Assembly (NCBI GenBank): GCA_965644315.1
Contig: CBFFRQ010000046.1
Location: 1-64,000 of the forward strand
DNA from: Caecitellus pseudoparvulus
Lineage: Eukaryota > Protista > Bigyra: Bicosoecida
Length of the DNA stretch: 64,000 nt
Reading direction: 5' to 3'
The position numbers and the translations under genes are program-made. The notes below the pieces were generated by a model. It made no database searches. It saw only the letters and a program-made list of their open reading frames with translations, and was not told where the DNA came from. Of this stretch, positions 1 through 64,000 are shown piece after piece (the stretch's first letter is position 1; every line of letters begins with the position of its first letter).

Positions 1-341
1 AGGGCAAATGTAGGACAAACTGATATAAGGTCTAGCACTATGCTCAACATTCTTAGAGCAATTTTGCGTTCTTGGAGGTTTTGCGCAACAAGACCCGGCG
101 GGGGGGCTTCGCCAAAATTCAAATACTTCAAATTTGAGTTTTTTGTTTGATGGTGCCGTTGGCCGTTGGCGTTACGGGCACCGAAAGAAAACGGCCAATC
201 ACCCAAGGCCGTCTACCTCTTTCAGAATAAGCGCTGGCTCAAAAATTTCACGCAATTCATGGCCAACCTCAAGCTTTCTCATAACTTCCGCCATTTGTTC
301 GCCCGGTTTCCTCTTCCAAGCCGAATTCTCACCCAGTGGTG

Positions 342-2545
342 ATGGCGACGAAACGAGACCGATCCGGCGCCCCGTTGCGAACGGCCACAGCTGTCCCGGA
401 AAGGTCGTCACGCGGAATAGCTCAAGGAATTCTTGAAGCAAGTGCCCACATGATGAACCTTGGTGCGGCCTCACTTGTCACAGGGCAGTCGTTGCTTGTA
501 CACTCGGTGCATGCCTTGGCAGGCCAGCTTCGAGCCGAAGGCTACACCCGCAGGGATCAGCGGGAAGCGAAGTTCGGAGCAGCAAAAGGCAGAGGTAGGC
601 TTCGTAGGATCAAGCCACTTGTCATTCGCCAGTCTATTGAAGCGACGCTGCAGAACCCGAGGCACTGTTGGAGGTTAACGGGGATGAACGCAGAGATGTA
701 CAGGCACTTCTCTGACGAAGTCCAGAGAGCTCTCGTAAAGGCCAAAAACATGCAAACCAAGCAGCACTCAGCCTTTGTACGGATTTTCATTTGCATTTCC
801 CAGCTCCGTGGGCACCCTCCTGCCGCTCTGGCGATCATTACGAAGATGCCGGAAGGATCTATGCATGGGATCTTCCGGGAGGTGATTCCCTTCGTCCTCT
901 CTGTTGCCACCAGAAATTTGATGCTCAAGATACCCGAAGATCAGCGGGACGTGTCTCACGGGATTTTTGGCGGCGCACTTGGCCGTGTTGTCGGGGCAGT
1001 GGATGGGGTAACCATCCCGATGCAAGCGATGCCGGGCCGACCCCAATCCCACTACAACGTCCACCACAAGATTCCAGGTTACGACTTCCTGCTTGTGACA
1101 GACCTCACTGGAGTTCCCTTGGCTATTTTTGAGATGGGGCCTGGATCACAGTCTGAAGTTGCGGCGGCGTCAGACGCGGTGCGAACCCTGCGCCGCCATG
1201 GAGTCATGGAGCCAGGCGATCTGCTGCTAGGAGATGCATTGTACTGGCACTCCAACAAGCACATTGTAGCGGGAGACAAGCCATCCCACCTCAAACAGTG
1301 GGCCGACAAGATCACCCAGCACATTGAGGCTGGGTGGGAGGATGCCGAAGAGCTCGAGAGGCTGCGCATGGCGTCTGGGATGCTGCTTAGCTTGGATCTG
1401 CGAACGGAGATGATAAGCAGCGCAAGGCTTGTAGTGGAGAACTGCAACAACGTCATCAAGTCGTTCAATGGTAGGTTGAGCGAAAGACACTCACAGATGC
1501 CGTTCCTCGCAGACCAAAAGGCACTTCTGCTCTTGACGGTCAAGGCGGTCACAGGTCTTGTTGCATTTCGGATGCTTTACACTCGTCGCAGCCTCCGAAG
1601 CGAGTCATGGCTGCTTCGAAAGAATCACTCGTTGAGCTTGCTCCATCTCACTGTAAAGGCCGACCGTGCATTAGGGGAGGCAGCAGATCGCACATTTGAA
1701 GACCTGCCCCGACTGATGCAAGTCCGGCGCAACAAGCGACCCATGAAGGTGGCTTATCAGGCCGTTGCCAAAGCTGTGCGTGATGCACAAGGGGAATCTG
1801 CGCCTGAGGTTGAAGCCCAGCCCCCTCGCGGGGCCTCGTCAGAGCTTTGGGAGCAGATCCAAACCATGACGACGCTGCTCCATGGACTTGATCGCGAGGT
1901 GCTGCAGGACCTGGACCAAGGGGGCTTGTCATCCTTGAAGAAGAGGAGCAAGAAGCCCGGCACAGCATCTGCTGTGCCGGGTCAACCCCGTCATACACGG
2001 AGTCGAGGCAGTGCACAACAGGAAGTCATGCCACGACTGCGAAAGTGGTTTCACGGGATGGTCCTTCGGCAAAACGAACCTCTCATGTACTCGGGGGGTC
2101 ACAACCCGAGCGAGGCTACGCAGTGTTGGTCCACCCCTACACCGCAATGTGGGAGGTGTACTACTACCACGAGGATGGAACCGAGGAACAAGAGCTGCAC
2201 TCCTCGGGAGCAGCGACGCACTTGTACAACACACTCCCTCTGATCGCAGAGAGGTTGGCATTGGACAAGAACTGCACTCCAGTGGAGCTTAGCCTGTTGC
2301 AGTGTCCGGGATCTGGTTTGGAGGACAGCCCGCTCGTGGAGTTTGCGTCTGGACTTCTCCTTGAGGGTGACCCTTGTCTGGACCCGGACTCGATAGCGCG
2401 GATGACCATCGACCAGCTTCGCCAACGATGTGAAGAAACGGGGTTGTCTTGCATTGGTACGAGGGGCGACCTCGTTCACCGGCTGACACTTTCCTGCGCT
2501 TCGCAAGGCACAGCCACGGCAGCGGGATCTGCCCTACCGAAGTGA
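342..2545 (+). CDS. PIF/Harbinger-superfamily (DDE_Tnp_4) transposase, apparently continuing via a -1 shift near 2093-2098 into a C-terminal SAP domain
   Basis: ORF 336..2243 (ATG 342) has the catalytic motifs GAVDG (D at 1002), LLLGDALY (D at 1233) and SSARLVVENC (E at 1437), typical of DDE_Tnp_4. Overlapping ORF 2045..2545 ends in MTIDQLRQRCEETGLSCIGTRGDLVHRL, a SAP consensus. One extra G in the G6 run joins the two frames. Confidence 0.85.
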
Positions 2546-2714
2546 GCTCGAGGACACCACCCCTCTCAATGGTGTCTTCCCCCTGGCCCACCCGGCAGCG
2601 TGCATTGATCAGCAAAGCCGTGTCTCGCTCCTGTTCCCTCCTCTGATCACCATACACAACAAATACAATGACTTTACACTCGGGACGGAAGGAGTGAAAG
2701 GTGTGTCCCCTGGA

Positions 2715-3806
2715 TCATGCAAGACGAGCCTCTATCCGTGTCACTGCTTGCTCGATCGACGTCATCCTGTCCAAGAGCTGGACAAGAGCCTCCTTCAGAG
2801 TGTCGTGCATGCGTTGAGAGTCCCTTGACACATCGAAGCACTCTTTTGCTTGTTGGGCAGCCTTTCGAAGCACTGCAGCGCTGTGAAACAGACCGCTTGG
2901 GTCACTGCCGCGGTTTCCAGCATTGCGTCTTGATGCTGAAGCCTCAGTTGCTTGTGCTACTGCTGCGATTGCAGCGTCTTGCTCCTCAAGAGACAGAGCG
3001 GTCTCGACAGACAAGAAGGGGACTGCCGCGGGGTCGATCTGACATGCCGCCTCAGTAAGTTCATCAACCAGCGTATCAGCAATGTTGCTAGGGGTACCCG
3101 CCTGTCCCGGGCTTGGGGTCTGAGCTCCTCGAACCGATTTGGACCGTGGTCGATCGAGGGCCGGGGACGTACGCTGACGCTTCCGTCGGCTTCGCTCAAG
3201 CTTTGGGTTCACGCGAACAGCCATGCGCACCACTGAATGGTAACGAATGTACCCGAAAGCTGCTGCGAAGCGTGCAACTTCTTCACTTCCCGGAGTCAGG
3301 GTGGGGCCAAGGCACGGACCTGAGTGAGCCTCCTGGTTGTGAACATGTACCCGCAGCAAGGCTGAAAATGGGAGCAATGCTGGATCAGAAGGGCATTTAG
3401 TTGGATCCTCTGGGAATGCCACGGCTGGATTTTCCACTGCATGCTCTGCAAGAAGCTCAAGGGCCTGGATGGCTTCCTTGAGTCCCCGTCGCAGTCTGCC
3501 CTTCAATTGCAGGTTGTGGAAAGTCCTCTGTACAGACTTCCCGTTCTTGCGGTCTGCCAAGAAAGCTGACAACTTTGCTTGGGCATGTGCAGCAGACCAG
3601 TACAGCCCTGCAGGGCCCACGTTTCCCTCTGTTGGAACGCCAAGGTATGCAGCTGCATGCTCAGGCCGCACCAGCCATGAAACGCCACCGGGGACGTCCA
3701 CGGTTCCGGCTCCCGCGCTGATCAATCGCTCCAAGAACTTGATAAACTGGGTCTTTTCTGCAGCTTTATGCGGAAGAGCATCGACAAGGGACCCACCTTC
3801 GTCCAT
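2715..3806 (-). CDS. Putative transposon partner protein (ORF2): NLS, C-terminal coiled coil, possible N-terminal winged-helix
   Basis: Intronless 363-aa ORF convergent with the transposase, as in two-gene Harbinger elements. Basic RSRRKRQR motif; heptad C-terminus LVQLLDRMTSIEQAVTRIEARLA. Confidence 0.65.
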   Translation of the reverse strand: MDEGGSLVDALPHKAAEKTQFIKFLERLISAGAGTVDVPGGVSWLVRPEHAAAYLGVPTEGNVGPAGLYWSAAHAQAKLSAFLADRKNGKSVQRTFHNLQLKGRLRRGLKEAIQALELLAEHAVENPAVAFPEDPTKCPSDPALLPFSALLRVHVHNQEAHSGPCLGPTLTPGSEEVARFAAAFGYIRYHSVVRMAVRVNPKLERSRRKRQRTSPALDRPRSKSVRGAQTPSPGQAGTPSNIADTLVDELTEAACQIDPAAVPFLSVETALSLEEQDAAIAAVAQATEASASRRNAGNRGSDPSGLFHSAAVLRKAAQQAKECFDVSRDSQRMHDTLKEALVQLLDRMTSIEQAVTRIEARLA

Positions 3807-4247
3807 TTTCTTCTCCAGCCAGCTTGAGGCAATCTAGGCGTTTCATTTGAAACGGGTTTGTGGGGTACCACACCTACAGCAGCAAGATCCAGCGCCAAAA
3901 CTCACTGCGAAAAGGGTCAGTACAACGTCATCTGGGACTGGGACTCCTCTGGGTTTTACGATTCCGCGTTGTACGGCATCCTGTTGGCCATTCGGGGTTG
4001 TTGAGTGGGGTTGGGAACCATGCTGGCTCCCGCCAGCCGGATGGGCGGCCATCTGGAAAGAATCCAAGCCAAAACTAAAGTCCGTAGTACTGGGATAAGT
4101 TGTGCAGCTTTTAGTATGCTCTGAGTTGGATTTGAGTGAAGTATCATTTTATTCCTGCAAACCGATTTCCGCAATTCTCACTTGCCAATCACTACGACCT
4201 ACAGCAAAACCTGCATCAGGCTGGCGAGTGCAAGCGATTGATTCCGC

Positions 4248-5468
4248 ATGAAGTACATATCGATCAGTTTTTGGTGGGGTTCCCAACTCAAATATCCCAA
4301 GAATCCTCATTTCGCCATTTCTGATATAAGCCTGAACTCCTACAGTAGTCAATCAGCAATTTCTTACTGTAAGGTTTCACGAGACCTAGCTGTTGGCAGC
4401 TTGCCCCTTTCAGATGTTGATACGTTGGGTGCGCACCTGTCTCAGCTGCGAGCCATACTGCTGGCACGAGAAGTCACGCTTGGGCGAGCATTCTGGAACA
4501 GGAAGGGCTTCTTCATCCTTGGTGGAACTCTAGTTGCGGTGGCGCTTGGTTTGGTGCAGATCATGTGGTGGGAGTTCGAGTTCCAGCAAGCTTCACGGGC
4601 AGAGGCGCGGCGTGTGGGTACACCATACGCTGAAGGCTTGCGGGTGCAGCTCATCAAATCTGTGGCAGCTGCGTACACAGTTGCAAGCCTCTTTTCAGCT
4701 AGCGATGGCTTGGCCCGCGAAGCATGGGAACAGTTCGATTCCCTGGCAGGCACGTTACGCTCAACGTACGGCGGCATTAGTAACTTACAGCTGGCACCCT
4801 GTGCAGTTGTGACAAAGATATCTCCTCTGGCTGGAAACGAGGGAGCAATTGGGTACAGGCTTCTGGAAGACCCCGACCCCAAGAAGGTCAAAGCAGCCAT
4901 CGACACGATTGTCGCTCGGCGCCTAACATTTGTCGGCCCTCTCAGCCTCATCCAAGGTGGCACTGCCATTATTGGCCGGTATCCAGTCTTTACATCCCAG
5001 CCAAACAACTGCACCTACCAGACTCCTGGTGTCCCGACAAACTTTTGGGGCTACGCAAGTATGCTCACTACCATTGACGATTTGCTCTCGGGCATGTCCC
5101 TGGGGCAGCTCTCAAAAGACGGATTTGACTACGCCATCACAGCTCCTGGGTGGGGACCACTCGTCGGCACCCCCCACCCTTCTGCAGAAACGATTCCCAT
5201 TGACTTTGCGGACGGGACAGACTTTGTCTTTGCATCATGGAGCCTCCACATCATGCCGAGAGCTGGCTGGCCACCAACCAGCCCAACTCTTCCTTGGAAA
5301 CTTATCAGCCTCGTCCTTGCATGTCTCAGCGGCATCTTCACATCATATGCGCTGCTCTACCGTAGTATTGTACTGGGCCGAGCATTAGCGTTCATCGATG
5401 CTCTGATGGAAGCCGCTGCTCAAGGAGCAACCAACCGCTCATCCTCCAAGAGAGCATCAAGTACCTGA
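4248..5468 (+). CDS. CHASE-domain membrane protein with two TM helices and no cytoplasmic output domain
   Basis: TM1 FFILGGTLVAVALGLVQIMWW; CHASE motifs LQLAPCAVVTKISPLAGNEGAIG, GPLSLIQGGTAIIGRYPVF, FWGYASM; TM2 LISLVLACLSGIFTSYALL; stop ~35 aa later. Start uncertain (possible in-frame intron 4369..4413). Confidence 0.8.
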   Translation: MKYISISFWWGSQLKYPKNPHFAISDISLNSYSSQSAISYCKVSRDLAVGSLPLSDVDTLGAHLSQLRAILLAREVTLGRAFWNRKGFFILGGTLVAVALGLVQIMWWEFEFQQASRAEARRVGTPYAEGLRVQLIKSVAAAYTVASLFSASDGLAREAWEQFDSLAGTLRSTYGGISNLQLAPCAVVTKISPLAGNEGAIGYRLLEDPDPKKVKAAIDTIVARRLTFVGPLSLIQGGTAIIGRYPVFTSQPNNCTYQTPGVPTNFWGYASMLTTIDDLLSGMSLGQLSKDGFDYAITAPGWGPLVGTPHPSAETIPIDFADGTDFVFASWSLHIMPRAGWPPTSPTLPWKLISLVLACLSGIFTSYALLYRSIVLGRALAFIDALMEAAAQGATNRSSSKRASST

Positions 5469-8132
5469 AGTGGACATACCAACAATGCAAGCACCTACTC
5501 CAACTAAGCTAACAATACTTACCCAGTGAATACTTGAGCGAATCTTTGCCGGCAAGTGCCTATGAATAGGTCGTCATACATGCAACGGCATTCTCATTCA
5601 AACTCAAAACAAGCCTCTTTCCATACCAGGAAAGAACAACGATACTGGAACAATCCTGGGTTCAGCAAGACCCGTGCAGGAAACATGATGGTAGGAAACA
5701 CTTAAAATTCTCGTTTCTGGCGCTTGTCACACCTGTCTGGACTGCGTTCCTCGACGCATATTGTGGTAGTCTACCGAAGAGCAATGTCGACTTTCCTGCT
5801 TCATTCTGCAGGGCATTTGACTGAAGAGGGCTTGCTTTACCCTTCGGGATTTCCGCCTGGCATAAAGAGGAATAAAAATATGCTGGGACAAAGCACTCTA
5901 TCAAGAATGGAAAGCAAGATAACACGCCTCGCTTTCGTTGCGGCTCCAGTACACGTGTGCTATAGTCAAACGTGATGGCTGACTCACTACGTCAGAAAGC
6001 AAGCATTGTTTAATGAGCAAACACTTCGGCAATGAGCCTTTCTGGTTTGGTTGACGATACCATGGAACACTCTTTGTTGCCCTCTTACACATGTACATAC
6101 ATGAACACAACAATGTACCTTTCAGACTTAAACTATCTACAAGTCGATTGCAGCCTATCTGAAAGAATACAGAAGAATGAATAACTCTTGCTTCCTTTTT
6201 CATTTGGCATCCTCGCAAACAAAAAGCACATTGCCATACTGTGAGAGGAAAGTGGACTGAACTTGAAGTGCACAATTTGAAGAACCGATCCTTAAATCTG
6301 CAAGCATTTCGTCCCCCAATCTCCTTTTCAACTCATCAGTACTAGCTTTCAAACGTTCGCAGCTACATGTCTCACAATCCTCCGTACCGTGCACGGCAGT
6401 TCACATTACTCAAGTCCTGCAGCCTTCATCAACGTGTCAGAAAATGAAGACACCCCTGTTCATAAATTGGCTGACACATACGGTATCAATGTTCGTTTAG
6501 TATTCCCTTCGGCGATATGCAGAAGTTTCACCTCACTCTATGCTTTTTTAGAAGAAATGCGGGATTTAACGTGCTTTGAGGCATAATGAACCAGGAATGT
6601 CAAACTTCAAAGAAACCTCAACATTGTTATCCCTACGAAAATGCAAGGTTTTTTCTGTATGGTCGACTTGAACCGAGTGTTTTGTATGGGATACAAGTGT
6701 AAAAGCACGGAAGCGGTTGTCTGTATCCAAGACTATGAGCTGGAAACGTTATCAACGCTAGACTGAAACAGCTCCCACGAGAGCTCAATTGTTTTAAGAG
6801 GTTCGAGACTAGCAATGGCCAAGATCGTTAACGTATCAAGAAGCTTTGCAAACAATGCACCTCTTGAAGAACCTCTGGCGAGTTCAAAACTTTGGATTTG
6901 CAGCCTGAAAAATAACAAACAAAAGAACCTGCCAGTATACAAAGCACAGAATTTGAATGTATAAAGCAACGGTTCTTATTGCCCCACTTCCGATGCCAAC
7001 ATACTCATCCACGCTGAACAATGTGAGACTCTTTTGGTGACGATAAACTTCTACGGCTACCTTCCTTGCAGAATCTGCCCAAGTGGAGTGTCCCAATTCG
7101 GTAAGAACGCCATATCTCTGACTGATGTGATACAATCTCAGCAAGGGATACAATACTACATCTGTACAATGAGCTTGTCCCCATATCGAGGGAGCGTTGC
7201 GGGGTTTCTCTTAAATGTGTGATCATAGGTAGGAATTTTGACTTGAGATGGACAAGCATGTACTTTTAATGGCGTGAAGGTTGTCCTTTCCCGTAGCAAT
7301 GTGTTCCTCTTTAGGGATGTAGAACATTCTGTACATTTCCTTGGCGTTTATCTGGGAGAACGATGCGATCCTAGAAACGGGTAATTCTCGTTTTGTGTAC
7401 AACACCATTTCCTTGCATCAAATCTCTCGTTCTTTCATGGAATCAGTGTCGCAGGGTTGCAATGATAAGAGTATTTCTGAAGAATGCCCTTGACAATCCT
7501 CTACTCATTGCAGTACCACGTACACCGACAGTTCTCCCTAGATAATCTGACTTGGTCTCCCATTTTCTGAATGGTTGTCAGTATTCGCTGCAAGATCAAG
7601 GGGCCAGTTTTGCAGTTCACACTGCGTGTGTCCTGAATTCATGACGGTTGTACGAAGCGCTCAGGATGTGCATGAAATTCATGTCCAATCCCAGCCCTAC
7701 GGTAATGCAGAATGCTCCGGAAAGACGTCATTTGTTGTCAGATCATAGTTTCTTAGGATCGGTGGCAGCGTGCAGTGTTTAGGTGCCTTGAAGTTTATCG
7801 GGCATGTGATAGTGTAAGGCTCTCGGTTAAGATTCTGAACCAATTGTGCGATGGTCATCTGCAGAGTACACACAGGCTTTCATTGGCACACTTGTGAAGC
7901 ACAAGAGCGTGGGTGACCTCCCAAGAAACGTAGGGGATGTGTGTGGACAGGGGATCTCTGCCAATTGAGACGCAAGTGTTCTGCGAGAGATCCGTGCTAG
8001 CCTTGGCGAAGGGTGGAGAGGGTGCATGTGCCAAATTTGCTGCATTGACAATGACTGGCTGCCGAGGGCAGTTGTTGAGTGGCGCCATGAGAAGCCATCC
8101 TACGTGGTATGCAGGCTGTGGTGCCGTGTTTC

Positions 8133-9738
8133 TTAGGCAGTCATGCCGGAAGGCCCACCTCGGCCACGTCCACGTCCACGTCCACGGCCACGGCCACGGC
8201 CTCGCCCGCGGCCGCGAGGGGTCGTGCCTTGAACGGCCATTTCCACTCCATCGGCCAGCATCTTTGTGCGCATGGTGAGGTCCTTCGTGCGCTGCATGAT
8301 TTGGTGGTGCACGGAGGGGTGCTGGCCGCCCATGATGACTTGCGCAGCTGCTGTGTCGATGCGCGCAGCGAACTTGGCCTCGCGGATGAGGTTGACGACC
8401 CACGTCTCCGCCTCGTCCGTGTTCATGGACAGCTTCTCGGCAAGCATGGTGATGTCCAGTTTCTGGTGGATGAGGCAGAAGGTCTCGAAGACGAAGCGGC
8501 GAGCTCGCTCCAGGAAGCTGGAGATGAACAAGTCCTCGTCCTTGAACCCGGAGAGGAAGTAGTCCGAGCGAATGACAGATTCACACGCGGGCAGAAGTGC
8601 ACGCGCGGCGTCGAAGTCGTACTTGACCAAGAGCTCCTCCAGGAACTGCAGGATAGGGTCTGTGTAGTTGTACTTCTCCTGCCGGATGACTCGCAAGAGG
8701 GTGCGCGTCTCGGTGTGGTGCGAGGGAGACGCGATGACCACGGTCGCCAAGTACCGCAGCAGCCACGGGCAGTTTGTCTGGATGGCGTTCAGGTTGTCTT
8801 GCTGCAGGAAGAACTCGATGAGGTTCTCGCGGCCCTTTTCGTGGTTGAAGAACACGAAGAGAGACCAGTGCAGCAACCACGACCTGTGCTGCAGCAGCAT
8901 CTTCGGGTCCTCTACACGCCCCCTCGTCAGGGCTTTGCGCAGCTCAGTGCGGTCCAGGTTGGCCTCATCCCAGTGCTGCATCAGGATCTCAGACGCCAAC
9001 TTGCCCCACAGGGCCGTCAGGCTCTCCTTGCTGTCCTCCGGCACCAGTTTGCGGTAGAAGAAGAGGTAGCTGGCAGCGGTGTCGTAGCTGCCCATCTCAA
9101 AGTGTGCCTTGGCAAGGCGGTACAGCGCCTGCACGCATTCCTGTGTGATGCCGTGGTGCTCCTCCAGGTACTCGAAGGTGAAGTTGCCTTCGTCCATGAG
9201 GATGGCACATGTAGCCACGCCGTCTTCCTTTCCCTCGATGATGTCCACGAGGTCTTCTGCAGCCGCCTCCACGTCGTCAAACTCGTCCCCAACAGCAGCG
9301 TGCCACTCCAGAAGTTCCGCAGGCGGCTCCTCGCCGTGCACCTTCCTGTACTGCTCCATGGCGAAGTCAGACATCTTGGTCTTCTTCGCCAGCTCAAGGG
9401 TCGCAGCTTGCACGGCCTCTGCAGAGTACATCTGAGGGGCGCGTGGGGGTAAGGCAGCGTGCGGAACGAGTGTGTGCGCTGTGCGGCCCCTGCCAGTACG
9501 GCTTGCGCTCGCTGCCACACACCTCGCGCTTCTCCGCAAAGCTCAGCATAGGGAACATGAAGTGCAGGTCCAGAAAAGGGGCCAGCTTGGTCGTCAAATC
9601 GTGCTCTGCGGTGCGACAGGCGCAGGGGGTCATGGGGAGACCAGATAGCGTGACGCTATGAAACGCTGGCTCACCTGCTGAGGGGCCTGTCGTCGTTGCT
9701 GCGGCGCTTGCCGCAGATGCATCGGTGGAAGCCGCCAT
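8133..9738 (-). CDS. EIF3E: Eukaryotic translation initiation factor 3 subunit E (INT6); exons 9738-9675, 9605-9523, 9431-8133
   Basis: Spliced N-terminus EHDLTTKLAPFLDLHFMFPML; ALWGKLASEIL, RSWLLHWSLFVFFNH, LNAIQTNCPWLLRYL, PCI-domain FETFCLIHQ. GT-AG introns of 69 and 91 nt restore the frame. Confidence 0.95.
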
Positions 9739-9954
9739 GCCAAAGTACAGACAATTCGCCTGGGAGTGTGGTTGCTCACGATAGGGCGTAGACGAGCTGC
9801 CGAGGTAGGCAGCGGTGTTCCGTTGCAGCTGTGCTTGGCACTGGCGCTGCACGGGGGCGATGGTGGAGCCGCGCAGGTGCACAAAGCATGGGAGAGTGAC
9901 AGAAGCCCGTGTGGAGTGGGGGTGAAAAGTGTCTCGAAACTTGGCATTGCTGGG

Positions 9955-11327
9955 CTACCTTGCCCTTTCCCGCTGCGGGTGCTCCCCTTGCTGCACCGCA
10001 ACTCCCTCCCTCAGGAGTTCGCGCGTCTCATTCGCAGAACATCCTGCTAGCTCTCGCAACACTGACACTGTATGCTGGCCAGGCTCAGGGAGATCATGTA
10101 GGGTGCTGGGGGGGGCTTCGCCACCTTCCTCGTCGCGGCCTGGCCTGTACACAGCAGGCACTGACTGCGGCAGCCAGAGCGGTCCAAGGCTTGCTGGCAC
10201 GGCAGCGGGCACATGGTGCGCTGTGTCACCACTGGATGCATGCCCCATACCACTGTGCTGCACCTTGCGTAGGCGCCTGCCCACCGCGCTCCTGCTTTCC
10301 CAATGGGGCGACGTTGGCATCTCAGACAGGGTGACAACGGGGGTAACGCACGCCTGCTGAGCATCACCTGTGCTGAAGTGCGAAGTCCAGTGCGCTTTGC
10401 TTTCGCTTGCAAAGGCTGTCTGCAGGTGTTTGCGGATGGTCGGCCAAGCTGAAGGGTCCATCTGCGACTCGCACATGAACTCCATGTCAGCTGGGGCTGT
10501 GCCAAGTGCTGAGAGGAGGCTTCGAAAGAAATGCGGTTCCAGCGCGCCAACAGCCATGTATCCGCCGTCACAAGTGGCGTACGTCTCGTAGAAGGGCGCG
10601 CCCGTGTCCAGTAGGTTGCAGCCTGGCGGCGCAGAGTGCAGCCCCGCTGCCCGGAATTCCAGTAACAGCTGCGCCAGTAGCAGGCAACTGTCTGTCATGC
10701 TGACATCCACGACACTCCCACGACCAGTGCGCTGTGCACTCCACGCAGCCATGAGGATGCCTGCCACTGCCATGAGCCCGCCCCCTGCGAAGTCTGCCAG
10801 CAAGTTCGCCGGTGGGGTGGGCGCTGCGCCGCGCCGGGCCAGCAGGCTGAGGACGCCTGACGTGGCCAAGTAGTTGATGTCGTGGCCAGGACGGTGTGCA
10901 AAGGCACTGCTCTGGCCATACCCTGTGATGCGGGCCAGCACCATGTCTGGGCGCGCAGTGAGCAGCTCATGTGGCCCGGCTCCCGCCCGCTCCAGGACGC
11001 CAGGGCGGAAGGGATCCAGCACCACGTCGCAGCGAGAAGCCAGTCGCTTGAAGATGTCCACTCCTTTCTTCTGCTTCAAATCAAGCGCAATACTCTCCTT
11101 GCCCCGCCCAAGGAAGTCAGGGTAGAGTGCTGGTGTTGTGCGGTCCACACGCACTACTCGGGCTCCGTGTGCTTGCAGCAGCATCCCGGCGAAGGGAGCC
11201 GGTGCGAGCCCTGGGACCAAGAGCATGAAGAGGGCGCACGAAAACTCAATATTACACACAACTAGCTCTCACCTGCAAGCTCAAGCACTGTCATTCCCTT
11301 CAGGGGCTGCAATTGTCGAAACGCCAT
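9955..11327 (-). CDS. AMACR: Alpha-methylacyl-CoA racemase (CaiB/BaiF CoA-transferase III family); intron 11211-11272
   Basis: PLKGMTVLELAG|LAPAPFAGM, GKESIALDLK, DPFRPGVLER, GHDINYLA, NLLADFAGGG, NLLDTGAPFYETY, MAVGALEPHF. Confidence 0.92.
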
Positions 11328-11575
11328 GCCAACGCGGAAATTGCTTGCACCAAGCTGGCAATGCACAGGCCCCACACACAATACAACAACAAACACGCGT
11401 GGTGGTGGATCTGTGACGGCTTCTTGCAGCAAAGCCCCTTGTTGTCGGTGCAGTTTTCTACTGTGGCGCGGTTTGTGCTGGGCTGCTGTTTGGCCCCGGG
11501 CAAGCACGTGGGGCTTGAGGGACAAACAGCAACGAGGTTGTCGGGGTGGCCTAGATTCTGCTTGTCTTCGCCGTC

Positions 11576-13175
11576 ATGTACAATGGCATTGGTCTGCGAA
11601 CTGCGCGAGGCAGTGGCACAAATGGCTATGTGACCAAGAACTTTGGCTATGTGCGCCCTGACATTGTTCGCGCAAAGACCACCCAGGCAGACCGGGACCA
11701 CGAGAGGCTTCGCACTCGTGCACACGATCCAAAGATTTTAGAGCATGAGCTGCGGCGGCAAGTCAAGGTGAAGGTCATGGAGCTACGAGAGGCCATGGAG
11801 CGCAAAGGGTAAGGATGAAATGTGAAACGCTCATGCTGCAGCAAATGCCTTGCGCTGTGACGCCAACCATGCGCGGTGACTACCCACGGTATTTCCTGTA
11901 TTATGTTGCAGAGTAGCGGAAGAATCTATCCTTTCCAAGTGTGAGGAGTTGCGCCGTCGCCTACTGCAAGAGTTGCAAGAGAACCGACAGCGTTTCACCC
12001 ATGCCACTGGCGTGGGTGCTGACAGCCGAACGGCTGCAGCAGCTTCGAAGGCGGAAGCCAACGAGAAGATGCGCAGAGCTCTCGCTGTCCCGGATGACTA
12101 CACTGCTGGCGAGGCGTTTGATGCTGATGCCGTTGCCCGGCGCAAGGAGCACAGGCGCATGCGACGTGAGCACATGCGCCGCGAAAGGGAGGGTGCCCGA
12201 AGGTGGGGCGGCCGAGACGGGCGTGGACGAGGCACAAGTCCCCCTCGCCGCCGGTGGGGCTATGATCGAGAGGACTCAAGGCGAGGGCGGCACCGATCTC
12301 GCTCGCCTTCACCTGACGGCACGTGGGGCGGTGAACGTGCACGGGGTCGGCGTGGGGCGTCCGTGTCCCGGAGTCCGCCTCGGGGTCGGCGTGGGGCGTC
12401 CGTGTCCCGGAGTCCGCCTCGGGGTCGGCGTGGGGCGTCCGTGTCCCGGAGTCCGCCTCGGGGTCGGCGTGGGGCGTCCGTGTCCCGGAGTCCACCTCGG
12501 GGTCGGCGTGGGGCGTCCGTGTCCCGGAGTCCGCCTCGGGGTCGGCGTGGGGCGTCCGTGTCCCGGAGTCCGCCTCGGGGTCGGCGTGGGGCGTCTGTGT
12601 CCCGGAGTCCGCCTCGGGGTCGGCGTGGGGCGTCTGTGTCCCGGAGTCCGCCTCGGGGTCGGCGTGGGGCGTCCGTGTCCCGGAGTCCGCCTCGGGGTCG
12701 GCGTGGGGCGTCCGTGTCCCGGAGTCCCCCTCGGGGTCGGCGTGGGGCGTCCGTGTCCCGGAGTCCGCCTCGGGGTCGGCGTGGGGCGTCTGTGTCCCGG
12801 AGTCCGCCTCGGGGTCGGCATGGGGCGTCCGTGTCCCGGAGTCCACCTCGGGGTCGGCGTGGGGCGTCCGTGTCCCGGAGTCCGCCTCGGGGTCGGCGTG
12901 GGGCGTCCGTGTCCCGGAGTCCACCTCGGGGTCGGCGTGGGGCGTCCGTGTCCCGGAGTCCGCCTCGGGGTCGGCGTGGGGCGTCCGTGTCCCGGAGTCC
13001 ACCTCGGGGTCGGCGTAGTCGCTGGGGGGGTGAGCAGGCTGTCGCGCCTGCAGCGTCTTCACGCCCCGCGCCTGCGCTTCGAGGCGTTAGTTCGGCGCAG
13101 GCTGCAGCTGCTCAGCGTGGGGCAGGGCGTGGCAGGGCTGCGACAGTGCCTGCCTGGGCGGTCAAGGGCAGGTAG
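11576..13175 (+). CDS. CWC21: Pre-mRNA splicing factor CWC21 / SRRM2-like; intron 11809-11911
   Basis: Hallmark N-terminus MYNGIGLRTARGSGTNGYV, cwf21 helix ILEHELRRQVKVKVMELRE, GEAFD motif and RS-rich tail. A 103-nt GT-AG intron joins the two ORFs in frame. Confidence 0.93.
12342..13016 (+). repeat. Coding minisatellite: 17 full copies plus a partial copy of a 39-bp unit encoding RGRRGASVSRSPP
   Basis: Unit cggggtcggcgtggggcgtccgtgtcccggagtccgcct recurs every 39 nt from 12342 (18th start at 13005) with no spacers. Confidence 0.97.
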
Positions 13176-13191
13176 CGACAGGCGGGTGAAT

Positions 13192-14508
13192 TCAACACTT
13201 CAAGGAAGTGGCACTGTAGAATGACACGCAGTTCAGCACAGCCGTCGTGGTCAGGGCCGGCTGCGTGGGGCGAGGCAGCCCTCTGGGCAGCAGGCTGAGC
13301 ACTGCCGGGCGCCTGATGTCCGCAACGCGCACAGTCCACTGCACCTCAGCAGGACGCAGGGCCGGCAAGCTCTTGTTCTGTTGGCGCTTGCGACAAGGGC
13401 GCCCCGCAGTCAGCTGCAACACTTGCCCGCCCCCCGTCTGCAGCATGTGCATGAGGGCTTGTGCGCTGCCCTTGGGCCGCAGCTCCAACGGGTCCACCAA
13501 GAAACACACGCCGTGGAACAGCCGCGGCGCGGGGCTTCCCCCTGCCAATGCCAAGCGGGACGTGCGGGCCGCGCCACGAGCGACATGGTCCCCCCGCACT
13601 TCGTACGCAGCTTCGGGCAGCAGCTTGCCTGCAGCCAGACTGTCGTGGATCCAGGCAGCTGTCAACACCCAGGCTCCTGACAGCACGCCGCAGCAGTACT
13701 TGATCGTGCGGCGAGCCGTGAAGGGGTCCCCAGCGGAGGCTGAGCTGGAGGCAGAGGCGCTGGCAGATGTCACTGTGTGTGCATGAGACCCCACCACGAC
13801 ATGGGTAGCGGCAGGGGGGCGAGAACCCGCACACTGTATGAGGCGGGGTGCGACGAGCTGTTGCAGCTGAGACAGCGCTGCAACGTCGGTTTTGTTCAGA
13901 GCGGAGGCAAGGAGGAACACCTTGGGCTCAGGCACTGGGGACACCAAGGGTGATGCAGGCGGTAGACTGGAGCTGTCCGGGCTCCCCGTGCAGCTGGCAG
14001 CAGCAGCCTCAGGAGGTGTGCAGGCGTGAGCTGCAGGCGGGCCAGGGTGGCAGGTGTGTTGCGGGGAGTCAGTCCCCGCAGCTACATGCACCTTCCGCAG
14101 CAGTGAGAGAACATGGCGAACTCCAGCGACGGCGTTCACCATGGAGGGCTGCGGTGCAGCGTCCTGGCGCCACGCTAGAGCCTTGCAGGTGGGGCACCCG
14201 CCGTGCTTGGCCAGGCCAGCCTCGACACACGGCCTGCACAGCGCACCTCGCTGCAGTGAGAAGAGTGTCGGCAGGCAGAGAGCGAAATCACTCACTTGCA
14301 AAAGGTGTGCCCGCAGGGCAGGGAGTGAGGGCTGTCATCCAGCCAAGACCGGCTGTGGCGAGTGGGCACATGGAGCGTGGAAGCACTTCGCCAGCAACTG
14401 CGTGGCGGGGCCTACACACCACATGGGGCACTTGCACACATCGTACAGCTGTGCCAGGCGTTTCCCTCCAGTATCTTGCTGTGACAGGGCGGCCAGCGTT
14501 CCCTCCAT
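13192..14508 (-). CDS. BRCA1/BARD1-like RING + tandem BRCT protein; introns 14353-14419 and 14234-14295
   Basis: Splicing rebuilds a C3HC4 RING: CPMC..LPCGHTFCKPC..CPTC. BRCT motifs ATHVVV, RTIKYCCGVLSGAWVLTAAWI, YEV, PRLFHG, GGGQVL. Confidence 0.85.
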
Positions 14509-14729
14509 GGTCTTGTGGGGCACGCAGGAGGGGAGGGCAAGCAATATGCTGGCGTTTGCTGCGAAACGCCAGGCAGACCAAGCTGCGCTGCGCTCAGGGC
14601 TGGTGGAGCTGGCTTGCCAGGGCAAGAGCCGGTATGCAAACGTTATCTTGTTTGAGAGACGTGGGGATTTTTATTAACGGTGAGGAGGCGCGTTGTCTGC
14701 ATTGTGCACGCCACGACAGGGGCAGGTCA

Positions 14730-17375
14730 CTACTCTCCACCCAGATGCAGGCTAATGACGTCCTCTGCTGAAAAGGACGTGTTGCACATGGGGCAGCGGC
14801 GCAGGCGGTCTTTCATGCGCTGCTCAATGGCTTCCTTGCTCAGTGCGTGCCCACACTTCCTGAGCACGGCAGACTTGAAGGCGGTGGGCTGCACAGGGCA
14901 CATGAGCATGCTCTGCAGGAATTTGAGCTTGCGCCGTGTGTCTTTGTCCGCTGGCTTGCTGCCTGCGGCAGCATCCGTTTTCACTTGGCCCGAGAACTGT
15001 GCCAGCTTCCCCTCCAGCACTGTCGCGCGCGTGATAGCGTCGGTCAGTCGCTGCTCCGCCTCCGCCTTGGCGGCGTGCGCCTGCTCCAGCAAGCCCCGAA
15101 ACTCAGCCACCTTCTCCGCCCTGGCATCTCGCTGGGCTGTGAGGCTGCGCAGCACCTCGTCCCTGCTCACGAAGGCGTCGGAGCCAGGGCTGGCTGTGGC
15201 CCACGAGTGGATGGCTGAGAACCGCGCCGCTTCAGCCGCTGCCGTCGCCTCCGCCAACTGGCTGTCAAGCAAGGCGCCTTGCTGCTGGGAAGCGGCCAAA
15301 GCTTTGCGAAGCTCCTGCGCTGCGCCCTCGGCCGCCTGCGCCGCCCCCTGGTGCCTGCTGGCCTCCGCCTTGGCGTCTGCCAGCTCCGCTCGGGCCTCCG
15401 CCAGCTTGCCCGTGAAGTCCCGCAGCACATCATCCTTGGCTTGCAGCTGCGCCAGCGTGCCGTCCACTTGCCCCTCCAGCTCCTCATACGCCTCGCTCAG
15501 CTCGTCCACCGTCTCTGTCGCTGCATCCCGCTCTTGCTGTGCCGACGCCAGGGTTGCCTGCAGGGCTGTGAACGCTGTCGCCATCTTTTCTCGCTCGGCC
15601 CGGTGCCCTGTCGCCTCTGCGCGCGCAGCGCCCAGCTTGGCGTCCAGCGCGGCCATCTCGGCTTCCTGCGCGCCAGCTGCAGCAGAGCCCCGCGCTGCCT
15701 GTCGCTGGGCGGCCTTCAACTCCTCAATGGTGTTGTCGCGCTCACTCAACAACTGCGTCAGCTTGGACACCTTGCCCTCCAGCACTTGCACGAATTGTGC
15801 CACGCTGGCGCTGGTGGTGCCGGCACGCTCCTTCCACTCCCCTCGCCACCGACGAATATCGCCCGCTTGCCGCTCCAGCTTCTCCTGCTGGGCCTTCACC
15901 GTCACTTCTGCCTGCTGCAGGCGCTGGGTGTGGGTTTGGGCGATGGCGCACTGGCGCTTGGCAGCCGCCTCTGCCTCTCGTGCCTGCTGCAGCTGCTGCG
16001 TCAGCTCCCGTGCCTGCGCAGCGCTCTGTGCCGTCACAGTCTGCACAGCCTGCGGCACAGCAGCACGAGCAGCTGCCACCGCTTCCATAGCGGCCTGTGA
16101 CGCTTTGCGTTGCTCTGCCAGCTCAGCGGCCAGCACGTCCCGCTGCTGCGTCACCTGTGCCAGCTGAAGGAGGACTTTGCTGTGTTCGGGGTGGGCCTGC
16201 ACGGCGGACACAGACACGGGCTGATCCACCATGCCCGCCAGCTGCCCTTGCAGGGCCTGGATCGTCTCCCCCTGACGCTGCAGCTGTTCCTTGTTCTCCT
16301 TCATCACGGTCTGAAACGCATCACGCTCCGCCCGCACCTCCTCCAGCTCCTCCCGCAGCTCGTCAGAGGGGCGGGCCTCCGTCGTCGCAACCGAGGCTGC
16401 TGCAGCCCCAGCGCCGACAGCAGGTCCTGCAGAGGGCGGTGCTTGCGCTGCCTGGGGCGCCGCCACGGCCGGGCTGGCGTCAGGGTTGTCGTACTGGAAG
16501 CGGGCCAAGTCTCGCTGTGCCACCCTGCTCACCTCCCGCGCCTCCGCCAACTCCTCACGACAGGCAGCTTCAGAGGCTCGCAGAGCGGCAGCTTCCTGCT
16601 GCAGCTGCACCACCTTGCCAGACACATCCACGGCTTGCAAGGCGGATGCCTCTGACCAGCCAGTGGCGCCGCGGGCCAGCGCTTGCAGCAACGTGTGCAG
16701 GCCGGTCATGGTCACCTTGAGCTGCTCCTTGGCTGCTTCGGGCACGCTCTGCACCTGCCCCCCGCGGCTCCAGGCAGCTTGCAGCAGGGCTGTCATGGGG
16801 GAGCAGTCTGTGGCGGGGACATTGTTACTGCTTGCAGCCATGGCGGCCTTGAAGGCAGCCTCCACTGAAGCCTGTGCCTCCGGCCCGACAGCCGCGCCAA
16901 GGCCGCCGACGGCAGTTGTGATGTGGGTCTGGAACTGCACAGGAAGTGTAACGTGGGTGTGATGTGGTGCGCATCTGCGCACCCATGTGGTGCCTCCTGA
17001 GGAGGGCGTGGCCGCCGTACCTGTGTGAACATGTGGTGCAGTGCAGCAAGAGATGCCTCTGAGCTTTCCAAGTGCCGTTTGGATCGCTTGCACTCCCGTT
17101 GCAGGCGCTGGATGTCTCGCTTGAAGCGAAACATCTGCGTTTGCAGAGCTCTGTGCTTGGCCTTGAGCATGAAGGGCATTTCCTGCGAAGCGAGGCCGGA
17201 CGCAGACGAGTGTGGGTTGTGATGCCTAGTTCCGCTTCAGCCCTCGCACCTCAGACATGCTGCTGGAGGAGGCCAGTGCACCATCACTCGCTGCGCGCTT
17301 CAGAACTGGCCCGGCAGGCGCCTGGGGGCTGGGGGCCACAGAGCGCCTCCGCTTCTTAGGGTGTGCCGCCTCCAT
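14730..17375 (-). CDS. BRE1: BRE1-like histone H2B E3 ubiquitin ligase (long coiled coil + C-terminal degenerate RING), multi-exon
   Basis: ATG 17375 (MEAAHPKKRRR NLS), exon LKAKHRALQTQMFRFKRDI, ~600-aa coiled coil, C-terminus LMCPVQPTAFKSAVLRKCGHALSKEAIEQRMKDRLRRCPMCNTSFSAEDV, matching the Bre1 RxRxCPxC..F..D tail. Confidence 0.78.
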
Positions 17376-17680
17376 GTCCGACGTAGCGGGCCGCTGGCTT
17401 TGTCTTCGCCGGTCGCTGTGAACAAAGCTCGCGAACACTCCTGGAGCAGCAGCACACAGCACACTCTCGCCCCAGTCACACATCCGCCACCTCCGAGTGA
17501 CTCCGTGAGGCCGACAGTGCCACGTCCAGGGGGTTTTGCAGCGATCTTGCCAAAGTAGCTGTACCGCCTGCCTCAGTGCTCCAACACCTGCGCACTCGGG
17601 ACCCAGCCAGCTGGACCCTCCAAGCGGGTGCACCCTGCGACTCTGCACCTGATTCCCTCCTTTCTGTGCCTGACACCAGG

Positions 17681-19546
17681 ATGCAGGCTCAGCTTCGGCG
17701 TGTGGCTGCGGTCTTGTCCCGCACAGCAGCCAGCGGAAATTGGTCCCACGCCAGGCATATTTCAAGCGGCACCACTGGTGGCTTGCGGTGGACCAACGCC
17801 AACAGCAGCGAAAGCGGCATTGTATTTCACACTGGCGGCTCCAACAGCTGCTCTGTGACCCTCCTCGGCACTTCTGCTGGCGCACCCAGCACATCTCGGT
17901 GCAGCAGTGGCTGCCTGGTGCAGCTTCCGGACACTTCGCTGCTGTTCGACGCTGGGGACGGCACGCAGCAGCGCCTGATGCAAGCTGCCGCGACGACAGC
18001 ATTGTCGCTGTCAGCGGTGTTCATCAGCCACCTGCACGGGGACCACGTGCTGGGCCTGCCAGCCTTCATCACAGGCGCCCTGAACCCGTACGGCAACGGC
18101 CCTGGGAGCGGGGCAGCAGGGCGAGGCAAGGCCACCCCCTCCTTGCTCATCGTCGGTCCCCCGGGCCTGCACCGCCTGATCAAGGAGGGCTTCCAGCACT
18201 ACTCCAAGCACGTGCGCAACCGGGTGCAGCTGCGTGTGCGGGAGATCCTGGCGCCAGGAGACCGCCCCAGCGTCTCCCACTCTGGGTTCGGTACCCGGGC
18301 GCCAGTGCAGGTGACTGAGGGCGGCACGTTGGTGCATGAGACGGACAGCCACACCGTCACCGCTGTGCCCACCCTGCACACTGTGCCGTCCTATGCGTAT
18401 GTGCTGCAGGAGAAACCTCGGCGTGGCAGGCTGGATGTGGCCGCCTGTGCCCGGCTGGGGGTGCAGCAGCCCCAAGACTTCGCTGCGCTGGCTGCAGGCA
18501 AGAGCGTGGTGGGCAAAGGCGGAGTGGCGGTGGCGCCAGAGCAGGTGCTGGGTCCGCCCACGCCGGGGCGCAAGATTGTCATCATGGGAGACACAACGTA
18601 CTGCCCGGGCATGGTGCCACACGCCAAAGACGCCGACTTGCTCGTGCATGAGTGCACGGTGCTGGGGAGTTCCAAGGCACAGGAGGCTGCCGCAGCTCGG
18701 GCTGGCCACAGCGCCTCCCCCCACGTAGTGCGTTTCTTGCAGGAAACGGCTCCTCGCAGCACGCTGCTGACGCATTTTGGCGGGTCTCCCGAGACGCATG
18801 GTGCTGCCGCTGCGAGCATGGGTCACTTGGGCTTGCAGGAGGCGGCCACCATGCAGATGCTGCTGGCTGGGCGGCCGCAGGAGGACATTCGGGCCTTCAT
18901 CAAGGATGTCGTGACCCCGCTCCGCACATACAGCCTGGCCGCACCGCTGGGCCGCGAGATGGGTGGGTCACCGCTGCCAGACTCCATGCCGCCATCGGCA
19001 CATGCCCTGCTGCAGAGCTGTCAGGGGTACTCTGGACAGGTGGGCTGGCTGCACCATGTGGCGGCAGCGTGGCACAGCTGTGCAGAGGCGCGTGCGGCAC
19101 TGGCTGCCCCCCTACCCCCCCCCCCGTCTGCACGGAGGGGGGGGGCAGGGGCCTTACCGTGGGAGCAGCCCCCCCCCTCCACCAAGCGTGAGGGGGGGGG
19201 CAGTGACCCTGGCACATCACTTGGCTGGGCGGCACATGGGGGGTGCGAGTGGAGTGCGTTGGCGTGCGAGGCTGCACCTCGCGCCCCCACCGCCGCCACC
19301 ATCCCCACCCTCTCCCAAGCCACACAGCGCACCTTCGAAGGGCCGGGTGAGTGGAGCATCACCAGTGGCGGGTGGGTCAGCACTGCCCCTAGTTGCCCCC
19401 CCGTGTGGGACGTGTCTTCCATGGGCTCCCTGGCTGAGTTCGTGGCGAAAGTCTCGGGAGTGGAGCGGGTACTAGCTGGGCGTGACTTCATGCGGGTGAT
19501 GGTGCCCCCCCCCCCCACGGCGAAGGAAGGGGGGGGTGCGCGGTGA
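17681..19546 (+). CDS. Ribonuclease Z, short form (ELAC1/Rnz-like), probable organellar targeting peptide
   Basis: LLGTSAGAP, LLFDAGDGTQ, SHLHGDH, HTVPSYAY, exosite arm, GDT, LVHEC, GHS, LTHF. Arg/Ala/Ser-rich N-terminus MQAQLRRVAAVL. Confidence 0.9.
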   Translation: MQAQLRRVAAVLSRTAASGNWSHARHISSGTTGGLRWTNANSSESGIVFHTGGSNSCSVTLLGTSAGAPSTSRCSSGCLVQLPDTSLLFDAGDGTQQRLMQAAATTALSLSAVFISHLHGDHVLGLPAFITGALNPYGNGPGSGAAGRGKATPSLLIVGPPGLHRLIKEGFQHYSKHVRNRVQLRVREILAPGDRPSVSHSGFGTRAPVQVTEGGTLVHETDSHTVTAVPTLHTVPSYAYVLQEKPRRGRLDVAACARLGVQQPQDFAALAAGKSVVGKGGVAVAPEQVLGPPTPGRKIVIMGDTTYCPGMVPHAKDADLLVHECTVLGSSKAQEAAAARAGHSASPHVVRFLQETAPRSTLLTHFGGSPETHGAAAASMGHLGLQEAATMQMLLAGRPQEDIRAFIKDVVTPLRTYSLAAPLGREMGGSPLPDSMPPSAHALLQSCQGYSGQVGWLHHVAAAWHSCAEARAALAAPLPPPPSARRGGAGALPWEQPPPSTKREGGGSDPGTSLGWAAHGGCEWSALACEAAPRAPTAATIPTLSQATQRTFEGPGEWSITSGGWVSTAPSCPPVWDVSSMGSLAEFVAKVSGVERVLAGRDFMRVMVPPPPTAKEGGGAR

Positions 19547-19587
19547 CTGCACCTGTGCATTGTCGGGGCACACGTGCCCTGCCCCCC

Positions 19588-20682
19588 TCATCGCCCCCTG
19601 CCCACGAGGATGTCCACGATAGTGTCATAACTGCTCAGCGTGATGCTCTGCCCGAACACCACCCGCGGCAGACGCGGCGCCATGCCCTTCCAGAATGCAA
19701 ACAGGCCCTCCTCAGCGAAGACCTTCTGCACGCAGTGCAGCGTGCTGCGGTACTGCGCCGCCTCCAGCCCCTGCATGCGTGTTTTCACCATGTCGAAAGG
19801 CATAGTGGCCAGCACGCTCACCAAGCCCGCTGTGCCGCCTGACAAGAACTTGCCCCAGAACGCCATGGGCGCGCCGTCGCCGGACGCGAAGGCCTTCTTG
19901 ATTTCCTCAAACACCAGGAAACGCACGCCCTGGTTGCCCATCTGCTTGGCCATGGTGGGTGTCCAACCCTTGTAAATGCCGCCCAAGCCTTCCTCCGCCC
20001 CGATCACGCGAGCGGCGTGGATCAGTCCGCGGTACTTGGGCTTGGCACTGTTCTGGTCATGGATCAGTCGAGTCTTCAGTGTCTCTGTGGCGGCGCGTCG
20101 CGGCGCGCGGTGAGCAGGGGGGGGGGGCGGGTGTGGGCCTCCGCACCAGCGAAGGTGCCAGGGAAGGTGCCCGGCCGTTGTTCTGAGAAGGCCGCCGCAG
20201 CTGCAGGGGGGTGGCACAGCACGCACCGACAGGCGTCACGACCAGGGAGGCCTCCACTGCGCCAGTGGCCATGCCAGCAGCCAGCGTGCGCAGCGCCGAC
20301 AGCTTGCCTTGCTCATCCTGCGAAGGCAGACCAGGAAGGTGCACTTGGCCGCCAGCCACACGTGAGCCAGTCGCGGCGGGGTGCTCACCCGGAAGGCGTT
20401 CTTCAGGAACCCGAAGGCGGTGAAACGCAGGGCTGTCTTGGGGACAGTGCCCAGCAGCAAGGACGTCAAGCCTCGGTACAACGCCAGTGGCCCGCGTTCA
20501 GCAACAATGGTCTTCGCACAGTGCCAAGAGTTGCGGTACTTCATCACGCCCGCCTCCGCCTTCTGCAGCTGCATCTGAGTTTTCACATACTCTGTGGGGT
20601 ACATAATAGTCACTTCCATGGCCCCTGCCAGGCCACCCGCTGTGCAGTGCACCAGGGAGCTCACACCCTCCCGCTTCGGCAT
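19588..20682 (-). CDS. SLC25A1: Mitochondrial tricarboxylate (citrate) carrier, SLC25 family, with 2 introns
   Basis: Three carrier repeats: YPTEYVKTQMQL, VVTP|ETLKTRLIHD, MPFDMVKTRMQG. PKTALRF and KQMGNQGVRF are typical of CTP1. Confidence 0.88.
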
Positions 20683-20859
20683 GTTGCCTGCGTTTCAGGG
20701 GCGTTTCGGCTCAACCACACGCGCCCGGCGGCCCAAAACAGATCTGACGCACGAAAGCTCGCTTGGGGGTTCGTGTGTGGGAGCTCGCGCAGGAGTGCAG
20801 TGAGACGTGCCGAGGCTTGTGCTGGTTTGGTCAAGTGGAGCAACTGCCCGCACTCCGCC

Positions 20860-22099
20860 ATGGGCCGACGCAAGCGAGCAGCGAAGAAGGTCATCTTTTG
20901 CTACTACTGCGATCGAACCTTCAACGATGAGGCGTCCCTCATTGAGCACCAGAAGTCCAAGCACTTTCGCTGTGAGTTGCAGGCCGACGCGGGCTCTTTC
21001 AATTTCCGCAACACGGACACCTGGCTGCGCGGCCCCTCCCAGGCCCAAACTGCAACAAGAAGCTAAACGCTGCGGGTGCCCTCTATGTGCACTGTGAACA
21101 GTCCCACAAGTCACAGCTCTCAAAGTGCGTCTGCAGCCGTCCCCGTGCGTGCGTGCACCACACATGCACCCATCGCCTGCCTGCAGAGTGCCTGGCGCCG
21201 TGGAGGGCCGTGACACCTTCGACGTGGAAGTCTTCGGCATGCTGCATGTGCCTGAGCAGGCCATCCGGGACTTCATGCAGACACATGGCATGGGCGACCA
21301 GCTCCCGGAGCCCAAGCGCCCTCGAGCAGTGGCCGCTGCGCCAACGCACGGAGCACCCCACGCGGCTGGATATGGCTTGCCTGCCGTGCTGCCGTATGGC
21401 GCCCAGGCACCTCAGCCACAGGCTGGCATGCCCTCCCATGCCATGCCATACTGCTGTGGTGGCATGCCACCACAGCAGTATGGCATGCCACCACAGCAGT
21501 ATGGCATGCCGCCTCCTCAGTACGGCATGCCACCACAGCAGTATGGCATGCCGCCTCAGTACGGTATGCCAGCACAGCAGTATGGCATGCCGCCTCAACA
21601 CTACGGCATGCCACCACAGCAGTATGGCATGCCGCCTCAGTACGGTATGCCACCACAGCAGCACGGCATGCCACCAGCCTCTGTAGGCGGCGCCGCACCC
21701 ACCATGCCGCCCAGTTCAAGCGCCACGCCCACTCCACCCACTTCGTCAGCAAGCGCCCCAGCAAGTGCTCCCATGGCAACACCACAGGCCACTGCGCCAG
21801 CACAACCACTAGCTCCAGTCCCAGCTCCAGTCCCAGCTCCAGCACCAGCTCCAGTCCCAGCTCCAGCACCAGCTGGGGAGTGGCAGCCACCCGAGGGCGT
21901 GCCGACCCTCCGGGCAGCTGACTTTGGGGAGCATGCGGTGCAGGTGGACAAGGAGATTCTGGTGTACGGAGACGGCTTGCTGTCGCCTGAAGAGCGGCGA
22001 GCAGCCGCTCGGCAGGGGCAGGGGGCGGCGGCAGCGCTGCAGACGATGGAGGGCAGTTTGGCGGGGCGGCTCGAGAAGGTGCTGGGATCCCAGGGCTGA
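20860..22099 (+). CDS. ZNF207: ZNF207/BuGZ/SUF4-like zinc-finger protein; introns 20972-21042 and 21125-21186
   Basis: MGRRK..FCYYCDRTFNDEASLIEHQKSKHFRC|PNCNKKL..LYVHCEQSHK|VPGAVEGRD..VEVFGM; C-terminal LVYGDGLLSPEERRA (GLEBS-like). Confidence 0.92.
21460..21675 (+). repeat. Coding low-complexity (Q)YGMPPQ repeats, about 9-10 imperfect units
   Basis: Repeated ggcatgccaccacagcagtat / ggcatgccgcctcagtac units in the ZNF207 frame. Confidence 0.85.
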
Positions 22100-22293
22100 A
22101 TTGTCGCGCCACCTGTCCGCTGCCAATGCATTGGGAGGCTGCCTCGCCGTCCACTGGGGCTGCAGGCTGGGGCCTGGCAGGCTGCCACGTGCATGCATGT
22201 GCTTGGCGCGGCCCGCACATCGGCCATGAGAATCGACCCTCACCCCAATAGCCTGTGAACGCTGTGCAAGCGTATTGAGACTGAGGTATGCGC

Positions 22294-23192
22294 TCACAGG
22301 CGCACGCCCTCCTCTCCCTGTCGGGGCGTGGTGCTGCGGGAGTACTCGGGAAGAAAGTAGAGAAGGTCAAGTTCCGGTGTAGCATGTCCCAGCTGCCTCA
22401 GGGCCGTCGTGACTTGCCCTCGGTGGTGCGTGGCGTGGTTGAACACGTGTGCGAGAATGGGCCCCCTCTCCCGCTGCAGCTCGCTGCCCTTCGTGTCCCT
22501 GTACACAAACTGCTGGGTCAGGTGCCGGGGCTCAAGCCTGCCCAGCAACGCATCCCAGCGATGGCACTGGGCCACCAAAGCCTTCTCCAGTTCCGCGGAG
22601 CACGGCGCCAGAGCAGTCCACTTGCTTGCCTCGGCACCCCACAGAGAGGAGACCTCCGCGTACGTCGTCTCCTGCTTGCCCAGCAAGGGCAGCGACGACA
22701 GGCCCTGCATGCGCATGTACCTGTGAGTCAGGGGAGGGGGTACGGTGGCAGGCAGTGGCACAAAGCCGCTCGTTTAGAATGCTGTGCTCAGGGTCTCCCA
22801 AGACAGAGGCCCTGTGCAGCCGCGTGAGCTCAACCCACCACAGTGCCTCAGCCAGCAAACAGTGCAGCAGCGTTCCATTGATGCTGTCGAAAAACAGCCC
22901 TGCAGAGCAGCAAACGGAAGTGCTAGGGTCTCTGTCGTGTGATGCACTATGGTTTGACCGTTCCAATGGCAGTTGCGCCTGGAGCGCTGCCGAGCACAGC
23001 TGCGTGCAGGCACCGGCGGGGTGCACTTCGCCCCACACCACGCCGCTCACCGCAAGGCTTCACAGCAGCTTGAGGTCCCAGGAGGTGCACGTGCTCAAAA
23101 ACACGGCCATAGGCCCAGTGATTGTAGGCAGACATGCACTTGAGATGGTTGAGCAGGCTCAAGCCTGCACCTATGCCTGCTTTCGCGGCCAT
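22294..23192 (-). CDS. DinB/YfiT-family His-metalloprotein; introns 22900-23050 and 22721-22838
   Basis: Spliced product: YNHWAYGRVF..G|LFFDSINGTLLHCLLAEALW|YMRMQG..ILAHVFNHATHHRGQVTTALRQLG..ELDLLYF, a canonical DinB signature. Confidence 0.9.
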
Positions 23193-23477
23193 TCTTAGCA
23201 ATGCAGCCAAGTGTGTGCGGAAATCGGTTCACAACTCAGGATGTGGGAAGTGCCACATGCGCGCACTTGGGCAAGGGAATCCAGGTCAAGGCAAATTTTT
23301 CCCAACGACCCGTATTATGGTTGATCTTTCTCGTATTTTGTATTGAACGACTTAGGAGGGCGGTACGCTTGGGGCTCAACTGAAGGTGAAGATGCGTCGC
23401 ATCCTGGCTTGCTCGTGATGAAGCCGCGCGTGTCTGGTGGGCGCTTGTCCGCCAAGCCAACGCTGAGCTATCGTGGT

Positions 23478-26400
23478 TCACTTGAGCAGTTGTGTTGCGG
23501 TTCGGCTTGTGCTCCTGCGTCGTCCACCGCCACTTTGGCGTCGCGGACCGGAGCGCTCGTGAGTGGTGGAGGCAGCAGCGGCCGCGGCCAAAGACCTGAG
23601 CATCATTGAGTTGCGTCGGCGATTGTCCTTGACCTTTGTGGCACTGGCCATGGTTTTGCTGGGTGGCCGTTCCTCCGCCCCAGAAGAGCTCCGGGGCCCA
23701 GCAAGGCTGGGCCGCTGCTGGCGACTTTGTACGGCAAACACCCTTCTTGCCGAAGCTTGCCTCGTCAGCCCAGCAACAGCTTCTAGAGGGGCAGCCTTGT
23801 GCTCGGCAGCTTTTCTCGCCAACTTCCCCGCCTTGGCCTGCTTCAAGCTGGGCTGGCGAGTGGGCCTGGCAGCGCTGGGCTGGAACACTGCTGGCGTTCG
23901 CTGCTGAGGTGTTGCCCAGCCCAGGCTGATGCTGACGGAGATCCCTTCCCACAACTGCCAGTGGGGCAACCCCCGACGAACAGCCATGTGGCTTGCTGGC
24001 ATGGGACCAGCCCTCGGGAGTTTGCTGGAGCTTTGCTGTGCCAGAGGTGGGGCAGATGTGGGGGCACTTGCTGGCTCCAGCCTGCTTGGCTTGCCCGCGT
24101 ACAGCTCGTCGTCATCATCGTCCGAGGTTTCTGGGGATTGATGAGGCGGGGTCGCGCGGTTTTCAGGGGCGTCTTTCGCTTTTGAAGCTCCATGCTTGCT
24201 GCCTGCAGCATCTTTCAGCATGGGGTTGGAGTGCGTCCTGCTGATGAGCAGAGCGCCGGAGGAGGTGGACACTGTGGGTCTGCGAGGAGCGTCCGCACTT
24301 TGAGAGCTGCTACCACCCGCCGGCTGACGCGTGCACCGTGAACAACAGTCCTTGAGCAGTTCGTTGCCGATGAACTCCTCGTCATCGTTAAGCGCGGCTG
24401 ATTGTGCAGAGCTCTGCAGGTACACGATGCGCTTCTTCTTCTTGGGTTTGGTGCGCAGGCAACCACAGCGCCTGCCGATGACTCGCAGCCAGTCACCCAA
24501 TGATGGTGGAGCAGCGTCGACGTAAAGAATTTCCTCCATGTCTTTAGGGCGCACGTACTCCTCGTCGAGCTCGGGGAACTGCTCGCGCAGCCACTTGTTC
24601 ACCTTGGCAATCTTCGTCCGAACGGACTTCGACGCAGCTCTCAGCCAGACTGTGAGCAGGGACAGCATGAGCAGCGTGTTCATGCTGACAATCACCAGCG
24701 CAAGGCCGAGGGAAGGCGGGAACAACAGCAGAGCCAAGGCAGTCATCAGCAGCATGAAATGGCTTTGCATGTCGGCCGTGTTCAGCTCAGGCAGCGAGTA
24801 TGGCTTCAGGGTGAAGAGCAGCATGATCGTGACGAAAACGACCAGCACCAGCGTCACCATGCGGAAAGTCACATCCCACATCAAGTACACAGTGGCAAGG
24901 AAGGCAAAGCGCTCCCACAGGCGCACCACCTCAAACCAAGCCGTGATGCGTCTGTATGCGCCTGTGAGGTAGGCCAGGGAAAACCCGAGCATGCTGTGCG
25001 ACGAGACATGTGCCCTGCAACGAATGAGGACGACGACAAGCAGGATGGGAACGAGCACGACATTCAGTGCGACGGCACCGGCGGCGACTCCTGTCGATAG
25101 CAATAGCTCTGGCTCGTCAGCATGGTGGCGGAAGGCTGTCACAGACATGCGCCGGTGCGAGCCGATCTGCTCGGTGCGCGCCAACAGCTGCAGCGCAGCG
25201 GTGGTCGCCATGCCCCACACGGAAAAGTACACCACAGCACTGGCCACTGCCATGCCCAGAAGCAAGTTCATCCGGTTCCGCGATGCAGGCGGCAGATCTT
25301 GTAGCACCCGCTGCATGGACCTGCCCGCTGCAGCAAGGGAAGCGCGGCGCTTGCCGACAGCGGCAGAGGCTGCTGACAAGCTTGGCTTGGCGCGGGCTAC
25401 ACTCGTCGCGCCGATCCAGACGGCGACGAAGAAGACCGTCAGTATCACCACACTCAGCGCAACTTGGCCCACCTGGAACCAGTGGGCGGGGATGTTGACC
25501 AAGCACTGGCTTGCGGGACTGCTCAGCACTGCCGACGCGCCGACAACCTCACCGACTGCCGCTGAAGCACGCTGCATGCTCTTCAGAATACTGTACGGTT
25601 CGAGGGAAGCGGACTGTGCAAGTGGGTGGCTTGAAACAGGGTCAAAGCCGCTCACGGCTGGTGCAGACGTGTCAGCAGTCGCATTCAGGGACGTAGCTTG
25701 CGCGCGGCAGACGTCTGCCCACTGGTTCGCCGAGATGGCCATGCTGGTCGTGTCTGTAGGGATGTCTCGAGTGGACAACGTCACAACTAGCAGAATGAAC
25801 AGCAGGGACAGGTACTGGATGATGATGCGATTGATGCCGCTGAGCAGGTCAACGTTAATTTTGCCTGCTTGCTTGTACGAGCGGAACGATGTGAAGAGCA
25901 AGAAGGCAACCAGTGCCCCCACAGACAGGAGTGGGAATATCCAGGTCAGGGCGTTGCCGCTTGGACACCGCTGACACATGCTGCAGGCATCTGTCGCTGT
26001 CCAGCCATGCTCACAAGCTGCACACAGCGCCCCGCCATGGCCTGGCGCACACGTCAGGCGGGCTGGGCCGGTCTGCGCTACCAAGCACGAGCCTGGTCGC
26101 GGGCACCTCCATAGCTTTGCAGCTGTGTCCTTTTCGCGGAGGATCGCGTTGCCCTGGAGGCAGCTCTCACACCACATGCCAGCTTGGCGATACTCCTGCA
26201 CTTGGCCATCAAAGGAGCAGCGAGCAACAGTCGTGCACGCCTTGCTTCTGGAGCCCAATAGTGCACTTGATGCTGATGGCGTCGGTGTGCTTTGCGAAGA
26301 GGAGGAGGTGGAGGGAGTACTCCCGGGAGTACGGGATACTGAAGGAGTCCCGGTGGAACTAGCCGTGTGAGACGGAGTTTCGGAGGCAGTTGGGGAGGAG

Positions 26401-28610
26401 GATGCGGTGTTGCTGGGTGTGACAGTAGATGTGGCGGTGTTGGACGCCGTCGTAGAGGGTGAGGGGCTGTGGCTGGGAGTTGCACTGGAGGAGGGCGACA
26501 CGGAAGGCGTGGCGGAAGCAGAGGGTGACATGGTTGGAGTGGCAGATGGGCGGGAGGACTCAGATGGTGTCGAGCTTGAACTAGCTGTGACTGAACTTGT
26601 AGCACTGGAGCTTGCTGTTACTGTGGGTGAGGCACTAGCGCTGGTAGTTGTGGAGGGCGTGGAGCTTGAGCTTGCTGTCGCGGATGTTGTGGCACTTTGG
26701 GAGGCAGTCGCGGAAGCAGTTCCTGAGTGTGTGGGCGACGCACTGGTTGTCGTGGAGGCAGTGGCTGATGCTGAGGTAGTCGGGGTCGGTGTGAAGGACG
26801 TGCTCGCCGTTGGAGAGGCAGTAGCAGTAGGAGACGGGCTTGGGTTCAACAGCCGCAGCCGGGTCGTGAGCCCAGAGGAGTCGTCGTGCAGGAGGAGAGA
26901 GAGATCGTCAAACGCGCGAAGTTTTGAACCCTCTAGGTCCAAGGAATGGATAGCTGGCCCAAAATTCACTCCGCCTACGCACGCCGCCGACGAGTTGCCA
27001 GTGGCTATCCCAGGACATGCCGGCCACATGCCAACGCTGGACAAGTGGACCAGGCGCAGCGTGCGCCCGCCTGAAGCTGAGAGAGTCTGCAGAACCAGCC
27101 ATCCATCACCAGTTGTGTGCATGGTGAGTATGTCGGAGATATTTGTGGAGTCTGTCGGCAGCTTCAAGTTCGAGGGGTGCAGAGTTCCGTGCCAGCCTGC
27201 TGTGCCAGGTTCCGTCCAATTGCGCCAACGGATGCAGCAGTGTTGAGACTCCCCGCATCGATCCTCGACAAGAAGCGCTGATTGAACCGGTTCGAGAGAC
27301 CACGAAGTCGTGTTGATCAGGCTTTGGAAGGGAGCCGCGAGTGGGTTGAACTTGGCGCTGCGGTGTGGAGTGGCTGTCGTGGCTGACCACAGCAGCGTTC
27401 CCGAGCCTCCCTGCCAACACGACACTGCGGAGCGTTGCTGGGAGGAAGCAAGCATGCAGATCTTATCTGGGGTGACAGCGGCTATCGGGCATGACTGCAC
27501 CCCGCCTGGTTCAGCGTCCAGGTGGGAAGCTCGACGGAAGCCCAAGCCGCCGTCCGGGAAGATGGAAGCAACAGTGCCAATGTTTCCGGGAGAAGGATGC
27601 CATGAGGCCAGCCATGATGACGAGGTGTCCTCTGGTACAAATGAGTGGGGGCAAAGGCCCTGTGTGTCGATCGCTGACTGAGTGAAGGACTTCATGGGCG
27701 CCAAGCTCTCCAGCTCCCTCAGGGTGATGGCTCCAGGCAATGGACCAGCTTGAATGACTGTAGAGCCCGGTGCATCGTGGAAGATCGTCGTATTGATGGG
27801 TTCTGGTGGACTTGAAGAAAGGATTTGCGGGCTCGGCCACACCTCCAGGCTGAGCAACCAAGTGTGTGTTGCGTTGCGCACGGTGACGCCCGCAACCCAG
27901 CGATCCGTGCATAGCACAGCCACCATAGCGTTCTCTATGCAGCGAACCCATCCTAGTTCAACTTGACTGGCAGGTGGCAAAGATGTCTGCAGGGCAACCG
28001 CCTCATCCACGAACACCACAACTTGAGGAGAGAGTGAGCCGGGCCTGCTTCCGTACAACAACACGGCCCCGCCACGGGCAGCATCGAGCAGCTGCGGGTG
28101 ATCAGAAGCACCTAATTGGTCTGTGGCATTGAAGTTTTCAATACCCACCAGGCGAGGCAGTCTCAGCATGTACCGCCCTTCGTCTTGCAGGTGGATGCCA
28201 GTCCCGTCATGCACGGCCAGGGACAGGGGCGCTGACAGCAGCACAAGAGCAATGCCGAACACAGGAAGCAAGCAATGCGAGGTGGAAATGCCCCTGCCAG
28301 AGCTTTTGGTGCTGCTGCGCAATCGCAGGGTTGGTTTTGTGGGTTGCCCTGGGCATGTGACGGGCAATTCCCGCAACCCAGGGCAAGCATCGTGAAACCT
28401 GTCCTGTCCCCCAAGTGCCGAGCAACCAGCCGCATCTCGCACAGGCAAGGCACCCGACGTGTACAGAGGAGGCGACTGTTGCCGTCTTTTTCTTGCCTCT
28501 GGTGAGCATGCTGCTGCGCAGGACGTGAAACTGTAATCTGAAACTTTCCCGGCTGCGTTTTGACTGCCACACTCCGCCGCCATGTTCGCTGCGCGGAAAC
28601 CAGACGGCAT
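23478..28610 (-). CDS. Large intronless cell-surface protein: ectodomain, Ser/Thr/Pro stalk, Cys-rich segment, multi-TM region, basic cytoplasmic tail
   Basis: 1710-aa ORF; hydrophobic LLPVFGIALVLLSAPLSLA; S/T stalk ~26265-26845; CAPGHGGALCAAC..CQRCP; roughly 9-10 hydrophobic segments with GAYR..AWFEVV and LKPY motifs. Confidence 0.8.
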   Translation of the reverse strand: MPSGFRAANMAAECGSQNAAGKVSDYSFTSCAAACSPEARKRRQQSPPLYTSGALPVRDAAGCSALGGQDRFHDACPGLRELPVTCPGQPTKPTLRLRSSTKSSGRGISTSHCLLPVFGIALVLLSAPLSLAVHDGTGIHLQDEGRYMLRLPRLVGIENFNATDQLGASDHPQLLDAARGGAVLLYGSRPGSLSPQVVVFVDEAVALQTSLPPASQVELGWVRCIENAMVAVLCTDRWVAGVTVRNATHTWLLSLEVWPSPQILSSSPPEPINTTIFHDAPGSTVIQAGPLPGAITLRELESLAPMKSFTQSAIDTQGLCPHSFVPEDTSSSWLASWHPSPGNIGTVASIFPDGGLGFRRASHLDAEPGGVQSCPIAAVTPDKICMLASSQQRSAVSCWQGGSGTLLWSATTATPHRSAKFNPLAAPFQSLINTTSWSLEPVQSALLVEDRCGESQHCCIRWRNWTEPGTAGWHGTLHPSNLKLPTDSTNISDILTMHTTGDGWLVLQTLSASGGRTLRLVHLSSVGMWPACPGIATGNSSAACVGGVNFGPAIHSLDLEGSKLRAFDDLSLLLHDDSSGLTTRLRLLNPSPSPTATASPTASTSFTPTPTTSASATASTTTSASPTHSGTASATASQSATTSATASSSSTPSTTTSASASPTVTASSSATSSVTASSSSTPSESSRPSATPTMSPSASATPSVSPSSSATPSHSPSPSTTASNTATSTVTPSNTASSSPTASETPSHTASSTGTPSVSRTPGSTPSTSSSSQSTPTPSASSALLGSRSKACTTVARCSFDGQVQEYRQAGMWCESCLQGNAILREKDTAAKLWRCPRPGSCLVAQTGPARLTCAPGHGGALCAACEHGWTATDACSMCQRCPSGNALTWIFPLLSVGALVAFLLFTSFRSYKQAGKINVDLLSGINRIIIQYLSLLFILLVVTLSTRDIPTDTTSMAISANQWADVCRAQATSLNATADTSAPAVSGFDPVSSHPLAQSASLEPYSILKSMQRASAAVGEVVGASAVLSSPASQCLVNIPAHWFQVGQVALSVVILTVFFVAVWIGATSVARAKPSLSAASAAVGKRRASLAAAGRSMQRVLQDLPPASRNRMNLLLGMAVASAVVYFSVWGMATTAALQLLARTEQIGSHRRMSVTAFRHHADEPELLLSTGVAAGAVALNVVLVPILLVVVLIRCRAHVSSHSMLGFSLAYLTGAYRRITAWFEVVRLWERFAFLATVYLMWDVTFRMVTLVLVVFVTIMLLFTLKPYSLPELNTADMQSHFMLLMTALALLLFPPSLGLALVIVSMNTLLMLSLLTVWLRAASKSVRTKIAKVNKWLREQFPELDEEYVRPKDMEEILYVDAAPPSLGDWLRVIGRRCGCLRTKPKKKKRIVYLQSSAQSAALNDDEEFIGNELLKDCCSRCTRQPAGGSSSQSADAPRRPTVSTSSGALLISRTHSNPMLKDAAGSKHGASKAKDAPENRATPPHQSPETSDDDDDELYAGKPSRLEPASAPTSAPPLAQQSSSKLPRAGPMPASHMAVRRGLPHWQLWEGISVSISLGWATPQQRTPAVFQPSAARPTRQPSLKQAKAGKLARKAAEHKAAPLEAVAGLTRQASARRVFAVQSRQQRPSLAGPRSSSGAEERPPSKTMASATKVKDNRRRNSMMLRSLAAAAAASTTHERSGPRRQSGGGRRRSTSRTATQLLK

Positions 28611-29227
28611 GCACGGGCACGTGCTTCGTCAACGTCCAAGGCAAAGCAAGGGATAGGCGCGTGGAACGCGTGTCTTCCTCAGCAGCGCAGTGTCACGTTC
28701 GGGGGTGCGCCGATGCATGCAACGCCACCCGGCGCAGGTCACCTGCAGCTCTCTCAGGTGCTTGTTTTCTGCAGTCGACCGATGTTTTCGAGGCGAAAGC
28801 GTGGCTTGCTGAGATGATCAGGGTCTTTACATTGTCTCGTTCATTTGCAAGAGCTCTGCGAACTTGCCAGCAGTGCAGATGTGAACTTTTCTGGACCTGC
28901 AGCGGGTCTTTTTGTGGATCAGATGAGATGAAAGTAAGCGCCAACCTATCCTACACTGCAATATCCTTCGTTCGTTACAACTGGCAAAGTCTTTTTACCA
29001 AAACGCCACCCCCCACTGAAAGAGCGCCCCATCACAGTACTTCACCAATTGACATTTGCGCGGTTTACTCAGCAAGAGGGAAGCACAGGCTCCAGTTCAG
29101 GAGGGCAGCAAGTCGAAGCTCACTCAAATTCCGCAGACAGACTCCGCAACGACTTCAATGCACGGCGCGATGGGTGGGGACACTGCGAGGTAAGCAGTGC
29201 ACCTTTGCAGCTGAGTAGCTATAGCAG

Positions 29228-31431
29228 ATGCTCAAGCAACGCTGGAGCTTGTACTGCGCAGGCTGTCGCTTTGGCTGGCTGCCGCAGCGTGGTTTTTGTG
29301 CCTTCCTTTCGTGACGGTGAGCACCGGGGAGCTGAAGCCTAGAGGACTGTTTGTCTCGGAAACTGCCATCCAGAAGGGTCTAGTCGGCGGTCTCGTTTCT
29401 AAAAGTAGCTATAATCGGGCCGTAGAGCACGCCCTGAGCTTCTACACGGATTCCGCCGTGCAGGGTGGAGACAGCCTCGGCTGGTTCGCTGAGCATGCAT
29501 GCGGCGGCCCGCGGCAGTGCTCCGTGTTTACCCAAGCAGGCACCGGCGCTGCAAGCGATGCGGTGCTTGTGTACCTTCCCGGCATGCAGTCGAACTCCAT
29601 CTCTGCAAGCAACGTTCTGGTGAGCAGCGTCCCGGGGGCGAGCGCGGATGCTGCGGCGTGTGCGGACTTGTGGTTTCCGGCGCCGCTTCGACAGACAGCT
29701 TCAACCGCCCACGCCTGCATTCGGGCACCCCACGGGGCATTTCACCTCCTGGCCATGCTCCCTGTGTTGGGAGAGTCCCCCTGGCGGGCGGCTGGCGTCG
29801 GTCTGCTGCTCCTTCCGCCTGGCGTTGAGCAGGAGTGGCTGGGGTGCCTCACCACACCCAGCGTGGACCTCCAGCGTGGTCTGGTATGCCTGCAAGCCTA
29901 CAACACTGCCATGGTTCGGTCTGGTTTGTCGCAGTCAGGAAGTGTGGCTCGCTCTGCAGCAGACTGGGTCGTGGGCACTGCCAGCGCGGGGAGGGAACCC
30001 TCTGCCCCGCAGGTGGGCCGCGTGCAGTCCGTGCTGCACCTGCGCTGGCCCAGTGCAAGCACTATACAGCGCTCTGTCGTGCTGGAGGTGGAGGGTCCAG
30101 GGGGTCTGGTCCCTGACCTGGATGTCCCCTCAGCCTTGACGCACCTCGCCCAGGCACAGGGATTGCGTGTGCGCCAGCAGCCGGAGGAAGGTGTGCAGCA
30201 ATGGGCAGAGCAGGTTGGATTATCTGATGCAGGTATGACGTGGGACGCTCTGCACAGCGTGGAAGTAGTGGGCACGTCTCTTGCACGTGCTGTGGGGACT
30301 TCGCTCGCGGCGGACTGGTTGAGGCAGATCGCACACGGCTGGTTTGAGGTCAGCCTCGCCTGCGGGGCCCATGGGGGCTCTGGGTCTGGTTTGCATGGCG
30401 CCTTTCTTGAGTTGAATGTGCCTGCGGTGACCATCGCTGTGTCCCAGAAGGGGTGGGCCGTGCCCGGTGACAACGCCCGAACAGCCTGCTCGCTCTCCCG
30501 AACAGCTTCTGCGCCATGGTGCGATGGTCTTCAGATGAAGGGCAATGCTTCGTCACGGGGGCACACCCAGCGGCTGCCTGCGCTCAAAGTGCTGCGTGTC
30601 ATCGAGCACTGGCTGCGGACTGCGGCGGTGGTGGAGGAGCGCTTCCACGCCGGGGCAAGGCTGTACATTTCGTGGGGCGCTAGCTTTGTCAATGATGGCG
30701 AGTACGCGCTGGTATTTGCTCTCTTGCTGGTAGTGTCAGGGTGGCGCGTGTGCACGGCTGGCAGCAGCGCCATCGAGCTGGTGCGTGGACTGCCCCTGGC
30801 GGCGACCTTGCTTGCGTGGGGCGTGCTCGCTGCAGCACTGCCACTTGCAGCTCTTCCCACCGCCGTGATGCATGCATTGGATGGGTCTGGTGTGCGAATT
30901 TCGTGCGTCCTGCAGTGCGGCTGGCTCTTGCTGGGCACGCTGCTCGCGGCGGTTGCTGGTGGTGCCCCTCGCATCCCGCAGCACACCCGCGCGGGAGAAC
31001 TTCCCGCTGACCAGTGGAAGGAGACTTCCCCACACGAACGACTTCAGCGCATGGAGAAAAAGCAGGGGCACCTCGAGCCCGCACCGCACAAGGTGCTCCT
31101 GTGTGCCGTGAGTGTCTTGGTCTTGGCGGGCCACGGCGTCGTGGCGATGGCACCCGCCTTGCCTGTTTGGCTTGCTCTTGCGCCAGCGCACGTCTCGCTA
31201 CTTTCCAAGCAAAGGGGCTTGTGGCGCACTTTTGCACTGTCTCTGTCATGTGCACTGAGCGTGGGAGTTACGGCCATAGCGGGGGCGTTTGCGGCTTCCT
31301 TCGCGCAGCTGCCGGGCGGCGACGTGCAAGGCCACCGCATCGGCTTCTGCCTGCTCCACGGGCTCGCAGTCTTTCCGATCTGGATGGTGGCAGGAGCAGA
31401 CGCAGTCAGCAGCCTGACACACCCGACGTAG
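29228..31431 (+). CDS. GPAA1: GPI transamidase subunit GAA1/GPAA1; 5' end uncertain
   Basis: LFVSETAI (cf. YISENAL), GLVPDLD (GQLPNLD), GLHGAFL..PAVTI (GPHGLFL..ALTL), EERFHAGARLY (LERLHQSFFLY), FVNDGEY (FVSIGLY), followed by several TM helices. Confidence 0.82.
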
Positions 31432-31441
31432 TTTCCCCTCC

Positions 31442-33571
31442 TCACAGCTTGCCCCCGTGCGCCTCCAGCAAGGCCAGCATGGCGGGGGCGGCGGGGGACC
31501 GGTGGGCCATGAGCATTTCGTCCCTGCCCACGTGCACCCGGCCAGTTGCCAGCAGCGCCTCTGCAATGCTGACGTGCCCGCCGTGCATGGCGTTGAAGAG
31601 GGACTGGTTTGCAACGGCGGCCGGGTCAGCGCCGTGTGCCACGAGGATGTCCACCACTTGCGAGTGGCCGCGCTTGCATGCTTCGCGCAGTGCAGCGCTC
31701 TTGCGGATATCTGCAGGCACTACTGGCAGGTCAGCAGTGTTCAGCAGTGCCTGCACGAGGGCAGGGTCTGCCACCTCGCTGTCCGCGACAGCCTGGTCTT
31801 GGGGAGTCATGGGCCGCATAGGCATGGGGGAGTGTGGCTTGAGCCAACGCGCCACACGCTGCTCCGCGCTGCATGCTGCCACGCCGGCAGAGGGACTCGC
31901 ATCGAGTGCCCCCATGAGCAGCTGAAGCGTGTCTGTGTGTGCGTACGTGGCTGCTCCCAGCAGCGCAGCCCCATCCTGCACACACGGGTCTGCTCCGTGT
32001 TGCAGCAGCAGTACACATGCTGCGGTGTGCCCCTTCCTTGCCGCATCTGCGATGACGGTGGGGTCCCTGTCGCTGGGGTTTATGCCGTAGTGCGCCATGA
32101 GTTCCCACAGCACTGCGATCTGGCCTTGCCGTGCCGCTGCACAGGCCGCCTCCGCCAGCGTGTCGGCCTGGTGTTCCGCTGCGCCGCGGCTGAGGAACTC
32201 GCGCAGGACCACGGCAAAGCCGAACTCCGCGGCGCGCACGATGCCCCCTGCAATGTTGCCATCTGTCCATGCTTCCACCACCGCTTGGGGGTTCTCTTCC
32301 CCCACCACTCCCGCATCCAGGAGCTGTCCCACCACCGCGTCACTTCCCACGCCAGCAGCGCTAGGAATGCAGGCTCTGGCGCTGGCTGCACACTGCCGGC
32401 AGTGTGGCAGGGCGCCAGCGGGAGGCCAGTGGTCAATGCCCTGCACACGGTCACACTGGGCATGTTTTGGGAAGCTGATGAGGGCTGGGGTCACTGCTGC
32501 GCAGCCAGTGGCGGCTGCGACTTGCAGCGCTCGATGTGCTTGCCACGTGACTTCTGCCCACGTCAGCTCGCCTGGCTGCTGCCCAGAGGCGATTCGGACG
32601 CCGTGCGCGAGCATGACGCTCACTGCGCGGGCGGCATTGCTCTCTGCAGCGCCGTGCAGCGCTTCGCCCCACTCTGCAGGCGACTGCCCGATGCCGATGT
32701 CCAGCAGCACCTGCACGATGTCTGCGTGGTCGGCGTTGCAAGCGACATTCAAGGTGACAGCGCCAAGGTGCCCGGGGCTGGCATTCAGGGACGCAAGGAG
32801 TTTCACGATGGCCACGTTCCCCGCCTTCGCAGCTCTCCACAGCAGCTCAGGGTTGCGCCGTGCCACGTTCAGCCCGTGCTGCAGCAGCGTGTGCAGGGCG
32901 GCTTCGTTGCCTGCGGAGATGGCGGCGCGGCCTCCGAGGTTCAGCACCTTGCGGAAGTTGTAGCAGTACCGGGGCGTGTCCTCTGAAGGATCAGCTGGGC
33001 GCAGCACTGGGGGAGGGGGTGGTGTGCGTGGGCCCACGAGGTCGACAATGTCCGGGTTGGCTGGACTTGGCACCCGCAGTGCCTCCCGCAAGTGCAGCTT
33101 GGCGCTGGAGGCGTGTAGGATGGGGGACAGCCACGCTTCATGGGTACCTGATGAACTGCCAGCGAGGATGGGGACAGCGAAATGCGGGTTACGCATCAGC
33201 GGCACGTGCGACCAGCTCAGCGGCACGCTGGACGGCACGAACTCCAGCAGCAGGCGCAGCAGGCCAGGGTCAGCGGCGGCAAGGTCTTGCAGGAGATGAA
33301 CAACATCAATGCAGCTGGTCACTGCGCCTGCCTCCTGCTCGGCACCCGTTGGCTGCTGCCCAGTGGCCTGCGCTTCACCTGACGCCGCTGCAACGCAGCT
33401 GGCAGGCGGCGCAGCAGCTTGTGGCGCACTGCCTTGCGCGTGCAGGAAGCCTGCCGCTTCCTCTCGTGCGTGTTTGCCTTCAGAGGTGACAGGTGGGGAA
33501 GAATGTCCCGCTTGGGCGGCGCCATGCCCTAGCTGTGGGCGGCAAGGCGTGCAGGTCTGCGCCGTTGCCAT
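31442..33571 (-). CDS. Ankyrin-repeat protein
   Basis: Repeats AAKAGNVAIVKLL, AARQGQIAVLWEL, AARKGHTAACVLLLQHGADP, ACKRGHSQVVDILVAHGADP, AMHGGHVSIAEALL. Confidence 0.85.
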   Translation of the reverse strand: MATAQTCTPCRPQLGHGAAQAGHSSPPVTSEGKHAREEAAGFLHAQGSAPQAAAPPASCVAAASGEAQATGQQPTGAEQEAGAVTSCIDVVHLLQDLAAADPGLLRLLLEFVPSSVPLSWSHVPLMRNPHFAVPILAGSSSGTHEAWLSPILHASSAKLHLREALRVPSPANPDIVDLVGPRTPPPPPVLRPADPSEDTPRYCYNFRKVLNLGGRAAISAGNEAALHTLLQHGLNVARRNPELLWRAAKAGNVAIVKLLASLNASPGHLGAVTLNVACNADHADIVQVLLDIGIGQSPAEWGEALHGAAESNAARAVSVMLAHGVRIASGQQPGELTWAEVTWQAHRALQVAAATGCAAVTPALISFPKHAQCDRVQGIDHWPPAGALPHCRQCAASARACIPSAAGVGSDAVVGQLLDAGVVGEENPQAVVEAWTDGNIAGGIVRAAEFGFAVVLREFLSRGAAEHQADTLAEAACAAARQGQIAVLWELMAHYGINPSDRDPTVIADAARKGHTAACVLLLQHGADPCVQDGAALLGAATYAHTDTLQLLMGALDASPSAGVAACSAEQRVARWLKPHSPMPMRPMTPQDQAVADSEVADPALVQALLNTADLPVVPADIRKSAALREACKRGHSQVVDILVAHGADPAAVANQSLFNAMHGGHVSIAEALLATGRVHVGRDEMLMAHRSPAAPAMLALLEAHGGKL

Positions 33572-33933
33572 GCCAAGAAATGTCGGCGACTGCCGCCGAA
33601 GTCACGGAGCGTGTGCTGAGGACGGGGAGCTGGAGGTGGTGCTAAGGGATTTCGGCATGAGGCGTTGGAGGTCTATGCAATTTTGTGTGTCGCCCGTCCT
33701 GTTTGCGTGTGTGCAGCTTGATGTGGTTTTCTGGGCGCCAATGCTCAGGAAGCCACCACCAGGTAGGTGACACCCCCCCTCAACACCCCTCGGGGCCGTC
33801 CAGCGTTCAGGGAGCCCAGGCAGCGGCCAATGAACAGTGCACAGACAGTGCATGTGTGCGTTGGTGATGCGCACCGCGTTTCGCGCGCGCCGTGCGCTTT
33901 TCTTTGAGCTGCACGCCCCATCATGAGCTGGGC

Positions 33934-36900
33934 ATGGCGGCAGCGGAAAAAAAGCCCTCAGGCACCTCACCAGGGGATTCCTCGCGGCGTGCGACGGTCC
34001 TGCTGCCCCTGCGCGAGAAGGATGGCGAGCTGCAGGCGCTTCTGGGCCAAAGGGAGGTGGAGAGCGTGGACAGTCCCGGTGAGATGGTGCCGTTTGGCGG
34101 TGAGCTGCTGCTGTTTGGAGGGCGAGTGCCTGCGCAGCAGCCGCCGCTGCAAGTGGCGTTGGCTGAGATGGGGCGCTCAGGCCTTGCCGTTGCGCCCAAC
34201 ACGCGCCTGAATGGAGTGATGGTGTTTGACAGGGTGCAAGTGACATCCTCGGTGACGGGCATGACGTATGACGTGCAGAGCTTCGTGGCGTGGGCGGGAG
34301 GTGCGTGTGCGTCTGCGGAAATTGCTTGCGGCACACGGCACCCTGCCTCGTTTCTGCGGCCGCAGACAACGAATTCACCCTGACTCCCGATGTGGACTTT
34401 GTGAACTTTCAACTCAGCACGGTGCGCGCTCGGAGGGAGCGGTTGGTGAAGTCAGGCACCTTCCACGCCCTGCCGCTGGCGTTGCAGCGCTCCCTGTCGC
34501 CCCGCATGCACACCGTGCAGTGGTGGCCCGTGGCCCAGGCCATCGCGGCGCTGCACCCTTCGCGCCCAGCCATCAACGCATGGCAAGCCGACGAGTTCAA
34601 GCGTCTGGGGCGGGCGGCTGGTCGCGACGTGGCGGTGGGCACGCTGCACACACTGCAGCACGCCCTGCAGCTGGGCAGCCGCACCGCCTTCCTCCGAGCC
34701 TGCGCCCGGCCGCTGCCCTGGGCACGCGCCCCGCTGCGCCCCGCGCACTTCGTCGCGGAGGATGTCATGGCCGCCCACGCCCCCTCCACCTCCCCTCTCG
34801 CGCCCGCCCGCCGACCCCGCCAGCGCAGCCGCAGCCTGGACAGTGCAGACTTGCCGGCGCTGCTACGCCGAGGGTGGGCTGGCAGGGGGGGCGTGTCTGC
34901 CGGCACAGGGGCGCCAGAGCAGCGCCTGCGAGGGGAGAAGGCGCCACATGACGACGGCTGTGGCCTGTTGCCCAGCAACACAGTGTACGGGCCGACGCAC
35001 ATGCGACAGGGCTCTGGCGGAGCCGCAGGGACAGGTGGCGAGGCTGTGCAGCTGCTCTCGCACAACCTCAACGTGCTGCCAGTGGGCGCCAACATGGTGA
35101 GCAGGCACAGCTCGCACCAGGCTGGCACGCGCATCGACGCCTTCACAGCGTACCTGGCCCAGCACGCCCAGCGGGGGGGGGCCCTGCACATCCTGGCCCT
35201 GCAAGAGGTGTTCGCGACGGCCATGTCCCCCTTCGTGTGCTACCAGGCGTCCCTCCTGCGACGTCTCCGCGCCCTGGGGTACACACACGCAGTGCACATG
35301 CCCCGTCCGTCGCTTGGGGACGTCGCCTGGCGAGGCAAGTGGACCGACAGCGGGCTGGTCATCGCCAGCAAACTGCCCATCATTGCGAGCGATTTCCTGG
35401 CCTTCCAGGGCGGCAGGGGGCTGGACGCTGGCGCAGCCAAGGGCGTCATTTGGGCCCGAGTGCAGGTGCCTGGTCGGCCTGCCTCGTCCACGGCGCCAGT
35501 GTGTGTGGACGTGTTCAACTGCCACTTGCAAGCGACGCACACGGGGCCTGTGGGGGGGTACCAGCACGTGCGTGCGGGGCAGGTGCAGGAAATGATGGCG
35601 TTCATTCGGCGGGTGACGCACGGCAGTACCCACCCCTGGCTGCTGACGGGGGATTTCAACGTGGACGGCATGCAGGATTTTCCCGGGCGGCAGGTGGGCC
35701 TGCCCTACTTCGCACCCCTCACGTCCTCTGGCGGCGTGGCCGAAGGCGACAGCGAAGCGTACACGGTGCTGCTGGCCCAACTGCTGCAGTCTGTGGGGCG
35801 GCAGAGTCTGGGTGCGCGAGGCTCGGCAGGTGCCGCCACCGCGCGCCTGGCAGGGTTCATGGACGTTTTGCGGGCCAAGCACGGGCGGCAAGTGACCACC
35901 CGCCCACCCCGCCAGCAGTTCCCCACACACTTGGCGTATGCGTACGCCCACAAGCACCCTCAGCGCCTGGACTACGTGTGGTTCCGGGAGGGGGCGGCAG
36001 GGCAGCTGACAGTGGACGTGCCGGCGACGGCAGTGCTGCCCTTCCGCATGGCGCCACACTCGGGCTTCAGCCACTTGTCGGACCACTACGGCATCACGGT
36101 GTCCTTGGTGCCCGACACATCCATCGCATGGGAAGACACGACGCGGCGCATCGTGCTGGCGCAGCCCCACGCGGCTCGCCACGCGCCTCCCCGCGGCCTG
36201 GCCCGCTCCAAGTCTTCAGGGGACGTGGCAGGCCTCACCGACGCCGAGCCGAGCGAAGCGCCAGTGCTGGGCAGCGAGGCAGGGCGCGTTGCACTGCCCA
36301 CCACCGGCGTGACCCGAGCCTTCGTGGCGCCGCCTGCCCTGGTACGCTGCGTGCGTATGCCGCAGCCGTCCAGCGTCGTTGGGCGGGTCGCGCTTGCGAC
36401 CTGCCCTCGCCTGTGGCGGGAAGTGCAGTTCTTCGCCCTGCACAGCCGCACATGGGCCATCGTGGGGAACGTGGCAACGGTGCTGTTGGCGTTCTGGGTG
36501 CTGGCCTTTGCCGCTGCGCAGGGGTTGCTGGGGGAACAGCACGGTATTGTCAGCACATTGAAGGCAGCTGCCGCAGGGGTGGGCGCTGCCTGGCGACACA
36601 GGCCATCGCTTGACACCTGCATGGCTGTATCGACAGAGTCAGGGTGCTGGCTGCACGTGGGTCAGTTTCTCACGACGCTGGGCGCCACGCTGTTGACAGT
36701 GGCGGTGTTGGCCGCAGTGGCGTGGCCTGACACCGCCTCCCTCGCTTTGGCTTGGTATTCCTTGTACTGGCGCGTGCAGGGGCGCCTGGTGCCACGGGGG
36801 ACGCGGGAGGCCTCTGCCCTGCGCCTCCTCCGCTGTGCCCAGTGGTGCCCGCGAGTCTGCGGCGTGTGTGTGCCCGCCCTTCGCCGGTGTGGGCGGGCAG

Positions 36901-39743
36901 TGCGGGGAGCGGGACGCCTGCGTCACGCACTGCGTCTTCCAGGGTGCCCGCCGACACAAGGCACGTGCAGCGCCGTGCACCTCCACGTGATGGGGCGCCC
37001 AGCCGTGCAGGTGCCTGGTTTGCGCCCTGGCATGCCGGGAACGCTGGATGACGGCAGCGAAGTGCACCTGCTGCACCCAGCGGCAACTGCAGTGCACGAG
37101 TGCGGAACGGTGGGCGTGGAGCAGGCGCACCTGGCCCAGTGCGTGCTGCAGTTCCTCGCAGCATCAGGCGTCGAGCGACGGCTGTTCCCCCTCGTCACCA
37201 GCACGTCTCGCTCGGGATTGCCCTCTGCTTGGCGGTGTTTTCTGTCCCACACCGCGCCCGGCGAACCAGGTGCCAACCTGCCCATCCCTGTCCTGCGCTG
37301 GCCCAGTGCCACTGGGGAGGGGTCACGGGGCTACGGCGCCTCACACCAGCGGAATGTGAGTGAGCTGTTCTGCGCGCAGGCCGAGCAGGGTGTGCCTCGT
37401 GGCAGTGCGTTCCCGGGCAGTGGCTTGCCGCAGGGCTACGGTGCGGCGCCCCGCCTGGTAGACGGGCAGAGCAGTGGCCACACAGGCACCGTGCACTTGT
37501 CAAGTTTGCCAAGCTACACGCCACAGTACGTGGTGCTGACCCTGCTCCGGTGGCTGGCCCGGCAGGCCGAGCCGGACCTGCCTCGCGGTGTCACGTCAAG
37601 CCCCCTCTGCCTGACACCGAGCAGCGCAGAAGTGCCGCAGGACAGTGCGTTCTTCCAGTGCTGCACCGCTTACGAAGGCATTATGATGGGGGTGCAGCAG
37701 CACGGGACGCGGCCAGGCGTCGGCTGGCAGGGCGACGCCGCGGAGGGGCACGGTTTTTCGTGGTGGTGTCATGACGATGTGGCCGCGCTGGCGACAAGCT
37801 TAGGGTCGGGCCTCGTGCGCTTGGGGCGCCTGGCAGCGGGCGGGCGAGTCGGCATCCTCGCGACAAACTGCCGGGAGTGGCTGCTGACCGACGTGGCGTG
37901 TGCTTTCTACTCCCTGCACTCCCTCGCCCTGCACGCGCCCAGCTCGGAGGCGTTGGGGCGCTTGCTCACCATCGGCAGACCCGCCGTTGTCGTGACACAC
38001 CGCAAGTTCACGCACGCCGTCATTCGCTGGGCACAGGCGCGTGGAGCAGACACGCCTCCGCCAGTGGTCGTGCAGATTGAGCCGGTGGGGTACCACGAGC
38101 GCATGGCCGCACTGGAGGCGGCGGTGGAGCTGCACGACATGACGTTTGTGCTGGAGGCGGGGCAGGCGTACCCTCTCGCGCACTGCCTGCCCTTGCCGCA
38201 GGACGCGGCGACGTCAGTGTACACGTGGGGTGACGACGGCGCAGGTGCTGTCCCGGTGCCCACAGAGCACTGCCTCAGCCACAGCGACTTTGTCTCTGCA
38301 GTGGCTCGTTTCCGGTGCAGTGTGCAGGGGTCGCTGCTCAGCACTGCAGACACGCACTTGTGCCATCTGCCCCTGCCGCACCTCACAGAGCGCATCGTGG
38401 CACACACTCTGCTTCGTCTGGGCGCGAAAGTGGCATTTGTGGGCGGCGGGTTGAACGCCGCGTTGGGCTGCCTAGGGGCGCTGCAGCCCACACTCCTGTG
38501 CGTCACGCCACGACTACTGGAAGTGCTGTTCTCGCACTTCCTGCGCATTCGACGGGCGTGGGCGACGTGGTACAGCAAGGCATACCTGGCCTCTGTCTCA
38601 GCCAAGGCGGCGGCGGTGCAGGGCGGGTGGGCCGCGCTGGCCAACGGCCTGACTGGAGCGGCGCCCCTGCCCAGTGCTGGCCAGGCGTCGGAAGCTGTGA
38701 CGCTGCTGTCCCCTGCTCGGCGGTGGGAGGACGCGACGTTCTTTCATGACGCCAGCCACGCCCTTGGCACTGCGCGGCTGAAGTTCATGATGGTGCTGGC
38801 GACGGGAGACAGCGGGGGGGTGGCGCCTCGTGCTGACGTCTTGGAGTTCGCGCAGGTTGCCATGTGCACGCCCCTGGTGGAGGTGGTGACTCACCCCACC
38901 CGCGGCATCCTGCTGACTCGCCCCATGAAGCTACCAGTCGTGCCAGCTGCCAGCGGTGCCGGGGCGGACCTGTCCCCCGCTCGGCAAGCCATCCTGCGCC
39001 TGGCCACACACGTGCCACTGGGACACCCCACGCCGGGCACGGTCCTGCAGCTGGAGCAAGTGCCTGGCAATTGCCGCCTGTGGCACATGCGGGTGGGCAG
39101 GTGCCCCCTCGGCAGCCCCCCTCGCGGCACAGGCGCAGGGGGGGACCAACCCCCCTCGCGCGCCCCTGACGATGCTGGCTGGCTGGCCACTCGTGTGGCT
39201 GGGCAGTGGGTGCTGGCTGGCCACAGTAGCTCCCTCGCTGACACGCCATGGGGTCCGCTGTGCCTGCACCGCCTGGAGTCCTTCGTGCATTGTGCCTGCA
39301 GCCTGCTGCGCAAGGTGTGGCTCGTTCCACCGCCCCTGCACACACCCACTGCCCCTGTCCTGGCCCTGGCCGCAGTCAGCTCAGAACAGGCGTTCAGCTG
39401 GGCGACAGGTAGCGGCGTGGCGGAGCTAGCGGCACCTGCTGACGCGGGAGCCATTTGCGACCACCCTGCGACCCAGCAGTACGTGCTGCGCCGCCTGCAG
39501 GCAGCCATGCAGGTGCGTGACACACACTTGACGCCCAGTGAGGGGCGGTGCCTGGGGGCGGTGCGGCGTATTACGCTGTTGCCGGCGCTGGGGCGCGCCG
39601 GCGCCATGGTGGTCACGCCCACCGGCGAGCTGCTGCGTCGACAGCTGGCGAGCGTGCACCGCAGCACACTGCTGCACATGTACACGGCTGCCGGCTTGAG
39701 CGAGGCTGATGCGGAGCGGTGTGTGGGTGCGCCTAGCGAGTGA
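33934..39743 (+). CDS. Fusion protein: Nudix-like + EEP neutral sphingomyelinase-like + TM helices + degenerate long-chain acyl-CoA synthetase-like domain; intron 34301-34365
   Basis: Exon 1 GELLLFGGRVPAQQPPLQVALAEM (degenerate Nudix box). EEP motifs SHNLN, LALQEVF, DSGLVIASKLPI, AAKG, NCHLQA, GDFNVD, RLDYVW, LSDHYG. ACSL-like VGILATNCREW, HLPLPHLTER, PTLLCVTPRLLE. Confidence 0.82.
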
Positions 39744-40243
39744 CCTGCAGTCCCATGGAGCTGGCGGAGCCCAGCACCATCTTGGCCACCGCCTCCGTGG
39801 ACATGCCTTCCAGGGACGGGTCGTACTTCTGCTTGGCCTTGGCAATTTCATACACCGCCTTCACTGACACGGAGCCGGCACCGGCGGCTGCCGAGGCGGC
39901 GCCCTTGCTCAGCCCCGTCACGCGCTTGAGGAACCAGGACGTGGACGGCGGGAGAATGTCAAAGTTGAAGGTGCGGTCCTCGAACGCAGTCAGCCGCACG
40001 CGCATGATGGCGGAAGGTGCCAGACTGTCCGTCTTGTCGTTGAACTGCTTGCAGAACTCCTGGGCAGCGAGTAGGGAGGGTGGGAGTGCAGTGCGGAATT
40101 ACGGCCGCCGGCCACCGCACCGCCGCTGCGCCACGCACCATCATGTTCACGCCAAGGGGGCCCAGGGCCTGGCCAAGTTTAGGACTGGGCTTGGCTGTGC
40201 CGGCAGCAGCCGCGATGACAGTGATGCCTTTCACTGCTGCCAT
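39733..40243 (-). CDS. MRPL11: Mitochondrial ribosomal protein uL11m; intron 40060-40138
   Basis: AGTAKPSPKLGQALGPLGVNMM|EFCKQFNDKT..FEDRTFNF..PPSTSWFLKR..VYEIAKAK..GSASSMGLQV. Confidence 0.93.
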
Positions 40244-40365
40244 GGTTTGCGGGGGGGCAGTGCTGGTGGCGAGGGTTCGTCCGTGCCAGGCTCGGGCGCC
40301 GTGCAAGGTGTGGGTGGCCGACGTGGTGGGGGGGAGTGCAATGTAAGTGTGGGAGCGGGCGTGCA

Positions 40366-42281
40366 TTAGCCACTGCGGCCTGCCCGGCGCACCCCCCCCT
40401 TGCGGCGTGACCCCCCCTGCCGACCCGTCGCTCGCCGCCGAGGGGAGGAGCGCGTACGGGGGCGCTTGGGGGGGGAGGGGGGCGTCTCTGACTCGGTGGT
40501 GGCGGAGGGGGAGGGGCGGTGGGGCGGCGTGCGGGGGCGCTTGCGGGTGGAGGGGGAGGGGCTCCGCGAGGGGGGGGGTGAGAGGGGGGCCTGGCTGGGC
40601 ACACCCCCCCTCCGCGCCGCCTGACCCCCCCTCCGCGGCAAAGGCGCCTCGCCAGCTGCCATCTGCACACCCAGGTACACTGCTGGTGCCACGCCATCTG
40701 CTATGCCACACAGTGCCCCGAAGTTGGTCAGCGCCGCCACCCCCTCTGCCTTGATCCTGGCCGCGTCGTGGGCCAGCGCCGCCTCCACAGGGGTGGGGAA
40801 CACGCCCAGGTCGAAGCGCTGCCCCCGCACAGCGATCTCAGCGCCCCACCTGGCGTGGTTGGCAGTCAAGTCTCTGTACACGCCCATGTACGGGGTGCTG
40901 TCCGACCCGCCTGGCACATCCAGCTGGTAGGGGGGGGGCGGCGGCGCACCTGGCTCCACCAGCGGCACGTTCAGTGGCCGACCCGCTTGCCCAATCAGCA
41001 TGTGGTTGAGGCTGGTGGCGAGGTCAGGCAAGGCCCGGCGGCCGGCAGAGCGCTGTAGCAGACGCCAGGCGGCTGCGTCGTGTGCTGCGTGTGCACAGGC
41101 GTCGGCGTGGTGGCCTGCTGCGGCGCGACGGGAGGGGGGTGGAGGCATGGACCCCCCCCCCCCTGCACTGGTGGATGCTACGCTGGCATCTAGGGGGGGT
41201 GAGGAGGGGGGTGGCGTGCCCCCCACTGAGATCCATCGCTCGGGGGCGGCGTCTGGCTGGTGCGTTGACGGCACGCCGAGGAGTGCTGAGCGCATGGCGG
41301 CGGGGGAGTCCGCCAGCGCCTTGATGCGTTTCATGAGGCGTCGGTGGGCAGTGGAGTTGCTGCCCGCGACGCCCCCCTGAAACGCATTGGGCGCCAGCGC
41401 AGCAAGGGAGGCAGCCCCCCCCACTGCCCCCAGACGCTTGGGCCGCACACGAGTGGGGCATGCCCAATCCAGGCCCCCGCCATGCGCTAGCCCACCGATG
41501 CCCCGCACACCACTGCCCTGGCACAAGGCGGTGGTGAGTGAGGCCAGGCCTGCGGCTGGGGTGGGGGGCGGGGGGCGCACGCCACACAGCACCAGAGCCC
41601 GTGGGTCGCGTAGCGCAGCAACCACCTGCCCCTCTGCCAGGGCAGGTGCCTCCTCATCGGAACTGCTGTCCCCTTCCACACCAGTCCCCTGCAGCATGGC
41701 CACGAGGGTGCCTCGTTTGGGAGGGGGGGAAGGGGGGGGTGCGGTGCTGGAGGCACCCCCCCCTCGCCGAGCGGCACCCCCCCCCCCCGCCGCTCCGCCG
41801 CCGCAGCCACCGCCGCCGCCGCCGCCCGCCGTGCCTCTGCCTCCTGTAGGTCCGTCTTGGGCGCCACGGCGGTGAGGAAGTCTGTCAGGTCCACGGAGCA
41901 GCGGTAGAAGCGGTCCCCCACGTGCCGCACAGCGCCAGGCGGCAACAGGGAGATGCTCTCGCGGGGCTCCGTCCAAGGGTGCGTCCACACCTTCTCGTAC
42001 AGCCCCTTGCGAGGACCCACCTGCACGCGGGGGAAGTACCCCAGCGACACGTCCCCGCTGGGAGTGACGGCCTTCACGCGGGCCAGCCAAGCCTGCAGGC
42101 CACCATCGGCATCCTGCCCCACCAACGCCACCCACACGCCTGGCCGCAGCAGGGGCAGGTGTCCCATGTCTTCCCCATCACTGCTGCTGCCACTGCTGGA
42201 CGTGCCGTCGGAAGGCGGTGGCGCTGCCTTGGCTCCCCGCCTTGCCTCGGAGCGGCCCCGACTGCGGCTGGAGCTGGCCAT
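40366..42281 (-). CDS. AP2/ERF-domain protein with N-terminal beta-barrel (Tudor-like?) domain; frame broken at homopolymer ~41777-41788
   Basis: AP2: PYMGVYR..RWGAEI..RFDLGVFPTPVEAALAHDAARIK..TNF in ORF 40366..42135. The N-terminal ORF 41487..42281 (ATG) switches frame at a C12 run. C-terminal end uncertain because of further G/C runs. Confidence 0.75.
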
Positions 42282-42630
42282 TCAAATTCCGCAACAGCTC
42301 GCCTGTGCCTGACACGCTACACAGTGGACGCGGGAAGTGGGAAATGAATGGGAGGTGTCAGAGTATTGCTGCATATTGGGATATTATGTTGTTTTGGCGT
42401 GCGCGGCTTTGTTGCGGTGTCGGCTATGAACCCTGCAAGGAGTACCGGGTACCTTGGTGATTTCAACGGCGCTCTGCAACAAAACAAACCCTCCACGAAA
42501 CATCGTGTGATTCCATGCCCACTCCTGCAGGTGCCATTGTGAGCGCTGCAGGTCACTGTGCGCAGGGCTTCTGCTCGGCGGCTGGACGGGTGTGTGTGAA
42601 ACGCAGCTGCAACGCCGACTGCCGCGCAGC

Positions 42631-45027
42631 ATGGATGCTTCCCGCCGTGCACGCATGGGCGGGACCCGCGAGGTGAGTGCTGCCAGATCAAATGCGGCTT
42701 TAAACGTCCATTGCACACTGCTGCTACTGCTCCGTCCAGGGTTCCGGGCGCACCGCGACGAAGCGCTCGTTTGATTTGGTGGGCAAGTGAGTGCCAGCAG
42801 CGGCAGCCGTTGTTGTGTATTGCTTGCAGAGCTCGCGGCCGCCACCACAGGCGATCGGGCGTGCGCATCAATTCGCGTGTGAAGAAGGGGCAGGACGGCT
42901 TTGACGACCTAAACGACTGGTTTGGAGACGGTGGGTGTCGCTGCAGTCGTCGGCCAACGGCCCCGCAATTCCGCACGCCTAACGTGTGCTCCGTCCCTCA
43001 CCGCGCTCCCGCCGCCAGCGGCGCCACACCGCGCGACCCCCTTCACCCCCACAGACGCCAACCCCAACACATCCATTTCTGCCGCTGCACCGGCATCTGC
43101 GCGCCGTGTGGCGGTGCCTGCTCGGCCTCGCGCTCGCGCTGGGCGGCGAGGCAGTTTCCGCGCTCCACGCCGCACCGAGCCAGAGGAAGACAGCGACGAC
43201 TACGGCCTGGGCGATGCAGGCGAGCGCAGCAGTTCAGGGGACAGCGCGTCTGACGTGGAGAGTCACTCCGCCTCCACCATCTCGGGGCCTGACTCGGACA
43301 GCGACGGCGGCCTGCCTGATGCAGCGTCTGTGGCTACTGGCGCCAACACCACCATCTCCGACCTCAGCGCCATCCTGCCTGAGGAAGAGGAAGAGGAGGA
43401 CAGGGGGGGGAGCGGTGCCAAGGGCCGAGGGAAGGGCGCGTCCTCTGCCGCAGTGGCGGCTGCGATGGAGGCGGCGCGAGCACTCACGTCGCGGGCGTCG
43501 GCGACTGCGACCAGCTCCACCCGCCGCTCGCCGTCGCCCTCCCCCCGCCGCGCCCCCACCCGCTCCTCCCGCCGGCAGACCATCTCACAAGGCACTTCCC
43601 CTGGCGTGGCGCTGCGCACACCGCCCGGCAGCAGGGAAGCACCAGCACCAGCACCAGCACCAGCACCAGCACCAGCACCAGCCAGCACTGCAGTGGGCAC
43701 GTCACCGGCCAAGCTGGAGACACCAGCCCCAGCCCCAGCACCGAGCAGTGCGGGTCGCGGCAGGCGAGGGGGTGGCGGGGCCACCGCGCCACAGGCAGCA
43801 GCTGAGGCGGAGGGGGGGGGTGTCTCCCCCCCTGCAGACGACTGGCCTGGGGCGGGTGGGCACGACGATGAGGGGGGGGTTTTGGGGGGGGGTGTCGAGA
43901 CCCCCACGCCGTCCCCCGCCCCCACCCCTGCCCCACGCAGAGGCAAGCGGGGGGGGGCCCGTGCCGCCAGGGGGGGGCGCGCGACACGCAGCCCTCGTGT
44001 GGTGGGTGGACCATCCCGGCGCAAGAGCCTGGCATTTGCTCCAGACACCAAGGCCGCCTCCAGCCCCGGCTCTGACTCTGATGAGCCCCGGCGCATCAGC
44101 GCTGTGTCCGCTGCAGACGTGCCGTCGTCAGACGACGACGCAGACTTCCTGTCGCCTGGTGGACACGACCGGCGCCGCATCCGCAAGTCGCTGGGCAGAC
44201 GGGAGACAGTGCAGGGCAGTGGCGCGGTGCGGCGCAGCTCCCGGCGGCGGTGGGAGCCGCTCAAGTACTGGGAGGGCGAGCGGCAGGAGTACACGCGCGA
44301 CACGGACGACGCCATAGCTGAGGTCATGCCCGTGGTGCGGGATGCTTACAAGGTGGGCGTGCTGCTGACGGAGGAGGATCGCCGCAACCGGGCCGCGGCG
44401 AAACGCGGCACGAAACGCACGAGGTCGACGAAGCGCGGCGGGAGTGGGAGGGGCAGCAAGAAGGCCCGGGGCGGGTCCAGCGGGGGGGACGGCGAGCGGG
44501 AGGTGGTGGAGGTGGTGAAGGAGGTACAGGTGAAAGTGAAGGTGCCGGTGAAGCCACGTGAGATGCCGCCCCTGCCAGCCAGCAAGCTGCCGAAGGGGCT
44601 GCGCGTGTCGTCTGACGCGCGATTCAAGATCGAGGCGGCAGATGGGCAGCCTGCCTCCGTGGTGCCCGTGTTCCGGCAGTTCGAGGAGCTGCGGTTGCAG
44701 CGCCTGCCGGTGGTGGCGCGGCCGGACGGGAGCAAGCCCATCACCAGTGCGGGGGCCATGTTCGACACGTCGCAGTTCATCAGTGGTGTCATCGTGATGG
44801 AGCCGCAGTCGGCCAAGGCAGTGGAGAACTCCAGCGCCTGCACCCAGACGTACATGGTGGTGACGGCCCAGCCCGGCAGCTTGCAGGTGGACATTGCAGA
44901 CAAGACATTCTTGGCGGGGCCGGGGGACCACTTCTGGGTGCCGCCCGACACAGACATCTCCATGACAAACCACTCACCGGACACGCCTGCGGAGATAGGG
45001 TTCACCCTGCTGAAGCCGACGGTGTGA
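42631..45027 (+). CDS. CENPC: Centromere protein C (CENP-C/Mif2); introns 42673-42739, 42787-42829, 42931-43018
   Basis: Mif2-like N-terminus GRHHRRSGVRI..KKGQDGFDDLNDWF; CENP-C motif RRSSRRRWEPLKYWEGER; C-terminal cupin SGVIVMEP..K..GDHFWVPP..N. Confidence 0.9.
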
Positions 45028-45300
45028 GGGGGGGGGCAGCTCCCCTCTCCCTCACGGGCGCCATGCCGCGCCACCCCCCCACACCCAGCACACTCTGTGA
45101 CGCATTTTCAATGCACCATGTTGCGCGATGTCTCCCGCACGCCAGCCCTGTGGCACGCGGCGTGCCCAAGTACCACTGCTGGGGCCAGCCATCTGCGCTG
45201 ACACCAGCTGCCGTGCCGTGCCGGGGCCTGTGAATCAAGCACGGCAGTGTGGCGTTTTGAGGCAGGGCACGGCCTCTGCACAGCTCCCAGCAACACCGGC

Positions 45301-48300
45301 ATGGCCTCTGCCGCAGCAGGCGGTTCAAATGCCGACGCGCAAGGCTCGGCGCCACCTTCGGCAGGCGGCAGTGGCCCGCCACCCCCTGAAGGGCCCACAA
45401 CAGGCACTGAAGCGGCGACAGGGCAAGCTACTTCTGTGAGCGCCTCTACACTCTCCGATTGGCCGGCTCTGGGCCACATCCAGGCGTCCGAGTTCGACGT
45501 CGAGATCCCGGTGCGGAACTTGAGCGCAGGCCTCGGCATGCGTGTGGTGGCAGGGCACATTGCCGCGGGGCAAGTGCACAAGGGCGCCGCAGAGGCAGGG
45601 TCAGGGCACATTCCAGCTGTCATCTTCGTGTCTTTCCTGTCCAAAGGCCAGGGTGCAGGGGCTGTGGAGGCCGCTGCCACTCTGCGCCAGCACGATGTGT
45701 TGGTGGGTTTGCAGGGGAAGGATGTGCGGGGGGTCGCCTTCCCAGCGGTGGGCCGCGCCCTGGCCAGCATCGTGAAGGCGGCCAAGGCAGGCTCCTCCTC
45801 AGCCGCCGCCCTGCGCATGCGTTTCTGGCGGGCGTGGGAGGGCGCCTGGTCCTGGGAGGGCGTGGGGCGCCCCAGCACCACCCTGCTGCATGCCACGCGG
45901 GCTCGGGGCATCGTGCCCTACCCCAACTCCGTCTCAGCACGCCTGCCCCTGGGCGGCGAGGCGTACCAAGAAGTGGGTCTGTGGCCCCTGCAGCGCGCCG
46001 CAGAGGCGGCCTTGCTGTTCGACCACCACCTGTTGGCACGGGGGGGTTGGAAGGCGGCTCCACGCACCAACTTCTACAGAGCCCTGCGCAGCCCCCCCCC
46101 CTCCCTCATGCAGCAAGGCATCGTGGGCCATGCCGGCATGCCCGTCACGCCACAGTCCACGCCCTGCTCCGCCCCTGGCGTGTTGAAGGTGCAGGTGCAG
46201 GGGCCAGGCCGCCCCAGCGCCTTCCCCGCCCTCACGGCCCAAGCTGCGTGGGCACAAGTGCAGCAGCGCCTGGGCATAGCGCCTGTGGCGGGGCAGGTAG
46301 GAGAGGAGGCAGGGGGGGCGCCGACGCCTGGCGCTGCGGGGGTGGGCGAGGGGGGCGGTGCCACCCCCTCCGCCCCCACCACCCATGTCCGCATGCGAGC
46401 TGTGCTGGGCAGTGGTCGGCCCATCCTGCCTCAGCTACGGGCCCAAATCTTGGTGCTGAAGATGCTGCTGGCGGGGTCAGGGAGCAGTGTAGCGCAGGAG
46501 CAGCTGGCGCTGGCCCTCACGGGGCAGCTGCCGGAAACCAAGCCACGGGCTCCACGACACCACCGCCGGCGAGCTGCAGCAGGGGTGGGGCGGGATGAGG
46601 GGTGGGGGAAGGGCCGCCGCGCTGCCCTGCCGACACGGGCACGCGCCACGAAAGGCGGTGCTAAGCGGGGGAGGGGCAAGGGCAAGGCGCGCGCTGTGGG
46701 GGACGACAGCAGTGAGGAGGAGTTCGTGGAGGGGGGCGAGGGGCCGGTGGGGAGCGGCGGGTTTGTGCGGCGCAGCACCCGCCAGCGCTCCTCCAAGCAG
46801 CGATACACGGCCCAGGACGACGCAGAGCTGGGCATTGCGCCTTCTAGTGGAGAGGACAGTGCGGCGTCGGGCAGTGAGAGCGGTTCAGACCCGTCCCAGC
46901 AGTTCAAAGTGGAGCGTGTGCTGGGCGTGCGGTACAGTGAGCTGACATGGGAGGAGGTGCAGGCTGCCAAGCGTGCCGTGGAGGCGGGGGACGTGGACGA
47001 AGAGACGACCCACGGACAGGTGCAGTGGGAGCTGCTGGCACCCGAGCCGGGGGGAGGGGGCGGCTTGGCGGTGCCGGAGGAGGAGCGGGCTGTGAGGGCT
47101 CGCGACCGGGCACTGCTGCAGGCGACGATGGCCCTGTTCCCTGACGCCACTGACCGCCGCGCCTTCCCTCGCCTGGAGTACCTGGTGAAGTGGAAGGGCG
47201 CGGCGTATGCGCATGTGGAGTGGGTGGCGCCGTCGTTCTTGACGCAGCTGAACAGCTGGGCGGTGCGGCGCGCCAAGGAGTTCCTGGCCACCCCCACTGC
47301 CACGAGTCAGTTGGAGGAGGAGGAGTCACGCGTCCTGGCCCTGCGCGACCTGCCGGCCCTGGACGCCTTCGTTCCGGCAGAGTACATGGAAGCGGAGCGC
47401 GTGCTGACGTGCATGCACGCTGAGGGGGGGGGCGAGGATGGGACAGACCTGTGGTACTTGGTGAAGTGGTGTGGCCTGCCCTACACCGAGTGCACGTGGG
47501 AGACGGAGTCTGACGTGGGCAGCGCGCAGGTGCTGCAGCGGTTCAAGCTGATGAACATGCCGCCCTCGGATGCCGCCATCCGGGCCATGCCCTCCCTCAA
47601 GCAGGACTACAGGCCGTCCCCTGACGTATGGCGACGACACGACTCGTCCCCCGCGTTCAAAGGCGGGTTGAAGCTGAGGGAGTACCAGCTGGAGGGCTTG
47701 AATTGGCTGACGTGGAACTGGTACAATTTCCGCAACTGCATCTTGGCGGACGAGATGGGCCTGGGCAAGACCATCCAGGCCGTGTCCTTCCTGAACCACC
47801 TCGTGACCCGGGAGCAAGTGCATGGGCCCTTCATGATCCTGGCGCCCCTCAGCACGCTGGGGCACTGGGAACGAGAAATCAACACGTGGACGTCCATGCA
47901 AGCAGTGGTGTACCACGACCCTGCGGGGGGGGCTGCCGGGCGCAAGCTGATCCGGGAGCACTTGTGGCACTTCAGCAAGACTGATAAGCAAGGCGTGCCG
48001 GTGGGGTCGGGTGCCGAGTCCCGGTGGAGCAAGATGGGCCTGTTCAAGTTCAACGTCCTGCTGACTTCCTACCAAACCCTGCACAAGGACTGGGAGTTCC
48101 TGAGCCCCCTGTCCTGGCGGGCGGTGGTGGTGGACGAAGCCCACGCGCTGAAGAACACACACTCCCAGCTGTCAGCGAGTCTGCGCGGCCTGGACATCAA
48201 GAGCCTGCTGCTGCTGACGGGCACGCCCCTGCAGAACGACATGAGCGAGCTGTGGTCGCTGCTGAACATGGTGGACCCCGACGGCTTCGCGTCGCTGGAG

Positions 48301-50097
48301 GAGTTCAACGAACAGTTCGGGGACCTGAAGCAGTCGGAACAGGTGGAGGCGCTGCAGGCCAAGTTGCGGCCGCTCATGCTGCGCCGTGTGAAGACGGACG
48401 TGGAGAAGTCCCTGCCGCCCAAGGAGGAGACCATTGTCAGCGTGGAACTGACGGCCCTGCAGCGCAAGTACTACAAGGCGGTGTTCGAGCGCAATTCGAC
48501 GTTCCTGTCGAAAGGCGCCTCTGGCATTTCCGCTGCGAACTTGACGAACATTGAAATGGAGCTGCGCAAGTGCTGCAACCACCCGTACCTGCTGCGGGGC
48601 GTGGAGGAACGGGAGACGGCCCGCCTCATGCACGAGTCCAACGCAGCAGGCGACAGCACGGGTGCTGCGTTTCAGGCGGCGCGCCTGCAGCGCATTGTGG
48701 AAGCCTCTGGCAAGATGCTGGTGCTGGACAAACTCCTGCACTGGCTGCAGGCGGGTGGGCACCGCGTGCTGCTGTTCTCACAGTTTGCCGTGCAGCTGGA
48801 CATTGTGCAGGACTACTGCGTGGGGCGGGGCTTCGGCATGGAGCGCATCGACGGCAGCGTCACTGGCAGCGCTCGCCAGGCGGCCATTGACCGCTTCAAC
48901 GACCCGAGCAGCAGCAGCTTTATCTTCCTGCTGTCCACGCGGGCCGGGGGTGTCGGCATCAACCTGACCTCTGCCGACACCGTCATCATCTTCGACAGCG
49001 ACTGGAACCCGCAGAACGACTTGCAGGCACAGGCACGAGCACACCGCATTGGGCAAAAGGCGGAGTTGGTGCGCGTGTTCCGCCTCGTCACGTCTCGAAC
49101 GTACGAGGGGGAGATGTTCCGGCGCGCCTCCCGGAAGCTGGGCCTGCACCAGGCGGTGTTCGAGAGTGGCGGCATGGGGGACGGCGTGGGGGAGGGGGAG
49201 GGTGCGGAGCTCACCTCCCTGCTCCGCATGGACAAGGACAAGGTGGAGGCGCTGCTGCGTTTCGGCGCGTACGCCATCATGGAGGAGGGCGAGGCGGACG
49301 CCGCCAAGGGGGCCCTGCCTGACGACGACATCGACGCCATTCTGGCCAAGTCCGCCACCATCCGTGTCAGCTCCGACGGGGAGGTGACCAGCGTCGGGGC
49401 AGGGGGTGCGGGTGTCAGTGCGCCGGGGGGCTCTGCTGCTGGCGGTGGCGACGCACTGCTGCATTTCAAGAAGGCCACCTTTGCGGGGGCAGGGGGGGCG
49501 GGTGGGCCGGATGTGGCCGACCCCGGCTTCTGGAAGCGCGTGCTGGGGCCGCGGCCCGTGGAGGTGCTGCAGCGCGCCCTGGAGGACGGCGGCGTGCAGG
49601 GCGTGGGCGCGGGGGCACGGGCTGCCGACGGACCAGGCGCCGGTGACACCCTGACCCCCGCCCAGTTCGTGGCAGATGTGCGGCATGTGCTGGTGACTGT
49701 GCAGGGCGCGGTGGAGGCGGGGGGGGACGCCGCCACAGTGGCCGCAGATCTGCAAGGCGTCACGCGGCTGCTGAAGGAGCTGACAGTGGTGGGTGCGGGC
49801 GTGCCGGTGCCGGTGGTTGGCGGGTTGCCCCCCCCCACCTTCCCCGTGACACCAGGCGCGGCCCTGCCGTCCCTGCCCCTGCCGCCTGGACAGCAACACA
49901 CCCTCGCATCCATCGCCCAGGCGTGGCTGAGCAGGGCGACGGGGGTGGCCAAGGCCTTGCAGGGGGGGGCACGGGGCAGCCGAGGTCGCACCAGGCGAGG
50001 GGACCGTCGCACAGACACCGGCGAGCCTGCCCCCAGCAGCCCGCCCAAGGCGAAGCGCCCCCGTGGGCCGTCGGACAGCGATGCTGGCCAGTCATGA
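45301..50097 (+). CDS. CHD-family SNF2 chromatin remodeler (tandem chromodomains + helicase) with N-terminal PDZ-like domain
   Basis: YLVKWKG..EW and YLVKWCGLPY..TWE chromodomains; LREYQLEGLNWL, ILADEMGLGKT, VDEAH, LTGTPLQN, MELRKCCNHPYL, LLSTRAGGVGINL, DSDWNPQNDLQAQARAHRIGQ. Confidence 0.93.
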   Translation: MASAAAGGSNADAQGSAPPSAGGSGPPPPEGPTTGTEAATGQATSVSASTLSDWPALGHIQASEFDVEIPVRNLSAGLGMRVVAGHIAAGQVHKGAAEAGSGHIPAVIFVSFLSKGQGAGAVEAAATLRQHDVLVGLQGKDVRGVAFPAVGRALASIVKAAKAGSSSAAALRMRFWRAWEGAWSWEGVGRPSTTLLHATRARGIVPYPNSVSARLPLGGEAYQEVGLWPLQRAAEAALLFDHHLLARGGWKAAPRTNFYRALRSPPPSLMQQGIVGHAGMPVTPQSTPCSAPGVLKVQVQGPGRPSAFPALTAQAAWAQVQQRLGIAPVAGQVGEEAGGAPTPGAAGVGEGGGATPSAPTTHVRMRAVLGSGRPILPQLRAQILVLKMLLAGSGSSVAQEQLALALTGQLPETKPRAPRHHRRRAAAGVGRDEGWGKGRRAALPTRARATKGGAKRGRGKGKARAVGDDSSEEEFVEGGEGPVGSGGFVRRSTRQRSSKQRYTAQDDAELGIAPSSGEDSAASGSESGSDPSQQFKVERVLGVRYSELTWEEVQAAKRAVEAGDVDEETTHGQVQWELLAPEPGGGGGLAVPEEERAVRARDRALLQATMALFPDATDRRAFPRLEYLVKWKGAAYAHVEWVAPSFLTQLNSWAVRRAKEFLATPTATSQLEEEESRVLALRDLPALDAFVPAEYMEAERVLTCMHAEGGGEDGTDLWYLVKWCGLPYTECTWETESDVGSAQVLQRFKLMNMPPSDAAIRAMPSLKQDYRPSPDVWRRHDSSPAFKGGLKLREYQLEGLNWLTWNWYNFRNCILADEMGLGKTIQAVSFLNHLVTREQVHGPFMILAPLSTLGHWEREINTWTSMQAVVYHDPAGGAAGRKLIREHLWHFSKTDKQGVPVGSGAESRWSKMGLFKFNVLLTSYQTLHKDWEFLSPLSWRAVVVDEAHALKNTHSQLSASLRGLDIKSLLLLTGTPLQNDMSELWSLLNMVDPDGFASLEEFNEQFGDLKQSEQVEALQAKLRPLMLRRVKTDVEKSLPPKEETIVSVELTALQRKYYKAVFERNSTFLSKGASGISAANLTNIEMELRKCCNHPYLLRGVEERETARLMHESNAAGDSTGAAFQAARLQRIVEASGKMLVLDKLLHWLQAGGHRVLLFSQFAVQLDIVQDYCVGRGFGMERIDGSVTGSARQAAIDRFNDPSSSSFIFLLSTRAGGVGINLTSADTVIIFDSDWNPQNDLQAQARAHRIGQKAELVRVFRLVTSRTYEGEMFRRASRKLGLHQAVFESGGMGDGVGEGEGAELTSLLRMDKDKVEALLRFGAYAIMEEGEADAAKGALPDDDIDAILAKSATIRVSSDGEVTSVGAGGAGVSAPGGSAAGGGDALLHFKKATFAGAGGAGGPDVADPGFWKRVLGPRPVEVLQRALEDGGVQGVGAGARAADGPGAGDTLTPAQFVADVRHVLVTVQGAVEAGGDAATVAADLQGVTRLLKELTVVGAGVPVPVVGGLPPPTFPVTPGAALPSLPLPPGQQHTLASIAQAWLSRATGVAKALQGGARGSRGRTRRGDRRTDTGEPAPSSPPKAKRPRGPSDSDAGQS

Positions 50098-50141
50098 TGG
50101 CGTCATGGGTGGGACATACCAGTGTGCGAACGCGCACTTTC

Positions 50142-51776
50142 TCACTGCTGCTTGGCGTGGGCAGCGGGGGACCGTGCTGAGCGCAGCAGCGACCACGCCT
50201 TGGCAAAGTGCGAGCCGTCAAAGACGTATGCCGTCGCTGCAAACGCGCCAATCGCCACGACACCGACGGCGGTGTGCTGTGCCTTGGTGGTCAGAGCGGC
50301 AGACGCCAAGTCCGCACTGAACGGGTGTGTGCCCAGCCACAGGCCTGCTGCATGGCAAGCCGCCGAGGTGACAGCGGCCACGAGGAGGGTTTGCGGCGCC
50401 GGCAAGGCGTTCGCGAGAGACACGTCCACGTCAGGCCACGCAGCAAAGTGTTGGTGGATGTGCAGCGTGCTGCTGGCTGAGCGCAGCAGCATGTTCAGGG
50501 CGCCTGCGCCGATGAGGCCTGGCACGCCCAGACCCGCCGGCCCCACGGCGAGCCAGGCGGCGGCGCAGTAGGCGAGGGAAATGCACACCATGCGCAGGTT
50601 GAGGCGGAACAGCGTGGTCTGGGAGGCGGTTGCGAAGACGAACGCTTCCGTCATGCCATTCAGCGCCAGGGCAGCCACGTAGAGGCAGTAGAGTGCCAGC
50701 GCCTGGGGCACGGCGAGGCCCACCCACCGCCCAGGCAGTAGGAGCGACACGAGCACGCCAGTGAAGGGGGCGCCGAAGCAGGCGAATGTACACCCCACCA
50801 GCAGCACCAGGCGCAGGAGGGCGGCGAGGGTGGTCCAGGAGGCCTGCACGGCGTGGCGCGCGGACGGTCCCTGCTGCGCCGTCTGCAAGGCCAGGCGGCC
50901 GAACAGCGCCCGGCCCGCCTCTTCCAGCGGCTGGAACACCAGGCGTGGAGCCAGGGATCCCAGGTTTGTGACGACAGAGTAGACGCCTTTCTCTTGGCGT
51001 GAGGCAGTGGACACCAGCACCAGCCGGTCGCCCTCTGTCAGCAAGTGCTTCAGCACGCCCTGGCCCCAGAAGGCGCCGCCCAGCTGCAGGTGGGAAGCGA
51101 GAATGAAGTTCCCAAGAGTGCGTTCCTCAGTGGTCAGTGCACGAGGCAGCAAGCGCGACAGGACGCCGTCAGACGCTGCCCAGTGCAGGTACACCCCCAC
51201 CAGCACAGCAGCGTATGCGAGCTGCCCCACAGCGAAAGCCGAGGAAGCCAGGCCGAAGCCCAACACTGCGCCAGCCGTCGTGAGGGTCTTCGCGAAGATG
51301 GCGGCGCCCTCCGCGCGCACCCGCACGTCGAAGCGCAGGCTGCCTGCCGCCAGCACGTACGCCGGCTCGGTGAAGCACTCCACGATGGCTGCCAAGCCAA
51401 AGGCCAGGACAGTCGCCTGCTCTTCAGCGCTGCCTGCTCCCCGGCTGAACACGGTACATGCACCCGCGGCCAGGACACAGCCCAGGGGCGGCACGAGCCA
51501 GGCCAGGTTCACGAGGGACTGCGTGGCGCTGCTGGCCTGCTCCGTGTTGGAGCGCAGGGCGGTCAGGCGCACCCCCTCCCGAGCCAAGAACAACACAGTG
51601 CTCAGCAGCAGCTCCATGTCGTGTGCAGCGAAGCCCAGCACTTCTGCTTGCGTCCACCGCACGAGGGCGGTGTTCATGGCGAACGTCAGGAGGCGCTGGG
51701 CCAGCGTCATGGCCATGAGCAGCTTTGCGCCTTGGGCTGCCCTGCCCACCACAGAGGGCTGCTCCGAGGCAGGCAT
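50142..51776 (-). CDS. RFT1: RFT1 Man5GlcNAc2-PP-dolichol translocation protein
   Basis: QRLLTFAMN, ELLLSTVLFLAREGVR, QGVLKHLLTEGDR, GVYSVVTNLGSLAPRLVFQPLEE, ALNGMTEAF. Confidence 0.93.
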   Translation of the reverse strand: MPASEQPSVVGRAAQGAKLLMAMTLAQRLLTFAMNTALVRWTQAEVLGFAAHDMELLLSTVLFLAREGVRLTALRSNTEQASSATQSLVNLAWLVPPLGCVLAAGACTVFSRGAGSAEEQATVLAFGLAAIVECFTEPAYVLAAGSLRFDVRVRAEGAAIFAKTLTTAGAVLGFGLASSAFAVGQLAYAAVLVGVYLHWAASDGVLSRLLPRALTTEERTLGNFILASHLQLGGAFWGQGVLKHLLTEGDRLVLVSTASRQEKGVYSVVTNLGSLAPRLVFQPLEEAGRALFGRLALQTAQQGPSARHAVQASWTTLAALLRLVLLVGCTFACFGAPFTGVLVSLLLPGRWVGLAVPQALALYCLYVAALALNGMTEAFVFATASQTTLFRLNLRMVCISLAYCAAAWLAVGPAGLGVPGLIGAGALNMLLRSASSTLHIHQHFAAWPDVDVSLANALPAPQTLLVAAVTSAACHAAGLWLGTHPFSADLASAALTTKAQHTAVGVVAIGAFAATAYVFDGSHFAKAWSLLRSARSPAAHAKQQ

Positions 51777-52228
51777 GACAGGAAGGGGCTGAAGATGAAA
51801 TGGAGAATGATCTCGGACGTTGGATTAGCGGCCTTTGAGGTCAGGGAGGGCCTGCACTGGGACGCAAGTGAAAGGGGGAGTTTCACGCGCGTTTCGAGAA
51901 TCTGCCACTTGGCCTGGTTGCGTGCATTTTCAGTGCAGGCTGCGGGGCGTGCGTAAAGGTGACGAGGGCGAGAGAATAAAATTTTTCATTATTATTAACC
52001 TCCCTCTTTGCCAGGTAAAAAATGCTGTAACGGCGCAGTCCAAGGCTGCTCAGCGTGGACAAGGCTTGCACTGTCCTGACTGCAGTGCCCAAGGACAGCT
52101 GGGTAGGGGCTTGGAGGCAAGCAGCCGAAGCTTGTTCCGAATCTGAGCGGTCCATGGTGCACCAATGGTGTGTGTGTGTGAGAACTGGCAGGCACCCGGT
52201 GCACGCCCTTGTCGTGGGCTGTCTCCTG

Positions 52229-54202
52229 TCAGTGGGGCATTTCCTTGACTGCACTGCCAACTGGAGGCTTGCCAGCCGCCTCCTCGTCGTCGTCTTGGAG
52301 AGCCTTGGTGCGATCCGGCGATGTTGAGGTACGTTGGGCCAGCTGTAGCTGAGGTGGTGCCCCACTGGCCCACCATGCCAGGCGTGCCTCCCGCCAGGCG
52401 GCCAAGATGGCGGAGGCACTTTGCACCGCCTCCTCGCGGTGACTGGTCATGAGGGAGGCCACAGACGCAGATGCAGACTCCGCTTCTTGGTCTGAACAGG
52501 GTGGGAACATGGCTTGGAGCTCGGGCAGCAGTGGCGCCAGGGCTTCACTCAGGCCCTCGAGCCCTTGCCCAGCTGCATCGCTTGTAGCGGGAGCGCCCTC
52601 AACGAAACTGCCCAGCTGAGAAACAAGGGCTGCTGCACACAGGTGGACACTGTGCTGGGCGCTGCTCGCAGCGGGCTGCGATGCCTCCACGGATGGGCTG
52701 TGCTCTGGTGGCGGGGGTGATGAACGGAGCAAGTGAGCGACCGCTTCCAACGCAGCGCTTGCGCCACTCTGCGGCCCTGCATCCGAAGGCAGGCTGTCAT
52801 CATCATGCTGCGCCCACTGGAGGATGTCCATGCTGCCGTGAATGACAAAGGCCATTTCGGGGAGATCCCACAGAGATAGGTGCGGCGATTCAGGTTGACT
52901 CTCCAGTAAGTGACTCAGCGCAAGCACAGCTGAAGCGTGCTCCTGTGAGCCCGCAGCGCTGTCTGAAGTCACAGCACAAAGCGCCGCACAAGCCAAGGTC
53001 GTATCGTCTGCCCCCCACACGTCGTATGTGTCCTCGTCGCACAACAGCAGCCCCAGGGCATGCACTGCCTGCCTGCGGTGCTCAGCGGCAACGTCTGTCT
53101 GCAATGCATGCCACGCGAGAGCTTTATGGGCTCCAGCAGCTATGAGAGCGGCAGAGCACGGTCCAGGAGGGCTTGTCAGGTGACGCAGTAGGTCGCAAGC
53201 CGCCTCGCTCAGCCTCGACTGGGGGTCCTTCATGACACACACGCTCACCAGTTGCAAGAGGCACGGCATGGCACCGGCGCCACCACCATGCAGCCCCACT
53301 GCAGCCTTGTTCTGCGAGAGCGTCCGACTGACATATGCGGAGAGGGGGCCATCAGTGGGGACCGCAAAGAGCGCGCTGAGGGCCTGCAGCGCCATGGTAG
53401 CGGTCTCATCGCAGCCTTGCACCACCTGCCACGCGTGCACCTTGCCAGGGAGCGCGGCATCAACGAAGACCCTCCCGACCCCAATTGTGTACGAGCTCTG
53501 CATGCGCACTTGACTAAACCCAACGCTCTGGCCCCCTGCGCCCGAGGCAGCTCCTGCACGGTCCAGCTCTGTGCAACCTTGCACACCTCGTTGGATCATG
53601 CGAAGCAGCGTTTGAGAGCGGTGTCGGAGGAGAGCGTGATCCAGCGGGACCGCAAGTCTCTCCAAACGACTTGGACAGCACAGCTGCGGGATCAGAGCAG
53701 CGGTGAGCTGGTCAGATTCTTGGCTCTGCAAGATCCAGTGCAGAGCCCGCCCGCCAACTGGACTCCTGCCCAAACACTCGAAGAGCTGCCACAGAACATG
53801 GGAGTTTGGGCAGTCGCCGGCCAAGCTGGTCTGTGCACGCTCTTCGCCAAAGCTCTTCAGCAGTTTGTGGAATGCGTAGCTGCCGCACCACGGCGAGTTT
53901 TCGTGGGTCTCGGCGTGGGAAAGGCAAGCGGCAATAACCTGCAGCTCCAACGCAGTCTCTGGCTCACCGTCCTCGTTGTACGCCGGCGTAAAATCACACT
54001 CAAAGTACATCTCCAAGCACTGGGTGTTCAGGGTCCTCGTCACGACCTCGGCAGCCTGGGGGGACTGCTTCGCAGCGGCAACCATTGCTCGTAAGTGCGT
54101 CTCTCCTTCTCCTCGGCGTGCTGGGTCCATCATGGCTGCTGCATACTGCTTCCCGAGCTCTTCTGCTGCAATCACAGCCTGCTGACCGTGCTCCTTGGAC
54201 AT
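52229..54202 (-). CDS. Hypothetical alpha-helical (ARM/HEAT-like) protein
   Basis: 657-aa intronless ATG ORF with helical repeats such as MPCLLQLV..EAACDLLRHL..LIAAGAHKAL..QAVHALGLL. Confidence 0.65.
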   Translation of the reverse strand: MSKEHGQQAVIAAEELGKQYAAAMMDPARRGEGETHLRAMVAAAKQSPQAAEVVTRTLNTQCLEMYFECDFTPAYNEDGEPETALELQVIAACLSHAETHENSPWCGSYAFHKLLKSFGEERAQTSLAGDCPNSHVLWQLFECLGRSPVGGRALHWILQSQESDQLTAALIPQLCCPSRLERLAVPLDHALLRHRSQTLLRMIQRGVQGCTELDRAGAASGAGGQSVGFSQVRMQSSYTIGVGRVFVDAALPGKVHAWQVVQGCDETATMALQALSALFAVPTDGPLSAYVSRTLSQNKAAVGLHGGGAGAMPCLLQLVSVCVMKDPQSRLSEAACDLLRHLTSPPGPCSAALIAAGAHKALAWHALQTDVAAEHRRQAVHALGLLLCDEDTYDVWGADDTTLACAALCAVTSDSAAGSQEHASAVLALSHLLESQPESPHLSLWDLPEMAFVIHGSMDILQWAQHDDDSLPSDAGPQSGASAALEAVAHLLRSSPPPPEHSPSVEASQPAASSAQHSVHLCAAALVSQLGSFVEGAPATSDAAGQGLEGLSEALAPLLPELQAMFPPCSDQEAESASASVASLMTSHREEAVQSASAILAAWREARLAWWASGAPPQLQLAQRTSTSPDRTKALQDDDEEAAGKPPVGSAVKEMPH

Positions 54203-54607
54203 ATCTACGGGATGTGTCGGTGAAAATGCAGGAAGTGCGGCGGGGCAGCCTGCAAGTGACGGGAGGCATGCGGGTCATGGTTTGGCGTGTTGGCTGGTGT
54301 CGGTTTCTGGGTCTCACGCACGCGCAAAAGACAGACTAGGACAGGAATGGAGGTCAAACTCAATCTACGAATTAACATTCGTCATAGTTAACACTTCTGT
54401 GCACTTATTTTGCTGTGCAATCCTTGTGCTGGGGTTTTGCCATGCACGCTTATGATTCGTTCCGCGAATGATGTACTCTTCCGTCGCGGATCAAACGTGC
54501 ACACGCGCAGTACTTTCCAATGACCACCTCGCATTCCTGCCCCCACCACTGGATCTTGTGTCGTGCAAGCTTGCTCTGTTCGCAAATCCTCCCACCTCTC
54601 TGTCAAA

Positions 54608-55330
54608 ATGGCTGCTCGTGGCGTGAGTTTCGTGCTTCGGCGTTTTCCTGCTGCAGCAGGCGAGCTTTGCGCCTGACATTGGCAGACCCTGACATCCATT
54701 GCCCTCCAACCGTGACTCACACAGAAGGCTCGCAACTCCACCTTCACCGTGGACTGCTCTGCTCCCGTGGATCGCACCGTCCTCGTGACCTCTGAGTTCG
54801 TGAGTCCGCCGAGCCTGGCCGCCGCAGCTGGCGCTGCCCCGCATTGCTGACAGCTCGCTGGCTGCCGTTCACGCACGCCTTGCTTGGTATGCTTGCGTCC
54901 ACAGGCCGATTTCCTGAAGGCGAACATCAAGGTCGCCGGCAAGGCAGGCAACCTGGGCGATGCCGGTGCGTGCAGGCCAGCTTCAGGCAGGGCTGGTGTG
55001 TCAGATTCCGCACTGTCTCTGGCTTGCCCTCTTTCCACAGTGACCGTGACCAGCACCTCCTCCACCGTCACCGTGACCTCCAACCTGGTCACCAAGGACA
55101 ACGCTGCTGTGGCTGCTGTCAGCAAGCGCTACCTGCGCGTGCGTAGCTGCGGTGTGGCCCGTTTGTGGTGAGCCGCCACCCTGTGCCCTCGCCTCTCTGT
55201 GCAGTACCTGACCAAGAAGTACATTGCCAAGGAGTCCCTGCTGGAGTACCTGCGCGTCCTGGCTGATGGCCCCAACGGCTACAAGATCACCTTCTACAAC
55301 CTCGACGACGAGGAGGAGGAGGAGGAGTAA
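54608..55330 (+). CDS. RPL22: 60S ribosomal protein eL22, 5 exons
   Basis: MAARG|KARNSTFTVDCSAPV..EF|ADFLKANIKVAGKAGNLGDA|VTV..SKRYLR|YLTKKYI..YLRV..YKITFYNLDDEEEEEE; all introns GT-AG. Confidence 0.93.
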
Positions 55331-55524
55331 GCGGACTGCGAGCTCATCTCCCGGCACCTGCATTGGCGAGGCTGTGTCAGTGGGCACCGTGCGGTGGCAG
55401 GCCCAGCCTTCTCCCCTCCCCCTCCCCACTTCGCGCTCCCGCTTGCGTCCCGTATGTTGCCACCAGGGCTTGTCTCTGGACTGGTCCAGCCTCCCCCCAA
55501 TGCAGCCTTGCCCTCGCCCCCCTC

Positions 55525-56385
55525 TCACCTCCCGTGCGACTCACCAAAGTACTCCGAGGCGCTGAAGCCTTCGTCGACAGTACCCTGAGCGGCTTCCAGC
55601 TCCTGCCGGTACTGCGTCCGTCGCTGGCGCACGGCACGAGGGCGTGGTGTGTGCTGCGAGGCACCTTCGCCTGACCAGCGGTCTGAGGTGCCGGGCCTGA
55701 CGTCATGGCCAGCCTCCAGGGCAGCGGCTTCTGCCTGGCGAGCATCTGAGCGAGCCTTCTGATACCGGGTCTCACTGGGCGATGCTCCGATCTCAAACAC
55801 CCCCGCTGTGTGCGCGAAGGTGGGGGAATCAGCTGATGCAGGCGTTGCGGCAGCGTTTCACGCCACGCACCTCGGGCCAAGTCTCGCATGGCTGGCCGTC
55901 CCCACAGCTGCGCCCCGATAAACCCCCCACCAGACATTCCACCTGCATGTGTGCATGAAAATTGCGCCTCGTTCGACTCGGTCGCGCAGCTGGCGCCCCC
56001 ACCCTCGCAACTCACACAAAGTGCCCATGAGCAGCTCATTCCTGCCCCAGCTGCTCGGGGCCATGCCAGCCCTTCCTGCGCAAGGAGGTAAGGCCAGTGT
56101 GTACTTGCGAGACCAAGCTCTGTTGGGAACAGGTGAACTCACGCAGCCCATAGAACCCCAGCACCCCAACGGCGGTGCCGGACAGCATGCCGATGAAGCC
56201 TCCAGTCCACCTGCGCAGCGAGGACAGGCTGCGTCACTTGCCACGCACAGCGGTGACAGTGCTCGCTGCAGCACGCACAGCTGCCTCCTCGTGTCTGCTA
56301 CTTGCTTGTACGCTTCCTTGTCCAGGCGATCAGCCATGCTCTCTGACCGTGCCTGCGCTGCAGGCGTTGCGGCAGTGCGCGACAT
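55525..56385 (-). CDS. Small multi-exon membrane protein with two Gly-rich TM helices, function unknown
   Basis: Consistent GT-AG splicing gives MSRTAATP..DKEAYKQVADTRRQL|WTGGFIGMLSGTAVGVLGFYGL|RRAG..ELLMGTL|CGMSGGGFIGAQLWGRPAMRDLAR|AGVFEIGA..; 3' end uncertain. Confidence 0.55.
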
Positions 56386-56926
56386 GGTGCTGACTTCGGC
56401 TGAGGTTGGTGTCGGAAGAGTCTGGTGTACCCTGATAAGCTGCCCAGCGTGGGCGGAGAGGAATTTTGAGTGTTACTCTTGGTGTTTGTGGATTGTGCTT
56501 CGGCTTGCATTCTGCAGCGGGGCCGCTGCCCCTCTTTGCGAGGTCAGTGCCGCAACAGGCTTTTCGACGCGCCATGCCAGAGCCTGCCCACCGCTGCCCA
56601 GCAGCGGTGTCCAAGTCTCAAAGACGATACGTGCGCGGGGGATAGGCTGCGCATGTCGGTGTTGCTCGGCGAGCTCGGGTGGGTTCAGGGCAGCCCAAGC
56701 AAAGTGCAGGGCGGCGGAGGAGCGCGAAACGCAGCAAGGCTTCCGAGGCAGGCGTCGGCGTGGCAAGCACCAGCCACGGTGAAAGTTGATGCCAGGCTGG
56801 TGCAATGTGCTGGGCGGCCACGGTTGTGAAGTTGCTGCCTGCTGGTTTGCCACGCAGCAGCGCCCACTGTGCTGGAGCTCGTGACACATACACACAACTG
56901 CCCGCTTCTGTGTTGCAGGGCAATGT

Positions 56927-58357
56927 CTATGGAGCCGCTGCCTGGTGGGCAGCACCACCAGGCGTGGCCTTCGGGGCAGGGCTGACTTCGGCTGGCAGCT
57001 GCAGCTGCAGTGCGCAGAAGCTGGCGCCCGGGGCAATACTTTGGAAAGCGGAAGGCTGCCCCGGCTGCAGCACCAGCAGCGCACTGCCACCCACTGCAAC
57101 CCACGGCCCAGACCAAGCCATCGCCGCAGGTTCCAGGGCCTGCGCTCCCCGTGTCCGCAGCTGTTCCACATCCGTGTCGTGGCACAGGATGAACAGCACC
57201 TGGGCCCCCGCCTTGGCACACTCCCCCACGAAGGCAGCCCCTTCCTCCGCCACACAGTCCTCAAGCACCAACACGCCGAAGCACAGCGGCACGGTGCCGG
57301 CGGAAGAGGGGCACAGCACCTCGTCGACCGCGCAGAAGCGACTGCCTTGCACTTGGAGGGCGGGGGTGCCGCCGCCCAGTGTCACTGTCCCACCGCCACG
57401 CCGCCGCAGTACACTGAGGCCCCACTCGCCGCTCGCCCCAGCTGCCTCCGGTCGCGCGCCTGCCACGGGAAACGCCTCGAAGTGACTGCCATCTAACAAC
57501 GGCCCCACTAGCCCGCTGCCCCCCAAGCACACGGCAGGGTCCCCACCCCCCTGCACTCCCTGCAGCAGGCGGTGCAAGCCAGCGTGGTGGCGAATGCCGG
57601 TGGCGGGCACCCTGCCCAGCACCAAGCGAGGCAGCAGCACCATGCCCACAGGGCTGGTACTGGCGGATGCAGAGGCTGCCGCAGCCATCAGGTGCGAGCA
57701 AGCTGCGGGGTCCTGCAACAAGGCCAGCAGGATGGAGTGCTGCGGCGAGCAGCTGGTGCTGGAGGTGGCAGCCAGCGGGGCTGCAGGTGTCTCCAAACTG
57801 CCCCCGATGCGCAGGTCAGCGAGTGCCGACACAACGGCGTCTTCCAAAGATGCAGTCGTGGTGGCCGCGGCTGCCATGCTTGTCAGCACGTCCAACGCTG
57901 TGGTCTCCTGAGAAGACAGTGCTGCGCCAGTCGAGGGGGCAGCTGGTGAGGCAGCTGCCGCCGCACTGGATTGAACAGCTTTGCTGAGGACAGGCGCAAA
58001 GTCTTGAATGAAAGTGGTCTGGTGTTGAGGGGCGTGCCGTGCCCCAATCACCGTCGCGCTTGCAAAGGGCAACTCGTCCTTCGCTTTGTCTGCCGTTTCA
58101 CCCGCGTTTTGCGGGACCCGCAACCGGCGTGGCTGGTCCCCACCCCCTGCGGCCATGGCGTTCAGATCCCACAGCTCCTCATGAAAGACGCGAAATGCAG
58201 TCTGTAGCAGGGGGTGCACTGCAAGGCGAGTTTTTATCGTTTTAGAGGGATTTGTTGATGGCCGAGCACTGTCGTAGGGCCAGTGTGCTTGCCTGATCAC
58301 CCACAACCTCAGGCCAGGAGCACTGGCTGCAGCTCTGACCGCAGACCAATTCCCCAA
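56927..58357 (-). CDS. Hypothetical protein; C-terminal part resembles a degenerate carbon-nitrogen hydrolase fold; true start unresolved
   Basis: 476-aa open frame with no ATG at its 5' end (likely an upstream exon). FGVLVLED..AKAGAQVLFI..GGSALL resembles G(V/L)xICYD..A..GA..GxS. Confidence 0.45.
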   Translation of the reverse strand: MGNWSAVRAAASAPGLRLWVIRQAHWPYDSARPSTNPSKTIKTRLAVHPLLQTAFRVFHEELWDLNAMAAGGGDQPRRLRVPQNAGETADKAKDELPFASATVIGARHAPQHQTTFIQDFAPVLSKAVQSSAAAAASPAAPSTGAALSSQETTALDVLTSMAAAATTTASLEDAVVSALADLRIGGSLETPAAPLAATSSTSCSPQHSILLALLQDPAACSHLMAAAASASASTSPVGMVLLPRLVLGRVPATGIRHHAGLHRLLQGVQGGGDPAVCLGGSGLVGPLLDGSHFEAFPVAGARPEAAGASGEWGLSVLRRRGGGTVTLGGGTPALQVQGSRFCAVDEVLCPSSAGTVPLCFGVLVLEDCVAEEGAAFVGECAKAGAQVLFILCHDTDVEQLRTRGAQALEPAAMAWSGPWVAVGGSALLVLQPGQPSAFQSIAPGASFCALQLQLPAEVSPAPKATPGGAAHQAAAP

Positions 58358-58936
58358 TCTTGTCTAGCCCGCAACATAGCCCTTGTTTCTTCGCTGCTCT
58401 GCCTCTTTCCTTGGCGCACCTGCTCCTTGCGGCGGCTGGTCGCACGGGCGCGTGTGTGGGGGCGCGGCCGTTTTCGCAGCCGCCAGCAACAACCACCCCT
58501 AGTCGCCCTGGGCCAAACTGGATCCACACCGTGCCGCTCTGCCTTATCATTCAGGGGTGATAGTTGCACTTGAAGAGGGCGCGTCGTGTCGCAACTGCGG
58601 CATGCACATCTCCCGGGTGTCTGGCAGCACCCCAAGCACCTGAGAGGAAACCTGACATCGAGGAGGGGCAGATCAATACTGCAGGCATATTTAACTGCAC
58701 TAGCCAGGTCAAGCTAGAGAGGGACACAGTTTGAGTTGCCGGGCCGCCCTGCGTCTCTCGAGGTGCGGTCGTAGCACCAAAGGGTAACTTCGGGCCGGGT
58801 GCGGAACTTGAACAACCATGGGCAAACGAAGAAGGCGAGGCAAGGGAGTTTCAGACCACATGTCTGGAACTTCGTGGGCATCAAGTCCATCCCGTGAGGA
58901 TTCCACAGTGCGAGCCTCAGAGGTAAGTGTGTAGCA

Positions 58937-61797
58937 TGCTTGGGGTTCCTTCCGATGGCTGGTGGATATTTGCGCAACTGCTTGCCATTCTAGGCGTGGT
59001 GAAGTACGGCCACGCATGGCTGGCATGGCTCTCTCGGCGTTTGCCTGCGCAGAGCACCCAGTCAACGCAAAAGAGTGATGCAATGAGTGGTAGTGTGGCA
59101 GGCTTCGGGGCAAGCTCCGGCGCGGGCCTCACAGAGCAGGTTGTGGCTTCGTTGGTGAAAGTGCAAAGCGTGCCAGATACTGCAATGCGGCACGGGGTGG
59201 CGCTGCAAGGACTGGCCAGCATTGGGCAAGGGCAGCCGGCCTCCCCAGAAACGTTCAAGTCCAAGTGTAACCTTGTGGAGCTGGAGGGCCTGCTGCGCGA
59301 CACGGGAGGTGCGCTGCTGGAGCGGGCTGGACTGCTGCACGGGCAGCCTGAGCGCGAGGGTGTGTGTGCTGCGCTGCAGTTTCTGTCCTTTCGGTGCTTC
59401 TGTGCAATAGAGGTGCTGCATCAAGCTGCTGGGGGCGTAGGAGCCGATGCAGTACCCACGGCAGATGCTCTATGGGGCTCCATTTGCGATGCGTGGAGCA
59501 GTGTGCGTAGCAATGTGAACTTGGAGGGGGCGCTGGCAGACCTGACGCGATGGTGGCAGGGCCGCAAGGCGCAGACACAGGTGCCAACATCTTCACCTCC
59601 GAATCCTTCTACCACTTCTGAGGGTCTGCATGCAGTGGAAGAATCACTTTCCAGCATCCGGAAGCAGGCCAGCTGGTTGCGCGGAGCACCGGCTGGCAGA
59701 CTGCGGAGTCAAGCTGCAGCAGGACACTTGAGCACGATTGCCGAAGCCGCCCAGCAGTTGCGCACCCAACTGGCCGCTGCCGCAGCCATAGGGGACAGCA
59801 AACTCGTGCCTGTCCAGGGGTTCGACGCCCCCTCGCAAGTCCACACCTTCAGAGGTCCAGATGGGTGCGTTAGCAGCGCCAGTGGCCGCCTTATCGTCAA
59901 CCACGAGACTCAGGTCAGCGACGTGAGCGCCTGGTCTGCAGAGCTTGCCGAAGGCGCTTCGTTGATGGCAAGGAGCGTCGCCATCGTTTTGGAGGCAGAG
60001 CGCCGCAGGATTGCAGGCGGACTGCCGCGACTTGTGCAGGCTGTGCACATGGTTGCCTTGCGGCACGGGAACATCGGCGCCGAACCGGAAGACCCACTCG
60101 GGTCTGTCAGTGAGGTATCCTTGCAGCTACACTGCGAAGGATGCTGGCCGTTGAGCTTGTTTGTGGAAGACGAAGCATGGGGCGACATTGGCGAAAGCGT
60201 GCGGCAGCGCCTGTGCGTCGCAGTGCTGGGGGTGTGTGCTGTTGCAGAGGCCTGCAACGTGAGCTTGGCGAGTGTCACGGTGGACAGCTTCGCTGTGATG
60301 GGAGTGGATGCATGCACGGTGGAAGGGTTGGCCAGCTCACTCGAGACGAACGGATGCCAAGTGTTGCTCGGAGCGTGCTCAAGTGCGTGGGTATCAGACA
60401 AGGGCTCGAAACCAGGCCCAAGTCTCGCCAGGCTGATCGAGACCCTCTTGTGCCCAACTTCAAGTGCAAGCAGTGTTGTTTATGGGGCACCGTCTGCAGC
60501 TGGAGCTGCAGAGCTGGGTATGTTGGCTGAGTCTCTTGAGTTTGTGCGCGAAGGTGGGCCGTTCTCCTGCATGGCGGCCTACGCGGCCGCTTGCATGGCC
60601 ATGAACGAAACCACAGGCTGCCTGGTCACGCTAGATCAAGAAGCAGAACGAGAAAGTGTGGCCCTGAAACGTCACGTGCAGTCACTGACGCGCTCAAGCG
60701 CAGAACCACCTCCACCCGAACCACCTTCGCACCCGGAAGAGAGCACTCTACCTGCTGCCTCTGCTGCTGGTGGTGATGCTGAGGTTTCTGACGACGAGCC
60801 GCTGCCTGACCAACGCGTCGTCCAGCAAGGGGGTGATGAAGTGCTCCAGTGGGCAGCTGGGCGCCGAATCGAAGCGACAGTTGGGCACTTGTACCAACGT
60901 GCAAGCAGTCGATTTGCTCAAGTTGCCTCAGCAGGTGACGCGGTTTTCATTTGCGCATGTGAAAGCGGGCACCTAGACGTGGTTCGATCTCTCCTCGCCC
61001 GCCAGGGTGCCCGGGCAATCAACGTTCACGCGGCAGACGCACAGGGGAGCGAGGCTGCCTTCCGACTCGCGTGTGCGAATGGGCAAGACCCCGTGGTACG
61101 CGAGCTCCTTGCACTTCACGGCGAGTTCTCTGTGAATGTGCACGCCCGCCATGAGTTTGGCTTTCGAATGGCCCGTAAGAACGGCCATGTGAAGGTAGTC
61201 CGTATGCTCCTTGCGTTGCGAGGACAAAGGCAAGTCAAGGTATCTGACAAAGGAGCACACATCCCTACACTGGGGTTCCGAGAGGCATGCTCCAATGGCC
61301 ATGTCGGCGTTGTGCAGGAACTGCTCAAGTTGGGGGGCGATCGAGCTGTGGACGTCCAAGCCGAGGAGGAGCACTGCTTCAGGCTGGCTTGCGCAAAGGG
61401 GCACACAGGCGTGGTGAAAGTGCTGCTTGGCTTGTCTGGCTGGCGAACCGTTGATGTCCATGCCAAAGTGGAGCATGCTTTCCGAGCTGCATGTGAGTAT
61501 GGACATGTGGAAGTTGTGCAGGAGCTCCTGCTTCTGTCTGGCAGCCGAACAATCAACGTCCATGCATGCGGGGAGCATGGCTTCCGAGCTGCATGTGAAC
61601 GAGGCCACGCCGAAGTTGTGCGTGTGTTGTTAGGGTTGGAAGGGAAGCGGCAGGTAGACGTGCACGCCAACGACGCTGCTGGTCCTGATGCCGGGTACCG
61701 CCTGGCCAGAAAGAACAACCACAGCGAGGTGGTAGAGCTCCTCGAGCAGCTCTCAGGCGAGCGCACGGTACCGCTTATGTTGCGAGCAGCACTTTAA
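58937..61797 (+). CDS. Membrane-anchored protein with 8 C-terminal ankyrin-like repeats
   Basis: N-terminal hydrophobic WWIFAQLLAILGVV; 8 units of FRxACxxGHxxVVxxLLxLxGxRxVxVHA at ~60940-61770. Confidence 0.85.
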
Positions 61798-62218
61798 TTG
61801 CTGGGTGGGTGTGGCTTCATTGTGCTTCTCAGCCTTGACTGCCGCACATGATGGCCAACTCCGCTTCCTTGCCGCTTGCTGACCAAATGCAAGGGTCGCC
61901 ACATGTACCCCTTCTGACGCCCCGAAAACGCATCAGCGCCGCGTCCACTGCACAGGCACTCTATCAGCTTTGTGGGTTGGCTTCGGAAAGTGCTTTCGGA
62001 GTGCAGCCGTTGTAGTGTCAACTGAGTTCACTGCGGAAGGGAATGGCAAGCTCTTCGTTGACACAGCAAGGGCTTCTTGAGGACGCTTGACAGCATGGAC
62101 CAGCAAGGTGTTCAAGCACTCGTGGACGACGCCAGAAGCTGGTGCAAGAAGATCAAGTTTGTGATCGAGGATCGGACAGACTCCTGGTTTGCCAGGCACA
62201 CTGGCATAACTCCCCAAC

Positions 62219-63418
62219 ATGCGCCAAGCTGATGGATGGGGCTGCAGGAGGTATGTAAGGAAGGCGCACACCCACTGCGCCCAGGCCGCAGGTCGCACGC
62301 ACAGCACCATCGACTGCCACCTGGTGCATCGCTTTGCACAGTGCAGGCACTGTGAGACTGCGCGTGACGATGCACCGCAGCCGCCTGTGGAGAACTTGTT
62401 CCTGCCAGTCGAGGCGCCAGTGCACGCCTGTTGGCGGTGGCATGACGCCGTGGCGACTGCGGGCTCCCTGCCTCTCGAGGTGTCTGTTGTGAACGCCTCT
62501 TCTGGAGCTGCGGTGCTGTGGTGGACTGCTCTGGGCACGGCACAAGAGGTGTCGCTGTCTCCGTCTGCAGCTGGACTGGGCACAAATGCCACACTCTCCG
62601 CCACAACCCTATCCTTGCCCCTGGGCAGTGGGCAGGAAACGCTGTTCGTGTTTGTGAGGGCGACAGACAGCGCTGGGAACGTTGCCAACACGAGCAGTGG
62701 AAGCATCTTCATCGGGCAAGAGGCCGCCTTCTCAGGCTCCATTGTACCTGTTCCGCTGACTGCCAGCAGCAGTGCGGGCGAGCTGTGTTGCTTCCAGCAG
62801 AACACAACTGCCGTTGCTGTACAGTAGACCGTGGCTTCTCAGGCTCATGTGCACTCTGTTCAGATCTCCCTTGGCTCCCTGCCAGGCCTGCGAGACTTGC
62901 GAGGCGCACAGCCAGTTCCACTGGACCAGCTGCAGGCCCTGCAAGGCGACGTGCTGGTGTCTGGCTTGAACCTCGCGAGTGGCTCACAGGTGTTTCCTAA
63001 CCTCCACGTGCAGTCTAGCGACGGCTGGACGAGTGTCGCCTCCAGCGTGGGCGTGACTGTGGACGCAGCTTGGAGTGCACCAGTGCAGCAGCCGCTGTCC
63101 ATGGCGCTGGCGGCGAACAGCACCTTGGACGCAGATGGCGTTTGGCAGGGCATAGTGCACAACCAGCCTGCTCTGGCCCGTGCGCTGCTCTCTCTTGCCG
63201 CATCTGTCCTGGGGGAAGCGCCTTCTGCCGTGGAAGGGCAGCTGGCATCCGTGCCAGCCCAAGGCACCCAGCTCAGCGAGGGGTCTTCGGCCGCTGCGGC
63301 GTTCAGGCAGGCCACACGCCTCACCTTCACAGCTGATGCGCTGCGGGACGCCCAGTCAGGGATCGCAGGCGCTGCCTGCGCACAGAAAACTCGGATGTCT
63401 CCAACAACTGTTTTATGA
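62219..63418 (+). pseudogene. Degenerate fragment of an extracellular FN3/Ig-like repeat protein with an in-frame TAG at 62825-62827
   Basis: ORFs 62219..62827 and 62831..63418 share one frame, separated by a single TAG. Motifs VFVRATDSAGN, ISLGSLPGLRD and LRDAQSGI are typical of beta-sandwich surface repeats. Confidence 0.5.
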
Positions 63419-64000
63419 AGGAGGCAGATTCTGTTGAGTTGTGGTCTGGTGATCGTGCTGAATTCGCAGGTTGCCTGGGAATCTGGGCACGGCGAGGTAC
63501 ACCTTGCTCGCGGGAAGCCCACAGCGCGTGGCAAGAAGGATAGCTGCACATTGTAGTCACTGTTGAAGGTCACACTTGTAAGATTTTGCACATCATATTG
63601 ATGGATTCGTGGATGGCCTCAGTGTTGCTTGCCACTGGGTCGCTTGGAGGGAGAGATGCAATCCTACTTTGGCTCTGTACCGGAGGTGGGAGGGGCGGGC
63701 AACAAAAAGTAGTTCATGGACTTTCATGAAGCATTTTGTCAGTTTTGTCTGCTAGTGCAGGCACCGCAAGCTCCTGTCTTCATTCTGTCTGTGAGACTCC
63801 GGTTTCAGCAGCGTGAGACATGTTTTTGCATCATTCGCGTAACTCTTAAGACAGCCATTCGTGTGGTTCGCCGAAGCTGCGCGACGGTACGCAGAGGACA
63901 AAATCAAGACTGGTCCATGAACACGAGAAGATGCAGGGCGTGTGCTGTTCATCCGGCACATCGTGCTCAAGCTTGCCTCACCTCGGAGCTTCGTGCAGCT

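What the first reader, a model, noticed from the sequence alone, without database searches (positions are those of the whole stretch)
342..3806. Harbinger-type transposon with a SAP-tailed transposase and a non-Myb, possibly winged-helix partner
Seen: intact D-D-E DDE_Tnp_4 motifs, a long C-terminal extension ending in a SAP motif, and a convergent intronless 363-aa ORF with an NLS and terminal coiled coil. Known: canonical PIF/Harbinger elements pair the transposase with a Myb/SANT (trihelix) protein, while other PHIS lineages use THAP, YqaJ or other partners. Inference: the ORF2 N-terminus (QFIKFLERLIS..VSW..LSAFLADRKNGKS..TFHNL..LRRGL) looks more like an HSF/ETS-style winged helix than a Myb domain. 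The SAP-transposase plus wHTH-partner pairing could be an undescribed PHIS lineage with its own targeting mechanism.
Basis: partly seen in the sequence, partly recalled or inferred. Interest (0 to 1): 0.8.

Follow-up and report, generated by a model that had tools for sequence, protein, structure and literature searches.

The report
Active Harbinger-like transposon with 5-bp scars
This is a very recently active 4.4-kb jumping gene of a marine microbial eukaryote, a distant Harbinger relative that leaves 5-base insertion scars (the reviews I read give 0, 2 or 3 for this group) and belongs to a small lineage I could not find described.

Summary
Window 1-4388 is one copy, minus its first 24 bases, of a 4,412/4,413-bp two-gene DNA transposon. 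The assembly holds nine near-full copies; the six complete ones are identical but for one G. It has 16-bp terminal repeats (TAGGTC...) and 5-bp target duplications in 7 of 7 copies with both ends. For this copy, the left flank and an empty allele in other samples confirm 5 bp. The intact transposase has 734 aa; in the window a G6/G7 slip splits it (probably a long-read error). It belongs to a small, sharply bounded clade (15 sequences here, support 100/99) marked by a long transposase with an unclassified ~100-aa C-terminal domain and a convergent non-Myb partner. SAP occurs in only 1 of 15, so it is a private add-on. The winged-helix idea is unsupported: no HSF/ETS/Myb hit, the motifs are not conserved, and a low-confidence model is all-helical. 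Non-Myb partners are already known (Pangu, PHISTA). The new traits are scar length, the C-terminal domain and deep divergence. Labelled Repbase references were not available. The scan had already reported the sister family (4-bp scars) on other DNA of this genome.

The parts
1..4388 (+). Transposon copy, lacking the first 24 nt (left TIR) at the contig start; full length 4,412/4,413 bp
342..2545 (+). Transposase gene, 734 aa in G7 copies; split into 633 aa plus a second frame in this G6 copy
642..926 (+). Helical N-terminal region (aa ~101-195), probable HTH that binds the element ends (inferred)
   Evidence: model; weak sigma-4-type HTH matches, Z about 5; HTH_23 in sister family B
1002..1439 (+). 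DDE catalytic core: D221 (1002-1004), D298 (1233-1235), E366 (1437-1439)
   Evidence: Tn5 transposase is the top structural match, Z 6.0
2049..2335 (+). Clade-wide beta-rich C-terminal domain (aa ~570-665), no Pfam or PDB match; crosses the G-run
2093..2098 (+). G6 run; G7 in three assembled copies and in two other samples, where the frame is open
2396..2488 (+). SAP motif, found only in this family
2715..3806 (-). ORF2, 363 aa, convergent partner without a known domain; conserved core aa 1-215 (3162-3806)
3171..3188 (-). RRKRQR basic cluster, candidate nuclear-localisation signal; basic in orthologues too
4373..4388 (-). Right terminal inverted repeat, 16 bp perfect (TAGGTCTCGTGAAACC)
4389..4393 (+). 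5-bp target-site duplication GCTGT; the other copy ends contig C40; single in the empty allele
4389..5468 (+). 3' part of a host CHASE-domain reading frame interrupted by the insertion

Best explanation
An autonomous, very recently amplified cut-and-paste DNA transposon of a divergent lineage related to the PHIS (Harbinger/ISL2EU/Spy) group. Shown: two convergent genes, 16-bp TIRs, 5-bp duplications with a loose n-Y-W-R-n preference, identical copies at unrelated sites, an internally deleted derivative, and a filled versus empty site. Inferred from Harbinger biology: the 734-aa transposase binds the ends through its N-terminal helical region, cuts with its D221-D298-E366 core, and joins the ends to target strands 5 bp apart. 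ORF2 is an obligate helper that binds the transposase, escorts it into the nucleus through its basic cluster and helps assemble the ends, the role of the Myb-like protein in Harbinger, but with an unrecognised, probably all-helical domain. The conserved C-terminal domain most likely contacts target DNA or chromatin; SAP is a late, family-specific extra DNA tether.
For: Copies, TIR and TSD. Empty site and left flank. Clade: 15 hits at E<1e-10 among 1.84 billion representatives, then a drop to E~1e-7 for ordinary DDE_Tnp_4 proteins; tree support 100/99. A convergent second gene in every intact relative for which DNA was fetched. ORF2 similarity follows transposase kinship. The three closest families share TAGGTC ends, and one shows CTGGT at a left end and at a right end in separate assemblies. 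The YWR core sits at positions 2-4 in 8 of 10 relatives' flanks. C-terminal domain in all full-length members and found only at transposase loci in this genome.
Against: No labelled Repbase references in the tree, so nesting inside Pangu/Harbinger2/HarbingerS is not excluded, and long branches can cluster artificially. No RNA run was found. ORF2 and C-terminal-domain functions rest on analogy. Both structure models are low-confidence (pLDDT 54). Sister family E appears to make 4-bp scars (one case seen here), so 5 bp is not clade-wide.
Confidence: 0.75

Rival explanations
1. A long-branched offshoot of Pangu/Harbinger2 (or HarbingerS) that changed its cut stagger, as hAT5/6/7 did within hAT; a variant, not a separate group.
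For: Pangu also has two ORFs, a partner with no known motif, and members in a heterokont and algae (PMC4482050). TSD length varies within superfamilies. Several outgroup branches are unlabelled.
Against: Pangu is defined by 3-bp ANT TSDs, AG/GG ends and a transposase with no extra domain. Here the TSD is 5 bp, the ends are TAGG, and a ~100-aa conserved extra domain is present. No outgroup falls within the clade.
Confidence: 0.2
2. One reading: ORF2 is an HSF/ETS-type winged-helix protein, and the SAP-plus-winged-helix pair is the lineage's targeting device.
For: Loose resemblance of the FIKFLERLI...VSW stretch to HSF (by eye); the model is too weak to exclude a fold.
Against: No HSF, ETS or Myb Pfam hit at E<=1 in 11 ORF2 sequences. 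Trp71 and RRGL are absent in orthologues. No strands in the model. No winged-helix or Myb match in PDB or Atlas fold searches. SAP in 1 of 15.
Confidence: 0.06
3. The G6 run is a programmed -1 frameshift that makes short and long transposase forms.
For: Six of nine assembled copies and an old 95%-identical copy have G6; run X9 shows no inserted G there.
Against: Three copies and two other samples have an open G7 frame. All relatives with this domain read through. In sister family E a similar G-run indel recurs across three haplotypes at a different protein position. The run from the same organism is full of single-base deletions, like long-read data. A real slippage allele carried by some copies remains possible (about 30%).
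Confidence: 0.05

Closest known systems
PIF/Harbinger (canonical)
   Same: DDE_Tnp_4 core, two genes, short TIRs, about 4-4.5 kb; tail-to-tail layout as in Ectocarpus Harbingers (PMC12477816)
   Different: TSD 5 bp not TWA; ORF2 not Myb/SANT; transposase 690-750 aa with an extra C-terminal domain; separate clade
Pangu / Harbinger2
   Same: Two ORFs, partner without a known motif, short TIRs
   Different: TSD 5-bp nYWRn not 3-bp ANT; ends TAGG not AG/GG; extra transposase domains
NuwaI and NuwaII
   Same: Target core resembles CWG (NuwaI); NuwaII was left ambiguous between 3 bp and 5 bp (C|TNA|G)
   Different: Here five variable bases are duplicated, which is unambiguous; no Myb/SANT partner; ends not GGG/GG
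PHISTA (PMC12730594)
   Same: Harbinger-related lineage set apart by TSD and a non-Myb partner
   Different: TA here is part of the element (absent from the empty site), not a TSD; no TET/JBP gene
ISL2EU and Spy
   Same: DDE_Tnp_4 core
   Different: No THAP, no YqaJ partner; TSD neither AT nor absent
KDZ/Zisupton (own knowledge: SAP-bearing transposases, 8-bp TSD)
   Same: SAP motif on a transposase
   Different: Different catalytic family; TSD 5 bp; SAP private to one family here

Membership tests
PHIS superfamily (broad) | DDE_Tnp_4-type catalytic domain with D-D-E triad | tested here: met
   13 of 15 clade members hit PF13359 at E<=1, best 3.7e-8; all nearest outside DDE hits are DDE_Tnp_4 proteins
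PHIS superfamily (broad) | TIRs and (mostly) two ORFs | tested here: met
PHIS superfamily (broad) | TSD of 0, 2 or 3 bp (PMC12730594) | tested here: not met
   5 bp in 7/7 copies with both ends, plus the window copy with an empty site
PIF/Harbinger | TWA 3-bp TSD | tested here: not met
PIF/Harbinger | Myb/SANT partner | tested here: not met
   no Pfam hit in 11 ORF2s, no fold match; a very divergent tri-helix cannot be fully excluded
Pangu/Harbinger2 | ANT 3-bp TSD | tested here: not met
Pangu/Harbinger2 | Second ORF without a known motif | tested here: met
Pangu/Harbinger2 | Nests in the Pangu clade | not testable with these tools
   no labelled reference sequences available; one search uses unlabelled outgroups
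NuwaI/NuwaII | CWG or C|TNA|G TSD, GG(G) ends and Myb/SANT partner | tested here: not met
ISL2EU | AT TSD, THAP domain, YqaJ partner | tested here: not met
   THAP/HTH_Tnp_4 proteins fall outside the clade
Spy | No TSD, single ORF | tested here: not met
Bacterial IS5 family | Match to IS5 models or prokaryotic relatives | tested here: not met
   no IS hit in NCBIfam; none in plasmids, GTDB contigs or IMG/VR
HSF/ETS winged helix (ORF2) | Three helices plus a beta-sheet wing; HSF or ETS profile match | tested here: inconclusive
   no profile match, no strands, but model pLDDT is 54

The most novel reading that the evidence does not exclude
A separate deep branch of IS5/PHIS-like eukaryotic transposons, of the same rank as Harbinger or ISL2EU, so far seen almost only in marine and saline samples. 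Sister families would differ in cut stagger (5 bp versus 4 bp) and in terminal bases (TAGG, GG, GGG, TGA), and two folds new to the libraries searched, the transposase C-terminal domain and the ORF2 core, would carry out targeting and end assembly.
Probability: 0.25. Interest if true: 0.75.

Novelty: new variant of a known kind. Interest (0 to 1): 0.55.

Why it matters
TSD length is the trait by which PHIS groups are told apart, and the reviews read here list only 0, 2 and 3 bp. A family with clean 5-bp scars, next to a sister with apparent 4-bp scars, extends that range and gives closely related, intact, intronless enzymes for asking what sets the stagger and target preference of Harbinger-type transposases. 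It also offers a natural test of what the second protein does when it is not Myb-like. The copies are identical and one splits a host CHASE-domain reading frame in this strain only, so the element is a current source of mutation in its host and a candidate for a genetic tool in marine protists. Standard annotation would miss it: the word-based search found no relatives of the transposase at all.

Tried and rejected
TA as a 2-bp TSD (my first reading): rejected, because five further variable bases are duplicated outside it and the empty allele lacks TA. An intron joining the SAP frame: unnecessary, since G7 copies read through. Word-index protein searches: nothing for the transposase, only near-identical or already-found sequences for ORF2. 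ESM Atlas feature searches blank for ORF2 and the C-terminal domain. PDB sequence searches blank; a lipoyltransferase hit at E 0.012 is treated as chance. Profile-profile comparison could not link the distant ORF2 groups, so homology of all partners is only suggested by short N-terminal motifs. Selection test against the 95% copy: third-position bias in ORF2, too few changes in the SAP frame. Subterminal GAGT-type repeats: weak in this family (p 0.02, pattern chosen after looking), stronger in two relatives; a lead only. Host identification failed. The costly protein search was used once because the word search left the transposase open and the claim rests on absence of relatives.

Full report
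Observation. The window opens inside a repeat. A transposase-like ORF starts at 342 and ORF2 runs 3806-2715 on the other strand. Pfam gives DDE_Tnp_4 for the first (E 7.8e-7), nothing for ORF2, and SAP for a separate ORF at 2045-2545. So in the window the SAP motif is not in the transposase frame.

Element boundaries. Window 1-4388 matches eight further near-full copies, an internally deleted copy, a right-end fragment and a 95%-identical 5'-truncated copy in the 30.6-Mb assembly. Complete copies are 4,412 or 4,413 bp with perfect 16-bp TIRs beginning TAGGTC; the window lacks the first 24 nt. The six complete copies are identical apart from one G, which indicates a very recent burst.

Target duplication. 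All seven copies with both ends have exactly five variable bases duplicated: TCTGC twice, GTAGG, TTAGT, TGAGA, TCTCG and ACAAG. For the window copy, GCTGT follows the right end; contig C40 ends in GCTGT plus TAG, the first bases of the element; and three other samples carry the empty allele with one GCTGT and no TA. Eight of 11 sites fit n-Y-W-R-n against a 10% background. That pattern was derived from these sites, but 8 of 10 flanks of related families fit it too. Han et al. 2015 (PMC4482050) list TWA, AT, none, ANT, CWG and C|TNA|G for the PHIS groups, and Kojima 2025 (PMC12730594) gives 0, 2 or 3 bp for Harbinger relatives. My paper searches found no 5-bp case, but the library is incomplete and Repbase could not be searched.

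The frameshift. Three copies have G7 at window 2093-2098 and encode one 734-aa protein ending in SAP. Contigs of two other samples show G7 at full depth, whereas the run from the same organism shows many single-base deletions, typical of long reads. A similar G-run indel recurs across haplotypes in a sister family. I read the G6 as most likely an assembly error (about 70%). A real slippage allele is possible, since the old degenerate copy and one other run also lack the extra G.

The clade. The genome holds five more related transposases of 673-754 aa; two of these families have their own TIRs starting GG or GGG. A profile of five of them against 1.84 billion representatives gave 15 hits below 1e-10 and then dropped to ordinary DDE_Tnp_4 proteins at about 1e-7. 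None of the full-length hits looked up has a useful name. The reads that hold this element come largely from marine samples, and no relative was found among prokaryotic genomes, plasmids or viral contigs. In a tree of the core, 15 clade sequences form one side of a branch (100/99) against 19 outgroups, which include Plant_tran-type Harbinger-like and THAP/HTH_Tnp_4-type ISL2EU-like proteins. The outgroups are unlabelled, 9 of 28 candidates were dropped because my motif filter missed them, and branches are long, so placement relative to Pangu is untested. The three closest families group at 100/98 and all end in TAGGTC; one shows CTGGT at a left end and at a right end in separate assemblies. 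A more distant family ends in GG and shows a 4-bp duplication in the one informative contig, agreeing with an earlier scan report.

Transposase anatomy. The model (pLDDT 54; core 70-88) shows a helical N-terminal region, an RNase H-like core with D221, D298 and E366, a helical region, a disordered linker, and a beta-rich domain at about aa 570-665; Tn5 transposase is the top structural match at a modest Z 6.0. The beta-rich domain is present in all full-length members, is found only at transposase loci in this genome, and matches nothing in Pfam, PDB sequences or the Atlas. SAP is present in this family alone. The real lineage marker is therefore the unclassified domain, not SAP.

ORF2. It occurs only inside element copies or their fragments. 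Every intact relative fetched has a convergent partner of about 300-530 aa. Within the TAGGTC group the first ~235 residues are homologous (E about 1e-8) and end in a conserved basic stretch. None of 11 partner sequences hits Myb, MADF, HSF, ETS or YqaJ models. The residues that suggested HSF/ETS are not conserved, the model is all-helical, and three fold searches gave no meaningful match. With pLDDT 54 this weakens but does not formally exclude either a winged helix or a very divergent tri-helix.

Mechanism. Shown: mobility, ends, 5-bp stagger, loose target preference, intact catalytic triad and strict gene pairing. Inferred by analogy with Harbinger, where the Myb-like protein binds the transposase, enables nuclear import and binds the ends (PMC9179366): ORF2 is the escort and assembly partner, the N-terminal helical region recognises the TIR, and the C-terminal domain plus SAP contact target DNA or chromatin. 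None of these roles was tested.

Verdict. A real, active element that works like a two-component Harbinger but fails the TSD test of every PHIS group described in the papers read. It is best filed as an undescribed lineage related to PHIS: a new variant of a known kind, comparable to the naming of PHISTA or hAT5. Interest 0.55: solid and useful for transposon specialists, not a new mechanism so far, and the scan had already flagged the sister family.

Noticed in passing
window 4389-5468 and G000:C40 start: The 'orphan' CHASE ORF is the 3' part of a longer reading frame: the element sits in it, the empty allele reads in frame across the site, and the upstream flank lies at the end of contig C40, which therefore joins this contig through the element.
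   Followed up: partly
L042 (G000:C94:158311-161913) and L070: A 709-aa clade member that lacks the catalytic D, D and E but keeps an open frame and the C-terminal domain; a 96%-identical copy with shared flanking DNA exists in a metagenome contig. Candidate domesticated transposase.
   Followed up: partly
L032-L041, L071-L073: Sister family E, about 4,540 bp, TIR starting GGTGCGTCACGG, at least ten copies; 4-bp duplication CAAG in L072, and C five bases before the left end in 9 of 10 flanks.
   Followed up: partly
L025, L026: Sister family B, about 4,487 bp, TIR starting GGGTGCCTACCA, two copies; TSD not read.
   Followed up: partly
L011 (G000:C114:39261-41193): 1,937-bp internally deleted copy with intact ends, a 5-bp TSD and an 11-bp microhomology at the deletion joint; a shorter derivative joining about 106 to 4318 appears in run X3.
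   Followed up: partly
L010 (G000:C95:137207-140093): Older 95%-identical, 5'-truncated copy with stop codons; the same truncation joint and right flank appear in run X9, so the family has been resident for some time.
   Followed up: partly
L060-L062, L064-L066: Related elements with TGA...TCA ends; flanks of the L060-L062 family keep the nYWRn pattern.
   Followed up: partly
window 5469-7849: Low-GC (42-46%), ORF-poor tract with no second copy found in the genome by the DNA search.
   Followed up: no
window 12342-13016: Near-perfect 39-bp tandem array of about 17 copies within a coding region.
   Followed up: no
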